Positions 1-64,000 of a stretch of DNA of 64,000 nucleotides are shown here, piece after piece. The DNA is from Armatimonadota bacterium. Lineage in GTDB: Bacteria > Armatimonadota > Fimbriimonadia > Fimbriimonadales > GBS-DC. The notes under the pieces were generated by a model, which had not been told where the DNA came from, did not search any database, and was given only the letters and a program-made list of their open reading frames with translations. Where the stretch lies: NCBI GenBank assembly GCA_037445735.1, contig JBBIJY010000001.1, forward strand, positions 32,001 to 96,000. Direction: 5' to 3'. Positions within the stretch are counted from its first letter, which is position 1; each line of letters begins with the position of its first letter. Both the position numbers and the translations under genes were made by a program.

Positions 1-1210
1 CAATCACACGATGCTCGCCCGTCTTGAGGTCAATCAGCATCAGTTCGAAGCGGTGATTGGTGAGGGCAATACGGTCGTCAACGGGCGAGACCTCCAGCAG
101 ATAGGCGTGCCCGATATCGATCTCTTCGAAGCGTTGCACGGTTCCGTCGGGTAAGTGGAGTTCGAGTCGCTCTTCACCGCTGGCGTCGGAGATGGTGACG
201 AGCCGCTCACCATCGTGCAGATAGCGGGTGAGTCGGTAGCGGACGCCCTGCGGCTCGCCATGCTGGATGACCGCGCCTTCCCAGTTGCCCATCGTGAAGG
301 GCTTGCCACGCACGGTCAGCACCAGCGAGTGCCCCTTCGGATGGAGCGCGTACTCCTGCAGGTAGTCGGCGGTCTCCACGAACTTGCGCTGTGCCTGCAC
401 GCGCGGGCTGCGCAACTCCACCTCGATGCGCCGATTCTCGCCCGTGCGCGTATCATACAGATAGAGATCAGCGCCCGCGTGATACACAATGCGCTCACCG
501 TCGGTGCTGGGATAGCGCACATAGTAGTCAGTGTGGTGCGTGTGGCGCTGCAGGTCGCTTCCATCCGGCAGGCAGGAGTAGAGGTTGGCGATGCCCTCGT
601 GGTCCGAGACAAAATAGATTCGTTCGCCGATCCACATCGGGGCGGTGAGGTCGCCATCGGTGGGCTTAAAGCGTTCGAACTCGCCGGTGCCGTTGCGGTC
701 GATCCAGAACACGCCGGCGGTGCCACCGCGATAGCGTTTCCAGCGAGCGGGATCGCCCGTGTGTCGTCCCAGCACGACTGCGCCGTTGGGTCCGAAGGCG
801 ATATGGTTTGCCAGCCCGTACGGGTATCGCTGGGGCAGACCACCCTCCCGCGCGACGCGCCAGAGCCATATCTCCCGTGGTGGGCGCGCCGCGTTGCTGG
901 TGTAGATGACTTCTTTACCGTCGGGCGTCCAGCCGACCACCATCACGCGACTGGCGCCCTGATAGGTCAATCGGCGCGGCTCGCCCCCTTCCGCCGGCAT
1001 CAGATAGACTTCGGGCTGACCCTCATCCCGCGCCACAAACGCCAGCCACTGCCCATCCGGCGAATAACAGGGGCTGATGACCTCGCTGAGGCTGGTGGTC
1101 AACCGCCGTGCAATCCCGCCTTCTACCGAAACCGTCCACAAATCATCTTCACACACAAAGGCGACCCTGTCGCCACAGATGGTCGGAAAGCGATAGTACC
1201 CTCTGTGCAT
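1..1210 (-). CDS. Tricorn protease-like S41 peptidase, N-terminal beta-propeller part (runs off the left edge)
   Basis: Not in the ORF track because it is open-ended. Manual translation from the ATG at 1210 gives MHRGYYRFPTICGDRVAFVCEDDLWTVSVEGGIARRLTT...YSPDGQWLAF...EVYLMPAEGGEPRRLTYQG, the typical tricorn N-terminus with PD40-like repeats. TATAAT lies 10 nt upstream. Confidence 0.85.
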   Translation of the reverse strand, partial: MHRGYYRFPTICGDRVAFVCEDDLWTVSVEGGIARRLTTSLSEVISPCYSPDGQWLAFVARDEGQPEVYLMPAEGGEPRRLTYQGASRVMVVGWTPDGKEVIYTSNAARPPREIWLWRVAREGGLPQRYPYGLANHIAFGPNGAVVLGRHTGDPARWKRYRGGTAGVFWIDRNGTGEFERFKPTDGDLTAPMWIGERIYFVSDHEGIANLYSCLPDGSDLQRHTHHTDYYVRYPSTDGERIVYHAGADLYLYDTRTGENRRIEVELRSPRVQAQRKFVETADYLQEYALHPKGHSLVLTVRGKPFTMGNWEGAVIQHGEPQGVRYRLTRYLHDGERLVTISDASGEERLELHLPDGTVQRFEEIDIGHAYLLEVSPVDDRIALTNHRFELMLIDLKTGEHRVI

Positions 1211-1277
1211 AGCAAGGGGGATTATACCAGAAGGTGTGCTGCTCTGTACCGGCATGGGTAGAATCTATGGTGGAACT

Positions 1278-2333
1278 ATGGGACAGGGACAGCGATTGCG
1301 TCGAAGTGCTGAGATCGAACCGCTGCCACTCTGGGATGGCAATCCAACAACGGCATCGAATGGAGCCACGCCCGGGTGTGAAATACCCTCACAGCCTTTA
1401 GGCCCGAACCAGATTTATCATGGCGACGCTCGTGCGCTATTGCCGCTCATAGCGCCAGAGAGCATAGCCCTCAGTGTCTGGTCGCCCCCCTACTTTGTCG
1501 GTAAAAGTTATGAAGCCCACCTGACCTTTGAGGACTGGAAGGATCTGATTGCCGAGGTAATAAAGCTCCACTTCCCGATTATTCGTCCTGGAGGGTTTGT
1601 TGCGATTAATATCGCGGACATTCTCTGTTTCCGCGATCCCACGATGCCACGCTTGCAGGCAGAGGCGACCGATCGGCGCCGCTGCCCCGTAACGCGCGAG
1701 GATGTGCTGGCAGCGATGGCGGAACATCCCCACCTCAATCGGTATCAATTAGCGAAGCTTTTAGGGTGCAGCGAGCAGACCATCGATCGTCGTTTGCGTG
1801 GCAATAATGTGCGAGGTGGCAAATATGCCACGCAGACGCGCGTCCAGCTGGTTGGTGGGCTTATTGAGCAGTGGTGTGCGGCATCGGGATTCTATCTGTA
1901 TGACCGCCGTATCTGGGTCAAAGACCCTGCATGGGAGAATAATCCCTGGTTCACCCTTTCGTATCGCTCCGTTGACGAGTTCGAGTACATCTACATTCTC
2001 TGGAAGCCTGGGGTAACGAAGATACGGCGTTCACGCCTGAGCCGTGATGAGTGGGTGGAGTGGGGTTCACGCGCCGTCTGGCGGTTCCCCTCCGTCCGAA
2101 AAAATGACCTGCACGAAGCTCAGTTCCCTGTTGAATTACCCCGACGCCTGATACGCCTTCTATCTGAACCTGGCGATATTATCCTTGACTGCTTCATCGG
2201 TAGTGGCACAACCGCCATCGCTGCCCTGGCAGAAGGACGACAGTTTATTGGCATCGAACTGCACAAACCGTATGTGGAGCTGGCACGCTCCCGCATCGCC
2301 TTCTATCAACGGTACCATCGCGATGTTTCTTGA
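1278..2333 (+). CDS. Type II DNA methyltransferase, N4-cytosine (beta class), M.BglI/M.SfiI-like
   Basis: Catalytic WSPPY near the N-terminus and SAM-binding DCFIGSGTT near the C-terminus (beta order). Internal HTH-like segment LNRYQLAKLLGCSEQTIDRRL. Overlaps the downstream endonuclease gene. Confidence 0.9.
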   Translation: MGQGQRLRRSAEIEPLPLWDGNPTTASNGATPGCEIPSQPLGPNQIYHGDARALLPLIAPESIALSVWSPPYFVGKSYEAHLTFEDWKDLIAEVIKLHFPIIRPGGFVAINIADILCFRDPTMPRLQAEATDRRRCPVTREDVLAAMAEHPHLNRYQLAKLLGCSEQTIDRRLRGNNVRGGKYATQTRVQLVGGLIEQWCAASGFYLYDRRIWVKDPAWENNPWFTLSYRSVDEFEYIYILWKPGVTKIRRSRLSRDEWVEWGSRAVWRFPSVRKNDLHEAQFPVELPRRLIRLLSEPGDIILDCFIGSGTTAIAALAEGRQFIGIELHKPYVELARSRIAFYQRYHRDVS

Positions 2334-3036
2334 ACCTGAAGAGCTGGCACAGGCGCCCCATATCATCGAAGACATAGAAAAGGCGACGCTGCGAATGGTC
2401 GTTCAGGGGTTGCTCCTTTATCGGGAAGCAGCTGCCGAAATCTTTCGTGCCGAGACAGACCTGCCCAGCGATATCGCCGAAGACATTACCCGCGAAGCCC
2501 TCGACGCGCTGGGGATGTCCAGAATAGGCGTGCGCCTGTTCGGTAAGGTTGACTACAAACGAGCACGCTACTGCTTCAATCCCGATTACGCCGTTCGACA
2601 GGCGCTCTTTGTGGATTCCAAAGCCGAAGATGCCGCAGCGAAGAACACAATAACAATCCAGCTGTCTCAAACCTCAATGATTGTGAAACAGTTTCGGGGT
2701 GGAAGGGAGATAAGCGAACAGGGCGAAATCCCGATGATTGTGGCAACCGAGCAAGGACGACTCCTTTCCACCACGATATTCGTGAAATATAATTACCAAT
2801 CTGTAAATAAGAAGCATTATCTAATTAGCATAACAGTGGCAGCATTACCTAACGGACTGCTTCAGCACCGCTATAATCCCTCCGCATCCGATACCATCTG
2901 GTTAGCGGGTCGAAACGCGCCTCAGCGCGGTGAAAAGTTTCGAGTTCGGCTTTCACTGACGCGCCTTAAAGCCAGGGCTTCTTGGCGCGTGCAGGAAATC
3001 CCTATGCCACCTGAAGCCTTCCAGTGGAATGATTGA
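2323..3036 (+). CDS. SfiI-family type II restriction endonuclease
   Basis: MFLEPEEL...EKATLRMVVQ...AEDITREAL...GKVDYKR...QALFVDSKA...LPNGLLQHRYNP...WRVQEI matches recalled SfiI motifs (EKQTLR, AEDIT, IDYKR, LLVDAKA, RYNP, WRLQE). Overlaps the MTase stop; lower GC than the flanks. Confidence 0.8.
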   Translation: MFLEPEELAQAPHIIEDIEKATLRMVVQGLLLYREAAAEIFRAETDLPSDIAEDITREALDALGMSRIGVRLFGKVDYKRARYCFNPDYAVRQALFVDSKAEDAAAKNTITIQLSQTSMIVKQFRGGREISEQGEIPMIVATEQGRLLSTTIFVKYNYQSVNKKHYLISITVAALPNGLLQHRYNPSASDTIWLAGRNAPQRGEKFRVRLSLTRLKARASWRVQEIPMPPEAFQWND

Positions 3037-3119
3037 GTATCTAAGTTGTGATATGGCCTCACTCTCCTTCCGTCGCGAATAGCACTGGCGAAAATCTTTA
3101 AGGGCGGATGGTGGTCGGC

Positions 3120-3138
3120 ATGCTATAATCGATAGCAT
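3120..3138 (+). promoter_or_regulatory. Extended -10 (TGcTATAAT) inside the palindrome ATGCTAT-N5-ATAGCAT; putative hmgA promoter/operator
   Basis: Seen directly about 27 nt upstream of the hmgA ATG. Confidence 0.5.
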
Positions 3139-3164
3139 CATCACGAACATGGGAGGTGTCCACA

Positions 3165-4364
3165 ATGCCGTGGTATATGCGCATGGGACAGGTGCCGCCG
3201 AAGCGGCATACGCAGTTCCGCCGACCTGACGGCGGACTCTACGCGGAAGAGGTGCTGGGCACGGAGGGCTTCTCCGGTATCCAGTCGATCCTCTATCACT
3301 ACTATCCGCCCACGCGCGTGAAGGAGTTCTTCCACTGCTACACGCGCACCATCGAGCCGATCGAGGAGCCGATGCTTCAGCATCGCCACTTCCGCACGAA
3401 GGAGATGCCCCCACAGGGTGACCCCATCACGGGGCGCATCGAACTGATGTTCAACGAGGATGTCATCTTCTCTGTGTGTCGCCCCATCGAGCAGATGAGC
3501 TACTTCTACAAAAACGCTGACGGGGACGACCTCATCTTCGTGCATGAGGGCACGGGCAGGCTGGAGACGCAGTTCGGGCATCTGCGCTTCCGCGAGGGCG
3601 ACTATCTGGTCATCCCGCATGGCACCATCTGGCGCATGGTGCTGGACGCGCTGCCAGCCAGGCTCATCTGGATTGAGGCGCGCGGCGGGCAGATCGAAAC
3701 GCCCAAACGCTACCGCAACGAGTACGGACAGCTGCTGGAGCATTCGCCCTACTGCGAGCGGGACATCCGCGTGCCCGAAGAGCTGGAGACGCGAACCGAA
3801 CTGGGCGACTTCGAGGTGCGCATCCATCGGCGCGGGCGCGTCTACGCCTACCACTACGAGCATCACCCCTTCGATGTGGTCGGCTGGGATGGCTATGTCT
3901 ATCCGTGGGCGTTCAACATCAACGACTTCGAGCCGATCACGGGACGCATCCATCAGCCGCCGCCCGTGCATCAAACTTTCCAGGGCCCGAACTTCGTGGT
4001 CTGCTCCTTCTGCCCGCGCATGCTGGACTACCATCCGCTGGCAATCCCTGTGCCCTACAACCACAGCAACCTCGATAGCGATGAGGTGCTGTACTATGTG
4101 AACCGCAAGTTCGGCAGTCGGCGCGGGATTGAGGAAGGCTCGATCACCCTGCACCCGTCAGGCATCCCGCACGGACCGCAGCCGGGCGCGGTGGAGGCAA
4201 GCCTGGGCGCCACACGCACCGAAGAGCTCGCCGTGATGATGGATACCTTCCGCCCGCTGCAGGTGACAAAAGCCGCGCTGGAATTCGAAGACCCGAACTA
4301 TCCCTTCTCGTGGCTGGGCGCACCAGTGCAGCCGAATGAACCAGGCAAGACCGATACATGGTGA
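3165..4364 (+). CDS. hmgA: Homogentisate 1,2-dioxygenase
   Basis: FYKNADGDDLIFVHEG, HPFDVVGWDG, HQPPPVHQTF, PYNHSNLDSDEV and TLHPSGIPHGP motifs; GGAGG RBS. Confidence 0.92.
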   Translation: MPWYMRMGQVPPKRHTQFRRPDGGLYAEEVLGTEGFSGIQSILYHYYPPTRVKEFFHCYTRTIEPIEEPMLQHRHFRTKEMPPQGDPITGRIELMFNEDVIFSVCRPIEQMSYFYKNADGDDLIFVHEGTGRLETQFGHLRFREGDYLVIPHGTIWRMVLDALPARLIWIEARGGQIETPKRYRNEYGQLLEHSPYCERDIRVPEELETRTELGDFEVRIHRRGRVYAYHYEHHPFDVVGWDGYVYPWAFNINDFEPITGRIHQPPPVHQTFQGPNFVVCSFCPRMLDYHPLAIPVPYNHSNLDSDEVLYYVNRKFGSRRGIEEGSITLHPSGIPHGPQPGAVEASLGATRTEELAVMMDTFRPLQVTKAALEFEDPNYPFSWLGAPVQPNEPGKTDTW

Positions 4365-4366
4365 TG

Positions 4367-4398
4367 CCCTCACCCCCTCCCACGCTGTGGGAGAGGGG
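4367..4398. repeat. REP/BoxC-like palindromic repeat (CCCTCACCCC...CTCCCACGCTGTGGGAGAGGGG)
   Basis: Related copies at about 6962, 9294, 26507, 38370, 41274, 46816 and 48306. Confidence 0.75.
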
Positions 4399-4459
4399 AG
4401 TTGCTGAAAGCTCTGACATGGGGCGAAGGTGTGGGTGAGAGGGCTTTTTCACGAATCAG

Positions 4460-5353
4460 ATGATTGAGCAGAGGCTCTCCGTGCCTGCGGGCGAGCTGAA
4501 CCTGCCACTGTGTGTGCAGAGCGGGCAGGTATTCCGCTGGCGACCGCTCGATGACAACACCTGGCTGGGTGTCGCAGGCAGCCAGCTTCTGCTTGTGCGC
4601 CCCGCCGGCACACGCTGGCACCTGCACGCCCCTGAAACCCGGAACCCCATCGCCACCTTCATCCATCTCTTTCGGCTGGAGATCGACCTCAAGCAGATTC
4701 AGGCGCGGCTCGTTCGTTGCCATCCGCTCTGGGGCGAATGGGTGGATGCACTGCCGGGCTTGCGCCTGATGCGCTGGCTGGATGCTGAAGAGTGTCTCTT
4801 CTCGTTTCTCTGTACGCCCGCCAACAACATCCCCCGCATCACCGGCATGATTGAGCGGCTCTGCCAGCGCTATGGCGAGCCAATCGCGCAGATAGACCAC
4901 CAGACCGTGCATGCGTTTCCGAAGGCGTCGGTGCTGGCGAACGCTTCGGAGGCGGAGCTGCACGCGCTGGGCTTCGGCTACCGCGCCCGCATGCTGATTG
5001 AATCGGCGCGTGCCCTGCTGGCGCGCGGTGAGGGCTGGCTCGAAAGCCTGCGCGCGTTGCCCTACGAGCAGGCGAAACGCGAACTGTGCCAGCTGCCCGG
5101 TGTCGGCGCCAAAATCGCTGACTGCGTACTGCTGTTCGGGCTGGACAACCCGCTCGCCGTGCCCGTCGACACCCACCTGTGGCAGGCGATTCGGCAGTGG
5201 CTGATACCCCACCTGCGCACCCGCACCCTGACCGAACGCGCCTACCGCGAAATCACCGACTGGTTCCACGCCACCTTCGGCGAGCTGACAGGCTGGGCAC
5301 ACCAGTACCTCTTCACCGCCCACCTGCTGGGCATGGAGACAAAGAAGGTATAA
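4460..5353 (+). CDS. 8-oxoguanine DNA glycosylase (OGG1-like, HhH-GPD)
   Basis: SGQVFRW N-terminal motif, NNIPRITGMI, LGFGYRA, LPGVGAKIADC, VPVDTH, GWAHQYLF. Confidence 0.9.
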   Translation: MIEQRLSVPAGELNLPLCVQSGQVFRWRPLDDNTWLGVAGSQLLLVRPAGTRWHLHAPETRNPIATFIHLFRLEIDLKQIQARLVRCHPLWGEWVDALPGLRLMRWLDAEECLFSFLCTPANNIPRITGMIERLCQRYGEPIAQIDHQTVHAFPKASVLANASEAELHALGFGYRARMLIESARALLARGEGWLESLRALPYEQAKRELCQLPGVGAKIADCVLLFGLDNPLAVPVDTHLWQAIRQWLIPHLRTRTLTERAYREITDWFHATFGELTGWAHQYLFTAHLLGMETKKV

Positions 5354-5373
5354 TTTCCTCCGGAGAACCGACG

Positions 5374-5931
5374 ATGGCTGTGGTCAAAGCCAGAACAATC
5401 AGCACTGCCGACTTCCTCAATCTGCCCGAGGAGGTGCATCAGAGCGCCTCCGTTGAGCTGCTCTATGGCGAGGTCATCGAGATGCCCAAGCCTTCGTGGG
5501 AGCATAACTATTTAGCCTCTTCGCTGATGGCAACGATTGCGCGACACGCACGCAAGCATCGGCTGGGCAAAGCCAGTACCGATTGTCTGGTGATTTTGGA
5601 TCAGGATTCAGGGGTCGCCCTGGCGCCCGATGTGGTCTATCTCTCCACCGAGAAGCTCGCCCAGATTCAGCACGGGCGCGTGTACGGCACGCCCGATCTG
5701 GTGGTGGAGGTCATCAGCCCCTCCTCTGAAATCCACGACCGCATCCACAAGCTGCCGATTTACCATCGCTATCGGGTGCCATGGGTGTGGCTGATTGAGC
5801 TGGAGCCATTGCATCTGGAGGAGTATCAGTGGAGCGAGGCGGGCTATATACGGGTGCAGGCGGTGGCGGGCGATGAGCCGTTTACCCCGCGCCTGTTCCC
5901 CCGGCTCACCTTTAAGTTGAGCGATTTATGA
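5374..5931 (+). CDS. Uma2/DUF820 family endonuclease-fold protein
   Basis: ELLYGEV, PSWEH, APDV, PDLVVEVISPS and KLPIY..YRVPWVWLI motifs; GGAGA RBS. Confidence 0.88.
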   Translation: MAVVKARTISTADFLNLPEEVHQSASVELLYGEVIEMPKPSWEHNYLASSLMATIARHARKHRLGKASTDCLVILDQDSGVALAPDVVYLSTEKLAQIQHGRVYGTPDLVVEVISPSSEIHDRIHKLPIYHRYRVPWVWLIELEPLHLEEYQWSEAGYIRVQAVAGDEPFTPRLFPRLTFKLSDL

Positions 5932-6908
5932 GCATGGCAACCGATGGCGTTCTGGGCTTCCATCATGCGACCGCAATCGCGGGCGAGGCGCAACCGAATG
6001 TGAACTTCTATGCGGGCGTGCTGGGACTGCGACTGGTCAAACGCTCCGTCAATCAGGATGCGCCCGAAGTCTATCACCTGTTCTACGCCGATGCACAGGG
6101 CACACCAGGCACTGACCTCACCTTCTTTCCCTGGCGAATCGTCGCACCCTTTCAGGCGGGCACGGGCACGATCCTGGAGCAGGGGCTGCTCGTGCCTGCT
6201 GACAGTCTGCCCTACTGGGCGCAACGCCTGCAGAAAGCAGGTGCGCACACAGAGCCAGTCACGGAATGGTTCGGCGAACCCGTGCTGCGCTTTCGCGACC
6301 CCGATGGACTGGCACTTGCCCTGATAGGCAGCGCTCACGAGCGACCGTTCAGCGTGTGGGAGCGCAGCCCCGTGCCCGCTGAGCATCAGATACGGGGGCT
6401 TTATACCGCCCGAATCGGTGTGGCGACGCATGGAGCAACCGAGCGCGTGCTGACCGAACTGCTGGGCTTCCGTAAAGTGGCTATGGAGGGCGACACGCAT
6501 CGTTTCGAGATCGGTGCAGCAGGCGAGGCAGGCTTCGGCTACCTCGAAGTGCAGGTACGCCCCGACCTGCCACGCGGACGCTGGGGACGCGGCGGCATGC
6601 ACCATCTCGCATGGCGCACGCGCGACGAGAGCCACCTGACAGCCCTGCGCGAGCAACTCCAGCAAATCGGACTGAAACCCACCCCGATTATCGACCGATT
6701 CTGGTTCCGTTCAGTCTACTTTGTGGAGCCAGGTGGCGTGCTGTTCGAGCTGGCGACCGACGGACCCGGCTTCGTCGTGGATGAAGAGAAGGCGCATCTG
6801 GGCGAGCAGCTGGTTCTACCGCCCTGGCTGGAACCACAACGCGAGCTGATTGAGGCAAAACTCCCGCCCATCGCCTATCCGCCCCCGCTGAACCCCTCTT
6901 CTCTTTAG
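5928..6908 (+). CDS. Ring-cleaving dioxygenase (MhqA/MhqO-like, VOC superfamily)
   Basis: GFHHATAI, FYAGVLGLRLVKRSVNQD, HHLAWR, DRFWFRSVYFVEPGGVLFELATDGPGF. Confidence 0.9.
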   Translation: MSMATDGVLGFHHATAIAGEAQPNVNFYAGVLGLRLVKRSVNQDAPEVYHLFYADAQGTPGTDLTFFPWRIVAPFQAGTGTILEQGLLVPADSLPYWAQRLQKAGAHTEPVTEWFGEPVLRFRDPDGLALALIGSAHERPFSVWERSPVPAEHQIRGLYTARIGVATHGATERVLTELLGFRKVAMEGDTHRFEIGAAGEAGFGYLEVQVRPDLPRGRWGRGGMHHLAWRTRDESHLTALREQLQQIGLKPTPIIDRFWFRSVYFVEPGGVLFELATDGPGFVVDEEKAHLGEQLVLPPWLEPQRELIEAKLPPIAYPPPLNPSSL

Positions 6909-6961
6909 AAACGCAGAGAAGCACCCCACACCAATAGCCAGGGCGCCCCACCGGGGGCAGT

Positions 6962-7003
6962 CCCCTCTCCCCGCACGCAGAGGAGAGGGGCTGAGAGTGA
7001 GGG
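6962..7003. repeat. REP-like hairpin between convergent genes
   Basis: CCCCTCTCC..GGAGAGGGG..GTGAGGG. Confidence 0.6.
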
Positions 7004-7025
7004 ATTTTTCACCGGTGGGAGGCGC

Positions 7026-7952
7026 TTAGCCCGTGCCCATCAGCACCGTCTGCCACAGCCCGTAGCCGACCCCGTAGCGAGCACGCACACCGTAGAACAC
7101 CCTGTCACGCATAAACACGCTCTCGCTGGTCGGGCGATCGAGCGCGGCAAACTCCAGCGGCACATCCCGACGCTCCTGCAAAATCACACCCCGCACCGCC
7201 CGCGAAGTGTCCAGCAGGAACCACCTGTCCGCCTGCGCACCCGCAATATAGGGCGACACAATCAGGCGCAACTTGCCCTGCAACACATTCCGATACGGCG
7301 TGAAGTTGCCCGTCGTGTTCATCTGCACCACTACAGGCGACTCCAGCAGCTCCATCGCCAGCCACTGCAGCGCAGGACCCACCAGCAGCGTGTCAGGCAT
7401 AATCCCCATCGGGCGACCCCGATCATCCTTAATCAGCATCATCTGCGCCATCGCCTGCTGAAGGTTCTCGGTGTTCAACTCGCCCGTGAAGATGTTGCTC
7501 TGCAGTCCGCTCTCGCCCTCTTGATGCGCAGTGCTGAACAGGGGCTGACCGTCGTAGGCAGTGCCGCTCGTGCCCTCCAGCAGCGCGTTGATCACCAGCT
7601 GCTCCCGATGGCGCACCGCCTCCAGCGCAAGGTCCTGCACGCGCATCCGAATCATGTCGTACTGCTCATCCTCCAGCGCGCGGCGCTCCACTGCAATCGA
7701 CGCCTCCCACACCTGGTCGCTGATGGCATACTCGAACGCCCGCAAACCGACGGGCACACGCTCATCGATGAACTCGCGCATGGCGGGCACACTGCCCAGC
7801 CAGCCGTACTTCTGTGTGGGCAGATTCGTGCGCACCACCGTCGCGATGCGCGACACAAGGCTCGACTCACTCAGCTGGCGGTAGGCGCGGAAAAACTCCG
7901 TGCGCAACCCCGCCTCGATCAGCGACAGCAAATCACTTCGAACCAGTGGCAT
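7026..7952 (-). CDS. Mu-like phage major capsid protein (gpT family, HK97 fold)
   Basis: KYGWLGSVPAMREFI, WEASIAVERRALEDEQY, YDGQPLFSTAH, KDDRGRPMGI.PDTLLVGPAL, WFLLDTSR and YGVRARYGVGYGLWQ are hallmark gpT motifs; GAGGGAGG RBS. Confidence 0.92.
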   Translation of the reverse strand: MPLVRSDLLSLIEAGLRTEFFRAYRQLSESSLVSRIATVVRTNLPTQKYGWLGSVPAMREFIDERVPVGLRAFEYAISDQVWEASIAVERRALEDEQYDMIRMRVQDLALEAVRHREQLVINALLEGTSGTAYDGQPLFSTAHQEGESGLQSNIFTGELNTENLQQAMAQMMLIKDDRGRPMGIMPDTLLVGPALQWLAMELLESPVVVQMNTTGNFTPYRNVLQGKLRLIVSPYIAGAQADRWFLLDTSRAVRGVILQERRDVPLEFAALDRPTSESVFMRDRVFYGVRARYGVGYGLWQTVLMGTG

Positions 7953-7966
7953 CGGCTCTCCCTCCC

Positions 7967-8380
7967 TCAAACGGTGTGATTATCGATGCGAATGCGCACC
8001 GTCGTGCTGCTGGGCAACTCCACAACCGTGCCAACGAGAATGTTGTTCACGCTGGTCTTTGCCACCTCGTTATCGGAGACGGCTCGCACCACCGTGCCCA
8101 CATCGTTCTGGTTGAATGTGCCCGAACGGTTGTAGAGGAAAGTGCCCCGCTTGATGACACGGCACCGCTTCGCGCCATCGGCACCGCTGGCGTTATCGAC
8201 GCTTTCGAACGCCACGCCCACAAAGCGCAGGTTTGCCGTGTCGGACGCCGGCACCAGATAACCCGCGTTATCCAGACACACCAGCGCACCCTTCCAGATA
8301 CGCACGCCCCCCTTCACGGGATAGGCAATCAGCAGCCCTTCCTTCTCCTGGGCCTCATGGGGACCTGTGAGTGCAGGCAT
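7967..8380 (-). CDS. Phage capsid decoration/cement protein (DUF2190-like)
   Basis: YPVKGGVRIWKGALV...GYLVPA...FVGVA.ESVDN..GADG...DVG..V.AVSDNEV; lies between protease and major capsid genes; GGAGGTG RBS. Confidence 0.8.
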   Translation of the reverse strand: MPALTGPHEAQEKEGLLIAYPVKGGVRIWKGALVCLDNAGYLVPASDTANLRFVGVAFESVDNASGADGAKRCRVIKRGTFLYNRSGTFNQNDVGTVVRAVSDNEVAKTSVNNILVGTVVELPSSTTVRIRIDNHTV

Positions 8381-8392
8381 CGGCTCACCTCC

Positions 8393-9196
8393 TTACTGAC
8401 GGTTGGCAAGAATCTCGGCAGGGTCTAAATCGGGGAACACCTGCTGAAGCAACCGGGCTTCTTCGGGGCTGATCGAGGGCGTCTCGTAGGCAGGAATCGG
8501 CGCCAGCTCGCCCAGCAGGGGCTGGGACGGCAGCGCGTCCACAAAGCGTCGGAACAACTCGGCAATCGGCACGCTCTCACCGCTGAACACCACACTCGCC
8601 TCACCCTGCAACAGGATCGCCTCCGCAATCGGCGCCAGCGCAGGGGGCAACTTACCGCTCAGTGTCCAGCGCTGCGTCTGCTCGCGCACCTGCTGGGCAT
8701 GCAGCTCCCGCTCCAGCTGGCGCACACGCTCCCGCAACTGCTGAACCTCATCGGGAACAGGGGTCTCAATCGGTTCCATGCGCATCACCTCCATGATGGA
8801 GGGCAGCATCGAGCGGCTGAACAGGCGGGCACCGGGCACGCGCGGGCTGCCCGTGACGGACACCTCCACGATGCGCGCCCGATCGCGGCTCAAGCCCAGA
8901 CTCAAACCGCGCACGCGCAACCGCTGCAGCAGGGCGTCCGCCTCAGGGAGCAACGCGACCCGACCGAACAGCTCCGAACCCTGCCGCCAGACCGCCACCA
9001 GCCAGCCCAGCTGCACCGGCGACGGACGATGCTCCACCAGCAGCGGCACCGGCGCCTCAAACTGCGCCACCAGACGCTCCAGATCCGCCTCCGTCAGCAC
9101 CAGCCCGCGTTCGGGATAGACGCCCGCCTCCAGCAACTTCGCCGCGCGTACCACCCAGCGAGTCGACCCACCCATCCTGACAGTCGCCGCTCGCAT
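8393..9196 (-). CDS. Mu gpI-like prohead protease/scaffold
   Basis: N-terminal protease-like part (GVYPE, PLLVEH, LGWL, GLS, EVSVTGSP) followed by a coiled-coil scaffold (QQLRERVRQLERE...SGKLPPA); GGAGG RBS; directly upstream of the decoration and capsid genes. Confidence 0.75.
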   Translation of the reverse strand: MRAATVRMGGSTRWVVRAAKLLEAGVYPERGLVLTEADLERLVAQFEAPVPLLVEHRPSPVQLGWLVAVWRQGSELFGRVALLPEADALLQRLRVRGLSLGLSRDRARIVEVSVTGSPRVPGARLFSRSMLPSIMEVMRMEPIETPVPDEVQQLRERVRQLERELHAQQVREQTQRWTLSGKLPPALAPIAEAILLQGEASVVFSGESVPIAELFRRFVDALPSQPLLGELAPIPAYETPSISPEEARLLQQVFPDLDPAEILANRQ

Positions 9197-9258
9197 ACTG
9201 CCTCCACAACGGGCAGGGCACAAAACAGCAACACTGTCAACCCCCACACAGACAGTGA

Positions 9259-9424
9259 GGCTGCTCGAAAAATCCAACCAGAGGAAAGGATGTCCCTCAC
9301 TCCAACCCTCTACCCAGCGGGAAAGCTAACCCCTCACCCCTACCCTCTCCCCAGAGGGGAGAGGGTAGGGGTGAGGGGGCTTCACTCAGCAGGTCGATAT
9401 TATGCCCCGAATTTTCGAACACCC
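9259..9424. mobile_element. Putative MITE-like element containing REP-type hairpins
   Basis: Imperfect 16-bp terminal inverted repeats (GGCTGCTCGAAAAATC versus reverse complement GGGTGTTCGAAAATTC, 13/16). Internal CCCTCACCCC..GGGGTGAGGG hairpin. ACACAGAC present on both sides. Confidence 0.35.
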
Positions 9425-9584
9425 ACACAGACCGCTGCATCAGGAACCCTCGATGGAGTATAATCGTCTTATGCACTCGAACCCTGATTTCCGAGCGCTG
9501 CTTGCAGGAATCGCAGCACCAGCAGGGTATAATCACAAGCGAGAGGGGACGACCCTCTCCAAACTATAGAGGAGGAGGCTCGCT

Positions 9585-10490
9585 ATGAGACAGCATGGCA
9601 GAGGCTTTACCTTGATCGAGTTGCTGGTCGTGATCGCAATCATCGCCATTCTGGCGGCGATTCTGTTCCCGGTCTTCGCGCAGGCGCGCGAAAAAGCACG
9701 CCAGACCACCTGCACAAGCAACGCCAAGCAATGGGGACTTGCCTTCATGCAGTACATCAACGATTACGACGAGATCTTCCCCCTGAGCTTCGGACTGAAA
9801 ACGCCCGGTGCTCCTGCCAACATCTGGCAATATGGTCACCTCGTGCCACCCGACTGGTCTCGCTCACAGGGAGTACAGACGGGTCATTTCCGTGGCGTAT
9901 CCTCGCTGGCCCACTGGGCGAACACCGTGTATCCCTACATCAAGAACTACGGCATGTATGGCTGTCCCTCCGGACCCGAGGTTCGATTCCCACCGCTGGA
10001 GTCCGCCGGCGACTATAACAACCCCCTGAAGCCGCCTGTCGGGGTCAGCTACACCATGAACGGACTCCTGCATGACTACCCGATGGCAGGCATTGCGCGT
10101 CCAGCCCAGCTGCCGTTGCTGTGGGAGGGCCGCGGCAAGGCGCAGTCACTGGGTGTGATTGTATCGAACCCGGTCCTCCAGTGCAATCCTAACGACACGC
10201 GCCCGTGCCGCTACTTCAGCTGCACTTATGGCAATCCAGGCAACGCCTATCCGATCAGCGCAATGTTCGTGCTATCTGGCACGATGTGGATTCACAACAA
10301 AGGCGCGCTGTTCGTGATGTCCGACGGGCATGCCAAATGGCGCCGACTGGGCGCCCAGCTCGCACCTGACAACACCGACTGGCGCACAGACCCCTACACG
10401 GGCTACGATGCAAATGGCTTCCCTGGATTCTTCTGGTGGGACGGCTGCAACGCCTGGCTCTTCCGACCCGATTACGAGTTCAATATCTGA
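9585..10490 (+). CDS. Prepilin-type N-terminal cleavage/methylation, DUF1559 / H-X9-DG protein (copy 1)
   Basis: [57 protein letters not shown]. Confidence 0.92.
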
Positions 10491-10559
10491 ACTCATCACT
10501 GTGGTGGGGCGGGCGACCGAACCATGCCTGCCCCACCTCCATCCCGAGGGAGGTGAAGA

Positions 10560-10799
10560 ATGAAACAGCAGATACCGACGCCGATAGCGATTCTGATCAT
10601 CGCTGTCGTGGTTATCATCGCTGTCTTTATCGGCTGGCGGCTAATCAATCCACCAGAGCCGAAACCTGTCGGCATGCCCCCCGGTCAGCAAATGATGCCA
10701 CCCGCTACACCACCAGTAGCACCCCCTCAGCCGGGTCAACAGCCGCAGGGCGCCCCCCAGCGACCAACCCCTGGAGGACAACCAACCGGGGCGCTGTAG
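10560..10799 (+). CDS. Small single-pass membrane protein with Pro/Gln-rich tail
   Basis: Hydrophobic IAILIIAVVVIIAVFIGW then a PQ-rich tail; GGAGGTG RBS. Confidence 0.8.
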   Translation: MKQQIPTPIAILIIAVVVIIAVFIGWRLINPPEPKPVGMPPGQQMMPPATPPVAPPQPGQQPQGAPQRPTPGGQPTGAL

Positions 10800-10986
10800 A
10801 CTGTTATCAAAAGTATCGAGCACCCATCCTGCGGGGGACATGAGATCCCTCGCAGGGTTTTCACTAAGCAGGAATCGCACGGAAGTTGCTGTATAATAGA
10901 GATGACCCTTGCCGCCTGGCGGCGTCAGGCGTATCGTCAAGAATCATCCTTCGTGCTGGGCGGAGTCGGGGGAAGGAGGTCAGGCA

Positions 10987-11811
10987 ATGCGACATGGCAG
11001 AGGCTTTACCTTGATTGAGTTGCTGGTCGTGATCGCGATCATCGCCATTCTGGCGGCGATCCTGTTCCCGGTGTTCGCGCAGGCGCGCGAGAAGGGGCGC
11101 CAGGCAACCTGCGCCTCCAACATGAACCAGCTCGGCAAAGCGGTACTGATGTACGCCGCTGACAACGAGAACATTCTCCCGCCCAACCGCGTGGTGCTGG
11201 GTCCTTCCGGCGGGCTACCCGATGACCAGCGCAGGTTCTGGGCCGGACTGATCCAGCCCTATGTGAAGAACAAGGATATCGTCTTCTGTCCCAGTGGCAA
11301 AAAGCCGCCCTTTGAAATTGACCTCAACAACTGGTTCCATCGGGGCTGGCTCTCTATCGGCTATAATGCGCATATCGCAGGCTGGTACTGGATTGGCGGC
11401 GGCTTGCCCGGTGGGGCAGAAACCATCATGGTGCCCTCCCTTTCCTGGATCAGAACACCTGCCCAGTTTGTGATGCTGGCAGAGAGCGCGAATGGTCCCG
11501 CGCCGCCGCAGGGCAACTGCTTCGGCTCCTCCGCCGACAACAACGCCTATGGCGATTGTGAGGGCGGTCCGAACTTCCGAATGGTGATTCAAGGGCTGGC
11601 ACGCAGCCCCACTGTGGGCTACAGCCCCATCCTGGCACGCCATATGGGCGGGCTGAACATCACCCTGATGGACGGACACACCAAATGGTTCCGTCTGGAA
11701 GCCGTGATACCTTCTCCTCCACGCAACGCAGGCTGTGCCAACCCCGAAGAGCTGCGCGACTTCAACACCGCCAACCTGCGCTGGCTCATCTGGAACAACT
11801 GCGTGAGGTGA
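10987..11811 (+). CDS. Prepilin-type DUF1559 / H-X9-DG protein (copy 2)
   Basis: [10 protein letters not shown]..., [24 protein letters not shown]. Confidence 0.92.
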
Positions 11812-11815
11812 ACCG

Positions 11816-11989
11816 ATGCAAATCTTTCGGGAGAAACCGGCACTGGCAATCGGGCTATTAGTGATAGCCCTGCTGGCGCTCGTGATCAGCTGGTGGTTTT
11901 CCACGCGCCAGCTGAATCCGGGCGTCGAGGTGCCTCCCGTCAATCCGCCTCCTGCAACCAATCCGCCAAAAGAGGCAAGTCCTATCTGA
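11816..11989 (+). CDS. Small single-pass membrane protein with Pro-rich tail (57 aa, below the ORF-track cutoff)
   Basis: Manual translation MQIFREKPALAIGLLVIALLALVISWWFSTRQLNPGVEVPPVNPPPATNPPKEASPI*; GAGGTG RBS; paralog of 12848-13045. Confidence 0.8.
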   Translation: MQIFREKPALAIGLLVIALLALVISWWFSTRQLNPGVEVPPVNPPPATNPPKEASPI

Positions 11990-12001
11990 GGAGGAACAGC
12001 G

Positions 12002-12838
12002 ATGATGAGACGGCATGGTTTTACTCTGATCGAGTTGCTGGTCGTGATCGCGATCATCGCCATTCTGGCGGCGATCCTGTTCCCGGTGTTCGCGCAGGCG
12101 CGCGAGAAGGGGCGCCAGGCAACCTGCGCCTCCAACATGAACCAGCTCGGCAAAGCCATCCTCATGTACGCCGCCGACAACGAAGAAGTGCTGGTACCCA
12201 GCCGCCTCGTGCCCCAGAACAACCCGAACGATCCCGGGGTCAAAATCTGGCAGGAGCTGGTCGCACCCTATGTTAAAAACATCGATGTCTACTTCTGCCC
12301 GAACGGACGCCGGTTTGACGGTGGCGTCTTCATACCCAGCTGGGCGACTCGCGGCTGGCCCTCCATCGGCTACAACGCCCACATATCGGGCTGGTACTGG
12401 GTCGGTGGCAGTCTGCCAGGCAATCCCGATGAAACCCTCATGGTGCCCAATCGCTCCATGCTCAAAAAACCCGCCCAGTTCGTGCTACTGGCAGATTCCC
12501 CCAACGGACCAACGGGCGCACCCCAGAACTGCCGCGGCTACCTCACCGATAACAACTGGTACGGCGGCTGCAGCGGGGACGGCACCGGGCGGCAACACCG
12601 CACGGACATCACCTCCTATGTGGGCGTGGGCATCATGGCACGCCATTCGAACGGGCTAAACATCGGCTTCGCCGATGGACACACCAAATGGTTCCGCCTC
12701 GAACAGGTACTGCCCTATACGCCGCAGCAGTACCAGGCAATCTATGGCAATCGTCCGTGTCGCTTTGTCGACGAATACCGCGATTTCAACCCAGCTAAAA
12801 CACACTGGGTCATCTTCAATACCTGCAATCCTGATTAG
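12002..12838 (+). CDS. Prepilin-type DUF1559 / H-X9-DG protein (copy 3)
   Basis: [10 protein letters not shown]..., [14 protein letters not shown]; close paralog of copy 2. Confidence 0.92.
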
Positions 12839-12847
12839 GAGGTTGCT

Positions 12848-13045
12848 ATGCAGACCTTTCGCGACAAACCGATCCTGGCATGGGTGTTGCTGATGGTGGC
12901 GCTGGCAGCGCTCTTCATCAGTTATTACTTCTTCATGCGCCCCTCGGAACCCGCCGTGCCAGCCGCCACAGGTGAGCAGCCGGCAGCACCCCCACCCGGC
13001 GGTCAGCAACCCGCTTCATCAGCAGGACAAACCGTGCCTTACTAA
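12848..13045 (+). CDS. Small single-pass membrane protein with Pro/Gln-rich tail
   Basis: [29 protein letters not shown] plus Pro-rich tail; AGGAGG RBS. Confidence 0.8.
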
Positions 13046-13064
13046 CTCTCTGGAGGTGAATCAA

Positions 13065-14000
13065 ATGAGAAAATCGGGCTTCACCTTGATTGAGTTGCTG
13101 GTCGTGATCGCGATCATCGCCATTCTGGCGGCGATCCTGTTCCCCGTGTTCGCACGCGCACGCGACAGCGCCGTGCGCACTCAGTGCCTCAATAACATCA
13201 AGCAAATCTGCACAGGCGCCCTCATGTACCTCCAAGACTACGACGAGCAGATGCCGCTGGCTATCAACATCCCGCACGGAATCAACGAGCCGACCAACCC
13301 GAACACGATCGGTCCCTATATGAACCTCTGGGTGCGCGTCAACCCCTGTTTCATCAACCCTCAGGGCAACGCCTGTCTCAGCTCTGGCGAGCTGCGCCAG
13401 CTACGCTACCTGCCCATCGGACAAACCACCCAGAACGCGCCGAGCGCCCCTCCCGTCGGCAACCCACCACGCTACCCGCTCTACTTCCCCGCCCAGGTCG
13501 ATCCCTATATCAAGGCGGGCGCCAGCGGCACCCAGATGACAACCCGCAAAGTGAAAACGCTGTGGGCATGCCCTGCCGACTCAACCTCCGTCATCGGGCT
13601 GGGCTCCGAAACCTCGCTCTTCGAGCTGAGCGGGTTGAACCACTTCCGCGTCATCGGACACGACTACATGTATAACACCTGGCTCATCTACACCTACACC
13701 GATCGCCTGCGCGGTGGCAATCCCCAGCAGTGGACGCTCAAGCTGCGTTCATTGGGCGCGATTGCACGCCCTGCCGACATCATTTTGGTGTTTGATGCTT
13801 ACCCCATGTGGCATGGCGAGTCGCGCGCTCCGAACGGCGGTCCCATCCCGGATAACTGGAATGTCGCCTTCGTGGACGGACACGCCAAGAACCTGCCCCA
13901 CGCCGTGTTTATGGACCAGTTCCCCGGCGTAATCGGGGGCGGCGGCAACAAACTGCGCCTGAACCAGAACCCGGAAGCGGACGATCCGAACACCCCATGA
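13065..14000 (+). CDS. Prepilin-type DUF1559 protein (copy 4)
   Basis: [10 protein letters not shown]..., DYDE, CPAD, WH...[18 protein letters not shown]. Confidence 0.9.
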
Positions 14001-14008
14001 ACACTTAT

Positions 14009-14039
14009 AGCAGCCCGGAGAACACACCTCCGGGCTGCT
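14009..14039 (+). terminator. Hairpin after the pilin-like cluster (probable terminator)
   Basis: Perfect 12-bp stem AGCAGCCCGGAG-N7-CTCCGGGCTGCT; weak U-tract. Confidence 0.55.
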
Positions 14040-14106
14040 TCACCTCCCGTTGTTGCAGGAAAACCCATCCCTCGCGCCGAATCGCATGCCCACAGGAGGC
14101 ACAGCG

Positions 14107-15918
14107 ATGGCGCAAATAGCGTTTGCAATCAATCCGCCCGCCAATCGACTGCAGGGCGCCCTGCCCAAAGTGGGCATCCGACCCGTTATCGACGGGCGAC
14201 GGCAGGGTGTGCGCGAAAGCATGGAAGAAGCCACCATGCGCATGGCGCAGCGCGTCGCCCACTTCATCACCGAAAACCTGCGCCACGCCTGCGGACTGCC
14301 CGTCGAATGCGTGATCGCCGACACCTGCATCGGCGGCATCGCCGAGGCGGCTGCCTGCGAAGCCAAATTCGAGCGCGAGGGCGTCGGCGTCAGCCTCACC
14401 GTCGCCCGCAGCTGGTGCTACGGCTACGAAACGATGGACATGCACCCCACACGCCCCAAAGCCGTCTGGGGCTTCAACGGCACCGAACGCCCCGGCGCCG
14501 TCTACCTCGCCGCCGTCATGGCGGCTCACGCCAGCAAACGCCTGCCCGCCTTCAGCATCTACGGGCGCGATGTGCAGGACGCCACCGACTTCGCCATCCC
14601 ACCCGATGTCGCCGAACGCATCCGGCAATTCGTCCAGTGCGCAATCGCCGTCGCCACCATGCAGGGAAAAACCTATGTGTCGATGGGCAATGTCTCGATG
14701 GGCATCGTCGGCTCCCTCGTCGACCAGAACTTCCTCCAGCACTACCTCGGCATCCGCACCATGACCGTCGACATGGTGGAGTTCGTCCGCCGCATGGAGC
14801 GCGGCATCTACGACCACGACGAATACGAACGCGCCCTGCACTGGGTCAAAACCTGTTGCAAAGAAGGCAAAGACTACAACCCGCCCGAAAAGCAACTCAG
14901 CCGCGAACAGAAGGAGCGCACCTGGCAGCAGAGCATCCAGATGGCGCTCATTGCCCGCGACCTGCTGGTGGGCAACCCCAAACTGGCGGAAATGGGCTAC
15001 GAAGAAGAGGCTCTCGGCTTCAACGGCATCGCGGGCGGCTTCCAGGGTCAACGCCAGTGGACCGACCACCTGCCCAACGGCGACTTCATGGAAGCGATTC
15101 TTTGCTCCAGCTTCGACTGGAACGGCATCCGCCAGCCCTACATCCTCGCCACCGAGAACGACTACCTGAACGCCATCGGCATGCTGTTCGGGCACCTGCT
15201 CACGGGCGCAGCACAAATCTTCGCCGATGTGCGTACCTACTGGTCGCCCGACGCCGTGCAGCGCGTCACAGGCTGGCGACCCACCGGGCTTGCGGAACAG
15301 GGCTTCCTGCACCTGATCAACTCCGGTCCCGCCGCCCTCGACGGCACCGGTCAGCAGGAACTCAATGGCAGACCCGCCATGAAAGCCTGGTGGCTGGTGA
15401 CGCCCGAAGAGGCGCAACGCTGCCTTGATGCCACCACATGGCACTGCGCCATGCTCGAATATTTCCGTGGCGGCGGCTGGAGCACCCGATTCCGCACGCG
15501 CGGCGGCATGCCCGCCACCATGTTCCGACTCAATCTCGTGGATGGCGTCGGACCCGTAATGCAGATTGCCGAGGGCGAGACCATCGACCTGCCCGACGAA
15601 GTTCACACCATTCTGGACGAACGCACCAACCCCACCTGGCCCACCACATGGTTTGTGCCACGCACCACAGGGCACGGCGCGTTCCATGATGTCTACACCG
15701 TGATGGCAACCTGGGGCGCCAACCACTGCGTGCTATCCAGCGGGCATATCGGACACCTGCTCATCACCCTCTGCTCCATGCTGCGCATCCCCGTCGCCAT
15801 GCACAATGTGCCCCCGGAGCGGGTGTTCCGACCCCATCAGTGGGGCATGTTCGGCACTGCCGACCCCGAAAGCGCCGACTTCCGCGCCTGTCAGGCATAC
15901 GGCGCACTCTACGGCTGA
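14107..15918 (+). CDS. fucI: L-fucose isomerase
   Basis: [60 protein letters not shown]. Confidence 0.95.
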
Positions 15919-15970
15919 TGCAAAAAAGCCTTGAAACAGAACCGCCATTAAAGCGTCTCTATCACTGGAG

Positions 15971-16951
15971 GTGATGAGAATGGGACAGCATCGCCTCATG
16001 CTAATACTGGGCGCGAGCGTGCTCGCCAGCGCAATTGCAGGCGCCCAGCCCCGCTGGTGTACAGGGTTCGAGCCGCCTCTTTACCGCGGCTTGCCACAGG
16101 GAGTTCCGCTCAACGGTCAGGACGGCTGGCAGGGCAGCGGGTGGAACCCGTTTCTGGTGTTCACCTACAGGCAGAACGCGCTCAGCATACCGCCCAACCC
16201 CAACGGCGAAAGCCAGTTCATTGGCGCCGAGGGCGCAGGACACGAGCCACCACCCGTCGCCCAACACGAGTTCGACTGGGTCAACGCACCCGGCTGGACG
16301 GTTCGCTATGACTTCTGCATCGGTGCGCCAGGCGAGATCGCGGTGCCCGCGCGAATCGGACGCTTCTCACTGGAGCCACTCAGCTCCGCCATCCCGATCC
16401 GCAACTTCCAATCCTGCTGGCAGTGGCACAGCGACCGCAACCCCGCAGCAGGATTCGATATCCTCTATGCCGTCTACAACGCCGATGGCAGTGCGCAACC
16501 CCTGCGCAGCCCAGGCGCCGCATGGCAGCAGCTGCGAGCCGACCGCTGGTATCGATTGCGCACCACTTTTGACTTCATCACCAATCGAATCCTGAAGATT
16601 GCCATCACCGATCTGCAGAGCCGACAGACAACCGTCGCCTTCCCACAGGGCTGGTACCTGCAAGGCGGCGCACGCACCACTGCCCAATACCCCACAGGCT
16701 TGAGCTTCGCGCTGGGTTTCACACCAGGACCGCTTGCGGGCAACCGCCTCGCAATCGATAACCTTTGCATCTTTCCAGCGGTGCCCGCCGATGTGGACGG
16801 CGATGGCTGCGTGGATGACCGCGACCTGCTGCAGGTGCTGATGGCATTTGGCGGCACAGGCGACGGACTGCCCGAAGACCTCAACGGCGACGGCGTGGTG
16901 GACGACGCCGACCTGCTGATGGTGCTGTTCAGCTTCGGTACAGGCTGCTGA
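15971..16951 (+). CDS. Secreted protein with C-terminal dockerin-like (double EF-hand) domain
   Basis: Signal peptide; C-terminal ADVDGDGCVDDRDLL..L.AFG...[24 protein letters not shown]. Confidence 0.8.
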   Translation: MMRMGQHRLMLILGASVLASAIAGAQPRWCTGFEPPLYRGLPQGVPLNGQDGWQGSGWNPFLVFTYRQNALSIPPNPNGESQFIGAEGAGHEPPPVAQHEFDWVNAPGWTVRYDFCIGAPGEIAVPARIGRFSLEPLSSAIPIRNFQSCWQWHSDRNPAAGFDILYAVYNADGSAQPLRSPGAAWQQLRADRWYRLRTTFDFITNRILKIAITDLQSRQTTVAFPQGWYLQGGARTTAQYPTGLSFALGFTPGPLAGNRLAIDNLCIFPAVPADVDGDGCVDDRDLLQVLMAFGGTGDGLPEDLNGDGVVDDADLLMVLFSFGTGC

Positions 16952-17049
16952 AACGCACCTCCCGTTGCGGCGAGGAATTCCCTGCGGCTCCCTGCCCCTC
17001 CTTTAAGCGGGGGAGAGAGGATTTGCCCTCTCCCTCGCCTGCCCAGTCA

Positions 17050-18054
17050 TCAACGCCACCCATAGAAGAAGGTCATCCGCCAGAAAAGCGCGTCCTTCGG
17101 CTTCGCGCCACCACCCGACGGGTTCGCATAGGTCACCCACTCCACATTCGGCACAAGGTAGAGGTCTTTCTCCAGCTCGTAGATAACGCCGAAGTTATAG
17201 AAACGGGGTCGGGCGACAGGCGACAGCACGAAGTAGCTGATTTTATCCGCATCAGGCACAGGGTTGTTCAGCCAGTCGGCGCGGGCAAACAGGCGCGTGC
17301 GCTCGGCAACCTGGGTCTCCGCATAGACCGAGAAAACCGCCAAATCCTGCTGGTTCTGGCGAGCCTGATGCGCATACTGGAACCCCACCTTTGTGCGCTC
17401 GGTGCGGTACACCAGCAGCCCCTGCACGGTGCGCCAGTCGCTATCGGCAGGCTGGTCATACAGGTCGCCATAAAGCTCCAGCGTCCACTGCTCATTAAGC
17501 GACTGCTGGAGCGACAGGTAGACCGCCTTGCCGCGATTGGTCTCGGAGCGGGTATGGCTGCCGTTGCCCACCACAAAGTAGAGTTGCGTTTTACCAAACT
17601 GGGTTTTCAGTCCCACGCCGCTGTCGCGCGAGTTGCCCATGCGCCATAAGTCAAGAGGCGTCTTCTCGATGTAGCGGTAGCCCAGCAGCTGCTCCACGCC
17701 CTCCCATGTCGGCGTCGGGATCAGCCCCAGCAGATAGTGAACGCGCCCCACCGTATACTGCACATAGGCGTCCTTAACAAACGGCTTCAGCGAGTCGGCT
17801 GTTTTAAAGTCGCCCGGGCTGTTCATCTCAAAGCGGAAGCGAATGGCAGTTCGGTCGGTCGGCTTCTGGTCGTAGGTGAAATAGATTCGGCGAAACCAGA
17901 GTCCGCTCAGCCCCTCGATGGAGGGGTCGTGGTGTCGCGAAACGAGGTAGTAGTCGCCAAAAGCATAGCCAGAGAGCTTGCCGCTTCCCTGCTGCGCCCC
18001 ACCGCTCGCCATCAGCGAGGCAGCTACAATACCCATCAGCATGTGTCGTTTCAT
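17050..18054 (-). CDS. Outer-membrane beta-barrel porin-like protein
   Basis: Signal peptide, FRRIYFTYD, VKDAYV, alternating aromatic beta strands, aromatic C-terminus. Confidence 0.7.
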   Translation of the reverse strand: MKRHMLMGIVAASLMASGGAQQGSGKLSGYAFGDYYLVSRHHDPSIEGLSGLWFRRIYFTYDQKPTDRTAIRFRFEMNSPGDFKTADSLKPFVKDAYVQYTVGRVHYLLGLIPTPTWEGVEQLLGYRYIEKTPLDLWRMGNSRDSGVGLKTQFGKTQLYFVVGNGSHTRSETNRGKAVYLSLQQSLNEQWTLELYGDLYDQPADSDWRTVQGLLVYRTERTKVGFQYAHQARQNQQDLAVFSVYAETQVAERTRLFARADWLNNPVPDADKISYFVLSPVARPRFYNFGVIYELEKDLYLVPNVEWVTYANPSGGGAKPKDALFWRMTFFYGWR

Positions 18055-18155
18055 CCCTGTATTCCTCCTGTGCCGCGCGAGTTATACCGGTGCAGACACG
18101 GCTGTATTGAGCAACAAGCCTTTCATGGCAGCTCTGGAATACTCCACCGTACCAG

Positions 18156-19478
18156 TCACCCGTTGCGGAAGAAAAGTTCTGCCTCAAAGGGCACATTTTC
18201 GTAAATCCATTTATCGAGTCGCGTCAACTCCTGCTTTGTACCATAGATGCAGGGCCAGCCCCACAGCCATGCGACGACCTCGCAGGAGATGCCTCTTTCC
18301 AGTTCGCCTGTGCGCCACGCACGCCGCTCGCGTGCGCTCCACCGCTTCGAAAGCTCGAAGGGGTTTTGCAAACTGTAGGCGCGTTCGAAATCCCATGCGT
18401 CGGCATGCAGCGCATAGAATCCCAGCGCGTGGCGCTGGGGCGCCTCAAAGAGGCGCATAGTTTGCTGACTTTCGAACGCCATGCCCGAGGTGGGTTTGCC
18501 CAGTGGCTGGAGCTGGACCAGAAGAGGGTGATGGGTGTAGAAGCCATAGTTACGCCCGCCGATGTAGAGCGCCGTGCCCAGCGACAGCCAGATCCATGGA
18601 AGCCACACGCGATGGATGCGCCGCAGGCGAGCAGGCTGGAGGCGCTCGAACCCCAGACCGACCGACTCCAGACTTTCGCGCGTCAGCGCAATTGCACCGA
18701 TTCCCCCATAGCCCCAGACCTGACGCCCTTCATATCGGGCGCGCAACTGTCGCACGGTCGGCTCTTCCACAATCGGAAGCAGAGCAGGCAACCTCTCGAC
18801 ACTTCCGTCCCATTCAACCCGCACGCGCCCCGACAACCCCTCCACCGCGAACTCCAGAGAGCGAGGCCCCACCTTTGTTAGTGTCCATACCCGTAGGGCA
18901 ACCTTCTGCCAGTCCACAGACTTCCCCCGAAGGTCGCGATAGGATGCCAGCGACTCCCCTTCGCGTGGCAGGCACAGGAAGGTCTGTCCTACCTTTGCTT
19001 CAGGGGGCTTCACGGAGTTCGGCAAATAGATCGGGAGCGCGCCCCCCTGTGCGCGCGCAGGGCGGTTTTCGACAAGAACAGCGTTGGGCAAGGCGTCCAC
19101 AGATAGCGTGTACATCCCTGCCCGAAGCCCTGTATAGGGTACTCTAAAGCTCACACTCTTCGCCGAGCCAAATTGATGGGGTGCCGCTTCAATCGTTTCA
19201 GGCGTGCCCTCTGTGGGGCGAACCGCGATCTCGCGCGCCTGTCCACCGTAGGGGGTAATCGTCCAGCGCAGCCGTTTCGGGAAAAACAGAAATGGCTTCC
19301 TTGAAGGGATTGAGATGCGGAGCTGTATCTTTTCGAAAGCCTCGCCCTTGTCCAGCGAAAGCATGACCTGCGGTTCATTTGGACCATTCTGTCGCCAATT
19401 TGCCTTCAGACCAGGCATATAGTTCACCTCTCTCCCCTCGGAAGTGTACCTGATAGGAGGCCTTAGCAATTCCTGCAT
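18156..19478 (-). CDS. Hypothetical protein (possibly ending at a premature stop)
   Basis: 440-aa ORF from the ATG at 19478 with an AAGGGGG RBS-like sequence. The longer ORF-track start overlaps the tRNA and is rejected. Confidence 0.55.
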   Translation of the reverse strand: MQELLRPPIRYTSEGREVNYMPGLKANWRQNGPNEPQVMLSLDKGEAFEKIQLRISIPSRKPFLFFPKRLRWTITPYGGQAREIAVRPTEGTPETIEAAPHQFGSAKSVSFRVPYTGLRAGMYTLSVDALPNAVLVENRPARAQGGALPIYLPNSVKPPEAKVGQTFLCLPREGESLASYRDLRGKSVDWQKVALRVWTLTKVGPRSLEFAVEGLSGRVRVEWDGSVERLPALLPIVEEPTVRQLRARYEGRQVWGYGGIGAIALTRESLESVGLGFERLQPARLRRIHRVWLPWIWLSLGTALYIGGRNYGFYTHHPLLVQLQPLGKPTSGMAFESQQTMRLFEAPQRHALGFYALHADAWDFERAYSLQNPFELSKRWSARERRAWRTGELERGISCEVVAWLWGWPCIYGTKQELTRLDKWIYENVPFEAELFFRNG

Positions 19479-19660
19479 CGGCGGAGAACCCCCCTTTCGC
19501 AGCAGGAAGGGAGACCTATGCGGCGAGCAGGACGTTCGGGTATAATAGCAACGGGCGCAACTGCCATCGGGGCAGGAAAGGGATGAACAGGGTTTCAACG
19601 CGACAACGATGCGGTATAATATGGACCGCGGAAGCCCTGCTTCCGCAATCCAAAGGTTGT

Positions 19661-19736
<76 letters not shown>

Positions 19737-19884
19737 GATCACCGCACAAACAAACCCCAGACACCCTGCCCACACGGCAGGAAAATATTCCCCAACGGGG
19801 AACCCCTGTGGAATAAAGCAAGTATAGGGATTCTGCCCCCCACCGCAACAGGGGGACCCAACCAATCCAAACAGGGAGGTCAAC

Positions 19885-20373
19885 ATGTTCGAATTTGAAC
19901 CCGATCAGGTGTACCTGACCGAGAGCGGCTATCGCCAGCTGGAAGCGGAGCTGAAACGCCTCCAGACGGTCGAACGCGCCCGTATCGCTGACGAGTTCCG
20001 CGCCTACAAAGAACATGGCGAGTTCAGCTCCGAAGACACCGAGCTGGAAAGCCTCAAAAGCGAGCTTGCCTATGTCGAAGCCCGCATCATGGAGCTGCGC
20101 AATGTGCTGCAAAACGCGATTATCGTGCGTGAAGCCGACATCCCCACCGATCGCGTCGGCGTCGGCTCCATGGTCACCATCGAGGAGGTGGAAAGCGGCA
20201 CGCGCAAACAGTTCCGCATCGTGGGCGCGATGGAAGCCGACCCCGAAAACCACAAACTCTCCTATCAGGCGCCACTCGCCCGCGCCCTCATCGGGCATCA
20301 GGTCGGCGACGAAGTCGAAGTCACCATGCCTAAAGGCACCTTCCGCTACCGTATTCTCAGCATCGAAAAGTAG
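19885..20373 (+). CDS. greA: Transcription elongation factor GreA
   Basis: YLTESGY..LEAEL, EHGEFSS.DTE, GAMEADP, SYQAPLARALIG. Confidence 0.92.
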   Translation: MFEFEPDQVYLTESGYRQLEAELKRLQTVERARIADEFRAYKEHGEFSSEDTELESLKSELAYVEARIMELRNVLQNAIIVREADIPTDRVGVGSMVTIEEVESGTRKQFRIVGAMEADPENHKLSYQAPLARALIGHQVGDEVEVTMPKGTFRYRILSIEK

Positions 20374-20375
20374 CG

Positions 20376-21263
20376 ATGCGCTTTCTCACCTGTTGTCCCC
20401 AGCCCGATTCACCTCCGTGCCTTGCCGTGTGGCGTGAATCGGGCTGGTTTCGGCTGGAGGGCTGCCGCGATTTCGGCGACTGGCTGCGCCTCACGCCCGC
20501 CGAACGCGAGCAACGGCTCGCCACCGCCCAGCCCATCCAGCCCGCCCGCTACCTGCCGCCCATCCTCGTCCCGCCCAGCATCCGCGACTTCTACGCCTTC
20601 GAAACCCATGTGCGCAACACCCACCAGCGACGCGGGCAACCGATGCCGCCCGAATGGTATCAGATTCCCGCCTTCTACTTCTCCAACCCCGCCTGCCTCG
20701 TCGGACATGAGCAACCCGTGCGCAAGCCACCCGACACCGAACAGCTCGACTACGAGCTGGAGCTGGCTGTCATCATCGGGCGCGAAGGGGGCGACTGGAG
20801 CCTGCAGGAAGCCGAAGCCGCCATCGCCGGCTTCACCATCATGAACGACTGGAGCGCCCGCGACATCCAGCGACGCGAAACCCGCATCGGGCTCGGACCC
20901 GCCAAAGCCAAAGACTTCGCCACCTCGCTCGGACCCTGCGTCGTCACGCCCGACGAGCTGGAAGCGTGGCGCGAACCCGATCCACAACGCGGCAGCCGCT
21001 GGCACCTGACCATGCGCGCATGGGTCAACGGCGAGCTGTTCTCCGAAGGCAACGCCGCCAAGATGCACTGGACCTTCGCCGAACTGATTGCCCACGCCTC
21101 GCGCAACACCCGCCTGCAGATGGGCGATGTGATCGGCTCCGGCACCGTCGGCACAGGCTGCCTGCTCGAACGCCCCGAAGGCAGCCACCGCTGGCTCCTG
21201 CCAGGCGATACCGTCGAACTCGAAATCACGGGAATCGGCACTCTGCGCAACACCATCGTTTGA
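20376..21263 (+). CDS. Fumarylacetoacetate hydrolase family protein
   Basis: RDFYAFETH, LDYELELA, MNDWSARDIQ, KAKDFATSLGP, GDVIGSGT. Confidence 0.92.
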   Translation: MRFLTCCPQPDSPPCLAVWRESGWFRLEGCRDFGDWLRLTPAEREQRLATAQPIQPARYLPPILVPPSIRDFYAFETHVRNTHQRRGQPMPPEWYQIPAFYFSNPACLVGHEQPVRKPPDTEQLDYELELAVIIGREGGDWSLQEAEAAIAGFTIMNDWSARDIQRRETRIGLGPAKAKDFATSLGPCVVTPDELEAWREPDPQRGSRWHLTMRAWVNGELFSEGNAAKMHWTFAELIAHASRNTRLQMGDVIGSGTVGTGCLLERPEGSHRWLLPGDTVELEITGIGTLRNTIV

Positions 21264-21338
21264 GAAGCACGCCGCATGGCTAGAGCATCCCGCTCCAGAT
21301 CAATCACTCGCGTGGCTGGAGCGTCCCGTCCAGATCCA

Positions 21339-22022
21339 TCACTCCAGCAGGGAAGGTTGATGGGGGTCGGGCACAACGCGCGCACCGCCCGCCACCTGAT
21401 GCGCCAGGCGCGTCGGCTCCGGCAAACGATGCTGACGCACACACGCCATCACGGTCTGAACGGCGCCTGCCAGCGTGATGCGATGCCCAATCGACACAAA
21501 CAGCGGCGCCTGACCCTTCTGCGTGCGTAAGACCGCGCCAATCACCTCTTTTCCGTCCATCAGCGGTGTCCACGCGCCTGGCTCATCGGGCGGCGGCTCG
21601 AAGCGTCCCCACAGGCGCGACTTGGCGCAGCCAATCGCAGGCTTATCTAAATAGACACCGAGGTGCGTCGCGATGCCCATCCGTCGCGGGTGCGCAATCC
21701 CCTGCCCGTCCACCATCAGCAGGTCGGGCGCAAAACGCAGGCGGGCGATGGCTTCCAACAGCGCCGGCGCCTCCCGAAACGCCAGCAGCCCCGGAATGTA
21801 GGGAAACGACACAGGCAGCTCGGCGACCGCCTGATCAAGCGGGGTCATATCAGGGTAGCGGAGGGCGACCGCCGCAGCGCGCGCCTGCTCGCCACGAAAA
21901 CCCACATCCAGCCCCACCACAATCGCGCCAGGCGCGGGCGGCTCACCCTCGCAAAGAACCCGCGCCCGCAACTGCTGCTGAATCGCGATTGCCTCCTCAG
22001 GCGACACATCCCAGCGGTGCAT
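21339..22022 (-). CDS. nfi: Endonuclease V
   Basis: [48 protein letters not shown]. Confidence 0.95.
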
Positions 22023-22030
22023 GGGAACCT

Positions 22031-22651
22031 CTATTCGCCTTCGGCAGGCGCACCTGCCTCTGTTGCAACCTCCTCTGCCACCTCCTCTTCGACAGCCACC
22101 TTCGGCGCTGCCACCGTCGCAACCGTCTCATCAGGATCAGCCAGCACCTGCACATTCGGCGGCAACGCCAGATCGCGCACATGAATCGAATCGCCAAACT
22201 CTTTGAGCACGCTCAGATCGACCGTGATGGCTTCGGGAATATCTTTCGGCAGGCAGCGCACGGTGAGCCTCTCGACAGGATGGATCAATGTGCCGCCCAT
22301 GCGCACCGCGTCCGATTCGCCCACGAACACAATCGGCACCTCGGTCTCGATGGGTTCATCCATCGGCATCGCCCAGAGGCTTACATGGCGGATGCGAGCA
22401 GTGATCGGCTCGCGGTCCACCGCGCGCAGCAATGTGGCAATACGCTTGCTATCCAGCTCCACCTCAATCAGGTGCGTCGTGCCCGCTTCATGCAGCACAT
22501 GGAGCAGCTCGCGCTCGTTGAACTGCACCGGTTGCGATTGCCCCTTGCTGTCATAGATGGCGCCGGGCACGATGCCGTTACGCAACAGCCGTCGGCTCTT
22601 CTTACCCATCAGCGTGCGCGGTTCCGCTTTCAGCTGCAGGGTTTTCGTCAT
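22031..22651 (-). CDS. rplY: 50S ribosomal protein L25/Ctc
   Basis: [38 protein letters not shown], acidic tail. Confidence 0.92.
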
Positions 22652-22674
22652 ACAGCTCACCTCCCGCTATTGTT

Positions 22675-24093
22675 TTACCCGATAAGGCGGGAGCGCTCAC
22701 GCCAGCGGGAGGGAAGAATGCGGTGCCGATTGCGGTACTTGCTGACCGTGCGACGGGCAATATGGATGCCCATCTCGGCAAGCTTGTCGGCAATCTCAGC
22801 GTCGGTCAGGCTACGACCGTCGCACTCATTCTCATCGATAATCTGATGGATGAGCATAGCAACGCGATAGGAGGCGTCAAAGAACACATCGAGGGGCACA
22901 AGCGAGCCGCTGGGCAGCTGAAGCCATTTATTGCGCACGGCACGCCCGACAGTGGAACGGTGCAGACCCGTCGCCGCTGCCAGCTCCGCGCGGGTCATCG
23001 GCTGCAAAAAGCGCGGGTCGCCCGTGAAAAGGAACGGAAACTGACGCTGCACCAGCACCTCCATGATGCGCTTGAGCGTCTGCTGACGCTGCTGGAGCGC
23101 CTGCAGAAAGATTCGAGCACGACTGACATACTGGAAGATATGCTCGCGCTCCTCACGCGAGAGAGCAAAAGATTTTTCGCCGCCACTGTCCGCCCGACGC
23201 GCCACCAGGTACTGATCGGCGTAGCTGCGGCTCAGGCGTATCGTCTCGGGCGACGGTCCGCGCAACTCCACACTCAGCCCCACTGGCTTCCTGTAGCGCA
23301 CAATAATATCGGGTTCTATCGGTGGCGACTCGGTGGACAGCGCCAGGTTCTCCCCGAACCCATCGCCAGGGTAGGGCGACAGCGTGTTGCGAATGAACCA
23401 CAGCACCCGCTGGATGGTGGCTTCATCGGTTTTCAGCTTGCGGGCAACCGCCGACAGGCGCGCACTGGTCAGCTCCTGCCAGGCATCTTTGACCACCCGA
23501 TAGGTGAGTTCCACCAGCTCCTGATCCACCTGCGGGTTGCCCCTCAACGCTCGGAGCTGGATCAGCATGCACTCACGCAGGTCGCGCGCGCCCACGCCCG
23601 GCGGGTCGCACCGCTGCAACTCGGCTAACACCCGCATCACCGCTTCAGGCGAGCAGTTCAACTGCAGCGCGACCTCCTCCACAGAAGCCTGAAGATAGCC
23701 ACGCGGGTTCAGCGACTCGACCAGATAATCAGCAATCGGGTGCAATTCAGATGGCAGGTTCAGCAGCAGCTGCTCGCGCACATGCTCCTTCAGCTCCAGC
23801 GGCGGCACCGCCAGCCAATCCTCGCTCACCTCCTCTTCTTCAAACCAGGTGTTCTCGCTATCCTCTTCAGAATCGCCAGTATCGGTGGAGACAATCACAG
23901 GCTGGAACATGGGGGTGAACGGCTGGGACTCGTCGGTGGGTTCCAGCGCGGGGTTCTCCTCCAGCTCCTGGGCGAGCAGCTGCTCCAGCTGCTGGGCGTT
24001 GAGTTCGAGCATACGCGCCAGTAGCTTCAGTCCGGGGCTGGCTTGCACCCCGACCTTGACCTGCGCTTTAGCCCCTGCCCTTATTTGAGCCAT
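22675..24093 (-). CDS. rpoN: RNA polymerase sigma-54 factor
   Basis: ELEENPALE, DPPGVGARDLRECMLIQL, HRSTVGRA, RpoN box ARRTVSKYR. Confidence 0.93.
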   Translation of the reverse strand: MAQIRAGAKAQVKVGVQASPGLKLLARMLELNAQQLEQLLAQELEENPALEPTDESQPFTPMFQPVIVSTDTGDSEEDSENTWFEEEEVSEDWLAVPPLELKEHVREQLLLNLPSELHPIADYLVESLNPRGYLQASVEEVALQLNCSPEAVMRVLAELQRCDPPGVGARDLRECMLIQLRALRGNPQVDQELVELTYRVVKDAWQELTSARLSAVARKLKTDEATIQRVLWFIRNTLSPYPGDGFGENLALSTESPPIEPDIIVRYRKPVGLSVELRGPSPETIRLSRSYADQYLVARRADSGGEKSFALSREEREHIFQYVSRARIFLQALQQRQQTLKRIMEVLVQRQFPFLFTGDPRFLQPMTRAELAAATGLHRSTVGRAVRNKWLQLPSGSLVPLDVFFDASYRVAMLIHQIIDENECDGRSLTDAEIADKLAEMGIHIARRTVSKYRNRHRILPSRWRERSRLIG

Positions 24094-24147
24094 CGTTACC
24101 CTCCAGTAGCTTATCTATGAAGCCCTGCCTCAGCACGCCATAGTTTG

Positions 24148-25521
24148 TTATTCGACGCCCGTGCCGACATTCCTGCTTTCTGATGGATTGGCGGCGCACA
24201 CGCGGTTGCGCCCGCCAGCTTTGGCACGATAAAGCGCCTGATCAGCTGCCTCGATCAGCTCCTGCGGGCCTGCCATCCACGGCTGATAGCTGGCAACGCC
24301 AAAGCTGGCACTGATCGGCTCCTGCTCCCAATCGGCTTCAGCCAGCGCCTGACGCAGACGCTCCGCCGCACAGATAGCACTGGTCAGGTCGGTACAGGGC
24401 AGTATGACAGCGAACTCCTCACCACCATAACGCGCCACCAGGTCACTCTGACGCACCGTCTGAATCAATACCTGGGCAACCCGCTTCAGTACCTCATCGC
24501 CAGCCAGATGACCATAGGTGTCGTTGAACCGCTTGAAATGATCAACATCCAGCAGGATGAGCGAGAGCGACTGGCAGTAACGCTGCGCTTCGGCGAACCG
24601 CTGACGCAGAAACTCCTGAAAAGCACGATGGTTGGGAATCCCCGTTAACCCATCGGTAAGCGCCATGCTTTGCAGGTGCCACTCATATTCCACACGGTCA
24701 GACACATCCACCACCGCCACAATACCACCCACCACTTCACCGCCTAAGTTGCGTAAAGGGAACGCACTGCGCATGATATAGAGAACCTGACCCGACGCTG
24801 TCCGCGCAGCCACAGGCTCTCTGTCACGAATCATCTCGCCTGCTAACACGCTCTCAACAAGGGAGTGCATATCGGCACCGGTCTCTTGATGGAACACGGT
24901 CTCGAACATCGATCGGAACAGCACCTGTTGCTTGGGATAGCCGAACAGCTGTGCCGCCGCCTGATTCCACTCGTGGAGATTACCTTCCGTGTCGAAGGTG
25001 AAACAGGCGATGGGCAGGTTCTCGAACAGTTCGGCGAATCGGCGGTTGGCATGCGCCAGAAGGCGTTGCGACTGCTCCAGCTGCTCTGCCTGAGCTTGCA
25101 ACTCTTGATTGAGCGCCTGCAAGTGGCGGCTCTGCGCCTGCAAATGCTGCTCCATGTGCAGGATGCGCCGCGCCACACATAACCGCGCCCGCAACTCATC
25201 CATATCGATGGGCTTGCCAATAAAATCATCGGCACCCGCCTGCAGCGCGTGCAGCTTGCCATGCTCCCTGTTGCTGGCAGTGAGCAAAATAATATAGACA
25301 TAACTCTCTTGATGAAAATTGCGCAACCGCCGACATAGCTCGATGCCGTCCATGCCAGGCATCATCCAGTCGGTCAGCACCAGCGGCACAGGCTCACGCT
25401 CAAACAGCTGCCACGCCTGCTCGCCATCGAAAGCGACCAGTGGCTCATACCCTTCACAGCGTAGCTGACGCTCCAGCATCCGTGCCACCACACGGTCATC
25501 GTCCACTATCAGCACTCGCAT
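24148..25521 (-). CDS. Diguanylate cyclase (REC-PAS-GGDEF)
   Basis: Receiver VDDD/DWMMPG, a PAS domain, then DVDHFK..ND.YGH and RYGGEEF. Confidence 0.92.
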   Translation of the reverse strand: MRVLIVDDDRVVARMLERQLRCEGYEPLVAFDGEQAWQLFEREPVPLVLTDWMMPGMDGIELCRRLRNFHQESYVYIILLTASNREHGKLHALQAGADDFIGKPIDMDELRARLCVARRILHMEQHLQAQSRHLQALNQELQAQAEQLEQSQRLLAHANRRFAELFENLPIACFTFDTEGNLHEWNQAAAQLFGYPKQQVLFRSMFETVFHQETGADMHSLVESVLAGEMIRDREPVAARTASGQVLYIMRSAFPLRNLGGEVVGGIVAVVDVSDRVEYEWHLQSMALTDGLTGIPNHRAFQEFLRQRFAEAQRYCQSLSLILLDVDHFKRFNDTYGHLAGDEVLKRVAQVLIQTVRQSDLVARYGGEEFAVILPCTDLTSAICAAERLRQALAEADWEQEPISASFGVASYQPWMAGPQELIEAADQALYRAKAGGRNRVCAANPSESRNVGTGVE

Positions 25522-25672
25522 GGCTTTCTCTGCTCCACAGAGTTATTCCAGATGCACCCCCGAATCTCTCACAACAATCGGGGTGTCGCTGCCCCGCAAA
25601 AGGATGTCGTTCCCGCGTTAGCATTTTCAGGTGCGGACATGCCATCCTCTGCCATCGAGGAGGAAGGTAGCG

Positions 25673-26506
25673 ATGCGCTGGATAATTGTGACGGGTTTGA
25701 TGAGTCTGATGGCGTTGCTGTGCGCCCAACAGAGCTATCAGGCACAGCCGACGGACGATGTATGGTACTACGATAACGCTTTCAATCCGGGCTTCACGGC
25801 GATTTTGCGCTGCTGGGGCGATGGCACCCACGCCGTCGATCCCACAGGGGCGCGACCCGCGCTGAACTTCTCCTACTCACTGGCGAAATGGAGTTTGTCG
25901 CCCTTCCAGTCCGGGGTACGCTATCAGCTGTTAGAAGCCCGAATCGTCGTGACCCAGACCCAGCCGCCCGGCTACACGCGCGAAGAGGGTGAACAATATC
26001 CGCTAGAGGCGCGCGATCTGAGCCACACGAACTGGAGCGAAGCCACATGGGACTATAATGCGCCCGACAACCCCTATCCCGGCACCCAGATTTTCGGCAC
26101 TGGCTCCATGCTCAACTACCGCACCGACGCGCCCTTCACCATCCCCATCGATCTGCTCACCTCAGGTGGCGCGTTTGAGAACTACTTCAATCAGGCGGTT
26201 AGCACCACGCGCGAGTTAGGAATCGCCTTCGTATCCACGATGAACCCGGTGATGCAGGGCGGCACGCGCTTCTATCGCTTCTATTCGCGCAACGATGCGG
26301 GCGGACGCGGTCCAGTCCTTCAGCTGGTCTATCGCGTGGCGGGCGATGTGGACGGCAACGGCTGCACCGACGATGCCGACCTGCTCAGCGTGCTGTTCGC
26401 CTTCGGGCAGTCGGGGAGCAACCTGCCGCAGGATTTGAACAGCGACGGTATCGTGGACGACGCCGACCTGCTGAATGTGCTGTTCAACTTCGGCAATGGA
26501 TGTTAG
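25673..26506 (+). CDS. Secreted protein with C-terminal dockerin-like domain
   Basis: Signal peptide; C-terminal [21 protein letters not shown]...[23 protein letters not shown]. Confidence 0.82.
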
Positions 26507-26545
26507 CCCTCACCCCCGCCCCTCTCCCACGCTGTGGGAGAGGGG
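26507..26545. repeat. REP/BoxC-like palindromic repeat
   Basis: CCCTCACCCCCGCCCCTCTCCCACGCTGTGGGAGAGGGG directly after a stop codon. Confidence 0.8.
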
Positions 26546-26607
26546 AGTTTCTGGATGGTGCTGGAGTGCTGAAGCGCAGCTTCAGCACTCCACAGAGAGA
26601 GGTTCCT

Positions 26608-27342
26608 ATGGCACGCAGGGGCTTTACACTGATTGAGCTGCTCGTCGTGATGGCAATCATCGCCATTCTGGCGTCGGTGCTGTTTCCCGTGCTGGCGCAG
26701 GCGCGCGCCAGAGCCCGCCAGAGTCAGTGCATGAGCAACCTGCGCCAGATCGCCCTCGCCGCCCAGCTCTACCTGCAGGATTATGATGAGCAGTTCTTCC
26801 CTGCCTACTACATCGGGCAGGGCGGTCAGACCCAGCCGAATAACTACGGCTACTTCTTCTGGCCGTGGCTGCTGCGCCCCTACACCCAGGCGTTCAACCT
26901 CTTCTGGTGTCCCGATGAACCACCCAGCAACTGCCGCGAGCTGAGCCATCCCTACTTCGGCTATGTGTTCGGGCGCTTCCCTGCATGGGGCTATCATCAG
27001 GTGCTGTTCTCGCCTGGTATCGATGCCTACAATCCGACCGAGTATCCCTTCCAGCCCATCGCGCTTGGCAAAGTGGCGCGTCCAGCCGAGATTGTGCTTT
27101 TTGTGGAGAGCATCACACTGGCAAGCAGCGGGCAGGGCAGCACCTGCACAGGCTATCAGCAGCTGGGCTATGCGATGGTCTATCCCCCCCAATACTGGCA
27201 GGGTGAGCCGCCCCTGCGCCCGATGAGCTACGGGCACTGCTGGCACCGCCATTTCCAGCGGTTCGCCACCACCGCCTTCACCGATGGACACATCAAGCCG
27301 ATGACGCTCGGCGAGCTGCGTAAAACCGCCTACTGGGAATAG
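26608..27342 (+). CDS. Prepilin-type DUF1559 protein (copy 5)
   Basis: [36 protein letters not shown]. Confidence 0.9.
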
Positions 27343-27348
27343 CCTGGC

Positions 27349-29352
27349 TCAGCTCAGCAGCGGCGCGAACACCAGCGCAACGATGCTCATCAACTTGATG
27401 AGGATATTCATGCTGGGACCAGTGGTGTCCTTGAAGGGGTCGCCGACCGTATCGCCGACGACAGCGGCTTTGTGCGCTTCGCTTCCCCTGCCCCCCTCGT
27501 GCCCCTCCTCAATCCACTTCTTGGCGTTGTCCCATGCGCCGCCCGCGTTCGCCATCATCAGCCCGATGACCACACCCATCACGAGCGCCCCTGCCAGAAA
27601 GCCGCCCAGCGCCTCCGCACCGAGCAGGAAGCCCACCATCAGCGGCGCCACGACGGCAATCGCGCCCGGCAGCACCATCTCGCGCAGAGCAGCCATCGTC
27701 ACAATATCAACACAGCGGTTATAGTCGGGCTTGCCGCGCCCCTCCAGCAGACCCAGCTCATGGAACTGACGACGCACCTCCGCCACCATCTGGTCGGAGG
27801 CGCGGGCAACCGCCCTCAGCGTGAGCGCAGCGAACAGATTCGGTAGCGCGACGCCTATCAGCAATCCTGTCAGCGTCTGGGGATTGGTCAGGCTGATAAC
27901 TTTCAGACCCGTCTGGCTCTGGTAGGCGGCGAACAGCGCGAGGGCGGTGAGCGCGGCGCTGCCAATCGCGAAGCCCTTGCCAATCGCTGCCGTCGTATTG
28001 CCCAGCGCGTCGAGTCGGTCGGTGATCTGGCGCACCGACTCGCCAAAGCCCGCCACCTGTGCGATGCCGCCCGCATTATCGGCGATGGGTCCATAACTGT
28101 CCGCGCTCATCACGATGCCAATCGTTGCCAGCATGCCGACGCCTGCCAGCGCGATCCCGTACAGCCCGCTGCTAATATAGGCAAACCAGATAGCGCCCGC
28201 AATCCCCAGCAGAGGCAGCACGGTGCTGAAATAGCCCACCGCCACGCCCGACAGAATGTTGGTCGCTGTGCCATAGCGCGAGGAGCGCGCAATCTGGCGG
28301 ATGGGCGCACCACTGGTGTAATACTGGCTCACTGCACCGATAAAGATGCCCGCGAGCAGACCTGCCAGCACCGCCCAGTACGGCTTCAGCGAGCCGAGCA
28401 GCGCCTGCACGAGCCATGCCGCGCCTGCCGCAAACAGCGCCATCGTCAGCAGGGTCGCGCCGTTCAGCGCCCACTGCGGCTCCATCCCACGAAAAAGGCG
28501 AATAGCCAGCACGCCGATCACCGACGCCAGCAGTCCGCAGGCAATCAGCGCAAGCGGCAACAGCAGATACGCCAGGGGTCTGTCTTCGGCAGCACCCACC
28601 GCCACGCCAACGACCGCCGCCGCCACCACCGAGCCAACATAGCTTTCGAACAGATCCGCGCCCATGCCAGCGGTATCGCCCACATTATCGCCCACATTGT
28701 CCGCCAGCACAGCGGGGTTGCGCGGATCGTCTTCGGGGATGCCCGCCTCCACCTTGCCCACCAGGTCCGCGCCCACATCGGCGGCTTTGGTGTAGATGCC
28801 ACCGCCCACACGCGCAAACAGCGCGACCGACGACGCGCCCATCGAATAGCCCGTCAGGTACTGCACCAGCATCGGCATCGCCAGCGACTGACCCAGCAGG
28901 ATCAGCAGCCCGATTCCAAACAGCCCCAGCGCGGCGACCGATAGCCCCATCACCGAGCCGCCCGTGAAAGCGACAACCAGTGCACTCCCGATCCCGCCAA
29001 GCCGCGCCGCCTCCGCCGAGCGCACCCCACTGCGCGTGGACGCCTTCATGCCAGTATAGCCCGCCAGCATCGAGCTGACCGCCCCAAACAGATAAGCAGC
29101 ACCCATCAACGGCGCACGCGAATGAAACGCCACCGTCAATACCACAGTGAGCGCGAGCGCGAAAAGAGCGATGGCTCTATACTCGCGCCGCAGGAAGGTC
29201 ATCGCACCGTTGTGAATCGCCTGCGCATAGCGGCGCATCGCCTCCGTGCCATCGGGATAACGCATCACGGTGTGGTAGTTCAGCCATGCCAGCAGCAGCC
29301 CTGCGCCACCCAGCGCCACCGCCACAGAGGGAACCGTTGCGAGCCATTCCAT
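27349..29352 (-). CDS. hppA: Membrane-bound pyrophosphatase, K+-dependent (probably Na+-translocating)
   Basis: [35 protein letters not shown] (K+-dependent signature), DTVGDPFKD. Confidence 0.95.
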
Positions 29353-29393
29353 CGGCAGGCAGTATACCCCGCACATCAGAGCAGAGCGGTTTT

Positions 29394-31475
29394 TTACGCA
29401 ATCAGCTGGGCAGCAGCTTCGATGGAGGTGTGGATGGGGATGTTCGGGGGCAGATTGGCAAGAATCGTTTTGCCGTAAGGGCGCGTGCGGATACGGGCAT
29501 CCAGCAGGCAGACGACGCCCTTATCGTCCGCGCGACGAATGAGCCGCCCGAACCCCTGCCGAATCTGCTGCTTGGCTAACGGCAGCGTCCAGCTTTCGAA
29601 GGGGTCTTCACCCCGCAAGCGCAGCAGGGCATGGCGGGCTACCTGCGGCGGGCTGATCGGCACCTCGAACGGAATTCGCACCAGCACCACACAGCTGAGC
29701 GTTTCACCCGGCGCGTCAAACCCTGTCCAGAACGAGCGCAGTCCGAACAGCACCGACCCGGTATCCTCCCGAAACCGCTGGGAGAGGTCGGCGGTCGCAC
29801 TGTCGCCCTGCACCATCAGGCGCAGGTTCGGCAACGGCGGCAGGCGCTCCCGCACCGCCTCCATCTCCGCCCGCGAGGTGAACAGCACGAGCGCGCGCCC
29901 GCGCGTCGCCTGCAGAATCGCCGTCAGTTGCTGTGCCACCGCCTGATAGTATTCGGGCGCGTCGTGAGAACGGACGGAGCGCGGTGGCGGCGGCAGGGCA
30001 CCCCGCGGCGGCACATAAAGCGCACACTGACGCGCATAGTCGAACACAGGGGGCAACTGGAGCGTGCGCACCGTTTCGGGCAGACCCACCTGCCGCCGAA
30101 AGAACTCAAAAGAGCCGTCGATGGTGAGCGTCGCGCTCATCAGAATCGCAGGCTGACGACCCCAGAGATGCGCCGCCAGCCACGGCGCCACCTCCAGCGG
30201 CTGATAGCACGCCCGCCAGCCCAGCGGCGACCCCTCCAGCCAGCTCACCCCCTCCCCAGGATTCACCAGCAGGTTCAAACCCTGATAGTACTGGCGGAAC
30301 CAGCTCGCATATTGATTGAACGCCTCGCGCACAGCCGCATACTGCGCGTTGGTCATCTGGTGACGATGGCGGTTCAGCTCGCTTTTCAACTCGCTGAAGA
30401 ACTGGCGCAGCGCCTGCTGGAGGTTGTCCACTATCATCTGCATCAGGGGCAGCCAGTCGGGACGCGACGCCTTCTGAACCGCTTCATCCTCCATCAGCTC
30501 CGGCGGGCTGATGGCAACGATACGCCCTTCAGGTGCCAGCTCCGCGCCGCTGAGCGGCATCACGGCAGCATGGCAGCGCTGCGCCAGCACCTGCACCAGC
30601 TCCGCAATGGTGTTCAGCAGCGGCTCCGGGCGCTGTTCGCCTTCCAGCGCGTTCGCAATCTGGTGGCTGAGGCTGGCGGCGTTGCGCACGATCTCCTCCA
30701 GCGTTTCGAGCGAGAGTTCGAACTCCAGCGCATTACGGGCAGCTTCAGGTAAATCGTGTGCCTCATCCACCAGCAGATAATCGTACTCGTCCAGCAGTCC
30801 CTCCGCACCGCTCGCCTTGAGCAGAGCATCGGTCAACACCACCGAGTGGTTGGTGATGATGAGGGAGGCGTTCACCGCGGCGCGGCGCTGGCGATAATAA
30901 AAACAGCGTCCATAATGCTGGCAGGCGCGGGCGCGGCAGGCGGGCGGCGTGGCAATCCGACGCCACACATCGCGCAGCAGGCTGTCGGGCACGCCCTTGC
31001 GCCGCAAAAAGGGCATCAGCTCGCTCTCGGTGCCCTCCTGCGCCAGCGGAACCCACTCCCGCAGGAAACGCTGCAGCGCCGGTTCCAGAGAGTTGTTCTC
31101 ACGCCCGACAATTCGGTCGATGCAGGCGTAGCGGGACCGACCCATCACCAGTTGCCCGCGCAACTGTTTGCCCGCCTCCCCGAACAGCTCCAGCGCGAGC
31201 GGCAAATCCTTGCGCCAGTACTGCTCCGCCAGCACATTGGTGTAGGTGGACACTACCACCCGCTTGCCCGTTTGCAGCAGCCAGGCAATCAGCGGAATGA
31301 GCGCGCCGAGACTCTTGCCGACACCCGTGGGCGCCTCGACGCAGGCGGTTTGACCCCCATGCAGGCATTCAGCAATAAACTCCGCCATCTGATGCTGGAC
31401 AGGACGCACCTCGAACCCGTCCCGCGCCTCCAGACGGCGGAAACCCTCGCGTATCGCTGCTTTCAGTCGCTCCAT
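29394..31475 (-). CDS. DinG/YoaA family ATP-dependent helicase
   Basis: [24 protein letters not shown]; Fe-S cysteines. Confidence 0.9.
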
Positions 31476-31528
31476 CCCTATCTATCGGTCTGGACTGCGG
31501 AAGCGGAGCTTCCGCACTCATACCGCTG

Positions 31529-32254
31529 CTATAGCGGCACCGCCTGAATGCGGCGCAGCGTGCGGGCGAACAGCCGCGCGATTACCTCGGTCGCCTGCGC
31601 CATCACTTCGGTAACCGCCGAATGATCCAGGGGTTGGTCGGTCAGCCCTGTGCCCGGATTGGTGACGACCGCCACCGCCGCATAGTGGATCCCTGCCTCA
31701 CGGCACAGAATCGCCTCTGGCACGACGGTCATGCCAATCACATCGCCGCCGAGCATGCGAAACATGCGGATTTCGGCAGGTGTCTCGTAGCGCGGTCCCG
31801 ACGCGCACACATACACCCCCTCCGATTGCACGCTGAGTCCCAGCTCACCTGCCGATTGGAGCAGCGCCTCGCGCAGCAGCGGGCTGAACGGTTGCGAAAA
31901 ATCGGTATGCACCACCTCATGCTCAAACAGCGTATGAACCGTGCGCGTGAAATCGAGAAAATCGCTGAGAATCACGAGCGTGCCAGGGACCCAATCAGGG
32001 CGCAGGGAGCCGACGGCAGCCGTTGCCAGCACCGCCTGCACCCCCTGCTCCCGCAACAGTTGCACATGGCGACGATGGTCAATCTGGTGCGGAGGCACAC
32101 GATGCCCCTTGCTGTGGCGCGGCAACAACAGCACCGGGCAACCCTCCAGCTGACCGTGCAGCAGATAGACCTCACCTGGCAATGCCTGCTCCTGCTGCAA
32201 CACAAAGCCCGGCAGCTGCTGCACGCCGGTGCCACCGATGATCGCGGCTTTCAT
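31529..32254 (-). CDS. MTAP-family purine nucleoside phosphorylase
   Basis: IIGGTG, PRH..GH..PPH, GPRYETPAE, IGMT, VTN. Confidence 0.9.
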   Translation of the reverse strand: MKAAIIGGTGVQQLPGFVLQQEQALPGEVYLLHGQLEGCPVLLLPRHSKGHRVPPHQIDHRRHVQLLREQGVQAVLATAAVGSLRPDWVPGTLVILSDFLDFTRTVHTLFEHEVVHTDFSQPFSPLLREALLQSAGELGLSVQSEGVYVCASGPRYETPAEIRMFRMLGGDVIGMTVVPEAILCREAGIHYAAVAVVTNPGTGLTDQPLDHSAVTEVMAQATEVIARLFARTLRRIQAVPL

Positions 32255-32322
32255 CGCCGGTGCAACTGCCCTGCCGTACCCGATTGACCGCGCAATTGGC
32301 GCGTCGATGGAGCCAGCGGCTC

Positions 32323-33018
32323 CTATTCAGAGCGGCGCTTGCGCCCGCGCCGCGCCGGTGCTGCCTCCGCTCTGGGCTGCTGCGCCTCTTCGGCTTTCGC
32401 CTGCGCCTCGTACGCTTTCTGGATGCTCAGGCGCACCAGCTCAGCGACCCGATTGAGTTCGGTGACGCTGGCTGCACGCGCCGCTTCGGGACGCACCGCC
32501 ACCTCCAGCCACGGCGTGACCATGAAGCGATGCCACTCTTCAGGCGTCGGGTAGGGCGATCCCGTGGGGCGTGGCGCAGCAACGGCATAAGCGGGCGCCG
32601 GCGCCTCCGCCACCAGCGCCTTCGCCGCCTCGCCCATCCGCTGCACCAGCTCCTTCTCCGAGCGGCTCTCCAGCACCGACTCAATCAGCCCCTCAATCTC
32701 CTCCACGCTCTTGTTCTCAATCATCCGCTGCACCGCCCGCAGCGGAATGTATTGAGACTGAAGCACCTTGAGCGCGACCAGCTGCAGCAGATGGTGGTAG
32801 TCATACAGCACCCGATTGCCCATCCGCTTGCTGGGCGGGTCAATGAGCCGGTTCGCCGCATAGAAGCGCACAGTCCGCACATCCGGGAAGGTCACCACCT
32901 TGTAGCGCGGCTGCACAGGAGCCCACTGCTCGAGCAGACTATTGGCAACCGCCACCAGCTCCTCGATCGTAAAGTACTCCTGCTGCCGATACTGCCTCAG
33001 CATGTCGATGGGTCTCAT
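32323..33018 (-). CDS. MerR-like HTH transcriptional regulator
   Basis: FTIEEL, RTVRFY...LID.P, Y..HLLQL..LK.LQ; TATACT 9 nt upstream of the ATG. Confidence 0.8.
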   Translation of the reverse strand: MRPIDMLRQYRQQEYFTIEELVAVANSLLEQWAPVQPRYKVVTFPDVRTVRFYAANRLIDPPSKRMGNRVLYDYHHLLQLVALKVLQSQYIPLRAVQRMIENKSVEEIEGLIESVLESRSEKELVQRMGEAAKALVAEAPAPAYAVAAPRPTGSPYPTPEEWHRFMVTPWLEVAVRPEAARAASVTELNRVAELVRLSIQKAYEAQAKAEEAQQPRAEAAPARRGRKRRSE

Positions 33019-33140
33019 AGTAGCCAGAGTATACCCGATGCATATCACTACCATGCAACGGTTGAACCCTTTTTTGACCGATTGGTGCAGTTTCGGGCAG
33101 GATTTGGAGCCGCGTTGACGAACGGGTATAGTCAGGGGCA

Positions 33141-34298
33141 ATGTGGACGCGCGCACAGGGATGGTGGCTGCTGATTTGCGCAGGCGGGCTGCTCCTGCTC
33201 TCCCCGCTTGCGCCGCAACCCGATAAAAGCCAGCAGCAGCAGAAACTGCAGCAGGAGCTGAAGAGCCTGCAGGGTCAGATCGGGCAGCTGCGCTCGCAGC
33301 TGCGGCAAAAAAAGCACGAGGAACGCAGGGTGCGCCGCGATCTGGCAACCCTGGACGCCCAGATCGACGCCATCACCCGCCGCCTGCGCGACACGCGCGA
33401 CCGCTTAGCCCGTGCCCGCAAGGAACAGCGCCAGCTGGCGAAACGGCTGGCGATCCTCACCGAGCGGCTCCAGCGACGACAGGCGTTGCTCATCCAGCGC
33501 CTGCGCGCCGCCTATAAACACCGCACCATCTCGTACCTGAATGTGCTGCTGGGCGCCAGCAGCATGCGCGAGCTGACCAGCCGGGGCTATGTGCTGCGCC
33601 AGATTGTGAAGACCGACCGCGCACTGCTCGATGCCGTGCGAGCCGACCAGCAGGCGGTCGCAAAAGCAAAGGCGCGAATGGACGCACTCGTCGCCGAAAT
33701 AGCCGGTCTGGAGCGCGACCTGCGGGCGCAGGCGAGCGAACTGCAGCGGGCACATCAGGAAAAACGCGAAACGCTGCGCCAGATTGCCAGCGAGCGCGCC
33801 CTCTATGAACGGCAATTAGCCGAGCTGGAAGCCGAATCGCAGGCGATTGCCCGCCGCCTGCGCGCACTGATGGAAACCCCCGCCGGACGCGCCCGCGCCA
33901 ACCAGCGATGGTCAGGGCGATTCATTCGCCCCGTGAACGGCACCATCACCTCCCGCTACGGTATGCGAGTCCATCCCATCTTCAAGGTGCGTCGCATGCA
34001 TAATGGCATCGACTTCTCCGCCCCGCACGGAACCCCAATTGCCGCCGCCGATTCGGGCGTGGTGGTCGAAGCCCGCTACATACGCGGCTACGGCAACACC
34101 GTGATTATCGATCACGGCGGCGGCGTCGCCACCCTCTATGCACACTGCTCCGCAATCCTGGTCAGCGAAGGACAGACCGTGCAACGGGGGCAGATCATCG
34201 CGCGAGTCGGCAGCACGGGCTACGCCACCGGACCCCATCTCCACTTCGAAGTGCGCATCAACGGCGACCCGGTGAACCCCGCAGGCTATGGCTTCTAA
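33141..34298 (+). CDS. EnvC-like coiled-coil M23 peptidase
   Basis: Signal peptide, long coiled coil, HNGID, YGN, HLHFEVR. Confidence 0.9.
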   Translation: MWTRAQGWWLLICAGGLLLLSPLAPQPDKSQQQQKLQQELKSLQGQIGQLRSQLRQKKHEERRVRRDLATLDAQIDAITRRLRDTRDRLARARKEQRQLAKRLAILTERLQRRQALLIQRLRAAYKHRTISYLNVLLGASSMRELTSRGYVLRQIVKTDRALLDAVRADQQAVAKAKARMDALVAEIAGLERDLRAQASELQRAHQEKRETLRQIASERALYERQLAELEAESQAIARRLRALMETPAGRARANQRWSGRFIRPVNGTITSRYGMRVHPIFKVRRMHNGIDFSAPHGTPIAAADSGVVVEARYIRGYGNTVIIDHGGGVATLYAHCSAILVSEGQTVQRGQIIARVGSTGYATGPHLHFEVRINGDPVNPAGYGF

Positions 34299-35407
34299 AA
34301 GACACCCTCACGAGTCGCCGCAACCAGCCAGTCAACCACGGCGCACAGGTCGCCGCCCGATTCATCATAAATGCGCAGCTGCCAGTCCGCACTCGTGCCC
34401 TCTTTCACGATGCGACGCGCGTGCTTCGCCTCCTCCCAGCAGCCCAGCTGCTCCGCATAAGGGCGAATGAGCGCCAGCAGCTCCTCCAGCAACTCCTCAT
34501 AGGGCACGCTCTTGCCGATGCCAAAATCGATCAGCTCGCCCCGCACGCCATGCCGCACCGCCCGCCACTTGTTCTCCCGAATCAAATCACGATGATACAG
34601 CCGCCAGCTCTGATTGTTGCGCCGCAAATCGTACAGAAACGCCACCAGCGACTGGACCATCGCCACAATGCACACTGCGTCCTCAATGCGCGTGCACACA
34701 TCGCAGATGCGGAACTCCAGCGTTTTATAGTGCGGATGCGGGCGCACATCCCACCACACCTTCGTGCGGTCATCAATCGCGCCCACCCGCTCCAGCGTGC
34801 CCATGAAGACATCATAGTCGGCGTAGGAGCGAAAGGCATCGGGAATGCCAGTGCGAGGCAGGGTTTCGAACACCACGCTCCGATACGACATCAGCCCCGT
34901 GCGCCGACCGTCCCAGAAGGGCGAGCTGACCGAGAGCGCCAGCAAATGCGGCAAAAAATAGCGCACCTGATTGAAAATATCGATGGTCAGCTCCAGATCA
35001 CCGATGCCCACATGCACATGCATGCCGAAAATGAGCAGGCGGCGAGCAATGTCCTGCATGTTCTCTTCCAGCGCCTTGTAGCGCAGCTTCGGCGTGATGG
35101 TCTGATCAATCCAGCGGGAGAAGGGATGTGTGCCCGCGGCCACAATACGCTTACCGTTCGACTCGGCAATCTCGATGAGGGCGCCGCGCAGCCGACGCAG
35201 CTCGTCGCGCACCTGCTGCACAGTCTCGCAGACCTGACTGCCCACCTCGATCTGCGACTGCATGAACTCCTCTTTCACCTGATCCTGCAGGCGCACGCGC
35301 CCGTCAGGCAAAATCTTGGACACATACGAATCGAGGGCGCGCGTCCCGGCGTCCACAATCTGGTACTCCTCCTCGACGCCCAGCGTCAACGGTAACCCCT
35401 TGAACAT
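34295..35407 (-). CDS. Carboxylate-amine ligase / glutamate-cysteine ligase 2 (YbdK family)
   Basis: TLGVEEEYQ, GMHVHVG, SSPFW, WWDVRPHP, LEFRICD, ENKWRA. Confidence 0.92.
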   Translation of the reverse strand: MFKGLPLTLGVEEEYQIVDAGTRALDSYVSKILPDGRVRLQDQVKEEFMQSQIEVGSQVCETVQQVRDELRRLRGALIEIAESNGKRIVAAGTHPFSRWIDQTITPKLRYKALEENMQDIARRLLIFGMHVHVGIGDLELTIDIFNQVRYFLPHLLALSVSSPFWDGRRTGLMSYRSVVFETLPRTGIPDAFRSYADYDVFMGTLERVGAIDDRTKVWWDVRPHPHYKTLEFRICDVCTRIEDAVCIVAMVQSLVAFLYDLRRNNQSWRLYHRDLIRENKWRAVRHGVRGELIDFGIGKSVPYEELLEELLALIRPYAEQLGCWEEAKHARRIVKEGTSADWQLRIYDESGGDLCAVVDWLVAATREGVF

Positions 35408-35469
35408 ACACGCTCACCAGCGAAAAGATTCGCCCACCAGCGCGTGTTGTCCTGCCTGTGTGGCTATCC

Positions 35470-36327
35470 CTACGCGGCAACAACCTGCCGCATGGCAGCG
35501 ACCGCCTCGAAGACACGCGCAAGAATGACTTCGCGGGTCTCGTCAGGCAGGCAAATCAGCTGCTCGGCTTCGGAAGGGATCGGTGGTAGAGCAAAGCCCT
35601 GATCGCTGCGGCTCTGTTGATAGCTCCACTGGTCTGCTACCATCAGGCAAGCCGTCGGTATGCGGAGGTCGCCATCGGGCAGAGCGGGTGCATGATGATT
35701 GCCGATAAGATGCACCAGCAACGGAGGCAGCTGCCAGCCGTCGGCAATCAGCGCGCCCACCTCCGCGTGATCCATGCCCAGCATCGCGCCCTCCACCTCA
35801 TGACGGGTTCGCTGTGCATCCGCCGCGCGCAACACCTGCTGATACTCTCTGGGGAAACGAGTGTGCAAAAACAGGATGCCGATGTCGTGTAAAAGCCCCG
35901 CCATAAAGGCGTTCTCCGCCTGACGGATGCATCGCCCCTGCGCCAGCGCGATTTCGCGGGCAATCCCGGCGCAGGCGAACGAATGCTCCCACAGCTCCAG
36001 CTCCAGCGGGCTGGGCACCCGACCGTGGCGCAGCGCCATAAACGCCGACACGCCAAGCACCAGATTCTTGACCGTGTGGAAGCCCAGCACAATCACTGCC
36101 TGCTTCACCGTGCTGATGGTGCGCGTCAGCCCGTAATAAGCGGAGTTCGCCAGATGTAGCACCTTCACCGTGAGGGCGGGATCGGTTGTGATGAGGCGCT
36201 CTACCTGCTCAGCGGTCGCGTTCTCGCTCTCCACCAGCTCGACCAGCTGCGTCACCAGCCCTGGCAGCGCGGGCAGCTCGTGAATCGCGCGCTCAATGTC
36301 CCTGCGCACATCACTCGCCATAATCAT
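35470..36327 (-). CDS. HDOD domain protein
   Basis: LPALP, DPALT..VL.LANS.YYG, AGLLHDIG, DHAEVG...W.LP. Confidence 0.92.
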   Translation of the reverse strand: MIMASDVRRDIERAIHELPALPGLVTQLVELVESENATAEQVERLITTDPALTVKVLHLANSAYYGLTRTISTVKQAVIVLGFHTVKNLVLGVSAFMALRHGRVPSPLELELWEHSFACAGIAREIALAQGRCIRQAENAFMAGLLHDIGILFLHTRFPREYQQVLRAADAQRTRHEVEGAMLGMDHAEVGALIADGWQLPPLLVHLIGNHHAPALPDGDLRIPTACLMVADQWSYQQSRSDQGFALPPIPSEAEQLICLPDETREVILARVFEAVAAMRQVVAA

Positions 36328-36472
36328 AGTGCCCCGATGTATGATGCAGATTCAGGGCTATTATCGGACGGTTGCGGGATTCTCTGCAGGGCGGCGGTCA
36401 TTCCCTCTTGACTGGCTCCTGCGCAAAATGTGGTATAATAGAGGTGCGGCTGAGGCCGCGAAAGGAGGTTCG

Positions 36473-38368
36473 ATGATGCAACGCAATGGCTGGTTTCGCT
36501 GGATGGGGCTGATCAGCATCGCCCTCTGTGTGAGCGCGCCGATGCTGGCGCAGAAGGGGGTACCGTCTCCCAAAGACCAGTTCGACAAGCCGCGTCCGAC
36601 GCTCATCGTGGAACCGGTGAATGTCGGTCCGCGCAACCCGGCTCTCTATGCTCCCTATAACGGGGGCGATTTCTCCCCGGCAAGCGGCGATGTGGTTGTC
36701 GTCGATGTAACGGGCACACCCAGCTATGATAGCGCGGGTGCATCGTGCAATGTGCGGCTCACTATCCCCGCACCCGCTGGTAGAGATAACTTCAACGGCA
36801 TCGGCTGGGATGTGTGTCTGACGGCAACCTCACCCAGCTGGCGCTGCGAAATCGCCGTGCTGATCACCAATGTGAACGGCGAAGGCTATATTCTGCGACC
36901 GGGCGCTGTTGATTGCTCCGCTGGCTCCGGTTGCTACTCCAGCGGCGCCGTGAACAAGCTGTGCGATGTGTACGGCTTCCCCGATCTGCCGCTACCCGAC
37001 GGCAATCTCTACCTGGAGTTCTTCGAAACCTTTGATGACTTCGGTGGCTGCGGGCAGGACGGCAACTGGGACAGCGGCACGCTCTCCCTGCAGTTTGGTA
37101 CCACCCCGCCATTCACGGGCTGGGACGAGGCAGTCAACGGTGGTGGAGACGCTGGTGATACCCCTGAAACCGCTCAGAGCACTGGCAGCGGCGCGCTGAC
37201 CGCCATTCGGGGCGATCTGGAAGCCGACGGCGTGGATATGTACGCTATCTACATTTCCGATCCCGCCCTCTTCAGCGCATCGCTCCGCTGCGGCGCCCTG
37301 TTCGACACCCAGCTCTTCCTGTTCGACGCGAACGGCAAGGGTGTGGTGCACAACGACGACACCTTCGGGCTGATCTCTTACATCGATAACTCCACCTTCT
37401 GTATTCCAGGTCCGGGTGTCTACTACCTTGCCGTGAGCCGATATAACCGCGACCCGGTGGGCTGTGGTGGTGGGCTCATCTGGAACAACACACCCTTCAC
37501 AGAAATCCGTTGTCCCGATGGTCCCGAATCGACCTCGCGCGTGTCAGGCTGGTCGGGCTCTACAGGCGCCGCTGGCACCTACACCATCGTCCTGCAGGGC
37601 GCCGAGGGCGCCAGTGCGGGTGATCCCGACGATTGTCCGCCACCACCGATCGATCGCTGGGACGAGACCGCTAACGGCGGCGGCGATGCGGGCGATCTGC
37701 CCTCCACCGCGCAGGCTGTTTCGCGACCCGAAGCAGAACCCTGCGCAACGGCGGTCACACGCATCACGGGCAACCGAGCAAGCACCACCGACGCCGACAT
37801 GTACATCATCTGCATCACCGACCCGAACAGCTTCGTCGCCAGCACGGTGGGCGGCGCGGGCTTCGATACCCAGCTGTTCCTGTTCAAGTGCGACGGCACG
37901 GGCGTGGTGCATAACGACGACTCCAGCGCAACTGTCCAATCCCAGATCGACAACTCCACAGGCTGTATCACCGAGCCGGGCACCTACCTGCTGGCAATCA
38001 CGGGCTACAACCAGGATCCGGTCGACGCCGGCGGGCAGCTCATCTGGAACAACACGCCCTTCGGTGAGGTGCGCTGTCCCGATGGTCCGGGCGCAGGAAA
38101 CCCGATAGCAGGCTGGACAGGTGATGGCGACTCCGGTATCTACACCATCCAGCTGCAGGGCGCCTACTTTGTCAGCCCGGCAGGCTGCGTACCTGGCTGT
38201 CAGGGCGATGTGAACAGGGATGGCGTGGTGGATGACGCCGACCTGTTAGCTGTGCTGTTCGCCTTCGGCAACTTCTGCTCGGGTTGCCCCGAGGACCTGA
38301 ACGGCGACAACATGGTCGACGACGCCGACCTGCTGATCGTGCTGTTCAACTTCGGCTGCGGCGGCTAA
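36473..38368 (+). CDS. Secreted protein with two DVUA0089/PPC-like repeats and a C-terminal dockerin-like domain (copy 1)
   Basis: Signal peptide; two repeats [15 protein letters not shown]...FDTQLFLF...HNDD...[47 protein letters not shown]. Confidence 0.8.
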   Translation: MMQRNGWFRWMGLISIALCVSAPMLAQKGVPSPKDQFDKPRPTLIVEPVNVGPRNPALYAPYNGGDFSPASGDVVVVDVTGTPSYDSAGASCNVRLTIPAPAGRDNFNGIGWDVCLTATSPSWRCEIAVLITNVNGEGYILRPGAVDCSAGSGCYSSGAVNKLCDVYGFPDLPLPDGNLYLEFFETFDDFGGCGQDGNWDSGTLSLQFGTTPPFTGWDEAVNGGGDAGDTPETAQSTGSGALTAIRGDLEADGVDMYAIYISDPALFSASLRCGALFDTQLFLFDANGKGVVHNDDTFGLISYIDNSTFCIPGPGVYYLAVSRYNRDPVGCGGGLIWNNTPFTEIRCPDGPESTSRVSGWSGSTGAAGTYTIVLQGAEGASAGDPDDCPPPPIDRWDETANGGGDAGDLPSTAQAVSRPEAEPCATAVTRITGNRASTTDADMYIICITDPNSFVASTVGGAGFDTQLFLFKCDGTGVVHNDDSSATVQSQIDNSTGCITEPGTYLLAITGYNQDPVDAGGQLIWNNTPFGEVRCPDGPGAGNPIAGWTGDGDSGIYTIQLQGAYFVSPAGCVPGCQGDVNRDGVVDDADLLAVLFAFGNFCSGCPEDLNGDNMVDDADLLIVLFNFGCGG

Positions 38369-38532
38369 GCCCTCACCCTCTGCCCCCTCTCCCACGCTGT
38401 GGGAGAGGGGGGGTATTCTGGCACAAAGGTTGCTGCATTTCAAGTATCACTGAGCAGAGCCGCTCCTTCCCCAACGGCGCGTTTCGGTTCCTACGCTTAT
38501 CTGGCAACACCCTTCACAGGGAGGCACAGGCA

Positions 38533-38909
38533 ATGATCGTTGTGATGCAACCGGGGGCAACCCCCGAACAGGTTCGCGATGTGGAAGAGCGACTGCGCCA
38601 GTTCGGGTTCGACATCCACCCGATCTATGGCGTGGAGCGCACCGTGATCGCGGCAGTCGGCGCACCCGAACTGGACCGCAACGAAGCCAAAGAACAGCTC
38701 GAATCGCTGCCATGGGTGGAACAGGTCACCCTGGTGCTGAAGCCCTACAAGTTTGTCTCAAAAAAGTTTCGCGAACGCACGATTGTGGAGGTGAACGGAC
38801 TGCCGATAGGGGGCGAGCTGTTCGTGGTGATGGCAGGTCCCTGCACGGTGGAGAGCGAGGAACAACTCCTCAAAACGGCGCAGGCGGTGCATCAGGCGGG
38901 CGCCCACAT
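38533..38909 (+). pseudogene. Truncated aroF 5' fragment at the duplication junction
   Basis: Identical to 41437-41813, then runs into antisense HDOD sequence. Confidence 0.8.
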
Positions 38910-39231
38910 GCGGGCTGGGCACCCGACCGTGGCGCAGCGCCATAAACGCCGACACGCCAAGCACCAGATTCTTGACCGTGTGGAAGCCCAGCACAATCAC
39001 TGCCTGCTTCACCGTGCTGATGGTGCGCGTCAGCCCGTAATAAGCGGAGTTCGCCAGATGTAGCACCTTCACCGTGAGGGCGGGATCGGTTGTGATGAGG
39101 CGCTCTACCTGCTCAGCGGTCGCGTTCTCGCTCTCCACCAGCTCGACCAGCTGCGTCACCAGCCCTGGCAGCGCGGGCAGCTCGTGAATCGCGCGCTCAA
39201 TGTCCCTGCGCACATCACTCGCCATAATCAT
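38910..39231 (-). pseudogene. Truncated second copy of the HDOD gene (5' part)
   Basis: Identical to 36006-36327; broken at the junction. Confidence 0.8.
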
Positions 39232-39376
39232 AGTGCCCCGATGTATGATGCAGATTCAGGGCTATTATCGGACGGTTGCGGGATTCTCTGCAGGGCGGCG
39301 GTCATTCCCTCTTGACTGGCTCCTGCGCAAAATGTGGTATAATAGAGGTGCGGCTGAGGCCGCGAAAGGAGGTTCG

Positions 39377-41272
39377 ATGATGCAACGCAATGGCTGGTTT
39401 CGCTGGATGGGGCTGATCAGCATCGCCCTCTGTGTGAGCGCGCCGATGCTGGCGCAGAAGGGGGTACCGTCTCCCAAAGACCAGTTCGACAAGCCGCGTC
39501 CGACGCTCATCGTGGAACCGGTGAATGTCGGTCCGCGCAACCCGGCTCTCTATGCTCCCTATAACGGGGGCGATTTCTCCCCGGCAAGCGGCGATGTGGT
39601 TGTCGTCGATGTAACGGGCACACCCAGCTATGATAGCGCGGGTGCATCGTGCAATGTGCGGCTCACTATCCCCGCACCCGCTGGTAGAGATAACTTCAAC
39701 GGCATCGGCTGGGATGTGTGTCTGACGGCAACCTCACCCAGCTGGCGCTGCGAAATCGCCGTGCTGATCACCAATGTGAACGGCGAAGGCTATATTCTGC
39801 GACCGGGCGCTGTTGATTGCTCCGCTGGCTCCGGTTGCTACTCCAGCGGCGCCGTGAACAAGCTGTGCGATGTGTACGGCTTCCCCGATCTGCCGCTACC
39901 CGACGGCAATCTCTACCTGGAGTTCTTCGAAACCTTTGATGACTTCGGTGGCTGCGGGCAGGACGGCAACTGGGACAGCGGCACGCTCTCCCTGCAGTTT
40001 GGTACCACCCCGCCATTCACGGGCTGGGACGAGGCAGTCAACGGTGGTGGAGACGCTGGTGATACCCCTGAAACCGCTCAGAGCACTGGCAGCGGCGCGC
40101 TGACCGCCATTCGGGGCGATCTGGAAGCCGACGGCGTGGATATGTACGCTATCTACATTTCCGATCCCGCCCTCTTCAGCGCATCGCTCCGCTGCGGCGC
40201 CCTGTTCGACACCCAGCTCTTCCTGTTCGACGCGAACGGCAAGGGTGTGGTGCACAACGACGACACCTTCGGGCTGATCTCTTACATCGATAACTCCACC
40301 TTCTGTATTCCAGGTCCGGGTGTCTACTACCTTGCCGTGAGCCGATATAACCGCGACCCGGTGGGCTGTGGTGGTGGGCTCATCTGGAACAACACACCCT
40401 TCACAGAAATCCGTTGTCCCGATGGTCCCGAATCGACCTCGCGCGTGTCAGGCTGGTCGGGCTCTACAGGCGCCGCTGGCACCTACACCATCGTCCTGCA
40501 GGGCGCCGAGGGCGCCAGTGCGGGTGATCCCGACGATTGTCCGCCACCACCGATCGATCGCTGGGACGAGACCGCTAACGGCGGCGGCGATGCGGGCGAT
40601 CTGCCCTCCACCGCGCAGGCTGTTTCGCGACCCGAAGCAGAACCCTGCGCAACGGCGGTCACACGCATCACGGGCAACCGAGCAAGCACCACCGACGCCG
40701 ACATGTACATCATCTGCATCACCGACCCGAACAGCTTCGTCGCCAGCACGGTGGGCGGCGCGGGCTTCGATACCCAGCTGTTCCTGTTCAAGTGCGACGG
40801 CACGGGCGTGGTGCATAACGACGACTCCAGCGCAACTGTCCAATCCCAGATCGACAACTCCACAGGCTGTATCACCGAGCCGGGCACCTACCTGCTGGCA
40901 ATCACGGGCTACAACCAGGATCCGGTCGACGCCGGCGGGCAGCTCATCTGGAACAACACGCCCTTCGGTGAGGTGCGCTGTCCCGATGGTCCGGGCGCAG
41001 GAAACCCGATAGCAGGCTGGACAGGTGATGGCGACTCCGGTATCTACACCATCCAGCTGCAGGGCGCCTACTTTGTCAGCCCGGCAGGCTGCGTACCTGG
41101 CTGTCAGGGCGATGTGAACAGGGATGGCGTGGTGGATGACGCCGACCTGTTAGCTGTGCTGTTCGCCTTCGGCAACTTCTGCTCGGGTTGCCCCGAGGAC
41201 CTGAACGGCGACAACATGGTCGACGACGCCGACCTGCTGATCGTGCTGTTCAACTTCGGCTGCGGCGGCTAA
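39377..41272 (+). CDS. Secreted DVUA0089/PPC-like repeat plus dockerin-like protein (copy 2)
   Basis: Protein identical to 36473-38368. Confidence 0.75.
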
Positions 41273-41322
41273 GCCCTCACCCTCTGCCCCCTCTCCCACG
41301 CTGTGGGAGAGGGGGGGTATTC

Positions 41323-41338
41323 TGGCACAAAGGTTGCT
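41323..41338 (+). promoter_or_regulatory. Sigma-54 (-24/-12) promoter upstream of aroF
   Basis: TGGCAC-AAAGG-TTGCT (GG-N10-GC); duplicate at 38419-38434. Confidence 0.6.
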
Positions 41339-41436
41339 GCATTTCAAGTATCACTGAGCAGAGCCGCTCCTTCCCCAACGGCGCGTTTCGGTTCCTACGC
41401 TTATCTGGCAACACCCTTCACAGGGAGGCACAGGCA

Positions 41437-42456
41437 ATGATCGTTGTGATGCAACCGGGGGCAACCCCCGAACAGGTTCGCGATGTGGAAGAGCGACTGC
41501 GCCAGTTCGGGTTCGACATCCACCCGATCTATGGCGTGGAGCGCACCGTGATCGCGGCAGTCGGCGCACCCGAACTGGACCGCAACGAAGCCAAAGAACA
41601 GCTCGAATCGCTGCCATGGGTGGAACAGGTCACCCTGGTGCTGAAGCCCTACAAGTTTGTCTCAAAAAAGTTTCGCGAACGCACGATTGTGGAGGTGAAC
41701 GGACTGCCGATAGGGGGCGAGCTGTTCGTGGTGATGGCAGGTCCCTGCACGGTGGAGAGCGAGGAACAACTCCTCAAAACGGCGCAGGCGGTGCATCAGG
41801 CGGGCGCCCACATCCTGCGCGGCGGCGCATTCAAACCCAGCACCAGCCCCTACTCCTTTCACGGCATGGGACGCACCGCGCTCGAACTGCTCCAGCAGGC
41901 ACGCGAACTCACAGGCATGCCCGTCATCACCGAAGTGATGGACCCCCGCATGGTCGCCCTGGTCTGCGACTATGCCGACATCCTGCAGATTGGCACGCGC
42001 AATATGCAGAACTACGACCTGCTGCGCGAGGTGGGGCAGACGCGCAAACCCGTGATGCTCAAGCGCGGCATGTGGGCAACCTATGAAGAGTGGCTGCAGG
42101 CTGCCGAATACATCTGGCTGGGCGGCAACGAGCAAATTATTCTGTGTGAGCGGGGCATCCGCACCTATGAAACCTATACGCGCAACACGCTCGATTTAAA
42201 CGCTGTGCCCGCCATCCGCGAGCTGTCGCACCTGCCGATTATCGTCGACCCGAGCCATGGCACGGGTCGCGCCTCACTGGTGCCCGCGATGACCCGCGCC
42301 GCGCTGGCAGCAGGCGCAGACGGCGTGATCATCGAGGTGCATCCCGATCCCGCCCGCGCACTCAAGGACGGCGCCCAGTCGCTGACACCCGACGCCTTCC
42401 GCGAACTGATGCGCACGCTCCGACCGCTCGCCGAAGTGATGGAACGCCGACTCTGA
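41437..42456 (+). CDS. aroF: 3-deoxy-7-phosphoheptulonate (DAHP) synthase, type I-beta with N-terminal regulatory domain
   Basis: [45 protein letters not shown]. Confidence 0.93.
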
Positions 42457-42495
42457 TGGCGGGAAAGCACCGCCAGAGCGCGAATCGGGTTCCTG

Positions 42496-43536
42496 ATGGA
42501 CACCCTGGTGCAGGAAGCGATTGAACAGCGCGTCTTTCCCGGCGCGGTGTGCGCCGCATTAATGGGCGGGCGCATCCGCTATCAGAACGCATGGGGCACA
42601 ACCGACCCCGACAGCCCGACCGCCACGAGCGCCAGCACCCTCTATGACCTCGCCTCGCTCACCAAGCCGCTGGCGACCGCCACGCTCACCCTGCTGGCGC
42701 TGGAAGAAGGCAGGCTCACCCTGGAAACGCCCCTCACACGCTTCTTTGCGGGCGCGAAGCATCTGCAGGGGATCACAATTCGCCACCTGCTAACCCACAC
42801 ATCGGGGCTGCCTGCCTGGAAGCCGCTCTACCGCGAGGCGCAGGGGCGCACCGCCGTCGTCGAAGCCGTCCTGCAAACCCCACTGCAGCGACTGCCCGGC
42901 ACAGGCTACACCTACAGCGATCTGGGCTACATCCTGCTCGGCGCCATCCTGGAGCAGGTGTACGAGCGCTCGCTGAGGGAACTGTTTCAGGCGCGGGTGG
43001 CGGAGCCGCTGGGCATGGGCAGCACAGGCTTCGTCCCGCCCGCCGACTGGCAGCCTCGCATCGCGCCCACCGCCAACTCCGAATCGCGCGAGGGGCAAAT
43101 CCTGCGCGGCGAGGTGCATGACGAGAACGCGCACGCGATGGAGGGCGTCGCCGGACACGCCGGGCTGTTCGGCACCCTCGAAGATTTAATCCGATTCGCC
43201 CTCATGATCCTGCGCGGCGGGCGACCCCTGCTCTCCTACTATTCGGTGCAGGCGTTCCTGAACCCGCAGGTGCAGATTGGTCAGCAGCCGCCGGGAATGC
43301 ATACGCTGGCGCTGTTCGCACATCCGAACCCCCTGCTGCCGCGCGGCGACCTGTTCCCGACACGCTGTGTGGGGCATTCGGGCTTCACGGGCACACTGAT
43401 GCTGTTCGACCCGCAAACCGAACTGGCGGTGATCGTGTTGACCAACCATGTCTACTATTCGCGCGAGAAAGATTCCTATCTGGACTATCGGCGGCGGCTG
43501 CTGAACGCGCTGGCTGCCCATATCGGTGAGGTATAG
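42496..43536 (+). CDS. Serine hydrolase, beta-lactamase class C-like
   Basis: ASLTK (SxxK), LLTHTSGL, YSD, GHAGLF, GHSGFTG. Confidence 0.9.
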   Translation: MDTLVQEAIEQRVFPGAVCAALMGGRIRYQNAWGTTDPDSPTATSASTLYDLASLTKPLATATLTLLALEEGRLTLETPLTRFFAGAKHLQGITIRHLLTHTSGLPAWKPLYREAQGRTAVVEAVLQTPLQRLPGTGYTYSDLGYILLGAILEQVYERSLRELFQARVAEPLGMGSTGFVPPADWQPRIAPTANSESREGQILRGEVHDENAHAMEGVAGHAGLFGTLEDLIRFALMILRGGRPLLSYYSVQAFLNPQVQIGQQPPGMHTLALFAHPNPLLPRGDLFPTRCVGHSGFTGTLMLFDPQTELAVIVLTNHVYYSREKDSYLDYRRRLLNALAAHIGEV

Positions 43537-43552
43537 GAGGTACAATCGCGCT

Positions 43553-44851
43553 ATGCGTGCATGGCGAACGATCCGCTGGCTGAGCGTCTGGCTGCTGATT
43601 GTCAGCAGCGTCAGCGCGGTTTCGGAGCCGGTGCTGTGGGGCATCACGCTCAGCGAATACGCGCTGCGTCGGGAACAGTTACGTGAGCGCGCGGGCGAGC
43701 AGGCAATCATCGTGGCGGGCGAATCCGCCACCCCCGTGCGCCTCAGGTTCCGTCAGGACAGCAACTTCATGTATCTCACAGGCGTGGAGGCGCCCGGTGC
43801 AGTGCTGGTGCTGCTGCCTGATAAGAGCCTACTGAACGCGGGTGAGGTGCTGTTTTTGCGGGAGCAGTCGCCCGTCGCGCGCCTTTTTGACGGCGAACTG
43901 CCCGCGCCCGACGAACGCACCCGGCGCATGACGGGCATCGAGTCGGTGCGCTCCAGCCGCGAGCTGCAGGAGTTCCTGAAACAGCTCGCGCAAACGCACC
44001 CGAAAATCCTGCTCAATCGGCTGGCACGCAACGCGGGGCTGGACCAACTCTTGCGCGAAGCCAATCCACAGGTTCAGCTGGGCAATGTAGAGCCATTGAT
44101 TTTTGCGCTGCGCAGCCGCAAATCGCCCGCCGAGCTGCGCCTGATTCGCGCCGCCATCAACGCCACCATCGAAGCGCATCGGGCAACGGCGCGCACCGTC
44201 GCGCCCGGCGTGCATGAGTATGAGCTGGAGGCGGTCATTCAGGCGGCGTTCCGACGACACGGCTCCGAACGCGACGCCTTCCCCTGCATCGTCGGCTCCG
44301 GACCCAACAGCTGCATTCTGCACTATAATGCGAACCGCCGGCGCATGCAGGCGGGCGAGCTGGTGGTGGTGGACATCGGTGCAGAATACAGCTACTACGC
44401 TGCGGACATCACACGCACCTATCCCGTGTCGGGCAGGTTCACCCCCCGCCAGCGCGAACTCTATCGAGCCGTGCTGGCAGCCCAGAAAGCCGCCGAACGC
44501 GCCGCCAGACCCGGCATCACTTTGCGCGAGCTGGACCGCATCGCCCGCGAGAGCCTGCGCAACGCGCCCCTGCGCGCCCGAGACACCGACGGCAAAGAGT
44601 ACACACTGGATCACTTCTTCCGACACGGGCTGGGACACTCGCTGGGAATGGATGTGCATGACCCCGAAACAGGTCAGCCCCTCCAGCCCGGCGCCGTGTT
44701 CACAATCGAACCCGGCATCTACATCCCCACCGAGAACATCGGCATCCGCATCGAAGACGACTACCTGATGACCGAGCGCGGGGTCATCAAGCTGAGCGCA
44801 GCGTTGCCCTCCGAACCCGATGCCATCGAACGCATGATGAAACGCCGTTAG
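43553..44851 (+). CDS. Xaa-Pro aminopeptidase (M24B), probably exported
   Basis: FRQDSNFMYLTG, LHY, DIG, ADITRT, HGLGHSLG.DVHD, TIEPGIY, GIRIEDD. Confidence 0.9.
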   Translation: MRAWRTIRWLSVWLLIVSSVSAVSEPVLWGITLSEYALRREQLRERAGEQAIIVAGESATPVRLRFRQDSNFMYLTGVEAPGAVLVLLPDKSLLNAGEVLFLREQSPVARLFDGELPAPDERTRRMTGIESVRSSRELQEFLKQLAQTHPKILLNRLARNAGLDQLLREANPQVQLGNVEPLIFALRSRKSPAELRLIRAAINATIEAHRATARTVAPGVHEYELEAVIQAAFRRHGSERDAFPCIVGSGPNSCILHYNANRRRMQAGELVVVDIGAEYSYYAADITRTYPVSGRFTPRQRELYRAVLAAQKAAERAARPGITLRELDRIARESLRNAPLRARDTDGKEYTLDHFFRHGLGHSLGMDVHDPETGQPLQPGAVFTIEPGIYIPTENIGIRIEDDYLMTERGVIKLSAALPSEPDAIERMMKRR

Positions 44852-44893
44852 CGGGTATCATCAGAGCATCTTTTTGCCTCAGGGAGGAGAACC

Positions 44894-46813
44894 ATGCGAA
44901 CAGGATGGATAGTGTTGCTTGGGCTGATATTAAGCGTGCCGTTCGGAACAGCGCAGCAAAGTGAAGAAGATTTGCGCCAGCACTGGGCATATCAGGCGAT
45001 AGAGCAGTTGCAGCGACTGGGCATTTTAGAGGGTTATCCCGACGGTTCGTTCCGTCCCGATCGTCCGCTGACCCGCGCGGAGTTCGCGCAGGCGGTGTCG
45101 CGCGCCTATCGCGTGATTGATGAACGGCTGCGCAACCTGCAGCGGCGGGTGGAAACCTTCGTTACGCCCGCGCCGCCAACCCTGCCCACCGATGAGGCAC
45201 GCCAGCGACGCATCCAGCGACTGGAAGAGGCAGTTCAGGAACTCAAAAAGCTCCAGGAAGTGGTGCAGACGCTGGAGCGACTGATGCCGATGGTGCGCAC
45301 CGATATCGACATGCGCAGCGAGCAGGTCAGCACGCTGAAAGAGGAGCTGCAGGCGCTCCAGCAGCGACTGGAACAGCTCACCGCACGCTTCTCGTGGCAG
45401 GGCGACCTCACCTTCGGCGGCTACTCCACCCACAGCTTCGACGGACGCAGCGCGTTCACCCTCAACGGCAACCCCATAAACCCCTCTGGCAGGTTCCTGC
45501 AGAGCGACGCCTTCGTTCAGGAGCTGGCGCTGACCGTTCAGGGGCGCGCGAACGAGCGGGTGTCCGGTAAAGCCACCCTCATCATCGGCAACTACCTCTC
45601 CTACCTGCGCAGCCCCACCCGTAACGCCGATTCGTTCCACAGTGCGCCTGCCCCGTTCCTGCTGCAGAGCAACACCGATTTCGCCCTCTGGGAAGCCTAC
45701 ATTCAGACCACACTGCCCCTGTTCGGGCGACAGGTCGAAGTCACGCTGGGGCGACTGCCGCTGCGCTTCACACCCTACACCCTGCAACGAATCGACCCCG
45801 ATATCTATCTGGATGTCCCGCGCTATGATGATGGCGCGTTCCGGGTGGATGGCGTGCTGTTCGGCACAGGCGGCGACCGCTATCGGCTGAACCTGTTCGC
45901 AGCCAGCGTGCATCGGCGTCGCTCCGCGGTGGCGCAGGCGTCGCAAATCTTCTTCGCCAACCACAACGCCTCCGTCTCCGCGCCCGCCGACCAGATAATC
46001 GGCTTGCGAACGGAGTACAGGGCGGTGCGGGGCGAGGAAAATTTCGTCAATATCGGGCTGACCCTCTTCGCAGCGGGCATCGGCAGGGGCAACACCTTCC
46101 GCCACCTGACTAACCCAACGCAACCCGCTGACCGCGTGGATGTGCTGGGGCTGGATGCCAGCGGGCGATGGAGCAACATCCGATTCGGGCTGGAATACGC
46201 CCAGAGCGTCGTCTATGAGGGCGATAACCGCCGTGTCGCACGGAACAACACTGCCTTCGATGCCTATGCCGAGTACGACTTCAGCGATCGACTCGGCGGG
46301 CGACTGGGCTACCGCGAAATCATGCCCTTCTTTATCGCGCCCGGCAATTGGGGACGAATCGGCTACCTCTATAACCCATCCGACATCAAGGGCAGCTACC
46401 TGAACCTGCGCTATAAGGCATCCGAACGCCTGAACGCATCGCTGGCTGCAGCGTTCTACACGGGCACTGCCCGACTTCGACTGCCCCAGCGCGGCTACTT
46501 TAGCAGCGATAAGCTCAACCGCTATCAGCTCGATGTCAGCTATCAGATCAACCCGCGCTGGCAACTGAAAGTGAGCTATGAGAATGTCGCCTGGCGCATC
46601 CGTAGCTTCGTGTTCGGCGGAGCGCGCGGCAGCCCCGAATGGAACTATCTCACCCTGCAACTGAGCTACAATCTGGGCGAGAACGCCGCGCTGAACATCC
46701 TGTACCAGTTCATCGATGCGAACGGCAAGGGCGTGCCGCAACTGAGCGGCGGTCCAGGCGCAACAGGCAACCGTGCGGGCGTTGCAGCAACCACCCTGCG
46801 CGTGCAGTTCTGA
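44894..46813 (+). CDS. SLH-domain / coiled-coil / beta-barrel outer-membrane protein (OmpM/SlpA-like)
   Basis: Signal peptide, HWAY.AI..L...GI..GYPDG.F......TRAEFA SLH motif, coiled coil, beta-rich C-terminus ending in Phe. Confidence 0.82.
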   Translation: MRTGWIVLLGLILSVPFGTAQQSEEDLRQHWAYQAIEQLQRLGILEGYPDGSFRPDRPLTRAEFAQAVSRAYRVIDERLRNLQRRVETFVTPAPPTLPTDEARQRRIQRLEEAVQELKKLQEVVQTLERLMPMVRTDIDMRSEQVSTLKEELQALQQRLEQLTARFSWQGDLTFGGYSTHSFDGRSAFTLNGNPINPSGRFLQSDAFVQELALTVQGRANERVSGKATLIIGNYLSYLRSPTRNADSFHSAPAPFLLQSNTDFALWEAYIQTTLPLFGRQVEVTLGRLPLRFTPYTLQRIDPDIYLDVPRYDDGAFRVDGVLFGTGGDRYRLNLFAASVHRRRSAVAQASQIFFANHNASVSAPADQIIGLRTEYRAVRGEENFVNIGLTLFAAGIGRGNTFRHLTNPTQPADRVDVLGLDASGRWSNIRFGLEYAQSVVYEGDNRRVARNNTAFDAYAEYDFSDRLGGRLGYREIMPFFIAPGNWGRIGYLYNPSDIKGSYLNLRYKASERLNASLAAAFYTGTARLRLPQRGYFSSDKLNRYQLDVSYQINPRWQLKVSYENVAWRIRSFVFGGARGSPEWNYLTLQLSYNLGENAALNILYQFIDANGKGVPQLSGGPGATGNRAGVAATTLRVQF

Positions 46814-46873
46814 CCTCCCTTCAGGGGGAGGGGGTATGGGTGAGGGGGCATTTCAGGTATCATGCCCGTACCT

Positions 46874-48304
46874 ATGAGCGAGCTGCGCATCTACAACACA
46901 CTGACGCGCCAGGAAGAGGTGTTCACACCGCGCGAGGCGGGCAGAGTCAGCATCTACGCCTGCGGGCTGACCCCCCAGGCGCCCGCCCATGTCGGACACA
47001 TGCGCGGCGTGATCGTCATGGACATCGTGCAACGCTGGTTCGAACAGCTCGGCTACGAAGTGAACTTCGTGCAGAACTTCACCGACATCGACGACAAAAT
47101 CATTCGCCGCGCTCAGGAAGAAGGCATCAGCACGCAGGAGGTCGCCGAAAAGTACAGCCGCATGTATATTGAGGACGCGCAGGCACTGGGCGTGCGCCTG
47201 CCCCGATTCGTGAAGGTCACCGAGCATATGCCCGACATCATCGAGATGGTGCAGCGCCTCGTGGAGTACGGCTACGCCTATGTGGTCGATGGCGATGTCT
47301 ACTTCTCCGTCGAGAAGTTCCCCGGCTATGGCAAGCTGTCGGGGCGCAGCCTCGACGAGATGAAGGCGGGCGCGCGCGTGGAAGTGGACGAACGCAAGCG
47401 CAACCCGCTCGATTTCGCATTGTGGAAAGCTGCCAAGCCCGGTGAACCCGCATGGGACAGCCCCTGGGGACCAGGGCGCCCCGGCTGGCACATCGAATGC
47501 TCCACGCTCAGCCTGAAATATCTCGGTGCAGCGTTCGATATCCACGCAGGCGGAATGGACCTTATCTTCCCTCACCACGAGAACGAGATCGCGCAGTCGG
47601 AAGCCTATCTGCGCTGCGAGAAGCCCTTCGTGCGCTACTGGCTGCACTGGGGTCCCGTGCGCCTCAAGGAGCAGAAGATGTCGAAGTCGACGGGCGTGTT
47701 CGTGCCGATCCGCGAGCTGCGCCAGCAGTACGAGCCAGCGGTCATCCGGCTGTTTCTGCTGTCGGTCGCCTATCGCACGCCCCTGGAGTTCGCCTATGAG
47801 CGGCTGGAAGAATCGAAGTCCGCGCTGGAGCGGGTGCGCACGGCGGTTCAGCGTGCCCGCGCCCTGCTGCGCACGCTGCCACAACCCCCTGAACCCAACG
47901 AGAGCGTCGCCCAGCCCTACAAAGCGCAGTTTACCGACGCGATGAACAGCGATTTCAACACGGCGCAGGCGCTGGCGGTCGCCTTCGAACTGGTGCGTGA
48001 ACTGAATCAGCACCTCAGCGATTCCGAAAGCGCGGGCGTCGCAGCGCAGGCACCCGCGCTCGCCGCCCTGCTGAACACCCTGCAATGGATGATGGAGACA
48101 GTGCTGGGCATCCCGCTCACGCGAGCGGAATCCATCGAAAGCGAGCTGCTCGATTCACTGATGGCGCGCGTGATCGAGTGGCGCCAGCAGCTGCGCGAGC
48201 GCAAACTGTTCGATCTGGCAGACCGCATTAGAGATGACCTCAAAGCGCTGGGCATCCTGCTGGAGGACACCCCCCAGGGCACGCTCTGGCGCCGCAAAGA
48301 GTAA
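46874..48304 (+). CDS. cysS: Cysteine--tRNA ligase
   Basis: HVGH, NFTDIDDKII, GRPGWHIECS, FPHHENE, KMSKS. Confidence 0.97.
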   Translation: MSELRIYNTLTRQEEVFTPREAGRVSIYACGLTPQAPAHVGHMRGVIVMDIVQRWFEQLGYEVNFVQNFTDIDDKIIRRAQEEGISTQEVAEKYSRMYIEDAQALGVRLPRFVKVTEHMPDIIEMVQRLVEYGYAYVVDGDVYFSVEKFPGYGKLSGRSLDEMKAGARVEVDERKRNPLDFALWKAAKPGEPAWDSPWGPGRPGWHIECSTLSLKYLGAAFDIHAGGMDLIFPHHENEIAQSEAYLRCEKPFVRYWLHWGPVRLKEQKMSKSTGVFVPIRELRQQYEPAVIRLFLLSVAYRTPLEFAYERLEESKSALERVRTAVQRARALLRTLPQPPEPNESVAQPYKAQFTDAMNSDFNTAQALAVAFELVRELNQHLSDSESAGVAAQAPALAALLNTLQWMMETVLGIPLTRAESIESELLDSLMARVIEWRQQLRERKLFDLADRIRDDLKALGILLEDTPQGTLWRRKE

Positions 48305-48305
48305 A

Positions 48306-48347
48306 CCCCCTCTCCCACAGCGTGGGAGAGGGGGCAGGGGGTGAGGG
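48306..48347. repeat. REP/BoxC-like palindromic repeat (reverse orientation) between convergent genes
   Basis: CCCCCTCTCCCACAGCGTGGGAGAGGGGGCAGGGGGTGAGGG. Confidence 0.8.
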
Positions 48348-48348
48348 A

Positions 48349-49695
<1,347 letters not shown>

Positions 49696-49767
49696 CGTTG
49701 CACCTCCCGTGTGGAGTTGATTTTCGCGGCATGGTGCAGATTTCCTGTCGCTTTACAAACGCGCTTT

Positions 49768-52125
49768 TCAGATGAGGCTAACTGTCAGCAGCCAGCTTTC
49801 GAGGGTGGGCGGGGCGTGGTGCAGCCAGCGCAGGCGCGGATGGCGCGGCATCGCGTTCAACACTATCTGGATGGCGGAGCCGTAGTCGCCATAGGTGTAG
49901 GCTCGCAGCGCGTCGGATAGATCGGGCAACTCGCGCAGGCGCGGTGCCAGCGCCCGCTCGATGAGCCGATCACGGTGCATCTCGTCGGCGGTCAGCAGCG
50001 CATACAGCACCTCCTCCCGCTGAAGCAGGTGAGCAATCGCGAGCGCAATCTGCTGACGCGCCAGCGGCGAGCTGCTGCGCCCCAGCGCCTCCAGCAATAA
50101 CGGGATGTCATCCATGCTCCCGTGCCGTGCGAGCGCACGGGTTAGTGCGGGCAAAACCGCCGGCGATGCCTCCGCCCGCAACTGGCGGCGCAATCGGTCT
50201 GCCAGGCTCGGATCGGGCGGCAGATTCGCCAGCGCAACGGCTGACTCGGCACGCACCTCTGCATGAGGCGACTGCAGGTATTCCGCCAGCGCGGTTCCCA
50301 GCTCGGCAAGTGAGATGCCCGCTTCGCCCGCCTGTGGAATCAGCGTACCCATCGCTTCGATGATGCGCGACTGCTCCAGCGGTCCTGGCGACTGGCGCAG
50401 CCGCTGGAGCAGGGCAGGAAGCACCGTTGCATCACCCAGCTGACGCAACGCCTGCACGACCGCAAGGCGCGTTTCAATAGCGTCGGCTTGCAGCAGGGGC
50501 AGCAGATGGGGCACAACGCGCGGGTCGCCTATCTTGCCCAGTGCCTCGACACATTCGGGCACAATATCGCTGGTGGGGTCGGTCAGCATCTGCAGCAGGG
50601 CGGGGATAGCGCGGGGGTCACCGATTGCGCCGAGCGCCCGCGCCGCCTCACGCCGCACCGCGCCCGACGGGTCGCGCAGCGCATGCACCAGCTCCTCCAC
50701 TGCCAGCGCGGTCTTCTGCTCCGCCAGCGTGCGAATGGCGTGCAGGCGACTGGTCTCATCCGCACGGCGGCGCAGCTGGCGCATCGCCAGCCAGCCGCGC
50801 GGACGCACCGACGAGCGCAACCGCTGCACCACATAGCGCGTGGGCATCCCCTCTGGCTCATGCACCCGCGCCAGCCACGGCAACGAGAGCAGCCGAAACA
50901 GCGACGCACCACCAAACAGCACATAAAATCGATACGGGTCCGCCACCAGCGGGCGCATCAGCTCCATCAGCGTGCCACTCAGCAGTGTCGCCAGCCCGCC
51001 CACCGTCGCCACCACCGCCGATAGCGCACCCATATACAGCGCCCGCTGCTCCGCTGGCGCCACCGCCACATTCAGATTAAACTGCGTCAAGCCCACACCC
51101 GCCCAGAAGAAACCCGCCAGCACCTGAATGCCCATAATCACGCCCACGCTCCACCCATAACGCTCGGGATGAGTCAGCAACCACAACCACGGCAGAAACA
51201 CCACACCCCCCGCCGCCAAAAACAGCAACGGGCGATTGCCGAACTTGTCCGCCAGATAGCCCCATAACGGCATGCTCGCACTGCTGAACAGCGCCGCCAC
51301 CAGACCCGCCATCTGAACCATCAGGTAGGGCATCCGTATCTGCTCCAGCATATAGACCGTGAAGAACTGCCCCGCAAACATCTGCCCGAACACGAAGGTG
51401 ATGTTAAACATCAACAGATGGCGGAAGTTGGGACTGCGGAACGGCTCCCGATAGAACGCCATCAGCCCGCGCAGACCCCGCTGTGGCGACGGCTCGCGCG
51501 GCACCTCCGGCATCCGCGAGAGCGACCAGAGCGACAGAAACAGGCAGAGCGCACCCAGCGCGAACAGCACCGCGAACCCATATTCGGGTGGGAAGCGGTG
51601 GTGCTCCACCGCCTGATCCAGAAACAGCGCGGGAGGCAACGCCGCCGCAGCCGACACCAGCCCCAGAATCATGTTCCGCCTGCCAAAGTAGCGCCCCCGC
51701 TGATCGGGCGGCACCAGATCGGTCAACCACGCCAGAAACGCCGGCGCCGCGATAGAACCGAACACCGCCGAGAGAATCAGCAGCGCGACGAACAGCTCCT
51801 TGCGGGGCAGAGGCGCATCCAGAAGCGGCAACGATGCAATCGCCACCCACGGCAGGCGCGACCAGAACGCATAGCGCAGCACCAGCCTGCGCCGACTGGG
51901 CGCCACATCCGCCAGGTACGCCGCCAGAAACTGGATCGCGCCCGTGAGCGCGGGCACAGCGGTAATCACGCCCAACCAGAAGTCGTTCGCGCCCAGCAAC
52001 CGCGCCAACCCTATCTGGAACGCGCCCCCTGTCAACGCCACATACAGCGTGAAGAAGACCGCATCCCAGTTCGCCCAGCGTAAACCCCGCAGCACCTCCA
52101 GACGCGAGAGCCGCTCCCCCTTCAT
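49768..52125 (-). CDS. MFS transporter fused to C-terminal HEAT repeats
   Basis: N-terminal multi-TM MFS (WGYLADKFGNR) followed by HEAT/PBS-lyase repeats (LRDPSGAVRREAARALGAIGDPRAIPALL). Confidence 0.85.
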   Translation of the reverse strand: MKGERLSRLEVLRGLRWANWDAVFFTLYVALTGGAFQIGLARLLGANDFWLGVITAVPALTGAIQFLAAYLADVAPSRRRLVLRYAFWSRLPWVAIASLPLLDAPLPRKELFVALLILSAVFGSIAAPAFLAWLTDLVPPDQRGRYFGRRNMILGLVSAAAALPPALFLDQAVEHHRFPPEYGFAVLFALGALCLFLSLWSLSRMPEVPREPSPQRGLRGLMAFYREPFRSPNFRHLLMFNITFVFGQMFAGQFFTVYMLEQIRMPYLMVQMAGLVAALFSSASMPLWGYLADKFGNRPLLFLAAGGVVFLPWLWLLTHPERYGWSVGVIMGIQVLAGFFWAGVGLTQFNLNVAVAPAEQRALYMGALSAVVATVGGLATLLSGTLMELMRPLVADPYRFYVLFGGASLFRLLSLPWLARVHEPEGMPTRYVVQRLRSSVRPRGWLAMRQLRRRADETSRLHAIRTLAEQKTALAVEELVHALRDPSGAVRREAARALGAIGDPRAIPALLQMLTDPTSDIVPECVEALGKIGDPRVVPHLLPLLQADAIETRLAVVQALRQLGDATVLPALLQRLRQSPGPLEQSRIIEAMGTLIPQAGEAGISLAELGTALAEYLQSPHAEVRAESAVALANLPPDPSLADRLRRQLRAEASPAVLPALTRALARHGSMDDIPLLLEALGRSSSPLARQQIALAIAHLLQREEVLYALLTADEMHRDRLIERALAPRLRELPDLSDALRAYTYGDYGSAIQIVLNAMPRHPRLRWLHHAPPTLESWLLTVSLI

Positions 52126-52805
52126 AGCGTCCGAACCTCTATCCGCCAGTCCACAATGTCCAGATCGGGATCCGCCACATCGCCCGACACCTCAATCCCC
52201 GTATCCGCATTCCGAAAAATGCGGTTCTGATCGATGCGAATGTTCAGATAGCGATTGATCTCCACGCGGCTGTCGCCCAGTGCGTCCCACGCTTTCGGCG
52301 TCGGGTCGTTCGGGTCTAACGGCACGCGATCCGTCGCGATGAAGTTCACCTGCACATAGATCATCGCCCGCGCCGCGTCAGGGTCAGGAATGAATTGCGT
52401 CAGATCAACCTCGAAGCGCAGACGGTTGCTGTTCGCGCCCACAGGCTCCGACACGCGCGGCGCACCGATATAAACAAAATTGAGCAGGTTGGAGCCTTCC
52501 ACCACCCGATACAGCCCGTAGCCACCCTGCGGCTGAGACGAATCGAAACGCATAAAATGGGTGAACGCGCCCGCCGCAAAGCCGTTGCCCCACGGACGGG
52601 TCACCACCGGAATGGGTCCCTGCTGACCGGTGGGGTCATTGCTGAGATTGAACAGCACGAAGTAAGTATATTCAGGGCGTATCCGCCCTGCAACCTGCAG
52701 TTCAATCACCAGCCGGCGCACGCCCGCCCCCGCAGGAGTGGAGGGGAACCGTGCGCAGCCCGTCAGCCCCAGAAGCAACCCCAGCCACAACCCGTGCGCC
52801 TTCAC
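52122..52805 (-). CDS. Putative lipoprotein
   Basis: Lipobox LTGC after a hydrophobic leader. Confidence 0.7.
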   Translation of the reverse strand: MKAHGLWLGLLLGLTGCARFPSTPAGAGVRRLVIELQVAGRIRPEYTYFVLFNLSNDPTGQQGPIPVVTRPWGNGFAAGAFTHFMRFDSSQPQGGYGLYRVVEGSNLLNFVYIGAPRVSEPVGANSNRLRFEVDLTQFIPDPDAARAMIYVQVNFIATDRVPLDPNDPTPKAWDALGDSRVEINRYLNIRIDQNRIFRNADTGIEVSGDVADPDLDIVDWRIEVRTL

Positions 52806-52956
52806 CCGCAGGAGTATACCTTGACCGCTCTAAACCTCCGAAGAGTGTTCGAAAATTCCGATTGTGGAGGCTGGTCGCCCCACTGCCGAAACCCTCCCCC
52901 CAGAGGGCAAGGAAATTCTTTTACCCGCACGGTGGATTGAGGTAAGCTCGAAAGGG

Positions 52957-54324
52957 ATGGGAAAGGTTTCAGGCGACACGATAGCAGCGGTAGCGACGCC
53001 ACCGGGTGAGGGCGGCATCGGCATCGTGCGGGTCAGCGGACCGCTGGCGTTCACGCTTGCCGAACGCATCTTCCGGCAGGCACGCCCCACCGCGCTGGAG
53101 AGCCACCGCATCTACTTCGGCACCCTCTGTGATCCCGACACGGGCGAGGCGCTGGATCGCGCCCTGCTGCTGACTTTCCGCGCCCCGCACAGCTACACGG
53201 GCGAGGATGTGGTCGAGTTCAGCTGCCATGGCAGTCCCTTGCTTTTGCGGCGCGTGTTGAGCCTGCTCTGGCGGCTGGGCGCCCGACCCGCGCAACCGGG
53301 CGAGTTCACCCAGCGCGCCTTCCTGAACGGCAAGCTCGACCTGGCGCAGGCAGAAGCGGTCGCCGACCTCATTCGCGCCCGCACCGAAAGCCAGCTCCGT
53401 GCCGCCCTCTACCTGCACGAGGGCAAACTCTCCCGCGCCATCCGCCAGCTGAACGACCAGCTGCTCGCGCTCTTAGCCGAAGTGGAAGCCACCATCGACT
53501 TTTCGGAGGAGATCGGTGAGCTGGATCGCGAATCGTTTGCCCGACGACTTCAAGCCCTGCTGGATCAGCTCAGTCAGCTGCTTCGGACGGCGCAGTCGGG
53601 GCGCCTCCTGCGCGAGGGCGTGCGCGTCGCCATCGTGGGACGACCCAATGTGGGCAAGTCGTCCCTGCTGAACGCCCTGCTGGGCGAAGACCGTGCGATT
53701 GTTACGCCCATTCCCGGCACCACGCGCGACCTCATCGAGGAGGCGTTCCAGATTCAGGGCATACCCATCGTGGTGCTGGACACCGCCGGGCTGCGCGAGA
53801 ACCCGGACCCCGTGGAGCAAATGGGCATCGAGCGCACGCATCGCGCGATGGAGCATGCCGACCTGCTGCTAATTGTGCTCGATGTGAGCGAGGGGCTGAC
53901 CGCCGACGATCGCGCCCTGCTCAAGCGGTTGCCCGTGAACAAGCCTCACATCATCGTCTGGAACAAAGCCGATCTGGTGGCGGAGAGCGTCATTCCGCCC
54001 CCTGTCGGGGAGGTCGCCGTGAAGGTCTCCGCGCTCACAGGCGCGGGGCTGGACAGGCTCTGCACCGCGATTCTGGAACGGATGAACCTGACAGGTGTGG
54101 GCGAGGAAAGCCTGCTGCTGACCCATCAACGCCATGTGCAGGCGGTGGAGGACGCCTGCCGGCATCTGCAGAGCGCGCTGCAGGCAACGCGCGCCGAACT
54201 GCCCGCCGACCTGATCGCGGTCGACCTGCGCGCGGCATGGCAGGCACTGGGCGAAATCACAGGTGAGAGCGTCGACGAGACACTCATCCAGCGCATCTTT
54301 CAGGACTTCTGCATCGGCAAGTAA
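52957..54324 (+). CDS. mnmE: tRNA modification GTPase MnmE
   Basis: [33 protein letters not shown]-terminal FCIGK. Confidence 0.97.
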
Positions 54325-54345
54325 ACGCAGGGTATGCTTGCTGCG

Positions 54346-55005
54346 ATGGGTTCAGAAATCGTTCAGCAGGTGGTGCACAGGCTGGAGGCGCGATATGGCG
54401 TCGCGCAGTGGAAGCCGCGCATGGAGCCGCTGGAAGAGCTGATCCACTGCATTCTCTCCCAGCACACTTCGGACACCAACTCGTTTCGGGCGTTTCGGGC
54501 GCTGCGGGAGGCGTTCCCCAGCTGGCAGGCGGTGGTGGACGCGCCCACCGAGCAGGTCGCTGCAGCCATTCGCGCGGGCGGGCTGGCAAACCAGAAGGCG
54601 CCGCGCATTCAGGCGGTGCTGCGCACCCTCTACCAGCAGTTCGGCGACTACTCGCTGGACGCGCTCCAGCAGATGGACACCGAGTCGGCACGCCGATTCC
54701 TGCTGAGTCTGCCCGGCATCGGACCCAAGTGCGCGGCGATTGTGCTGTGCTTCTCGCTGGGACGCCCTGTGATACCGGTGGACACGCATGTGTTTCGGGT
54801 GTCGTGGCGATTGGGGCTGATTCCACGCTCCATCGGCGAGGCGAAGGCGCATCAGGCGCTGGAGGCGATGGTGCCGCCCGATCTGGCGTATCGGTTCCAT
54901 GTCGCGCTCATTCGGCACGGGCGCGCCCTCTGCAAAGCGCAGCGCCCGCTGTGCGAGCAGTGCCCCCTCACCGACCTCTGCGCCTACTACCGCAACGCCA
55001 CATAG
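54346..55005 (+). CDS. nth: Endonuclease III (HhH-GPD, 4Fe-4S)
   Basis: ILSQHTSD, LPGIGPKCA, PVDTHV.R, C-x6-C-x2-C-x5-C. Confidence 0.88.
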   Translation: MGSEIVQQVVHRLEARYGVAQWKPRMEPLEELIHCILSQHTSDTNSFRAFRALREAFPSWQAVVDAPTEQVAAAIRAGGLANQKAPRIQAVLRTLYQQFGDYSLDALQQMDTESARRFLLSLPGIGPKCAAIVLCFSLGRPVIPVDTHVFRVSWRLGLIPRSIGEAKAHQALEAMVPPDLAYRFHVALIRHGRALCKAQRPLCEQCPLTDLCAYYRNAT

Positions 55006-55772
55006 AACACCCGATCCGAATCGCGCAGCGGCGGCTGGAAGGTGTAGGCGTCGCAGGCATGAACGACGCGAAAGCCCGCGTCGGTAAGCATCGCGCGCAC
55101 CTCCGCCTCGCTGTACGCCCGCTGACGATGAACCTCCACAAAATAGCGCTCCCGATTGCCCTCCTGCACCCAGAACTCCATGCGCACGGTGCAGAGGCGT
55201 GTGGCGCGGTCATACTCGCTGCGCCAGCGATAGCGAATGGGCGCACTGCGCCGCCGCTCCGACTGGTCAAACATCCGATGCACAAAGGCGTACTCGGTGT
55301 TCAGGTCAAAAATGAACGCCCCGGGCAGGTTCAGATGGCGATGGACGCGCCGCAGGCACTCGGCGAACCGCGCAGGCTCGATAATGTTGTTCAGGCTGTC
55401 GAACACGCTCACCACCAGATCGAAGGTGAAGGGCAGGTCTAACTCGGCAGCATCCTGCACAAAGTAGGGAATCTCATAGCCGCTCTCCTGCGCCTTTCGG
55501 CGTGCCTGTTCGATCATTGGCGCGGAGATGTCCACGCCGACCACCGAATAGCCCTCCAGATAAAACAGCTCGGTGAGGTTGCCCGTGCCGCAGCAGAGGT
55601 CCAGCACGCGCTGCGGAAAGCCTGCAGGCGGGGTTATCTTTTCCTCTTCCAGCACATGCGTGAGCAACGCCTCGATGTAGTGGAACCACCAGGTGTAGGG
55701 GATTCCACGCATCAGGCAGTCGTAGTAGGGCGCGACCGCCTGAAACGGCTCAGACGGCGAAGAGGCTGTCAT
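54987..55772 (-). CDS. Class I SAM-dependent methyltransferase
   Basis: VLDLCCGTG, GVDIS..M, FDSLN. Confidence 0.88.
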   Translation of the reverse strand: MTASSPSEPFQAVAPYYDCLMRGIPYTWWFHYIEALLTHVLEEEKITPPAGFPQRVLDLCCGTGNLTELFYLEGYSVVGVDISAPMIEQARRKAQESGYEIPYFVQDAAELDLPFTFDLVVSVFDSLNNIIEPARFAECLRRVHRHLNLPGAFIFDLNTEYAFVHRMFDQSERRRSAPIRYRWRSEYDRATRLCTVRMEFWVQEGNRERYFVEVHRQRAYSEAEVRAMLTDAGFRVVHACDAYTFQPPLRDSDRVFYVALR

Positions 55773-56421
55773 CCAGACCCTGATTCACCCTGATATTGGA
55801 GTTCACCGTGCGCCCGCCGAAGCGTTGCGCCGCATTATAGACCTCCACGCGCGTCGGTATCCAGATGCCAGGCGCGGCTTCGATCGGCTGCTTGTATTCA
55901 AAGCGGGCGCGATACTTGCCTGTGCGACTGTACCACACGCGCCGCACCGTGATGCGCTTCTGCGGGTCAAGCCACACGATATGCGTCGATTCGTCGTCGC
56001 CGTAGTTCCATCGGAGTTCAAACACAGAGAGCGTCGTGCCGCCCTCCCTCTCCTCGCGCTGGAACCTCGCTTCGAGCTGACGGGCGAGGGCGGGCGTGAT
56101 AAAGCCGAAATCGAGGGTCGTCTGACGCTTGCCAGGCGAGTTGGACACATCATCCCGCACACGCTGACCGGGCGCAATCACCAGTTTAATACCGCCGTTG
56201 ATAATGTAGATGATTCGTCGGGACAGCACCTCCGATTCGAGGCGCAGCTTGAACGGCTCCTTGTAGTAAGCCTTCATCCACTTGAAGCGATAGGAGTTGG
56301 CGAAGTCCTCGTTGATTCGGCGCAGCTCGCCCAATCGCACGCCTTCCGCCTTCACATCCATCTGGAAGTCGCGCAGCCTGTCCTGCACCATCGCACGAAA
56401 ATCGGGCACCAAGCGTATCAT
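55750..56421 (-). CDS. Hypothetical protein, LolA-like / outer-membrane lipoprotein-sorting fold
   Basis: VWLDP, GIWIPTR, C-terminal IRVNQGLDDSLF. Confidence 0.6.
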   Translation of the reverse strand: MIRLVPDFRAMVQDRLRDFQMDVKAEGVRLGELRRINEDFANSYRFKWMKAYYKEPFKLRLESEVLSRRIIYIINGGIKLVIAPGQRVRDDVSNSPGKRQTTLDFGFITPALARQLEARFQREEREGGTTLSVFELRWNYGDDESTHIVWLDPQKRITVRRVWYSRTGKYRARFEYKQPIEAAPGIWIPTRVEVYNAAQRFGGRTVNSNIRVNQGLDDSLFAV

Positions 56422-56659
56422 AGCTCTGATTATACCCCCGCTGCCTTTTGCACGAATGGCTGGGTGATGCTTTGATGGGTAGATCGCCTCTTTATCGGCA
56501 GGAATCGCCCATCACCTGGCGTATTCCACTCTTAGCGAGGTGAGCAGCGATGCTCCGGGTTAGCCGATGTTCGCCCTGGCGCGATTCAGCGGTGACAGAG
56601 AGGCTCTCGCGCTGTGGTGTGCTTCACACCGGTGCACAGTTGGGCAGGAGGTGGCGGTT

Positions 56660-57214
56660 GTGAAGATCCCACCCTGCGACCCGTTGCGTGATCTGACGCC
56701 CGATCTGCAGAAGGCTGCCCGTGCTGCTGTGCGGTATGCGTGCCAGCACTTTTGCCCGCCTGCTTACTCGCTCGACTACTGGCGCGACGAGTGCCTCCAG
56801 ATTGCTGCCGTTGCTGTCTGGCATGCCAGACAGCACTATAAGCCCGACCTGAACATCTCCTGCACCACTTATGCCTACATATGCGCTCTGCGAGCGCTCA
56901 AAAAGGAGTACGAGCGCGTTTGCCGCCTTTACAATCGGGAGGTCGTCTGGCCCACGGACCCCGAAACGGGTGAAGAGATGGAGGTGGAAGACACAAGCGC
57001 GTATGAAGCAATCGAGTGGGCAGTGTGCTCCAGCGAGCTGTGGGCAGCCCTGACAAAGCTGGAGGAGCCTGACCACTGGCTGGTAGAACAGGTATGGATT
57101 GAAGAACACTGCCAGATGGAGGTGGCGCAGGAGCTGGGCATTTCGCAAGCCACACTGTCCCGGCGTCTGGCGCGAATCAGGGCGAAGCTGCGCCAGTGGC
57201 TGGGCGATGAGTAG
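56660..57214 (+). CDS. Sigma-70 family alternative sigma factor (regions 2 and 4)
   Basis: YKPD...TTYAY region-2-like segment; QMEVAQELGISQATLSRRLARIRAKLR region-4 HTH; GGAGG RBS before GTG. Confidence 0.78.
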   Translation: MKIPPCDPLRDLTPDLQKAARAAVRYACQHFCPPAYSLDYWRDECLQIAAVAVWHARQHYKPDLNISCTTYAYICALRALKKEYERVCRLYNREVVWPTDPETGEEMEVEDTSAYEAIEWAVCSSELWAALTKLEEPDHWLVEQVWIEEHCQMEVAQELGISQATLSRRLARIRAKLRQWLGDE

Positions 57215-57341
57215 TCGGGGTGATCTGAGGCAGATTGGGGAACGAAACCTGCAAGAGGGCTGCATAAAACGACGACGGCGAGACTATTAATATCCCTGTG
57301 GAAGGGGATACAAACCCCTTCGAAAGGGAGGCATAGCGGAA

Positions 57342-60300
57342 ATGTTAACACGGCTCAATCTTGGCGTTTTGTTGTTCGCTGTGACGCTGGGTGCAGCGCT
57401 CTATGCCCAGCAAGACTGTGACGCGTGTGTGCGTATTCGCGATGCGCGAATCAATTGCCCGAGCGACGCATCAGGCAATATCACCTGGACCTTTGAGGTG
57501 ACCAACGACTCGGACTTCGCCGCGACCTACCTGTTCTTTCTGACGACGCCGCCTGGTGTTTCCGTTTCACCCAATCCCATCGTTTTTGACCCGCCGCTGG
57601 CGCCGGGTGAAACGCGCCCTGTAACAGTTACCATCAGCGGCGCGCTGCCCGGACAGCAACTCTGTTTCGACCTCGTGCTCTATAACGCGCAACTCAATCG
57701 GTGCTGTCGGGTTCGACACTGCATCACGATCCCGGGATGCTGTTTTGCGGTGACCGATGAGGTGGTCTGGTGCGAACCTGGCACAGGCGACTTTATCTAC
57801 CAGTTCACGATTTTCAACCAGTTCCCGGCGATTATCCAGTATGTGGTGATTGTGTCGGAGACGCCGGGGGTGTCGGTGGATCCGCAGGTGATTTATCTGG
57901 TGCCGCCGCTGGGCTATCTGCAATCGCGCACGCTGCAGGTGCGGTTGCACGGAGCCGTCCCAGGACAAACGGTGCGCCTGCGGATAGGCTTGCTGGACAT
58001 CTTCGGGCGATTCTGCTGCTCGGAAGTGCGCGAGATCACCATGCCACCGTGCTGTTTGACCTTCCGCGCGCGTGTGGAATGCACGCCAGAGGGTGGGCGG
58101 ATGACTATCTGCGTCACCAACTGGTTCCCTGCAAATGCCTGCTTTGTGGGCATCACGCCCGTCACACCGGGGGTTGTCGTGGAGCCTGCGCTGGTGGCGT
58201 TGGATCCGCCCTTGCAGTTTGGGCAGACACGCTGTTTTACCGTGCAGTTGCGCTACACGGCGGGTGGTGGCTGTCCGCGCGAAGTCTGCTTTGTGCTGAC
58301 CCTGTACGACTGCTTCTTCCGCCAGTGCTGCGCCGTGCGAGGCTGCGTGCAGGCGCCTGCATTGCCTATCAGCCGCACCTACACGACCAGCCAGGATTTC
58401 CTGGAAGGCGAGCTGGACAATGTGAACCTGAACATCCCCGACCAGCTCCAGCTGAACCCGGTGGATGAAACCACTATCACCTACCCCTACGCGTGGTTCG
58501 CGAACTGGGTGGATGGCACGGTGTCCAAGTTCGATATGCGCACGGGCAAAGAGGTGGCGCGCTACTACACGGGACCCATAACTGGCGTTTGTCGCCAAGC
58601 GCAACCGTCGCGCATGTCGGTGGATGCTGACGGCAACCTGTGGGTCATCAACCGAGCGGTGCAGTATGTAACCGTGGTGCAGATTCTGAACGACTCGTTC
58701 ATCGACCGCAACGGCGATAGTCAGGAGCAGACCTCGCGCGATTTGAACAACAACGGCTGTATTGATCCCGACGAGATATTGCCGTGGGGTCAGGATGAGC
58801 GTGTGGCGCGCGTGTATGCGATTCGTCGTCCCGATGGCGACATTCCTGGCGTTGATCAGTTGGGTCGAGGGGTGGTTGTGGACTCCAACGGCTACATCTG
58901 GGCAGGGCTGTGGAACGAGGCTCGTGTGGTGCAGATTGCGCCTGACCTCGATCCGTTCCAGTACCGTCCCGATGCCTGGATAGATGCCTGCCAGGCGCCG
59001 CCTCCCCAGCTCTATCCGCCGCTGCTGGAGTCGGTGTCAACATCGCCTGCCCGCCCATACGGTTTGACACTGGCGCCTAACGGCTTCCTGTACGGGGCAT
59101 CGCTTAGTCCCTACATCTTTGAGATCTGCCCTGGCGACCCGAATGTGCCTGGTGATGCCCAGCTAACGAGGGTCATCAACATTCCAGGCTTCGTCACCTA
59201 CGGCATCGCTGTTGACCAGCAGTGCCGCGTGTGGTCCGTGAATGCTTGGGGCGGCCATATCGCTGGCTACGATCCCACTACTGACACCTTGAAACTATCA
59301 AACCAGGCGTTTGGCGGCCTCTGGCGCGGCTGCACGGTTGACCCGAACGGGTGTATCTGGACATCGGCAACCTCCCCCAGCGGCATGGTGGTGAAGTGGT
59401 GCATTCCCGACTTCAACGATCCCAACACCTGGACTGTACAGACGCAGACCTACAACACCCACAACGGTGGCACGGGCATTGCTGCGACGGTCGCTCCCCC
59501 GAACTCGGGTCTGCCCTTCTCCATCATCGTGGCTGGCGGTAGCGAAGCACCTGCTGGCTGGACGCAGATTAACCCCATCACCATGGCTCCACTCGCCAGC
59601 GATACCTGCCCGCACAATCGGCTGGCGGTCTACAACTACACCGACTTCACGGGGTCGCTGCTGCGCATCACCCAGCAGACAGGGAGCTGGACAGTGGTGT
59701 ACGACAGCGGCTGCGACGACACCCAGTGGGGCGTGGTGCGCTGGAACGCCTTTGTGCCGCCGGGCGCCGTGCTGAAGGTCAGGGTGCGCGCGTCCAACAT
59801 CTTTGGCGGGTGGCCTGAGTACGAAGAGGTGCAGAATGGTCAGGCGTTCTGCCAGCGCGGGCGCTACCTGCAGGTGCAGGTGGTCTTCTCGCGTCGCCGA
59901 CAGGGTCAGCAGTGCAGTCGTGAGGTGTGCCGCGGCGCGTTCGGTGATAGCCCCATCCTGTATGACCTGACGATTGCGTCGCTGTGCGAGTGTCCGCGCG
60001 GCACCCTGCAGGGCACGCTCTACTGCGATCGCAATCGCAACGGCTCGCAGGACGCCAGCGAGAACGGGCTGGCAGGCTGGACGGTCGTGCTGCGCGACAC
60101 GCACGGCAATACTGCCAGCGTGGCCACCGACGCGCAGGGGCACTATGAGGTAGAGACGCTGCCCTCGGGGCGGTACGAGGTGGCGGTGGTGATTCCGCCT
60201 GCCTGGCGCGCGGTTACGCCTGCGACGGGACGCTACGAGGTGGAGGTGCAGGAAGGTCGCGCCTATCGCCTCGACTTCGGCGTGTCGCTGCGGGCGGATG

Positions 60301-60458
60301 TGAACGCCGACGGCATCGTGAATGATGCTGACCTGCTGGCGGTGCTGTTCGCCTTCGGCAGTACTGGTCAGGAGCTGGCAGAGGATGTAACCGAAGACGG
60401 CGTGGTCGACGACGCCGACCTGTTGATGGTGCTGTTCAGCTTCGGTCAGCACTGCTGA
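57342..60458 (+). CDS. Large secreted Cys-rich protein: 3 Ig-like repeats, beta-propeller, SdrD-B-like domain, dockerin-like C-terminus
   Basis: Signal peptide; three ~105-aa repeats (PGV.V.P....PPL..G.TR...CC); VD.DG..W blades; [48 protein letters not shown]. Confidence 0.82.
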   Translation: MLTRLNLGVLLFAVTLGAALYAQQDCDACVRIRDARINCPSDASGNITWTFEVTNDSDFAATYLFFLTTPPGVSVSPNPIVFDPPLAPGETRPVTVTISGALPGQQLCFDLVLYNAQLNRCCRVRHCITIPGCCFAVTDEVVWCEPGTGDFIYQFTIFNQFPAIIQYVVIVSETPGVSVDPQVIYLVPPLGYLQSRTLQVRLHGAVPGQTVRLRIGLLDIFGRFCCSEVREITMPPCCLTFRARVECTPEGGRMTICVTNWFPANACFVGITPVTPGVVVEPALVALDPPLQFGQTRCFTVQLRYTAGGGCPREVCFVLTLYDCFFRQCCAVRGCVQAPALPISRTYTTSQDFLEGELDNVNLNIPDQLQLNPVDETTITYPYAWFANWVDGTVSKFDMRTGKEVARYYTGPITGVCRQAQPSRMSVDADGNLWVINRAVQYVTVVQILNDSFIDRNGDSQEQTSRDLNNNGCIDPDEILPWGQDERVARVYAIRRPDGDIPGVDQLGRGVVVDSNGYIWAGLWNEARVVQIAPDLDPFQYRPDAWIDACQAPPPQLYPPLLESVSTSPARPYGLTLAPNGFLYGASLSPYIFEICPGDPNVPGDAQLTRVINIPGFVTYGIAVDQQCRVWSVNAWGGHIAGYDPTTDTLKLSNQAFGGLWRGCTVDPNGCIWTSATSPSGMVVKWCIPDFNDPNTWTVQTQTYNTHNGGTGIAATVAPPNSGLPFSIIVAGGSEAPAGWTQINPITMAPLASDTCPHNRLAVYNYTDFTGSLLRITQQTGSWTVVYDSGCDDTQWGVVRWNAFVPPGAVLKVRVRASNIFGGWPEYEEVQNGQAFCQRGRYLQVQVVFSRRRQGQQCSREVCRGAFGDSPILYDLTIASLCECPRGTLQGTLYCDRNRNGSQDASENGLAGWTVVLRDTHGNTASVATDAQGHYEVETLPSGRYEVAVVIPPAWRAVTPATGRYEVEVQEGRAYRLDFGVSLRADVNADGIVNDADLLAVLFAFGSTGQELAEDVTEDGVVDDADLLMVLFSFGQHC

Positions 60459-60472
60459 AGCGTTTCCCGCTC

Positions 60473-60517
60473 CATCCCCCCTCCTGAAGCTTCAGGAGGG
60501 GGGATGTTTATTTTTTT
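60473..60517 (+). terminator. Rho-independent terminator
   Basis: Perfect 34-bp palindrome CATCCCCCCTCCTGAAGCTTCAGGAGGGGGGATG followed by TTTATTTTTTT. Confidence 0.85.
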
Positions 60518-60538
60518 AACGGCAGAGGAGGTGTGTTC

Positions 60539-60949
60539 CTATCTCCTCCGCTCAGTTTGCAGTCGACGCAGATAGGTCTCCAGCAGCAGGGCGGCGGCGA
60601 TGGAGTCCTGAACGGCGCGACGCTGCCGACGACGATAACCACCCTGCAACAGCCGGCGCTCCGCCTCCTGACTGCTCAACCGCTCATCGACGGTGTCGAT
60701 GGGAACCTCAAGATGGGCGCGCAGCGCTTCAATAAACGCCTGCACCTGCTGGGCGCGCGAACCCGCCTCGCCCGAAAGCCGATAGGGCATGCCCACCACG
60801 ATTCGGTCAGGCTTCTGCTCCTGCAGGAAGCGCAATACCGCCTGCAAATCGTTCGGCAGCACCGCGGCGGGCAGGGCCACACCCACCTCCATCTCGGCAA
60901 CCGCCGCTCCGATGCGCTTCTCGCCGTAATCGAGCGCGACGATTCGCAT
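60539..60949 (-). CDS. ruvX: RuvX/YqgF pre-16S rRNA nuclease
   Basis: ALDYGEKRIG.A, VVGMP, VDERLSS, DSIAAALLLE. Confidence 0.93.
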   Translation of the reverse strand: MRIVALDYGEKRIGAAVAEMEVGVALPAAVLPNDLQAVLRFLQEQKPDRIVVGMPYRLSGEAGSRAQQVQAFIEALRAHLEVPIDTVDERLSSQEAERRLLQGGYRRRQRRAVQDSIAAALLLETYLRRLQTERRR

Positions 60950-60953
60950 GAGA

Positions 60954-61982
60954 CTACTCCCAGCTCAGCACCACCTTGCCCGCCGCGCCCGAAGCGGTCA
61001 GCTCGAACGCCCGCTCATACTCCTGCCAGGGCAGAATATGCGTGATGGCGGGGCGGATGTCGAGCCTGCCCGACGCCAGCAGCGCCTGCATCGCCTCCCA
61101 TGTGGCGTGCAGTTGCCGCCCCAGAATGGCGTGAACCTGCACGGCTTTGAAGATGAGCGCGTTCAGGTCGACGGGCACCGGCTGGGTGAACAGCCCCAGC
61201 AGGCTGATGTGCCCGCCGGGGCGAATCGCGTCGGTGATGAGCGCGACTGCCGACGGATGCCCCGACATCTCCAGCGCGACATCGACGCCCAGCCCCTCCG
61301 TCTCGCGCCGAATGATGCCCAGCACATCGTCCTGTTGCGGGTCCAGCACCCGATCCGCGCCCATCTGCTCGGCGAGCTGGCGTCGATAGGGGCGCACTTC
61401 GGTCGCATAGATGCGGGCGGCGCCGCACGCGCGGGCAACCGCGATGCTGAACAGCCCGATCGCGCCGCAGCCTGTGATCAGCACCGTGCTGCCTGCAATC
61501 GGCGTCGCCAGCACCGCATGCACCGCGTTGCCCAGCGGGTCCTGAACAGTGGCGACTTCGGGCGGGATGCGCGGGTCGGTCTTCTGCGCGTTCGCGGCGG
61601 GCACAGCAATAGAGGGCGCGAAGCAGCCGTCAACATCGACGCCCAGAATGCGCGTGCTCTGACACACATGCGCCTGCCCCAGTCGGCACGGCTTGCAGAC
61701 CCCGCAGGTGATGTGGCTCTCGCCCGCCACAAAATCGCCCGGCTGAAGATGAGTCACGCCTTCACCGACCGCCTCCACAACACCACAGAACTCATGCCCG
61801 ATAATCAGCGGCGGACGCAAACGCGACTGCGCCCACGAATCCCAGTGGTAGATGTGAAGATCGGTGCCGCACAGTGAAGTGCGCAGGATACGCACCAGCA
61901 CCCTATCGGGCTGAAGAGTCGGCTCCGGCACTTCGCATAGCTCCAGCCCTACCCCAGCCTGCGTTTTGCAGATTGCTTTCAT
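60954..61982 (-). CDS. tdh: L-threonine 3-dehydrogenase
   Basis: CGTDLHIYHWD.WA, GHEF, GESHI.CG.C..C, DPLGNAVH, LEMSG. Confidence 0.9.
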   Translation of the reverse strand: MKAICKTQAGVGLELCEVPEPTLQPDRVLVRILRTSLCGTDLHIYHWDSWAQSRLRPPLIIGHEFCGVVEAVGEGVTHLQPGDFVAGESHITCGVCKPCRLGQAHVCQSTRILGVDVDGCFAPSIAVPAANAQKTDPRIPPEVATVQDPLGNAVHAVLATPIAGSTVLITGCGAIGLFSIAVARACGAARIYATEVRPYRRQLAEQMGADRVLDPQQDDVLGIIRRETEGLGVDVALEMSGHPSAVALITDAIRPGGHISLLGLFTQPVPVDLNALIFKAVQVHAILGRQLHATWEAMQALLASGRLDIRPAITHILPWQEYERAFELTASGAAGKVVLSWE

Positions 61983-62108
61983 CGCCCGATTGACATAACC
62001 CGCAGCCGCCGCGCTGCACCGATACTGTACCCGTTCGCAAGCAAGTAAGTCAAGAGGTCGGGGCATCCCTTGATTTCTTAGTCAGGCTAAAGGTATACTC
62101 TATAAAGA

Positions 62109-62498
62109 ATGGAGGCAATGGCTATGCAGACGGAGATGAGAGAGGCTTTGCAGGAGGCGTTTACGGCGTCCGAGGGCGGCTTTGTCGCGATTAACTACAT
62201 CACCTGCACGCCCGAATACCGCGAGCGGTTTGAGTATCTCTTTCGCACGCGCGCTCGCGCGATCGACAGGATGCCTGGCTTTCGCGGGATGTATGTATTG
62301 CGTCCCCAGCGCGAGGGTGATCCCTATCTGGTGGTCAGCCACTGGGACAGCGAGGAGCATTTTCGCGCGTGGGTTCAGTCGCCTGAGTTTCTGGAGGGAC
62401 ATCGGCGCGGTTTTGAGGACATTCGCGAGGCGAAGGCGCGTGGCGAACAGCCCCCGATGACCTCCGACTTCCGCACCTACGAGGTGATTGCCCGCTAA
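62109..62498 (+). CDS. Antibiotic biosynthesis monooxygenase (ABM) family protein
   Basis: FVAIN, FE..F..R, PGF, W.SEE.F.AW..S..F..GH. Confidence 0.82.
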   Translation: MEAMAMQTEMREALQEAFTASEGGFVAINYITCTPEYRERFEYLFRTRARAIDRMPGFRGMYVLRPQREGDPYLVVSHWDSEEHFRAWVQSPEFLEGHRRGFEDIREAKARGEQPPMTSDFRTYEVIAR

Positions 62499-62525
62499 GC
62501 CCGGCATGCGGTACAATAGGGTCGG

Positions 62526-62789
62526 GTGAAACCCGTGCCGAAACTGGAACTGACGGATGAGCAGGTTGTGGAGCTGATTCTGCAGCTACCACCAGAGCGA
62601 CAGAGAGCGGTACTGCAGATACTGAACGCCGCGCGCGATGCATGGTGGGCGCGTATCGTAGCAGAAGGTGAACAGCAAATGCGCCGTCTCTGTGCTGAAC
62701 GCGGGCTAAACTGGGACTCGATGACCGAAGAGGAACGCGAAGCGTTTATTGACGACCTGATCCACGAGGATCGCGCGTGCGCCCAATAG
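62526..62789 (+). CDS. Putative antitoxin (cassette 1)
   Basis: Small ORF overlapping a downstream PIN gene; TACAAT 8 nt before the GTG. Confidence 0.7.
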   Translation: MKPVPKLELTDEQVVELILQLPPERQRAVLQILNAARDAWWARIVAEGEQQMRRLCAERGLNWDSMTEEEREAFIDDLIHEDRACAQ

Positions 62790-63190
62790 CGGTATTTGAT
62801 ACCAACATTCTATTTTCTGGCTTGGGCTGGCAGGGGACAGCTCATCAGTGCCTTCAACTGGCGCGCGGAGGTCTGGTGGAATCGGTGACCTGCCAGGAAA
62901 TATTGAGCGAGCTGCAAAATGCGCTTCGACTAAAGCGGCGAATGCCTGAAGAAGATATTGTTAGAGCTATAAGCGAGATTTCGCTTTTCTCGAGGGTTGT
63001 TCATATATCGAACGCCCTTTCTGGCATCGTGGCAGACCCTGATGATCATAAGGTGCTGGAGTGTGCGGTGGTAGGGGGTGCGACGCATATCGTTACGGGC
63101 GACCGTCGCCATCTCTTGCCACTGGACAGCTATCAGGGCATCGCCATCGTCAGCGCCGCCGATTTTGTGAAGCTCCTCACTCCGCCATGA
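62777..63190 (+). CDS. PIN-domain toxin (cassette 1)
   Basis: VFDTNI, EILSEL, DPDDHKVLECA, IVTGD.HLL. Confidence 0.88.
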   Translation: MRPIAVFDTNILFSGLGWQGTAHQCLQLARGGLVESVTCQEILSELQNALRLKRRMPEEDIVRAISEISLFSRVVHISNALSGIVADPDDHKVLECAVVGGATHIVTGDRRHLLPLDSYQGIAIVSAADFVKLLTPP

Positions 63191-63319
63191 CAGGAACCCC
63201 CATCGTGTTTGTGCTGGATCGGGCATAAGGCGCACGCAGTGGTTGACATGCGGGCATCGAGCTTTCACACCTGCGGAGCGATTGCTCGCCAGAGCCAGCA
63301 TGCGGTACAATAGGGTCAG

Positions 63320-63589
63320 GTGAAACCCGTGCCGAAACTGGAACTGACGGATGAGCAGGTCATCGAGCTGGTGCGCCAGCTATCGCCCATCAGCAAGCAG
63401 AAGGTGCTGGAGGCGCTGGTGAAAGATGCTTCTGTGGCAGAAGGCGAGCCGCCTGCTACAGATACAGAGGCTTTCACCGCGCTACCCTGCTTCGGGATGT
63501 GGTCTGACCGCGAAGAGATGCGCGACAGCGCGGATTGGGTACGCAAGGAGCGAGCGCGATGGCAACAACGAATGGAGCCGCAGGACTAA
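63320..63589 (+). CDS. Putative antitoxin (cassette 2)
   Basis: Same first 14 aa as cassette 1; C-terminal FGMWSDR.EM.DS.DWVRK.R; overlaps a PIN gene. Confidence 0.72.
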   Translation: MKPVPKLELTDEQVIELVRQLSPISKQKVLEALVKDASVAEGEPPATDTEAFTALPCFGMWSDREEMRDSADWVRKERARWQQRMEPQD

Positions 63590-63959
63590 CCGATACCGAC
63601 ATTCTTGTTGATGCCCTGCGAGGCTTTGCAGATGGAATCGCATTTCTGGCTAACCAACACGCGACTTCAGGCGTCCGAATCAGCATCGTCTCGGCGATGG
63701 AACTGGTTGCGGGCTGCCGCAACGCTACAGAACTCGCTCTGCTACAACAGTTTCTTCAGCACATCATCCTTTTGCCAGTCAGCACTTCCATTTCGCAAAG
63801 AGCCTACCAGTTGATGGAATCGTATTTTCTCAGTCATGGCTTACTTATCCCTGACGCCCTGATAGCAGCCACCGCGATGGAGCATGATTTGGTACTGTAT
63901 ACTAAAATACTCGCCACTTCCAGATGATACCTGAACTGCAGCTACTCCGCCCCTACTAA
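63559..63959 (+). pseudogene. VapC-type PIN toxin (cassette 2) with an apparent 1-nt deletion near the 3' end
   Basis: DTDILVD, SAMEL, IPDALIAATA. Adding one A at 63904-63907 restores the canonical LYTKNTRHFQMIPELQLLRPY* end. Confidence 0.75.
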
Positions 63960-64000
63960 CCGATTTTGTGAAGCTCCTCACTCCGCCATGACAGGAACCT

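Follow-up and report, generated by a model that had tools for sequence, protein, structure and literature searches.

To our knowledge, domesticated phage particles that transfer host DNA have been established in only a few lineages, and those known are tailed. Among mobile satellites, cf-PICIs carry a morphogenesis module composed of TerS, TerL, portal, protease, capsid, adaptor, and connector genes without tail genes, according to the part of the describing report that was available (10.1101/2022.09.08.507074). A second report, also available in part, describes tail-less, DNA-filled cf-PICI capsids that are released and later joined to foreign tails (10.1101/2025.02.11.637232). Morphogenesis loci derived from Caudovirales and suspected of being domesticated are present in Thaumarchaeota, and their authors suggest, in the available portion of the paper, that these loci might be GTA-like (i.e., similar to gene transfer agents) (PMC6563490). 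For the Armatimonadota, a literature search of texts outside supplementary tables found no description of the system presented below. The sole prophage mention in the available part of the Fimbriimonas ginsengisoli genome paper concerns a 45.5-kb prophage, and Table 2 of PMC8597652, the portion of that source at hand, contains a 7.1-kb "Portal; head; capsid" region from a Fimbriimonadales genome, which has no attachment site and is classed as an "incomplete" prophage.

Here, we describe an orthologous head-and-packaging gene set that occurs across this poorly studied phylum in stages ranging from a compact cluster to four scattered loci, and for which tail genes were not found. We favor, with moderate confidence, the reading that the capsid genes in the DNA analyzed are the shell-building locus of a domesticated system, phage derived and fixed in the host, for head building and GTA-like DNA packaging.

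A capsid module among host genes

The window (i.e., the whole 64-kb stretch of DNA that was analyzed) is part of contig C1 of its source genome (G000). On the minus strand, positions 7026-9196 contain three intact genes with strong ribosome-binding sites. The features of this region are as follows:

5928-6908, convergent with the capsid module: Glyoxalase/dioxygenase-superfamily gene (host flank)
6955-6990, no strand: shorter hairpin of similar sequence to that at 9331-9377, between the capsid stop codon and the dioxygenase-superfamily gene
7026-7952, minus strand: Mu gpT-family gene for the major capsid protein (ATG at 7952; 308 aa)
7967-8380, minus strand: head decoration/cement protein gene (137 aa; AAGGAGG precedes the ATG)
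8393-9196, minus strand: Mu gpI-like gene for the protease/scaffold (ATG at 9196; 267 aa; longest ORF, 8393-9277)
9331-9377, no strand: REP-like G+C-rich hairpin with a 20-pair stem, between the scaffold gene and the pilin-like gene
9585-10490, divergent from the scaffold gene: pilin-like gene with N_methyl and DUF1559 domains (host flank)

The capsid protein, encoded by a single-copy gene, matched Pfam Mu-like_gpT (PF10124; E value, 5.9e-61; 206.8 bits against a cut-off of 20.1) and phrog_371 (4.4e-65). Mu-like_gpT and Phage_capsid_4, both phage capsid families, were the only Pfam families returned for this shell protein. Its longest ORF (7026-7970) opens with TTG at 7970, while the ATG at 7952 is indicated by the starts of orthologs and by a GGGAGGGAG box; most orthologs in family f1 open at the equivalent Met, and the majority are 309 aa long. 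The decoration protein matched phrog_1731 ("virion structural protein"; 7.9e-28) and scored slightly below the cut-off for Pfam Phage_cement_2 (23.8 bits; cut-off, 24). A GGAGG located 5 nt upstream of the ATG at 9196 marks this codon as the likely start of the scaffold gene. The scaffold protein matched phrog_976 ("head maturation protease") weakly (5.6e-5) and had no match to a Pfam protease family; its ortholog in G033 matched the protease part of the same profile (1.5e-12), and certain His and Ser positions in its N-terminal domain are invariant in 22 genomes. We infer a putative protease activity from these similarities.

A first-pass annotation of this DNA had described three intact minus-strand ORFs with strong Shine-Dalgarno sequences (protease, decoration protein, and capsid) between a convergent dioxygenase gene and a divergent pilin-like gene, and both the gene calls and the host flanks were borne out. 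The host-like composition that it noted was confirmed by counts (no ACGT, no CTAG, and one GGCC in the module; genome-wide ACGT, 0.06 per kb). It also placed a host REP-type hairpin on each side. This holds for positions 9331-9377, whose family has 248 strict matches in the 2.78-Mb genome, but the strict pattern missed the hairpin at 6955-6990, a looser variant. Finally, it reported no portal, terminase, or similar genes. This is correct for the 64-kb window, in which no other phage genes turned up, but not for the genome, in which a portal gene is located on C14 and a terminase gene on C12. On contig C1, a Mu-like phage proteome matched only the decoration and capsid genes in the module. Synteny with the congeneric genome G002 stops at C1:39033, i.e., the 3' end of the capsid gene. 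Only two tyrosine recombinases are present in the genome, and neither is on C1.

Partner genes at unlinked loci

In this genome, the components of the system occupy at least four unlinked loci (C1, C14, C12, and C25), each with host genes on both sides. The three loci outside C1 are as follows:

C14:1702-2844: Mu-type portal gene (Pfam Portal_Mu, PF06074; 1.2e-68; 232.3 bits against a cut-off of 23.9)
C12, approximately 77.7-78.9 kb: large terminase gene (Terminase_6N, 1.3e-9; Terminase_6C, 7.3e-9; phrog_2, 1.7e-41)
C25:1616-2920: small operon ending in head-to-tail adaptor and stopper genes (by predicted folds)

An FGGY kinase gene lies directly downstream of the portal gene. In the terminase, Walker A (GRRWGKT) is identical in 16 of 16 aligned sequences; Walker B (DEAA), the STPxG coupling motif, and three acidic nuclease positions are also conserved, with a few residues present only in ≥85% of the 16 sequences. 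Judging from these motifs, the enzyme is probably active. The AF2 model of the adaptor (pLDDT, 84) had phage adaptors as its top VIA-align rows (P74-26 neck, Z 7.9; HK97 gp6, 7.2; Mu neck subunit, 6.2; RcGTA 6tba_2A, 5.3), and a Foldseek search of the PDB with this model returned nothing at an E value of ≤0.001. For the stopper model (pLDDT, 89), the top rows were FCWL1 (Z 9.8), Pam3 (9.6), the R4C stopper (8.7), PBSX XkdH (8.5), and RcGTA 6tba_3A (7.7). These matches are moderate (Z 5 to 10), and the modeled folds are convincing through their common theme rather than through score.

Small conserved genes were observed beside the neck genes, namely, c98 and c110 in G000 and genes for 171-aa and 89-aa proteins in G341. 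Comparison of the small proteins c98, c132, and c105 with Pfam and PHROGs gave nothing significant. For c110, the same databases gave subthreshold matches only (e.g., DUF6744, 22.9 bits; cut-off, 27), and an Atlas search returned only unnamed viral clusters (scores, 0.91 to 0.92), a weak lead. Visual inspection of the sequences that precede the loci in G000 and G012 revealed only generic TTGAC-like -35 boxes.

These partner genes bear on the proposal, also made in the first-pass annotation, that the shell serves as a protein nanocompartment, i.e., an encapsulin-like use with DNA handling lost. The shell does belong to an HK97-related fold family, and a lone shell locus amid host genes resembles an encapsulin operon. 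Nevertheless, we regard this proposal as very improbable, because a terminase whose ATPase and nuclease motifs are conserved has been kept together with the portal, adaptor, and stopper, all of which co-occur with the shell gene. In addition, Pfam assigns the shell protein to phage capsid families only, and no conserved cargo gene accompanies the shell genes, so that the locus lacks what defines an encapsulin.

Distribution, inheritance, and selection

Within the order (41 genomes), the capsid gene was detected in 35 genomes, the portal gene in 37, and the adaptor gene in 31. The terminase gene was detected in 34 with a G033 query, a count that includes G040 with just a 41-residue fragment. 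All four markers were present in 28 genomes. Three genomes (G007, G030, and G039) had no marker and G040 retains the terminase fragment alone; these four genomes represent three families. Beyond the order, the capsid gene was detected in 126 of 201 genomes at the class level and in 76 of 251 at the phylum level. Family f2 has a non-orthologous terminase, and a query derived from f2 matched 4 of the 41 genomes, all from f2. The notion that the terminase is missing outside f2 was rejected on the basis of the G033 matches.

Capsid identity falls with taxonomic rank, from 87 to 98% within the genus to 61 to 79% within the family and 37 to 55% within the order (64 to 66% in two partial matches). 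The trees of the capsid, portal, and terminase required 7, 8, and 7 changes of family label, respectively, which is the minimum possible in each case. The gene trees thus follow host taxonomy, and inheritance is vertical, albeit imperfectly so: family f2 has its non-orthologous terminase, and the capsid of family f18, which belongs to another class, is 65 to 68% identical to the G000 capsid, compared with approximately 53% for families of the same order. Within genera, dN/dS was 0.10 for the capsid, 0.07 to 0.13 for the portal, 0.11 to 0.12 for the decoration protein, 0.19 to 0.28 for the scaffold, and 0.11 for the terminase. Beyond the genus, the medians (0.13 to 0.36) are inflated because dS is near saturation. 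The within-genus ratios indicate that all five genes are under purifying selection, and reading frames are intact in nearly all carriers throughout the class and the phylum.

Among the phages of a phage collection, even the closest have capsids that are only approximately 35% identical. A search of IMG/VR with the single capsid protein found no relative, while a query built from an alignment of 17 capsid sequences retrieved 80 loci, the closest of which were 48 to 53% identical. These closest loci include short contigs with the same head-only gene order; in two longer contigs (L096 and L097), additional genes lie downstream, none of which PHROGs assigned to a tail. The IMG/VR contigs with approximately 49% identical capsids are possibly free phage relatives. 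The first-pass annotation had proposed comparing the gpT tree with the host tree and computing dN/dS, and had named absence from relatives, close hits only to prophages, and relaxed selection as findings that would speak against a domesticated capsid. The tree follows host families, selection on the capsid gene is not relaxed, and the gene is common in the order and distant from its closest counterparts in the phage collection.

The same data bear on whether these genes are what remains of an old Mu-like prophage, inert leftovers that rearrangement has dispersed and whose decay is still to come. Rearrangements are frequent in the lineage, and the comparable Fimbriimonadales region is listed as an "incomplete" prophage in the available table of PMC8597652. 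Intact frames in nearly all carriers, dN/dS values of approximately 0.1, conserved catalytic motifs, a fully host-like composition, and the joint loss of markers in genomes of three families all point the other way. We consider the leftovers reading extremely improbable, and it is already contradicted by the conservation data.

Compact and scattered arrangements

In the complete single-contig genome G012, four loci are located at 1.233, 1.412, 2.273, and 2.556 Mb of 2.99 Mb, with a spacing of 0.18 to 1.3 Mb. A misassembled prophage had been named in the first-pass annotation as a possible source of the pattern; since this single-contig genome exhibits the same scatter, the dispersal is real. 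Three genomes of other classes (G341, G333, and G409) instead contain a compact cluster in the order HTH protein, terminase, portal, scaffold, decoration, capsid, adaptor, and stopper, which spans approximately 7 kb in G341. The compact cluster is the ancestral form. The flanking genes of the compact clusters that were tested were host-like or matched no family, and beyond the neck genes lie convergent or host-type genes. No integrase was found among the flanking genes tested in these three genomes, and no recognizable tail genes follow the clusters. Genes for cell wall hydrolases occur near the neck or portal genes (M15 and NlpC/P60 in G409 and G333; an M15-like match in G330), and clustering of 26 loci from 12 genomes revealed no further conserved neighbor or cargo gene.

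The suggestion of the first-pass annotation that the capsid genes are one locus of a dispersed GTA-like system is therefore supported by the unlinked portal, terminase, and adaptor/stopper loci, their co-occurrence, the selection acting on them, and their trees. The genome-wide search that it recommended for unlinked genes recovered the portal and terminase, and tail families were unmatched.

Parts searched for in the source genome

Pfam Phage_sheath_1, Baseplate_J, PhageMin_Tail, Sipho_tail, and Phage_Mu_F had no match anywhere in G000, and the searches of this genome found no sheath, baseplate, tape measure, Dit, or gpF. The sole match of Mu-like phage tail proteins was a weak one to a 60-residue baseplate stretch (E value, 0.004). 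Divergent tail genes may lie beyond the reach of the searches used. A three-sequence profile of the HTH protein of G341, G333, and G409 reached a best E value of 1 in the six-frame translation of G000, i.e., no small terminase was found; no conserved small gene precedes the terminase at nine loci inspected, and the TerS-like HTH gene was seen in other classes only. No integrase or replication gene adjoining the G000 loci was found. Mu-like phage queries, a set that lacks the phage's transposase protein, detected no transposase.

These results can be set against the idea of a complete GTA whose tail, lysis, and regulatory genes sit at additional unlinked sites and have diverged beyond what the searches used could detect. 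Known GTAs have extra loci apart from the main cluster, and tail tube and fiber proteins are difficult to detect by sequence. The conserved small genes found beside the neck genes (c98 and c110 in G000; 171 aa and 89 aa in G341) and the hydrolase genes near the neck or portal in G409, G333, and G330 also fit such a GTA. It is at odds with the convergent or host-type genes that follow the neck genes in compact clusters, with the lack of any further conserved neighbor at the 26 loci, and with the negative genome-wide result for five Pfam families of tail or assembly proteins and for the tail set of one Mu-like phage. We judge a complete GTA of this kind to be quite unlikely.

Proposed mechanism and implications

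In the favored reading, i.e., a domesticated head-building and DNA-packaging system, the scaffold/protease and capsid proteins would assemble a procapsid on the portal ring, into which the terminase would pump DNA that it has cut. The decoration protein would cement the expanded shell. With the portal closed by the adaptor and stopper, the product would be a sealed, DNA-filled head that lacks a tail. Because the genes are scattered and no adjoining integrase or replication gene was found, a particle cannot carry its own blueprint as a unit; the cargo would therefore most likely be host DNA, which argues for a GTA-like function. Particle formation, a host DNA cargo, and the arrival of this DNA in other cells are what we infer from the gene set.

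More specifically, but only tentatively, the genes may constitute an ancient, host-owned, head-only gene transfer device of the Armatimonadota. Its capsids could dock onto the tails of passing phages, which would make it the domesticated, immobilized counterpart of cf-PICI tail piracy, or they could be imported by the type IV pilus-like machinery that is abundant in these cells. By diverting phage tails, they might additionally act as an antiphage decoy.

Tail piracy could also have been retained directly from a satellite. The system would then be the chromosome-fixed descendant of a cf-PICI-like element, whose sealed heads join the tails of infecting or coresident phages, spreading host DNA and perhaps cutting phage yield. 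The gene set matches the cf-PICI morphogenesis module as given in the available part of 10.1101/2022.09.08.507074, including a TerS-like protein in other classes, and tail-less, filled cf-PICI capsids acquire foreign tails according to the available part of 10.1101/2025.02.11.637232. Moreover, the parts used for tail docking (adaptor and stopper) are conserved, and tail genes were not found in G000. Such a descent is nevertheless unlikely given the scatter and vertical inheritance of the genes and the compact clusters without adjoining integrase, replication, or induction genes. We know of no described satellite that is scattered and vertically inherited, and of no helper phage for this system.

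If the particles package DNA, the GTA-like range would extend to the Armatimonadota, and the phylum would offer a natural example of the stepwise breakup of a viral module after domestication. DNA delivery by tail-less capsids would then become a testable question. A head-only device, if true, would add a third way of achieving GTA-like exchange, separate from those of tailed GTAs and mobile satellites. Prophage finders label such regions "incomplete prophage" (Table 2 of PMC8597652, the available portion), and similar systems may thus hide in many genomes.

Comparison with known systems

The system resembles RcGTA (Rhodobacter capsulatus; PDB 6tba) in that phage-derived structural genes are host-fixed, host-inherited, and under purifying selection, occupy more than one locus, and are found without integrase or replication genes. 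The adaptor and stopper models resemble 6tba_2A (Z 5.3) and 6tba_3A (Z 7.7), respectively. Unlike RcGTA, it has no detected tail, tape measure, fiber, or small terminase genes, and its head genes themselves are divided among up to four loci. Given that the capsid and portal belong to Mu families (PF10124 and PF06074), it represents an independent domestication in another phylum. Two features of the GTA class are present here: structural genes that are host-fixed, vertically inherited, and under purifying selection, and an arrangement that prevents the gene set from being passed on whole.

The own terminase, portal, protease, capsid, and adaptor/connector genes, together with tail genes that are absent or not found, are shared with cf-PICIs as described in the available parts of the two reports. 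A cf-PICI, however, packages itself and moves as one island, which carries attachment sites and modules for integrase, regulation, and replication, whereas the Armatimonadota genes are scattered and track taxonomy, and even their compact clusters have no adjoining integrase.

The Mu-like Clostridium phage Villandry (ON453902.1) has the portal, protease/scaffold, phrog_1731 protein, gpT capsid, adaptor, and neck protein in the same order, and its capsid is approximately 35% identical to that of G000. The G000 proteins are shorter (terminase, 405 versus 587 aa; portal, 380 versus 522 aa), and, unlike Villandry and Mu-like phages, G000 has no matches to gpF (Phage_Mu_F), sheath, tube, tape measure, or baseplate proteins apart from the weak baseplate match noted above. 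Of the features of a Mu-like head module, the gpT capsid and Portal_Mu are thus present, and Phage_Mu_F beside the portal is absent. An intact Mu-like prophage would be contiguous and would include a contractile or long tail, lysis genes, and a transposase or integrase; here, the loci are separate and flanked by host genes, and tail families were negative.

The Thaumarchaeota loci, as presented in the available part of PMC6563490, are likewise morphogenesis modules without attachment sites or replication genes. They are contiguous, include tail-virus modules, and are highly divergent among themselves, whereas one orthologous Armatimonadota set can be traced throughout the phylum as it fragments into separate loci. 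Compared with all of these, the system looks like a GTA-like particle of a new kind.

Head locus and its genomic surroundings

Three closely packed minus-strand open reading frames (ORFs), spanning 7026-9277 at their longest extents, form the head locus of the window (7026-9196). A strong Shine-Dalgarno box precedes the likely start of each gene; the scaffold and capsid starts were chosen from orthologues and these boxes.

Features of the head locus and its flanks (window positions)
Start 9196, minus: scaffold/protease, 267 aa, first ORF; weak match to the C-terminal part of the phrog_976 head maturation protease profile (5.6e-5)
Middle ORF, minus: small virion/cement protein; phrog_1731 (7.9e-28), with Pfam Phage_cement_2 slightly below the cut-off
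Start 7952, minus: major capsid protein, Mu gpT family, 308 aa, last of the three ORFs; Pfam PF10124 (E 5.9e-61), phrog_371 (4.4e-65)
Flank, convergent: Glyoxalase/dioxygenase-superfamily host gene
Beyond that gene: host genes of Uma2 nuclease, OGG-type glycosylase, and homogentisate-dioxygenase-like types
9331-9377: hairpin with a 20-pair stem, REP-like family, upstream of the scaffold gene
9585-14000, plus (divergent), other flank: four pilin-like paralogues in a row with the N_methyl motif, three with a DUF1559 match as well

The scaffold orthologue of G033, a relative from the same order, matched the protease part of phrog_976 at 1.5e-12, and the N-terminal domain has invariant His and Ser positions (22 genomes). 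The capsid gene is single-copy in the source genome (G000), in which the window covers C1:32001-96000. The first-pass annotation had described a tightly spaced capsid-type operon, set between host genes, adjoined by host REP-type hairpins, and host-like in composition; all of these features were recovered. Strict matching finds 248 hairpins of this family (CCCYCTCCCC and GGGGAGRGGG around a short loop) in this 2.78-Mb genome, and the head locus avoids ACGT and CTAG, an unusual trait that it shares with the whole genome.

Hairpin copies lie at the head-locus borders and upstream of the neck operon on contig C25, and they translate as "PSPLWGEG"-type strings in many spurious ORFs. The tetranucleotide avoidance is extreme (ACGT, 0.06 per kb genome-wide; ACGT and CTAG, ~0.03 per kb each in the window) and GGCC is scarce in the window and genome (0.2 to 0.4 per kb), which suggests long-standing restriction pressure or repair bias. 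The terminase locus on contig C12 likewise has flanking pilin-like genes (L067:5532-9027); since this family is multi-copy across the genome, its adjacency to the head locus may be due to chance. Elsewhere in the window, two 690-aa ORFs (36296-38368 and 39200-41272) lie ~2.9 kb apart, each containing a nested ORF at the same relative position (37464-38108 and 40368-41012), an arrangement suggestive of a large gene duplicated in tandem.

Portal, terminase, and neck genes on other contigs

A genome-wide search for unlinked portal and terminase genes, as proposed in the first-pass annotation, located both in the source genome (59 contigs; 99.2% complete), together with a neck operon. The terminase was located with a query from G033, which has a clustered arrangement, and the neck operon was found by tblastn with 27 proteins of the G033 and G032 clusters.

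Further components in the source genome
C14:1702-2844: Mu-type portal, 380 aa; FGGY kinase and glutamine synthetase genes directly after
C12: large terminase, 405 aa; ATPase and RNaseH-like nuclease domains both present
C25:1616-2920: neck operon, between a large ORF and an M48 peptidase gene

The Walker A motif was unchanged in 16 of 16 aligned terminases; conservation extends to Walker B, the coupling motif, and three acidic positions of the nuclease, a few of these residues being shared by only 85% or more of the 16 sequences. [quoted passage not shown] That of the 105-aa product (pLDDT 89; 9-sequence alignment) aligned best with stopper/head-closure proteins (Z up to 9.8). The Z scores are moderate, and the weight of these putative adaptor and stopper assignments rests on the consistent theme of the matches.

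Two small genes, c98 and c110 (C25:2276-2920, L066), precede the adaptor gene. Both products have hydrophobic N termini and could be membrane or lysis-related proteins or head-completion parts; c98 probably begins at an internal MMK, which gives ~68 aa, and the nearest Atlas clusters of c110 are unnamed viral proteins (scores, 0.91 to 0.92). The large ORF beside the operon is read, from its N-terminal sequence, as a putative leucyl-tRNA synthetase. On C12, ~2.5 kb upstream of the terminase, a block (L067:13400-19500) with a third-position G+C of 0.42 to 0.63, versus ~0.8 elsewhere, is probably recently acquired DNA.

Genome-wide Pfam searches of the source genome gave no match for Phage_sheath_1, Baseplate_J, PhageMin_Tail, Sipho_tail, or Phage_Mu_F, all searches in which control genomes gave matches. 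The annotated proteins of the Mu-like myophage Villandry matched only the portal, decoration, and capsid proteins, apart from a weak 60-residue baseplate match (E 0.004). A small terminase was not detected in this genome, it has just two tyrosine recombinases, both on other contigs, and all-against-all ORF clustering (26 loci, 12 genomes) found no further conserved neighbor. Since these negative results come from a restricted panel of probes, other loci may still carry divergent tail genes.

Distribution among relatives

Among 41 genomes of the order (the source genome and 40 relatives), matches were found for the capsid in 35, portal in 37, terminase in 34 (counting G040, with a 41-residue fragment only), and adaptor in 31. 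All four markers were present in 28 genomes and none in G007, G030, and G039. Because these three genomes and G040 fall in three different families, joint loss occurred more than once. Most remaining gaps involve fragmented assemblies or divergent sequences (e.g., the G035 adaptor was matched only by another query). Capsid identity to the source genome drops with taxonomic distance (87 to 98% in the genus, 61 to 79% in the family, and 37 to 55% in the order, with two partial matches at 64 to 66%). In a sample of the class, the capsid gene was found in 126 of 201 genomes, representing 50 of 67 genera (a tally that takes in the unpublished G148, on which no conclusion rests), and in a sample of the phylum it was found in 76 of 251 genomes. 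Adaptor homologues carry source names that put the lineage in Fimbriimonadales/Fimbriimonadia, Armatimonadota.

The terminase fragment (G040:C27:16370-16492; 61% identity over the stretch), which is all of the system found in G040, appears to be a remnant in decay following loss of the system. A second, divergent capsid gene in G012 (C1:678325-679197; 35% identity) and an extra terminase in G035 (C2:748900-750213; ~39% identical to that of the source genome) may derive from separate prophages or duplications.

Phylogeny and selection

The first-pass annotation had also called for a comparison of the capsid tree with host taxonomy and for dN/dS values. Every multi-member family formed one group in the capsid tree (32 rows, of which 26 are from genomes of the order, 5 represent other classes, and 1 is a phage) and in the portal tree (29 rows). 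Family labels jointly required the minimum number of changes in these trees and the terminase tree (21 rows), in which family f3 taken alone needs two changes; the portal and terminase trees were quick searches. Within the genus, pairwise Nei-Gojobori dN/dS was 0.10 for the capsid (26 genomes with full-length genes), 0.07 to 0.13 for the portal (23), 0.11 to 0.12 for decoration (24), 0.19 to 0.28 for the scaffold (22), and 0.11 for the terminase (16); beyond the genus, dS approaches saturation and inflates the values.

Three observations qualify strict vertical descent: the family f2 terminase is non-orthologous, the f18 capsid is nearer to that of the source family (f1) than those of same-order families are, and IMG/VR relatives, possibly free, occur at ~49% identity. 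The portal tree, unlike capsid similarity, places f18 with other classes. In the clustered version carried by family f2 (G032:C17, L040/L041; G025; G029), the large terminase is a different one (520 aa) that groups with the phage outgroup, and large genes without annotation (747 and 822 aa) lie downstream of the capsid gene.

From a compact cluster to scattered loci

Three complete genomes of other classes (G341, G333, and G409) carry the head and neck genes in one cluster (~7 kb in G341), ordered as helix-turn-helix (HTH) protein, terminase, portal, scaffold, decoration, capsid, at least one small gene, adaptor, and stopper. The HTH protein, conserved among the three, is possibly the small terminase. 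Identifiable genes in the flanks tested were host-like (i.e., creatininase, CBM9 protein, FG-GAP protein, and PilT-like ATPase); no integrase was among these flanking genes, several of which match no family. Within the order, G033 retains terminase, portal, protease/scaffold, decoration, and capsid in sequence, followed by small genes, and two host-type genes interrupt the series. Families f5 and f3 have terminase and portal at one locus and scaffold through stopper at another. Neck genes still follow the capsid gene in the basal f1 genera (G004 and G008) and are relocated away from it in genera g1, g3, g4, and g5. The single-contig genome G012 has four loci, at 1.233, 1.412, 2.273, and 2.556 Mb.

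The first-pass annotation had allowed for a misassembly splitting a prophage. In a congeneric genome, G002, 20 kb separates the portal locus from the head locus on a single contig, itself a mosaic of source-genome blocks from C14, C2, C45, and C1, with one breakpoint exactly at the capsid gene 3' end; the scatter is thus real, continuing rearrangement. Taken together, the gene orders appear to catch the module breaking apart progressively, from a compact cluster in other classes to scattered loci in this order.

In G033 the inserted pair (L038 15858-17876), a ParA-like gene and one encoding 258 aa, separates the portal gene from the protease gene; in G333 a host-type GNAT acetyltransferase gene (L085 9034-9642) separates the decoration gene from the capsid gene. 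Cell-wall hydrolase genes near neck/portal genes in other classes, namely, VanY/Peptidase_M15 in G409 (L084 13713-14213), NlpC/P60 in G333 (L085 12765-13592), and an M15-like tblastn match in G330 (L088, about 11048-11374), may serve the system for release (lysis).

Interpretation and comparison with known systems

The data fit a domesticated phage head-and-packaging set, of which the window module would be the shell locus. The domesticated capsid proposed in the first-pass annotation came with two readings. The unlinked loci favor a dispersed system like a gene transfer agent (GTA); since the terminase, portal, adaptor, and stopper are all retained, the predicted product is a sealed head filled with DNA rather than a protein nanocompartment. 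Because the genes are scattered and no integrase or replication genes lie nearby, the element cannot move as a unit, and host DNA is therefore the likely content of the predicted heads. Packaging host DNA is the defining behavior of GTAs. For delivery, tail genes may be present but unrecognized, DNA of released heads may be taken up by competence-like machinery, or the heads may, by analogy, dock onto tails of other phages, as one report states for the capsids of capsid-forming satellites (cf-PICI) (10.1101/2025.02.11.637232).

A similar suspicion of domestication was raised earlier for contiguous loci in Thaumarchaeota (PMC6563490), and Table 2 of a hot-spring study (PMC8597652) lists among incomplete prophages a 7.1-kb "Portal; head; capsid" region of a Fimbriimonadales genome. 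Full-text literature searching found no description of the system. Its nearest sequence relatives are head modules of Mu-like phages (~35% identity), and functionally it is closest to tailed GTAs, such as RcGTA, and to head-only cf-PICI satellites. Relative to these, it appears to be a GTA-like domestication that is confined to the head, of Mu-type origin, spread across the phylum, and dispersed step by step.
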